11,465 bases of DNA from Gemmatimonadota bacterium (GCA_031372565.1 JANMLN010000195.1:1-11465); one strand, 5' to 3'. Positions 1-11,465 are shown, counted from the first letter of the stretch. The notes: a model not told the origin generated them from the letters alone. Program-made: numbers and translations.

Positions 1-280
1 CCGCCTGCCGCCGAAGGGCCGCATGCAGGAGCACGTCGGCCGCACCCACCGCATCGAGGGTCCGTCTCGCGTCGCCGCCGATCGTCCCGTCGCCTGCATG
101 CACACTCAGCCGCGCGCCGACCGAGTGGGCGACGTCGGCCAGCGCCGGCACGCGATCGGGACGGGGCACGATGGCCGCCACGCGGTGTCCCAAGGCGAGA
201 CAGTGGCGCACGAGCGCCATCCCCAGCGGTTGCGAGGCGCCCGTGATGATGACCCGGCGCGCAGCATCAGATTGGTCCAT
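1..280 (-). CDS. SDR-family (short-chain dehydrogenase/reductase) oxidoreductase, 5' part; runs off window
   Basis: Manual translation from ATG at 280: MDQSDAARRVIITGASQPLGMALVRHCLALGHRVAAIV...ADVLLHAA, a Rossmann TGxxxxG-like N-terminus. Not in the ORF track because no stop lies in the window. Confidence 0.75.
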   Translation of the reverse strand, partial: MDQSDAARRVIITGASQPLGMALVRHCLALGHRVAAIVPRPDRVPALADVAHSVGARLSVHAGDGTIGGDARRTLDAVGAADVLLHAALRRQA

Positions 281-330
281 GCCGCACAAGATACAGGCTC
301 GCGACGGGCGGCTCGAGCGACGCCCACCGC

Positions 331-600
331 CCGTGGTGCGGTGCGGCTTGCGAAGCTGCCGCCGAGATCGTGGGCCAGCCGGTCTCGGTGTTCATGCCGG
401 ACGACCGGAGACACGAGGAAGCCGAGCTGCAGGCGCGGCTCGATGCGGGCGCGCGCGCACGACATCGTGTGCACCGACCGTCGCATGCCGGGCGTGGACG
501 GGCTCGCCCTCAATGACCATCTGGCGCCACGATACCCCGCGATGCGGTTCGTGGTCCTCACGGGGGTCCCCGGTCACGACCTGATCGCCGCGCTTCGCAT
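331..600 (+). pseudogene. Degraded two-component gene relic: PAS fragment joined out of frame to a receiver-domain fragment
   Basis: Frame from 355 reads AAAEIVGQPVSVFMPDDRRHEEAELQARLDAG (PAS-like). A different frame from 461 reads DIVCTDRRMPGVDGLAL...MRFVVLTG (REC-like). No single intact ORF joins them. Confidence 0.6.
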
Positions 601-690
601 TTCCCGCACAACTTTGCGGCAATCGGCTCCAGACGTCGCCCAACGGTCGCAGGATGCGGCAGGTGGCTACTCGCCAACCGGACGAATCGG

Positions 691-2760
691 GTGCAGCTTG
701 GCGACGTGAATCAGCGCGCCTTTCTGAAGAACATGCAGGATTGGTCCTGCGTGGATGTTCGCCGTTGGGTGGTCGGCGGCGTGACAATTCAGGTCGTCGG
801 ATACCTCACGATCCTGGTCGTGGGCGTACTGGCTTTCGGGTGGGATCCGCTCATCACGCCACGCCTGCTCGTGGCGGCGGGAAGCTGTGGAGTGGCGCTC
901 GGCCTCGCATTGCGCGGCCACTATCAGACCGCCAGCCTCCTCGCGCTCTCGGTCACCTGGCTCGAGATCCAGGTCGGGTTTCTCACCAAGGCCGAAGCGA
1001 TCGGTCCCGGGCTCGCGGTGCTGCCGGTGCTCGTCATGGGCGTCTGCATTCTCACGGGGAGCCGCGCGGGGCTCGTGGTGGCCTTGGTCACCATTCTCGC
1101 GAGCGTCCTGTCGCATCGCCTCAACCCGTTCGTGCGAGAGTCCGGCTTCACGCCGCAGCTGGTCTATTGGCTGGCGATGCATGCGATCGGGGTGATGGCG
1201 GGGTGGACGATCATGACGCTCAGCCTCGAGGGCTTCAGCCGGGTCTTCACGCAGCTGCGCGCTCGCCAGCAGGACTTGGCGGATACGATCCGCTTTGCCC
1301 CCGACGGCATGCTCGTGGTGGATGCGGCGCAGGCGATCATCATCGCGAATCCCGCAGCCGAGGCAATCCTGCGGATGCCGGCAGAGCGCATCGTCGGGCG
1401 CACGTACACGGCCGTGCTTGCGGAAGCATCGGGACAGCCGGAGGATCCCGCCGCGCTGCCCGCAGACACCGGCGAAACGCCGATCGCGCTGCAGTGGGTC
1501 TCGCGCGATGGCACGGCGCTTCACGTGGAGGCCACCTGGCGCGGCATGGAGGGCGGGCGACGCGAGGTGCTCCTGCGCGACGTCTCGGTGCGGCGCCGGC
1601 TCGAGCAGGAGCGGCAAGCGATGGAAGCCCAGGTGGCGGAAGCGCGGCGCCTCGAGGCCGTCGGTCAGCTCGCGGGCGGGCTCTCGCACGACTTCAACAA
1701 CATCCTCACGGCCATCGGCGGGCTGGCCGAACTGCTGCGTGCGGAGGCCGATCCCACGGTGCGCGCCGCCCTCGCCGACGAGATGGCGGCCGCGCGCGAG
1801 CGCGGCGCGGCGCTCACGCGACAGCTCCTCGCCTTCGCGAATCGGGACGTGGTGCAGCCACGCGTGCTCGATCTGGCGGCCTTCGTGACGGCGCTCGAAC
1901 CGCGCCTGCGCGCACAACTGGGCGCGGAGCATTCGCTCGTGATCATGACGACCCCCGGCTGCTGGGTGCGGGCGGACGAGGCGCAGATCGCGCAGGCCAT
2001 CGAGAGCCTGGTGGCCAATGCGCAGGATGCGATGCGCACGGCGGGCCGGTGCACCATCACCGTCGACCACTACACCGGCGTGGTCGGGGTGCCGCAGGTG
2101 CGGCTGCGCGTGGCCGACACCGGCGCGGGCATGGCGCCGGGGGTTGCGGAGCGCGCCTTCGAACCCTTCTTCACGACCAAGGCGCGCGGCCACGGCCGGG
2201 GACTCGGGCTGACGATCGTGCACGCGCTGGTGACGCAGAGCGGTGGCATCTCGCGTATCCGATCGGAGAAGGGATCGGGCACCAGTGTCGAGATGGACCT
2301 GCCGTTGGTGGCGGCTCCGGCCCGGCAGACACCGACGTCTTCGGCCCCCGTGGTGGTCACCACGGGCCGCACGATCCTCCTCGCGGAGGACGACGATGGC
2401 ACGCGCTCGACCGTGGCGCGACTGCTGCGCCGGTCGGGCTACACGGTCATCGAGGCGCGCGATGGCACCGAGGGGCTGCATCTGGCGATGACGACGCGCG
2501 AGCCGATCCACCTGCTCCTGACCGACGTCATGATGCCCGGTCTGACCGGCCCCGCGCTCGCCGATCGCGTGCGCGACGTGGACGGGAGCATCCCCGTGCT
2601 CTTCATGACCGGGTACGCGGAACAGGATGTCGCCGCGCACCTCTCGGCGGGCCGGGCGGGCCGCGCGTTGATCGCGAAGCCGTTCGCGCCGGACGCACTC
2701 CTCACGCGGGTGGAGGCGCTCATGCGCGCGGGCCAGTCCGAGGACGCCCTCACGAGCTGA
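691..2760 (+). CDS. Membrane-bound hybrid sensor histidine kinase/response regulator (TM-PAS-HisKA-HATPase-REC, CckA-like architecture)
   Basis: Hydrophobic N-terminal helices; PAS (APDGMLVVD..ANPAAEAIL); H-box GGLSHDFNNIL; N-box ANAQDAM; DTGAGM, FEPFFTTK, GRGLGL; receiver LLAEDD..LLTDVMMPG..KPF. Exact start uncertain. Confidence 0.93.
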   Translation: MQLGDVNQRAFLKNMQDWSCVDVRRWVVGGVTIQVVGYLTILVVGVLAFGWDPLITPRLLVAAGSCGVALGLALRGHYQTASLLALSVTWLEIQVGFLTKAEAIGPGLAVLPVLVMGVCILTGSRAGLVVALVTILASVLSHRLNPFVRESGFTPQLVYWLAMHAIGVMAGWTIMTLSLEGFSRVFTQLRARQQDLADTIRFAPDGMLVVDAAQAIIIANPAAEAILRMPAERIVGRTYTAVLAEASGQPEDPAALPADTGETPIALQWVSRDGTALHVEATWRGMEGGRREVLLRDVSVRRRLEQERQAMEAQVAEARRLEAVGQLAGGLSHDFNNILTAIGGLAELLRAEADPTVRAALADEMAAARERGAALTRQLLAFANRDVVQPRVLDLAAFVTALEPRLRAQLGAEHSLVIMTTPGCWVRADEAQIAQAIESLVANAQDAMRTAGRCTITVDHYTGVVGVPQVRLRVADTGAGMAPGVAERAFEPFFTTKARGHGRGLGLTIVHALVTQSGGISRIRSEKGSGTSVEMDLPLVAAPARQTPTSSAPVVVTTGRTILLAEDDDGTRSTVARLLRRSGYTVIEARDGTEGLHLAMTTREPIHLLLTDVMMPGLTGPALADRVRDVDGSIPVLFMTGYAEQDVAAHLSAGRAGRALIAKPFAPDALLTRVEALMRAGQSEDALTS

Positions 2761-2833
2761 GTGGCGCTCGCCGGTGCGCGACGGCCACCGTGTCTCGCAG
2801 GCAGACGGAGCCGGTCTCCGCCGCGTGCACGGA

Positions 2834-3904
2834 TCAGCGCTGGAGCCGCACCAGGGTGAAGTGCTGCTCCGCCACGTCGAGCGTGAGTGACATCGCGCGG
2901 TCAGCCCCCGGTGCGAATTCCGCCGTCCCCACCGTGTGGCGGAAGGCGAAGCGCGTGGCGGTTTCGGGCACGAGTTCCAGTTCGCGGTTGAATCCCCTGA
3001 GCGCCAGCAGCAGCCGGTCGTCGCGGCGCGTGATCGTCGCAACCGGACTGCCCTGCCGCCCGTAGCTCCCCGTGAGTGCGTCGAGCGCCTCGGCGCTCAT
3101 GCGCAGCGCGGGCCTGCTCTCAGCGAGCCCCGCCTCATCCGTCGGCAGGTCGGGGAGCGGGCGCGCCCAGATGTTGCGATAGCGCACGGGGTGCGCATGG
3201 TCTTGCAGGACCAGCGGCAGCGAATCGGCGTGGGCCTCGTACGGAGCAAACTGCAGCCAGCTGGTGCCGCCCCAGAAGGTCGCCCCGTCCTGCACGACGA
3301 CGCCGTTGTGCAGCACGGTCGCGCGGGCCGGCGTCACGAGCTTCCCCGCAGCGTCGAATCGCGGGCGGCGGAAGATGATGTCGTAGCTCTGCCAGGTCCC
3401 CGCAGGGAGAGACGCGTTCACGAGGGGCGGGTGCTGTCCGTACAGCGCGCCGGCCTGTCCGTCCGCGTACGTGTCGCTGCCGTGCGAGTCGAGCACCTGC
3501 ACTTCGTACTTCCCCATGATGATCACGCCACTGTTGCCGCGATCCTGCCCCTTGCCGCGCGGTGGTGACGGTGTGGCCCACTCAAGGTGCAGCTGCATGT
3601 CGCCGAGCCCGCGCCTTGTGATCAGCGGGCCGCCGCCCGGCGCGGTCTCCATGTAGCCGTCGCGAAGTGTCCACTTGGGCGGCGCGCCGCCGGGGCCGCT
3701 CCAGTGGCGCAGATCCGTGCCATCGAACAGGACGATCGCGTCGCTTGGCGGAGCCCCGGCGGCGGTGCCCGGCGTAACGATCGACGGCTTTGGGCGCGCG
3801 GGGTCGTGAGCTTTCCAGCGTGCGCCCTGCGCGCCAAGGGATGCGGGCAGCATCGCGCAGGTCATCGAGACCGCAAGGACGGCAGGGATTGAACAGAACC
3901 GCAT
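2834..3904 (-). CDS. Secreted DUF1080 / 3-keto-disaccharide hydrolase-like protein with C-terminal extension
   Basis: Motifs PPSDAIVLFDG, QLHLEW, GQDRGNSGV, YEVQVLDS, GALYGQ, WQSYDIIF, LQDH.HPVRYRNIW. Signal-peptide-like N-terminus; ATG at 3904 preceded by GAGG. Confidence 0.88.
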   Translation of the reverse strand: MRFCSIPAVLAVSMTCAMLPASLGAQGARWKAHDPARPKPSIVTPGTAAGAPPSDAIVLFDGTDLRHWSGPGGAPPKWTLRDGYMETAPGGGPLITRRGLGDMQLHLEWATPSPPRGKGQDRGNSGVIIMGKYEVQVLDSHGSDTYADGQAGALYGQHPPLVNASLPAGTWQSYDIIFRRPRFDAAGKLVTPARATVLHNGVVVQDGATFWGGTSWLQFAPYEAHADSLPLVLQDHAHPVRYRNIWARPLPDLPTDEAGLAESRPALRMSAEALDALTGSYGRQGSPVATITRRDDRLLLALRGFNRELELVPETATRFAFRHTVGTAEFAPGADRAMSLTLDVAEQHFTLVRLQR

Positions 3905-3984
3905 GAGGACCTCGTGGATGAATGGCGGCAGTACCCGGAACCGTGCCACGACCCTCACCAGCTCGCCCCAACCGCAACGCAAAA

Positions 3985-4013
3985 ACGGCCATCAGCACCA
4001 ACCGCCGTCATGC
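3985..4013 (-). repeat. Degenerate terminal attC-like site (left arm only)
   Basis: Minus strand GCATGACggcggttggtgctgatggccgt matches the left arm of the attC at 8567-8595 at 26/29 nt. No recognisable R' box downstream. Confidence 0.65.
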
Positions 4014-4042
4014 AGGCCCGCGGCGACGCATGGCGTACTGAT

Positions 4043-4360
4043 CTACTCAAGTCCGAGCGCACTGCGCGCTCCGGTGAAATCGACGAGTACCGCGCTGAGC
4101 ACCAGCGCGCTGGTCGCGAGAAGAAGCCACGTCACTCGGCGACCGGTGGCTCTCCCGGGGATGTCCGCACGGCGCAACATGCGCACGTTCAGCCCCAAGG
4201 CGACGGACGCCACAGCAGCGGTGAGCATCGCCAGCGCCTGGTACCCAAGCGGATTCGTCGGCACGCGCCAGTACAGGCCATTGAGCGCCGCCGCAGCGAC
4301 GGTGAACCAGAAGCCTGCGCCGAGATACTTGGACAGATGGCGAGCGACTCCGCCGCTCAA
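4043..4360 (-). CDS. Small hypothetical membrane protein (about 3 TM helices), cassette-borne
   Basis: Three hydrophobic stretches. Probable TTG start at 4360 after AAGGGG; the longer ORF-track start lies inside the attC. Confidence 0.55.
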   Translation of the reverse strand: MSGGVARHLSKYLGAGFWFTVAAAALNGLYWRVPTNPLGYQALAMLTAAVASVALGLNVRMLRRADIPGRATGRRVTWLLLATSALVLSAVLVDFTGARSALGLE

Positions 4361-4423
4361 CTGGGCCCCTTGGCTGGGAAGAGAAGTTGCTTCACGTTGA
4401 CGTGCACGGAGGTGGCTTGCTCG

Positions 4424-4512
4424 GCATAACGTGGGCTGGTGTTGCAGGCGCTTCCATAAAAAGTACGACAGGGCGCGGCCGCTCGCCTGCTTCCTCAACG
4501 CGGCGGTCAGAC
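4424..4512 (-). repeat. attC-like recombination site
   Basis: Minus: GTCTGAC...gcaggcg...cgcctgc...GTTATGC. Canonical GTT core; outer arms poorly paired. Confidence 0.65.
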
Positions 4513-4523
4513 ACCACGCGTCG

Positions 4524-5003
4524 TCATGTGGCGGCGCGCCGGTCTTGGTCCGCGTGCTCGAAGGTGAAGATGGTCACGGGCGCAGGATCGCCTCGGAGCG
4601 CCGTGTAGAATGCGACGGCGTGATCATCCTCAACGTCGGCGGGCACGAACGCAACCGTCACGCCGGCCGCGGCCGCGTCGCGGCAGAGGGTCTCGACCAA
4701 CCGGCGCCCAATGCCGCGGCGTTGGTGCGTGGGATGGACGGCGAGGTCGTAGATGAACAACTCGTGGGCTTCGTTCCGGGTCATCGGCAGCACGTGTGCC
4801 GTGATGCCCCCGACGGGATCCGCGCCATCCAGCGCGACGAGCGCCCAGAAGTCAGGTCGAGCGAGCAGGGCGTCGACGTAGGGGGCCGACAGCGCGTCGC
4901 CCCCCTCAGCGAAGACGGTGGTCATCAGGTCAAACGTCTGCTGTGCCAGGCGCCGATCAGAGGGGCCCAGGCGCTGTACGACGATGTCATCGCTGCGACG
5001 CAT
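4524..5003 (-). CDS. GNAT N-acetyltransferase, AAC(3)-I-like
   Basis: YVDALL..FWALVALDG..VGGITAHVLP..ELFIYDLAVHPTHQRRGIG..VPADVEDDHAVAFY parallels the AAC(3)-I motif order; acetyl-CoA motif QRRGIG. Confidence 0.85.
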   Translation of the reverse strand: MRRSDDIVVQRLGPSDRRLAQQTFDLMTTVFAEGGDALSAPYVDALLARPDFWALVALDGADPVGGITAHVLPMTRNEAHELFIYDLAVHPTHQRRGIGRRLVETLCRDAAAAGVTVAFVPADVEDDHAVAFYTALRGDPAPVTIFTFEHADQDRRAAT

Positions 5004-5028
5004 CGGTGCTCCAAGGTTGGCTTTGCCC

Positions 5029-5141
5029 ACATGACGAACAAGGTTCAGCTGCGGGGCCCTGACGAACGAACGGGAGGCGGCGCGGAGCCAAGCGCCATCG
5101 GGCAACTGCTCGGGCCCCGGCAGCTCCAACCGGCGCTAGCT
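5029..5141 (-). repeat. attC-like recombination site
   Basis: Minus: AGCTAGC gcc ggttggagctgccggggccc ... gggccccgcagctgaacc ttgttc GTCATGT. Extra unpaired bases on the left arm; overlaps the higA stop codon. Confidence 0.8.
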
Positions 5142-5438
5142 GGCCGCCGCGAAAATCTCGACTTCGGCACGCAGCCGACTGCCGAGGCGATCCCGCTCGG
5201 TCTCCAGGTCGAAGTGCGCCTGCAGGTTGAGCCAGAACTGGGCCGTGGTCCCGAAGAAGCGCGCGAGGCGCAGCGCGGTATCGGCACTGATGGCGCGCTT
5301 GCCGTGGACGATCTCGTTGATCCGGCGTGGCGGGACCGAGAGCGCGTGCGCGAGCCGGTACTGCGACAGACTCATGGGCACGAGGAACTCTTCGAGGAGG
5401 ACCTCGCCGGGATGGATGGGGGGCAGCTTCTTGGCCAT
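5136..5438 (-). CDS. higA: HigA family addiction-module antitoxin (HTH)
   Basis: PPIHPGEVLLEEFL..LSQYRLA..RRINEIVHGKRAISADTALRLARFFGTTAQFWLNLQ; AGGAG 5 nt upstream of the ATG at 5438. Confidence 0.95.
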   Translation of the reverse strand: MAKKLPPIHPGEVLLEEFLVPMSLSQYRLAHALSVPPRRINEIVHGKRAISADTALRLARFFGTTAQFWLNLQAHFDLETERDRLGSRLRAEVEIFAAAS

Positions 5439-5446
5439 ACGCACTC

Positions 5447-5728
5447 CTGGTGGTAGTCGACGATCTCGACGTCCAAGGCATCGGTGCCCGACCAGCGGAC
5501 GCAGATGCGCCACTGATCGTTGACGCGAATGCTGTACTGGCCCTCGCGATCACGCCGCAACTTCTCGAGGCGATTGCCGGGCGGCAGGCGGAGCTCCTCA
5601 AGCCGGCTGGCCGCGTGGAGGACGCCAAGTTTCCGCAGCATCACGCGCCGCAAATCGGCGGGGAAGCGTCGGACGGGCTCGCGCGCCCAGAGGCGCTCCG
5701 TGTCGCGGTCGGCAAAGCCTCGAATCGA
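5447..5728 (-). pseudogene. higB: HigB (RelE/ParE-family) toxin, apparently lacking a normal start and stop
   Basis: IRGFADRDTERLW..LRKL..LRLPPGNRLEKL..GQYSIRVNDQWRICVRW..DVEIVDYH. The expected start codon reads TCG (5726-5728). The expected stop reads CAG (5447-5449), so the frame stays open to 5372. Confidence 0.8.
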
Positions 5729-5733
5729 GTCGA

Positions 5734-5762
5734 ATAATAACGCTCGGCGTTATTACTGACAC
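5734..5762 (-). promoter_or_regulatory. higBA promoter with overlapping palindromic operator
   Basis: Perfect inverted repeat TAATAACGC-tcg-GCGTTATTA (5735-5755). Minus-strand -35-like GTGTCA (5757-5762), 17-nt spacer, -10-like TATTAT (5734-5739). Confidence 0.75.
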
Positions 5763-5779
5763 GAGGCCCGCTCGTGGCC

Positions 5780-5908
5780 AGCTGACGACCGGAAACAAGC
5801 TGCGAAGCGGTGTCCGCGTCCAAACGGCACGTCTCGGACATGAGGCGGCATGTCCATTCTGGCAACCATGCCGCCGAAAGCTTTGTCAGCGTCATCCCGT
5901 TGTTGGGC
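5780..5908 (-). repeat. attC-like recombination site
   Basis: Minus: canonical R'' GCCCAAC, arm gctgacaaagc pairing with gcttcgcagc, and R' GTCAGCT. Internal hairpin GGACATG-n6-CATGTCC (5836-5855). Confidence 0.8.
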
Positions 5909-5933
5909 GGCCCTGTGGCCAGACCCACATCCG

Positions 5934-6302
5934 TTAGCTCGTTCGCCCTTCTCCAACCGAGAACACCAGGCCGTCCGGATCGGTGTACTGCGCGACCCGG
6001 GCGCCGAACACGGTCTTGGGCTCCTGCACGCACGGCACGCCGTGAGCCACCATGCGCCCATGAAACTGGTCCAGGTCCGTTACCTGAAACCCCGGACGGC
6101 AAGATCCGGCACTTGGTTCGCTTGGCCCGCCGAATTGCCGCCCGACTCCGCCAGCATGGTGAAGCGCGAGAGTTGCTCCGTCAGTCCCGAACTCGGTCCA
6201 GTTCGCAGACTCGAACCGCAGGGGCAGCCCGAGCGTGTCACGGTAGAACGCGACGGCACGGCGCATGTCACTCACGAACACCATCGCGTAGTTGACTCGC
6301 AT
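5934..6302 (-). CDS. VOC / glyoxalase-bleomycin resistance family protein
   Basis: VNYAMVFVSDMRRAVAFYRDTLGL..F.V.DLD..G.RVAQYTDPDGLVFSV; purine-rich RBS upstream. Confidence 0.9.
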   Translation of the reverse strand: MRVNYAMVFVSDMRRAVAFYRDTLGLPLRFESANWTEFGTDGATLALHHAGGVGRQFGGPSEPSAGSCRPGFQVTDLDQFHGRMVAHGVPCVQEPKTVFGARVAQYTDPDGLVFSVGEGRTS

Positions 6303-6326
6303 CTGCCTTCCCTCACTCATGGGTCC

Positions 6327-6465
6327 GCCAAACGCTCGCGCTCTGCATCGAACGCCCACACGGATGTCAGCGGGGCGTTCGCTCCGCCCTTGAGGCTATC
6401 GCGAACGCCCCGCGCTCGCCACACCGATGCTGGCAGCGTGTGCCGGCAGCATCGTAGGGTTCGGC
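6327..6465 (-). repeat. attC-like recombination site
   Basis: Minus: GCCGAAC ... GTTTGGC. Contains a perfect 13-bp inner stem GCGGGGCGTTCGC/GCGAACGCCCCGC (6370-6382/6401-6413); outer arms degenerate. Confidence 0.65.
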
Positions 6466-6494
6466 CGCTCGCGGCAGCACCGGCGGCGCCTTCT

Positions 6495-7292
6495 CTACAG
6501 TGGCGACGTCCGACACCGCGCCGCCAAGAGGCCGGTGGCCGCGCGCAGGTCCACGTCCGCCAGCAACAGTCCGGCAAGCCCGTACGGTTGGGCGCACTGC
6601 AGCGACCCGTCCGGCCGGGCGACGGCCGACGTCGTACTGGAGCCGTCGCTCGCGTAGTTGACCGACGCGAAGTAGCACGTGTTCTCGGCGGCCCGACAGA
6701 GGATCGCCTTCTCATGAAACGAGTTCGCGGGATCGCCAAACGTCGTGGGGCGATACGCGCCTGGTTCGGCCCGACTCGCGTGGGGATGAAACACCACCTG
6801 CGCGCCCCGGCGCGCCGCCCACCGCACCGTCTCGGGATAGCGCCACCCCTCATGGCAGATCACGACGCCGAAGGTCAGGGGACCCGCCGTGAACACATGA
6901 CGGTCCGCCCCGAACGCGGGATACTGTTGCTCCTCGTCCGGATCCAGCTGCCCCTTGTCCTGCCAGCCCGCAATCGTGCCATCTGCACGGATCACACACG
7001 CCGTGATCTGCAGCCCGCGCGCCGTGAGGCGTTCGGTGCCGAGAATCACGGTGACGTCGGCCGCCCTGGCCGTCGCGGCTACGGTGACCAACGCCTGCTC
7101 GAGAAACACCGGGTCGGGCGCGGCGAGTGTCGTGTCGGGCCACCGATATCCGGGGATGAAGCACTCCGGAAAGCAGACGACGCGAGCCTGCTGTCGACCG
7201 GCCTCGAGGATCGCCGCGGTTGCGAGCTGGACGGACTCGGTGGGGGTGGTCGGCGCGCGGAGGTTGGCGAGGGCGATCCGCACGGTGGTCAT
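6495..7292 (-). CDS. Carbon-nitrogen hydrolase (nitrilase superfamily)
   Basis: Catalytic triad contexts FPECFIPGY (E), QDKGQL (K), VICHEG (C); RAAEN motif. Alternative start at 7304. Confidence 0.92.
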   Translation of the reverse strand: MTTVRIALANLRAPTTPTESVQLATAAILEAGRQQARVVCFPECFIPGYRWPDTTLAAPDPVFLEQALVTVAATARAADVTVILGTERLTARGLQITACVIRADGTIAGWQDKGQLDPDEEQQYPAFGADRHVFTAGPLTFGVVICHEGWRYPETVRWAARRGAQVVFHPHASRAEPGAYRPTTFGDPANSFHEKAILCRAAENTCYFASVNYASDGSSTTSAVARPDGSLQCAQPYGLAGLLLADVDLRAATGLLAARCRTSPL

Positions 7293-7344
7293 GGCATGGT
7301 CCAAGGAAAGTGGGGCCCAGCGTCGCGACGATCGTGGTTGTGCG

Positions 7345-7438
7345 GCCTGACGTCAAGTTGTGCTGTGGACGCTTCAATAATGCGACCGCGAAGCGGCCGC
7401 CATCAATAGCGCGGCCACCTGCACCACTTTCGTCATGC
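7345..7438 (-). repeat. attC-like recombination site
   Basis: Minus: GCATGAC ga aagtggtgcaggtggccgc ... gcgtccacagcacaactt gac GTCAGGC; well-paired arms. Confidence 0.8.
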
Positions 7439-7490
7439 CGCACTGTACCATCGGGAGACCCTTCGGCGACGCTGCCCGTGCACCGCTCTT

Positions 7491-7889
7491 CTAGCGCTGC
7501 TTCACGCGCTCGCGGATATCGCGGTACGCGGCCTCAACTAGCGCTTCCAGTGCTGGCGTGTCAACGATCGTCATCGCGGTGAGCCTCACATGGCGCATGT
7601 ACTTGCCAGCGCCCTCCAGGAGACCGGTACGGTCGCCAAGCACTGCCCCGTGGAAGAAGCCCACGTTCAGGTGCGTCCTGAAGATGTTGACATACGCAAA
7701 CGGCGCCGCGTCGACGCAGACGACGGGGCAGCCATCATGCACGAGCTCGCGCACGTCCGGACCAAACCGACGCATCCGTGCATGCCAGTGCTGCGCGATC
7801 TCTTGCAGTACGCCCGAGTGTCGCGCGAACCACTCGGCCACGGCAGGGTCGCGCTCAAGCCCGGATGAGAACCGTAGTAGCGAAGTCAA
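7491..7889 (-). CDS. DUF1801 (YdhG-like) domain protein
   Basis: DVRELVHDGCP..PFAYVN..HLNVGFFHGAVL.D..GLLEGAGKYMRHVRL..LEALVEAAY; TTG start at 7889 after GAGGAG. Confidence 0.85.
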   Translation of the reverse strand: MTSLLRFSSGLERDPAVAEWFARHSGVLQEIAQHWHARMRRFGPDVRELVHDGCPVVCVDAAPFAYVNIFRTHLNVGFFHGAVLGDRTGLLEGAGKYMRHVRLTAMTIVDTPALEALVEAAYRDIRERVKQR

Positions 7890-7923
7890 TCTGTCAGCTC
7901 CTCGCAGTTGGTGTGCGCACACC

Positions 7924-7953
7924 GCCCGCGCCAGCGGCATGTGCTGGTCATGC
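7924..7953 (-). repeat. Truncated attC-like site (R'' and left arm only)
   Basis: Minus GCATGACcagcacatgccgctggcgcgggc, 26 nt after the GNAT stop. No matching right arm or R' before the next RBS. Confidence 0.55.
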
Positions 7954-7979
7954 GGCGGCGCCAGGGAAGCGGCCGAGTC

Positions 7980-8516
7980 CTATGGCCTGACCGCGCGCTC
8001 AAAGCAGAGCGCATCAGGCAACAAACCGTCCCGATAGTGAGGAATCGGAACGAACCCGAGGCGCCGGTACAATGCCTGCGCCGCAGCCAGCTCGGGGGCC
8101 GTGTCGAGACGGATGGTATTGAACCCGAGCCTTTCCGCCTCTGCCACGAGGCCCCGAGTAATGGCCTCGCCGACTCCACGCCCTCGCGCGGCGGGCCTGA
8201 CATAAACGCGCTTGATCTCCGCATGGCCCGACGTCTCCAAAGCGAGCAAAGCACCGCAGCCCCAGGCATCACCGTCTTCAGTAGCGACGAGGAGCGCTCC
8301 GCCCGGATGCAAGTAGGGTCGCGGCAGCGCCGCAATCTCGGCATTGGCCGTCGGCCACCGACCCACGGTATGGGGCAACGCCGCATACTCGCGCACCAAA
8401 GTCCGCGCGAGCTCGACCAGATCGGGATCTGACTGCTCCGAAACACGGAGGATCGGTATCGTGTGCCCCAAGGACGGTGTTCCAAAGACCGAGTTGCGGT
8501 GTTTCGCAAGAACCAT
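7980..8516 (-). CDS. GNAT family N-acetyltransferase
   Basis: GCGAL..AEIKRVYVRPAARGRGVG..IRLDT..AAQALYRRLGF. Start is ATG 8516 or TTG 8471, and must lie downstream of the attC at 8523. Confidence 0.88.
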   Translation of the reverse strand: MVLAKHRNSVFGTPSLGHTIPILRVSEQSDPDLVELARTLVREYAALPHTVGRWPTANAEIAALPRPYLHPGGALLVATEDGDAWGCGALLALETSGHAEIKRVYVRPAARGRGVGEAITRGLVAEAERLGFNTIRLDTAPELAAAQALYRRLGFVPIPHYRDGLLPDALCFERAVRP

Positions 8517-8522
8517 GAAGTC

Positions 8523-8595
8523 GCATAACTTCAAGGTGTGCCGCGGTCGCCCATCTGCTGCACTAGACGGCCGTCGGCACCAACTGCCGTCATGC
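8523..8595 (-). repeat. attC-like recombination site
   Basis: Minus: GCATGAC..gtgccg(a)cggccgtcta...tgggcgaccgcggcac..GTTATGC; extrahelical base in the left arm. Confidence 0.82.
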
Positions 8596-8605
8596 GGTGC
8601 CCGCG

Positions 8606-9091
8606 CTACCGCCCGCGCGGCACCGGAGCCGACGAGTGGCCGGCGACGATCCGCCATCCCGCAGGCTCATGCTGCAGGGTCATAGTGATCGCACCGGAGA
8701 ATCCGAAGCTCACACCAGCCGAGTCCATGAACTGGGTGGCAAAATGGGCGGCGACTCCCGCGACGCCGGGGCCGAGCGGTTGGAGCACCACGTTCGTGTA
8801 TGCGGTCTTGATGCGCGTACCGACTGGCAGGGCGGCGAGTGCCGAGCGGACCGCGGCCGCGTCGGCATAGCGGACCTCACCACTCTCGACAAAACGAAAG
8901 TCGGCCCGCCCGGAGTAGAGAGCCGCGAGTGAGTCCCACCGTGCGTTCTCGGACAAGCGAGTAAAGTCTGCGAGGAACACGCGCGCACTATCGGCGATCG
9001 CGGCGGCGTGCTCCGCGCTCAGTTCGGCGCGCGGCTGAGCGCATGCGACCGACCCGAGCAAGATCAGGAGTGCGGCGAGTCGAGCCTGCAT
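8606..9091 (-). CDS. Secreted NTF2/SnoaL-like (DUF4440-like) protein
   Basis: Signal-peptide-like N-terminus; WDSLAALY..; C-terminal GWRIVAGHSS motif; AGGAG RBS. Confidence 0.8.
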   Translation of the reverse strand: MQARLAALLILLGSVACAQPRAELSAEHAAAIADSARVFLADFTRLSENARWDSLAALYSGRADFRFVESGEVRYADAAAVRSALAALPVGTRIKTAYTNVVLQPLGPGVAGVAAHFATQFMDSAGVSFGFSGAITMTLQHEPAGWRIVAGHSSAPVPRGR

Positions 9092-9128
9092 CTGTCACTC
9101 CTGGTAGCGGTTCGAGGCCTGTGCATCC

Positions 9129-9233
9129 ACATGACGAACAAGGTTGAGCGGCGGAGCCATGCCACAAATTGGTGCGGCCCGAAGGGTCGCGCCATCAGCC
9201 CTGGCGGCTCCGTCAGTTGCACCGGCCTTAGCC
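9129..9233 (-). repeat. attC-like recombination site
   Basis: Minus: GGCTAAG gcc ggtgcaactgacggagcc...ggctccgccgctcaacc ttgttc GTCATGT. Overlaps the upstream stop codon; its end is 29/32 identical to the site at 5027-5058. Confidence 0.8.
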
Positions 9234-9668
9234 ACTGCGAGCACGGAGCTTCCATCCTCCATCAAGCAGGGGGACGCTGGCGCACGCGGGTCCGCCGTCA
9301 CGCGCCGTGCCTTGTATTGCGACCTCGAGGACGACGGGACCATCAGCCTTCAGCAGCTCTGACTTCTCGATGGCGCTGAGCGGAACCTTCGCGCGGCGGT
9401 CCCAGCTCGATCGAGTGTCACCGGCGCGCTGACCCGCGTTGACATACACGAAGCGTCCGGCAGGCGGCCCCTGCACGGCTTCGCCGCGCAGCTGCACAAC
9501 GCCGCGCGCGTTGGGCCCGAACACGACCGGGACGTCGAATACCACGCGATGACCCGTAACCGATACCGGCGGAAGCAGCGCATCGCGCCCGAGTTGCACG
9601 GCCCATCGGGCATCCGCGGGTGGATCGACGAGCGTAATCCGCAACGTCACCGATACGTCTCCCTTCAT
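9228..9668 (-). CDS. DUF5990-like hypothetical protein
   Basis: LRITLVDPP..RGEAVQGPPAGRFVYVN.G..WDRRAKVPL..GTARDGGPACASV resembles DUF5990 from memory. The ORF fills the space between two attC sites. Confidence 0.75.
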   Translation of the reverse strand: MKGDVSVTLRITLVDPPADARWAVQLGRDALLPPVSVTGHRVVFDVPVVFGPNARGVVQLRGEAVQGPPAGRFVYVNAGQRAGDTRSSWDRRAKVPLSAIEKSELLKADGPVVLEVAIQGTARDGGPACASVPLLDGGWKLRARSG

Positions 9669-9699
9669 GTCTACGAGTCCCCGGAGCGCTGTGGCAACT

Positions 9700-9795
9700 G
9701 GCTAACGAATCGCGCTTCTGCTGCGGCACCGCTCTGGCTTCTTGCACCGACGCGCGGAAACCGGGTGCGCCGTCGGCAGCAAGCGCTGGTCAGCC
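9700..9795 (-). repeat. attC-like recombination site
   Basis: Minus: GGCTGAC ca gcgcttgctgccgacggcgc ... gtgccgcagcagaagcgc gattc GTTAGCC; strongly paired arms. Confidence 0.85.
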
Positions 9796-9846
9796 AGCCT
9801 ACAGCTTGGAACTGCCGCCGCACGCCAAAAGCGCGGAGCCATGGAC

Positions 9847-11324
9847 CTATCTCGGGCTCACCACCCGATCAAACCGCATGTTGCGACTCCGCTCGGTAGA
9901 CAGCCCGAAACCGGAAATGGAGCCATCTGGTCGCCGAGTGAATCGTATTGAAATGTCCGATCTGAACTCGTCGGGTTCCGCCATCGCAAAAACCGGGGAC
10001 CTGATGCCCGGCCCCCGCACAATCATGCCGCTATCCGATGCGCTGATCTCGATCGTGCTCTGAAGTTCCTCGCTGAAGTATCTCCCCACAAACTCCTGAA
10101 GGGCTACCACGCTGACTGGTGTCTCGTTTGGCTCCTTGACCCGCACCATGGTGAACTCGCCTTGCACGCCCTGCCACTGGAAGCTGCGAGCGGGTTCGCC
10201 CCCCGCCAGATCGAACCTGATGGATGCCTCGATGGGCGTCCCCAGCACCTCGAATCGGTACGAGCCGATGTGCCGGAGCTCGTAGCGCTGGCCCTCGACC
10301 GACAAGTGCAGCTTTCCCTGATCCACCGCTACTGTCATATCGGGCGCCTTGCCTCGAAATGTGCCGACAAGGAGCGGCAGTGCGTTCGGGGGCAGGCTGA
10401 CCTTCGGGAGGGCAGAGAGCGGGGGGGGCGTTGAAACGCCCGCGGTTGCTGCGGCCGATGGAACAGGAAGGAAGATGTTCGCAACCCGCATTGCGTGCAC
10501 GTCCGGATCGGCGTCGCTCCTGTTGCAGAGCACGGCAACCGACAGGCGCTGGTCGGGATACCGGGTCAGCTGCGACACATACCCACCCCAATGGCCGCTA
10601 TGTCCAACGGCACGATGTCCCCGGTACGAGGTGATCGACAGGCCAAGGCCATAGTTGGTCGATTGCCCACTCGTCTGGCGGCCAGGCTGTTCGAGCGTGT
10701 CAATCATCGCCCTGCCGCCAAGCCGTGCGTCGTGGAAGTTCTTCTCCCACCGGAACAGCTCCTCGATGCTGGTCCATACGCCACCGTCGCCGATCTGCAG
10801 CCACCGGGGCATGTCAGCCCTGAAGCCGGAGTCGTTCAGCGGTGAATAGCCCGTCGCACGCGCCGGGACAACGGCATTGTAGCTCGTCAGGAAGTGGGTC
10901 TGGCGCATGCCGAGTGGAGCAAAGAGCCGCTCGCGCGCAACGACGTGCAGCGGTGCGCCCGTCACGCGCTGCACGACCAGTGACATCAGGAAATAGCCGG
11001 TGCTGCCGTACAGAAACTCGGTGCCAGGTGGGAAGTTGAGCGCCCTTTGTCGGACGATCACCGTGAGCGCGTCCTCGTCGGTGGTCACGTCATCTTCACG
11101 ATGCCCGCTCAGCACGAGCAGGCGTACATAGTCCCGGAGGCCGCTCGTGTGGTGGAACAGATGGCGGAGCGTGATCGTGTGTCCGTAGTCGGGCAACTCG
11201 GAGATGTATTTCCGGATGTCATCGTCGAGGGAGAGTCTACCCTCCTGGGCCAGTAACGTGACCACGGCCGCGGTGAACTGTTTTGACACCGAAGCGATGT
11301 CGAGCATCGACTGTGGCGTCAGGG
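9847..11324 (-). pseudogene. Serine hydrolase (beta-lactamase/AmpC-PBP family), N-terminus cut off by IS insertion
   Basis: IASVSKQF (SxxK), LFHHTSG, FPPGTEFLYGSTGY, GDGG, HSG. The frame continues upstream (LTPQSM) up to the IS end at 11325, with no native start or signal peptide. Confidence 0.85.
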
Positions 11325-11465
11325 TGGACTTACCCCGGTTTAGTGGACACGTGACTCAGGCCGCAGCGGCCTGATCGTGCAGGAACCGTTCGTACTGCAT
11401 CGGGGAGCGATAGCCCAGCGACGAATGCAGCCGCTCCAGATTGTACCAGCGATCAATGAACTCGA
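11325..11465 (-). mobile_element. IS3-family insertion sequence, right end
   Basis: Terminal IR TGGACTTACCCCGGTTTAGTGGACA (11325-11349) gives the ...CA end on the minus strand, next to the transposase C-terminus. Confidence 0.9.
11356..11465 (-). CDS. IS3-family transposase OrfB, C-terminal fragment
   Basis: Manual translation EFIDRWYNLERLHSSLGYRSPMQYERFLHDQAAAA*, matching the YN..R.HS.LGY..P motif. Confidence 0.9.
   Translation of the reverse strand, partial: EFIDRWYNLERLHSSLGYRSPMQYERFLHDQAAAA

Follow-up and report, generated by a model that had tools for sequence, protein, structure and literature searches.

Altered core triplets in the attC sites of an integron-type cassette array from a Gemmatimonadota genome

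The array, its cassettes and its attC sites

The stretch of 11,465 nucleotides analysed here (the window, JANMLN010000195.1 of assembly GCA_031372565.1) holds a genuine integron-type gene-cassette array of an environmental bacterium, with cassette content typical of such arrays. Between 3928 and 9795 its minus strand carries ten attC-type sites between promoterless cassettes, as obtained by reading and script extraction, and each site lies directly 3' of one ORF or ORF pair, in tandem and in a single orientation. The array exceeds the limits first proposed for it at both ends, running from 3928 to 11307 or beyond. The features are listed below in minus-strand order and window coordinates, with the sites lettered A to J and described by their R'' and R' boxes on that strand; scores refer to a covariance model whose seed includes site A (R1), an attC family model (R2) and an nhmmer profile of the B/H subfamily.

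11356..11465, minus strand: 3' end of an IS3-type transposase (rve; PF13333/PF13683 on a 35-aa fragment); the array is interrupted here and the contig ends inside the IS
9847..11307, minus strand: cassette ORF, beta-lactamase/D-aminopeptidase-like serine hydrolase family, N-terminally truncated (PF00144 from profile position 51 at residue 3)
9795-9700, minus strand: attC A, R'' GGCTGAC, R' GTTAGCC, behind the truncated serine-hydrolase cassette; R1 57.9 bits; hairpin closed by the R boxes on both strands
9228..9668, minus strand: cassette 2, DUF5990 protein (Pfam, 118.6 bits)
9233-9129, minus strand: attC B, R'' GGCTAAG overlapping the TAA stop, R' GTCATGT; B/H subfamily, nhmmer B/H profile 92.7 bits
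8606..9091, minus strand: cassette 3, SnoaL/NTF2-like protein (Pfam); cassette start TCATGT, own R'' GCATGAC; 89% ortholog in genome G015 with TTATGC/GCATAAC
8595-8523, minus strand: attC C, R'' GCATGAC, R' GTTATGC; R1 78.8 bits; about 59 nt shorter than the G015 ortholog (internal deletion)
7980..8516, minus strand: cassette 4, GNAT acetyltransferase (Pfam)
7953 to about 7895, minus strand: attC D remnant, R'' GCATGAC followed by part of a stem; no GTN R' box can be recognised
7491..7889, minus strand: cassette 5, DUF1801/DUF5655 protein (Pfam)
7438-7345, minus strand: attC E, R'' GCATGAC, R' GTCAGGC; R1 61.1 and R2 74.2 bits; 83% identical to a canonical site of genome G005
6495..7304, minus strand: cassette 6, carbon-nitrogen hydrolase of the nitrilase superfamily (Pfam)
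6465-6347, minus strand: attC F, R'' GCCGAAC, R' GTTCGAT; long, with two inner hairpins; read manually at the cassette boundary; the R boxes close the fold
5934..6302, minus strand: cassette 7, glyoxalase/bleomycin-resistance-fold protein (Pfam)
5939-5780, minus strand: attC G, R'' AGCTAAC overlapping the TAA stop, R' GTCAGCT; 160 nt; read manually; on either strand the R boxes form a terminal helix (8 bp on the bottom one)
5136..5740, minus strand: cassette 8, HigB-like toxin and HTH (HigA-like) antitoxin (Pfam PF05015 and PF01381), with GTC R' boxes on both sides (G, H)
5141-5029, minus strand: attC H, R'' AGCTAGC, R' GTCATGT; B/H subfamily, nhmmer 72.7 bits
4524..5003, minus strand: cassette 9, GNAT acetyltransferase (Pfam)
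4529-4424, minus strand: attC I, R'' ACATGAC overlapping the GNAT stop codon TGA, R' GTTATGC; R1 69 and R2 81.6 bits
4043..4360, minus strand: cassette 10, small hydrophobic protein without a clear family assignment (ORF list; Pfam sub-threshold only)
4013-3928, minus strand: attC J, with which the array ends, R'' GCATGAC, R' GTACTGC (degenerate); R1 74.9 bits; 5' arm nearly identical to that of C
2834..3904, minus strand: flanking gene past the last attC, secreted protein with a 3-keto-disaccharide-hydrolase domain (Pfam)

With R1 and R2, site F does not rise above noise (7.5 bits) and site G gives no match, and site D returns only a partial R1 match of 8.5 bits (7934-7956), cassettes 4 and 5 being effectively fused at this remnant. 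Concerning the proteins, all NCBIfam matches of the serine-hydrolase cassette fall far below cut-off; cassette 9 had been labeled AAC(3)-like, and the AAC(3)-I family is indeed its best named relative, but it scores 92 bits against NF033083, far below the cut-off of 200. No attC was found downstream of the 3-keto-disaccharide-hydrolase gene, and below 3925 there is only a spurious 26-nt model match; at the other end the contig breaks in the IS, 1.5 kb beyond site A. The site letters of the window are reproduced in independent Logan contigs from three runs of one study (records 2, 3, 6, 13, 15 and 22, with 0 differences each), and contig-level read data contain no clean excision junction.

Core letters in the window, the genome and its relatives

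Detection models for attC are anchored on the AAC/GTT triplet, which is regarded as the only invariant sequence feature of these sites. The usual mechanism has IntI bound to the bottom strand of attC in its folded form and cutting opposite G|TT, hence the last two core letters move with the downstream cassette. The portions of Frumerie et al. (PMC2811028) drawn on here describe the GTT triplet as absolutely conserved among the integrons that were known by 2009. In the window, script extraction gives R'' cores of GAC in six of the ten sites, AAC in two, AAG in one and AGC in one, and R' cores of GTC in four, GTT in four and GTA in one (J), that of D being lost, i.e. AAC is kept in 2/10 and GTT in 4/9. 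The preliminary description, which had counted R'' GAC in 6/10 and R' GTC in 4/8 sites, is borne out on these non-canonical cores, with homologous sites confirming the register. Its positions all match except one: the R'' of the GNAT cassette, placed at 4506, is ACATGAC at 4523-4529 in the covariance-model alignment, and the GAC at 4506 lies within the conserved L''-stem motif; since the R'' at 4523-4529 also reads GAC, the count stands. Within the B/H subfamily, B, H and C123:1123 have GTC in the column after ...AACCTTGTTC, where four copies from other contigs have GTT, and judging from these alignments GTC and GAC occupy true core positions.

A census of the whole genome, with 34 sites spread over 12 contigs, yields R'' cores of AAC (13), GAC (10), CAC (4) and others (7), and 33 sites yield R' cores of GTT (17), GTC (9) and others (7). 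Core changes at R'' positions 5/6/7 amount to 17/5/2 and at R' positions 1/2/3 to 1/4/13, with G1/C7 almost untouched, in counts of non-independent sites, many GAC sites having the heptamer GCATGAC in common; these may descend from one founder, and the independent changes would then be fewer than the sites counted. At 68% G+C, TGAC is 18 times commoner genome-wide than TAAC (29779 vs 1658 occurrences), neither TAAC nor TGAC being avoided (observed/expected 1.01 and 0.97). CTAG is avoided (0.35), which alone could depress changes at position 6 and T2 in CTAAC/GTTAG contexts and therefore weakens the argument from the position gradient. Clearly broken sites coexist in the genome, namely D, J and those on contigs C89, C106 and C187. 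The canonical-core contigs C73, C119 and C125 were chosen after their cores had been seen, and placement relative to attI is established for C125 only.

The R2 model finds matches in 42 of 100 related genomes (E down to 1e-17), and the attC family is present in 38 of the 60 genomes of the same taxonomic family; with such relatives, a chance origin of the window's sites can be dismissed. Core counts among relatives come from 105 matches at 39 loci in 29 genomes, reduced to 96 by dropping 9 opposite-strand duplicates: R'' is AAC in 82/96 and GAC in 5, and R' is GTT in 86/96 and GTC in 3. Four genomes of the same genus show AAC in 14/16 and GTT in 15/16, and canonical sites are also the state in relatives with integrases of 55-72% identity. 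The G055 array has ten sites, and its two non-AAC sites belong to the four at the distal end; on G056:C3 the last site detected is degenerate.

The SnoaL cassette has its ortholog in another genus (G015; 88.6% identity over 616 aligned positions), with homology beginning exactly at G|T. The ortholog reads GTTATGC/GCATAAC and the window GTCATGT/GCATGAC, and the T-to-C and A-to-G changes between them are mutually compensating; overall, the differences lean modestly from weak to strong (33, opposite 22). The preliminary description had named orthologs with canonical cores and no covariation as evidence that would speak against its reading, and half of this is found, in that the one close ortholog is GTT/AAC but the changes compensate each other. 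This sole orthologous comparison, a compensated double change, is a counterpoint to drift.

Pairing, integrase and attI

DNA folds of all ten sites present the R''-L''...L'-R' inverted repeat with R and L boxes paired; bulges and a 4-6 nt R/L spacer are seen, and in all six sites with R'' GAC the top-strand fold is more stable than the bottom-strand fold. Pairing covers 82% of cells over 14 sites from this genome, vs 75% in shuffles, and 7 pairs have changed on both sides; the outer R-box pairs reach 81% with five such pairs, outer R-box and L-box pairing 81-83%, and the 105 matches in relatives 87%. The innermost core pair is A-U in 0, G-U in 5, G-C in 4 and other in 4 of 13 cells here (one of the 14 sequences is gapped), and A-U in 88, G-U in 6 and G-C in 2 of 104 cells in relatives. 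In the window, no covariation exists between cassette start and own R'' (T-A 2, T-G 2, C-G 2, C-A 2): the compensation previously noticed in the SnoaL/NTF2-like and GNAT cassettes is real, but it is not the rule, since two further cassettes are T/G and two C/A. The unequal core positions and the outer R-box complementarity show that constraint has not vanished, and a fully functional, tolerant system would look alike.

These data bear on whether the array is an inert fossil, i.e. a CALIN or cut-off distal segment that no longer recombines and decays neutrally towards G+C-rich composition. Such a fossil, which we regard as rather unlikely, would account for the IS3-type insertion, the contig devoid of integrase, the missing R' of D, the GTA of J and the 59-nt deletion in C, as well as for the TGAC:TAAC ratio of 18:1, a core pair without complementarity and the 33 vs 22 weak-to-strong differences. 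Neutral decay, however, expects the A's and the T's of the core to change equally, and 17 vs 5 and 13 vs 4 are seen, in sites that are non-independent and with a possible contribution of CTAG avoidance; moreover, outer R- and L-box pairing is still 81-83% and the weak-to-strong bias is modest. AT>GC decay had been the alternative offered at the outset, and decay or drift of an old array does fit better, although the very unequal change at the three core positions does not agree with decay that is simply neutral.

The genome does encode an integrase, on contig C195 outside the window, which scores 407 bits with TIGR02249 (cut-off 265), a model without match on the window contig. It aligns to VchIntIA (2A3V) with 265 bits, keeps the integron-specific insertion and the catalytic motifs, and from its sequence looks intact and ordinary, with no more than five departures, all conservative, from the residues that at least 85% of 28 relatives have in common (V8, D49, V57, E149 and I225). 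The GKG-x-K lysine, equivalent to VchIntIA K160 and the residue touching T3, is kept. The search for a cognate IntI that had been recommended delivers an integrase that looks intact; the assembly does not join its contig to the window. About 170 nt past the intI stop lies a candidate attI, TTGAATACAC|GTTA, and the first cassette begins before the contig ends; four genomes of the genus share this motif, with GTT as its core letters. On C125 there is a second attI-like site, again with GTT, and the three sites behind it are canonical. With 2% contamination and two attI regions, the bin may be a mixture of two populations.

In the portions of PMC2811028 used here, IntI1 recombines attC-GTC with attI-GTT at wild-type level, GTC x GTC recombination is 150-fold lower, and GTC attC is not cleaved in vitro. 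Those engineered GTC/GAC mutants alter the same base pair as here, T3/A1' to C/G, but are complementary doubles in class 1 and VCR sites acted upon by IntI1, whereas the changes in this genome are mostly non-complementary, belong to a distant integrase and are known from sequence only. Given the wild-type level of the IntI1 mutants with wild-type attI, natural GTC sites are plausible substrates by analogy.

A lineage integrase blind to the third core letter would make the GTY/RAC sites a fully functional, under-detected working variant. This we consider unlikely, and equally improbable is its mechanistic form, a triplet that functions as a doublet (G-T/A-C), with the third pair and its pairing ignored and GTC, GAC and CAC all active. 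The intact integrase, G1/C7 almost invariant next to freely varying T3/A5, hairpins kept with covarying outer pairs, the compensated SnoaL cassette, mostly open cassette ORFs and the IntI1 tolerance of GTC in one partner are all consistent with it. Against it stand the canonical relatives, the GTT of the attI-like sites and the canonical cassettes adjoining one of them, an integrase off consensus at five positions only with its T3-contact lysine kept, the 2:2:2:2 distribution in the window, the broken sites and the IntI1 results on GTC x GTC and cleavage. The divergent integron system of the preliminary description is not upheld: the attC family is canonical in relatives, attI reads GTT, the integrase is ordinary and the window lacks covariation. 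Some tolerance of a GTY core is still probable, since change is concentrated on one base pair with G1/C7 almost untouched, which the IntI1 data also suggest.

Known integrons and the history of the array

The array resembles sedentary chromosomal integrons such as the Vibrio cholerae superintegron with its VCR sites in its many promoterless cassettes in a chromosomal array, its toxin-antitoxin cassettes, an IntI with the integron-specific insertion and, as in the part of PMC8352920 consulted, an attC family specific to the lineage across related genomes; 34 sites on 12 contigs constitute such a large, homogeneous family. It differs in that about half of the sites lack the AAC/GTT triplet, in that the window and intI lie on different contigs of the assembly and, with respect to V. 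cholerae-type integrons, in that intI, attI and cassettes all lie on one strand, likewise in G003:C152. Gemmatimonadota are not among the 11 taxon models in that part of PMC8352920. Ten attC sites without an integrase on the contig, with intI elsewhere in the genome and an IS at the edge (reported for 38% of CALIN in the section of PMC4889954 used), also recall CALIN. The definition of CALIN, however, needs attC calls by the IntegronFinder model, while the present sites come from reading and other models, and as the contig ends inside the IS the array may simply run on towards its integron.

Xanthomonas provides a further parallel, an ancestral chromosomal integron whose arrays are static in some lineages (10.1101/2025.06.18.660453, in the excerpt available, which also summarises Gillings et al. 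2005), and that study proposes that arrays become stable when integron activity is lost. Erosion in Xanthomonas affects intI through frameshifts and deletions, whereas here intI looks intact and the attC cores are eroded. That proposal, the 150-fold drop of GTC x GTC with IntI1 and the HigBA cassette bounded by GTC on both sides could speak for selected locking, in which core changes are favoured because they hinder excision and fix useful cassettes such as the toxin-antitoxin one. We judge this very improbable: GTC x GTC occurs in only 1/9 adjacent site pairs of the window, and drift predicts the pattern equally.

On balance, we find it probable, as a single judgement, that the window, from a Gemmatimonadales-like metagenome-assembled genome, holds the last ten or so cassettes of a chromosomal integron-type array, and that its cores, in old and seldom moved cassettes, have drifted from canonical ancestors while constraint was relaxed but not absent. 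The attC family from which these sites descend is canonical (AAC...GTT) throughout the taxonomic family, and in this genome the innermost core pair, formed by T3 of GTT with the leading A of AAC, would have been replaced in about half of the sites, mostly by transitions to GAC and GTC, with the R'' and R' sides changing independently of each other. Other signs of age accompany this, i.e. D without R', the internal deletion of C, the degenerate R' of J and the IS-cut array. Drift would thereby fall on the core position that the recombinase tolerates best, in a genome where TGAC so outnumbers TAAC. By analogy with IntI1, GTC sites probably still recombine with GTT partners, and sites with a GAC/GTT mismatch, together with D and J, are probably weakened or dead. 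Direct observation covers the anatomy, the homology, the canonical cores of relatives, the intact integrase and the missing covariation; the polarity of change at most sites, the relaxation of selection and any remaining activity are deduced. It should be noted that the integrase looks intact and hence offers no obvious cause for relaxed selection, which speaks against drift.

In this natural array the triplet is altered at one position in half of the sites, the hairpin is otherwise kept and close relatives are canonical, so that sites, integrase and two attI sites offer material on how far a non-proteobacterial integron needs the triplet. Finders based on the consensus may partly miss or mis-bound such arrays. 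If the triplet were indeed a functional doublet, the array would be a natural mutational scan of the attC core letters that are needed, and standard attC models would systematically under-count arrays of this type. As it stands, the array is best seen as an ageing cassette array rather than an integron of a new type, and will interest integron specialists above all.

Cassette content and attC sites of the array

The window is one entire contig (C6) of a genome bin of 4.44 Mb, 68.4% G+C and 201 contigs. Between about 11307 and 3928 every gene is on the minus strand, and these genes are short, mutually unrelated and integron-cassette-like.

Cassettes of the array
1: 9847-11307, minus strand, beta-lactamase/D-aminopeptidase-family serine hydrolase (Pfam)
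2: minus strand, DUF5990 protein
3: minus strand, SnoaL/NTF2-like protein
4: minus strand, GNAT acetyltransferase
5: minus strand, DUF1801 protein
6: minus strand, carbon-nitrogen hydrolase
7: minus strand, glyoxalase-fold protein
8: 5136-5790 including the upstream stretch, minus strand, HigB/HTH toxin-antitoxin pair
9: minus strand, second GNAT, best named relative AAC(3)-I (92 bits, cut-off 200)
10: minus strand, small hydrophobic protein

The serine-hydrolase cassette is 5'-truncated, with a Pfam match beginning at profile position 51 and about the first 50 residues missing, and was cut by an IS3-type transposase gene whose end abuts it (11356-11465). The contig stops inside this element, hence the IS probably splits the array. 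Below 3928, genes of ordinary chromosomal appearance, encoding a 3-keto-disaccharide-hydrolase-domain protein and a hybrid histidine kinase, indicate that the window holds the terminal end of the array. At 300-690, in the gap between the histidine kinase gene (691) and the start of a short-chain-dehydrogenase-like gene (about 289), are open stretches that resemble PAS/kinase and response-regulator receiver fragments when read by eye and are possibly gene remnants. The HigB/HigA-like cassette, the only one with GTC at both flanks, is preceded by a perfect 8-bp inverted repeat, AATAACGC...GCGTTATT, a likely operator; its HigB-like frame shows no ATG, GTG or TTG start ahead of the Pfam domain and overlaps the antitoxin gene by 66 nt.

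Every cassette carries an attC-type site at its 3' side, ten in total (A to J in minus-strand reading). Compared with the canonical core (R'' AAC, R' GTT), the R'' boxes read GAC in six sites, AAC in two, and AAG and AGC in one each, while R' is GTC in four, GTT in four, a degenerate GTA in the last site (J) and lost in D. Letters and counts are as in the preliminary description, with one displaced box: the covariance-model alignment places the R'' of the GNAT cassette at 4523-4529, where ACATGAC overlaps the stop codon, and the GAC at 4506 belongs to the stem. Homology rules out that the true R' is instead a GTT nearby (as in ...CTTGTTCGTCATG...): within the subfamily that contains attC sites B and H, the column after ...AACCTTGTTC is GTT in four copies (contigs C73, C119 and C125) and GTC in B, H and C123:1123; the GTC letters reported earlier are genuine R' letters. 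Logan contigs from three metagenome runs of one study cover all core boxes of the window with zero differences, and the sequence letters are sound.

The proposed covariance modelling was carried out from the window sites. A first model (R1, five window sites) was too sequence-specific, B, F and H scoring at noise level; the ten sites differ too much in length for a usable MAFFT alignment, and nhmmer profiles for separate attC arms gained little. The rebuilt model (R2), from 14 sites of this genome, gave 26 hits here at E up to 0.05 and matched 42 of 100 relatives, 38 of them among the 60 in the same taxonomic family. The hairpin is supported by the 14-site alignment, with pairing in 82% of cells (shuffles: 75%) and two-sided changes at seven pairs. 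The window attC sites are thus members of a real, lineage-wide family, which no Rfam family covers (a scan of the window with E allowed up to 10 gave zero matches). Natural arrays with GTC/GAC cores were not described in the literature searched, a non-exhaustive search.

Contig C106 has a pair of near-identical attC-like sites (GCCTCAC...GCTAGAT) at 51027-51123 and 52519-52615, 1.5 kb from each other, which look like a unit duplicated away from the main arrays; the same contig holds a weak tyrosine-recombinase match (C106:14242-14973).

Core letters in related genomes

Combining R2, an nhmmer profile of the B/H subfamily and three sites found by eye, the census of this genome comprises 34 sites on 12 contigs. 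Its R'' boxes (n = 34) are AAC in 13, GAC in 10, CAC in 4 and other in 7, and its R' boxes (n = 33) GTT in 17, GTC in 9 and other in 7. For the relatives, 39 loci with R2 hits in 29 genomes, part of about 150 listed hits, were used; 105 hits were aligned and nine opposite-strand duplicates removed. The resulting 96 sites show AAC in 82 and GAC in 5 for R'', and GTT in 86 and GTC in 3 for R', three further R' being GTT that a fixed-offset script misread one to two bases out of register. Four same-genus genomes give 14/16 AAC and 15/16 GTT. Genome G038, flagged as unpublished, supplies a single site among the 96, and a single GAC among the five; the rest of the argument is independent of flagged genomes. 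Fisher tests of this genome against the relatives yield p from 4e-7 to 3e-3, values that overstate the difference because sites and genomes are non-independent. As R2 was trained on GAC-rich sites, any model bias opposes this result. The relatives are canonical, and this genome stands apart from them.

A BLAST comparison of the array with the relatives yielded a single close ortholog, the SnoaL cassette of G015, which belongs to a different genus (88.6% identity over 616 aligned positions). The upstream neighbours differ and homology starts exactly at G|T, which confirms the crossover point. Boundary and own R'' read GTTATGC/GCATAAC in G015 and GTCATGT/GCATGAC in the window; hence a canonical state exists for this cassette and both changes fall on the side of the present genome in this comparison. 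The refuting pattern named at the outset, orthologous cassettes with AAC/GTT and no covariation, is thus seen by half in this one ortholog: it carries AAC/GTT, but the two changes compensate each other. A strong AT-to-GC drive was considered for this cassette and rejected, the differences being only 33 against 22. Its site C (8523-8595) is about 59 nt shorter than the ortholog on G015:C17 (locus L065), the central part of its hairpin being deleted and both arms kept. A second allele of the cassette (window 8686-8940, with 24 differences over 255 nt, about 90% identity) occurs in metagenome runs X1, X2 and X4 at a depth at least that of the window's allele, so a related cassette circulates in the same community.

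Whether compensation is a rule was read from the cassette's second letter (T/C) and its own R'' position 5 (A/G) in the eight window cassettes readable at both ends. The four combinations T-A, T-G, C-G and C-A occur twice each, so the covariation suggested by two compensated cassettes is absent as a rule in the window; three more cassettes, on C22 and C123, read C/C, C/C and T/G. With each side changed in about half of the sites, a lone compensated ortholog is expected. The core pair in the 14-site alignment is G-U in 5, G-C in 4, other in 4 and A-U in none, against A-U in 88 of 104 in the relatives.

The integrase, its attI and the age of the array

This genome encodes one integron integrase, on contig C195, with a TIGR02249 score of 407 bits (cut-off 265) and a score of 265 bits to VchIntIA (2A3V), the latter match spanning the integron-specific insertion. 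The motifs GSGLR, GKGxK, HTFRHSF, LGH and IYTHV are present. Housekeeping genes lie upstream, and the gene is oriented toward the contig end, with TTGAATACAC|GTTA about 170 nt downstream, at the same place as in three other same-genus genomes and followed by diverging sequence. Read from this motif, the attI appears canonical (GTT), and the arrangement points to a co-directional integron of intI, attI and cassettes, an identical order being found in G003:C152. Co-directional ('inverted') integrases are known from some phyla. The closest named relatives of the C195 integrase come from Gemmatimonadetes/Gemmatimonadales bins, and integrons are already on record in Gemmatimonadota (PMC8618304).

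An integrase of altered specificity receives no support from residue comparison with 28 relatives: the protein departs from the consensus of at least 85% only at V8, D49, V57, E149 and I225, all conservatively. The divergent integron system first proposed is not supported, in view of canonical relatives, a GTT attI and a conservative integrase, and drift is the more likely reading.

A second attI-like region without integrase lies on C125 (about 1921-2150, minus strand); it shares with the intI-side site about 200 nt of homology, the core TTGAATACAC|GTTAG and TAGG-type repeats upstream of the core, and is preceded by a divergent enolase-superfamily-like gene. Three cassettes follow, with canonical AAC/GTT attC sites (1457-1349, 909-793 and 484-376). 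The region could be an orphan integron platform or belong to a second population in the bin. On C73, C119 and C125 together, eight of nine sites are AAC/GTT and the ninth is AAC but lacks a recognisable GTN where its R' should lie; C73 and C119 were picked after their cores were seen, and only C125 is a prior grouping.

Signs of age are frequent. Site D, having no R', indicates that two cassettes have fused; further signs are the GTA of J, the internal deletion of C and the IS interrupting the array. Plainly broken sites occur elsewhere in the genome on C89, C106 (two) and C187. In the complete genome G055 two non-AAC sites fall within the four most distal of ten, and the last detected site of G056:C3 is degenerate. 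No clean cassette-excision joint was found in the contigs (contig-level data only) of four runs of one freshwater sediment metagenome study. Contig joints seen in several runs, 5058-to-9164 (+6 nt, 25-nt sides) and 7380-to-4463 (+32 nt), link homologous attC arms and probably represent other attC copies or de Bruijn branching, not array rearrangements.

Position of the core changes

In the census, changes at R'' positions 5, 6 and 7 number 17, 5 and 2, and at R' positions 1, 2 and 3 number 1, 4 and 13; the letters pairing at the crossover, G1 and C7, are almost unchanged. Such inequality argues against plain neutral decay. Caution is needed in reading the gradient, since this genome has a strong avoidance of CTAG (observed/expected 0.35) and a position-6 or T2 change in CTAAC/GTTAG makes CTAG. 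Avoidance of TAAC/GTTA itself was rejected as an explanation (TAAC observed/expected 1.01). TGAC is 18 times commoner than TAAC, so that loosened constraint there would quickly give GAC. Many GAC sites carry the identical heptamer GCATGAC and may descend from a common founder.

The gradient agrees with the results of PMC2811028 for IntI1: partners' G1 must match, an attC with T3 changed to C recombines with wild-type attI at wild-type level, GTC with GTC is down 150-fold, and in vitro cleavage of a GTC attC is undetectable. There, K171 (VchIntIA K160) contacts T3 and A2', and the equivalent lysine is kept in the C195 integrase. Where a GAC R'' faces a GTT R', the top strand would have a G·T wobble and the recombined bottom strand an A·C mismatch. 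The six window sites with R'' GAC all have a top-strand fold more stable than the bottom-strand one; mismatch and top-strand folding together may reduce site activity.

The array and its odd cores are real, and the best explanation is that the sites drifted away from a canonical family at the core base pair that tolerates change best, with function partly lost. Such drift would sit in the old, terminal part of a large chromosomal array. Of the decay alternative raised at the outset, then, the drift of an old array fits best, while plain neutral decay does not, the core positions being unequally hit. That the integrase is instead tolerant and accepts the changed cores seems unlikely; with sites, integrase and attI now defined, this reading is directly testable.
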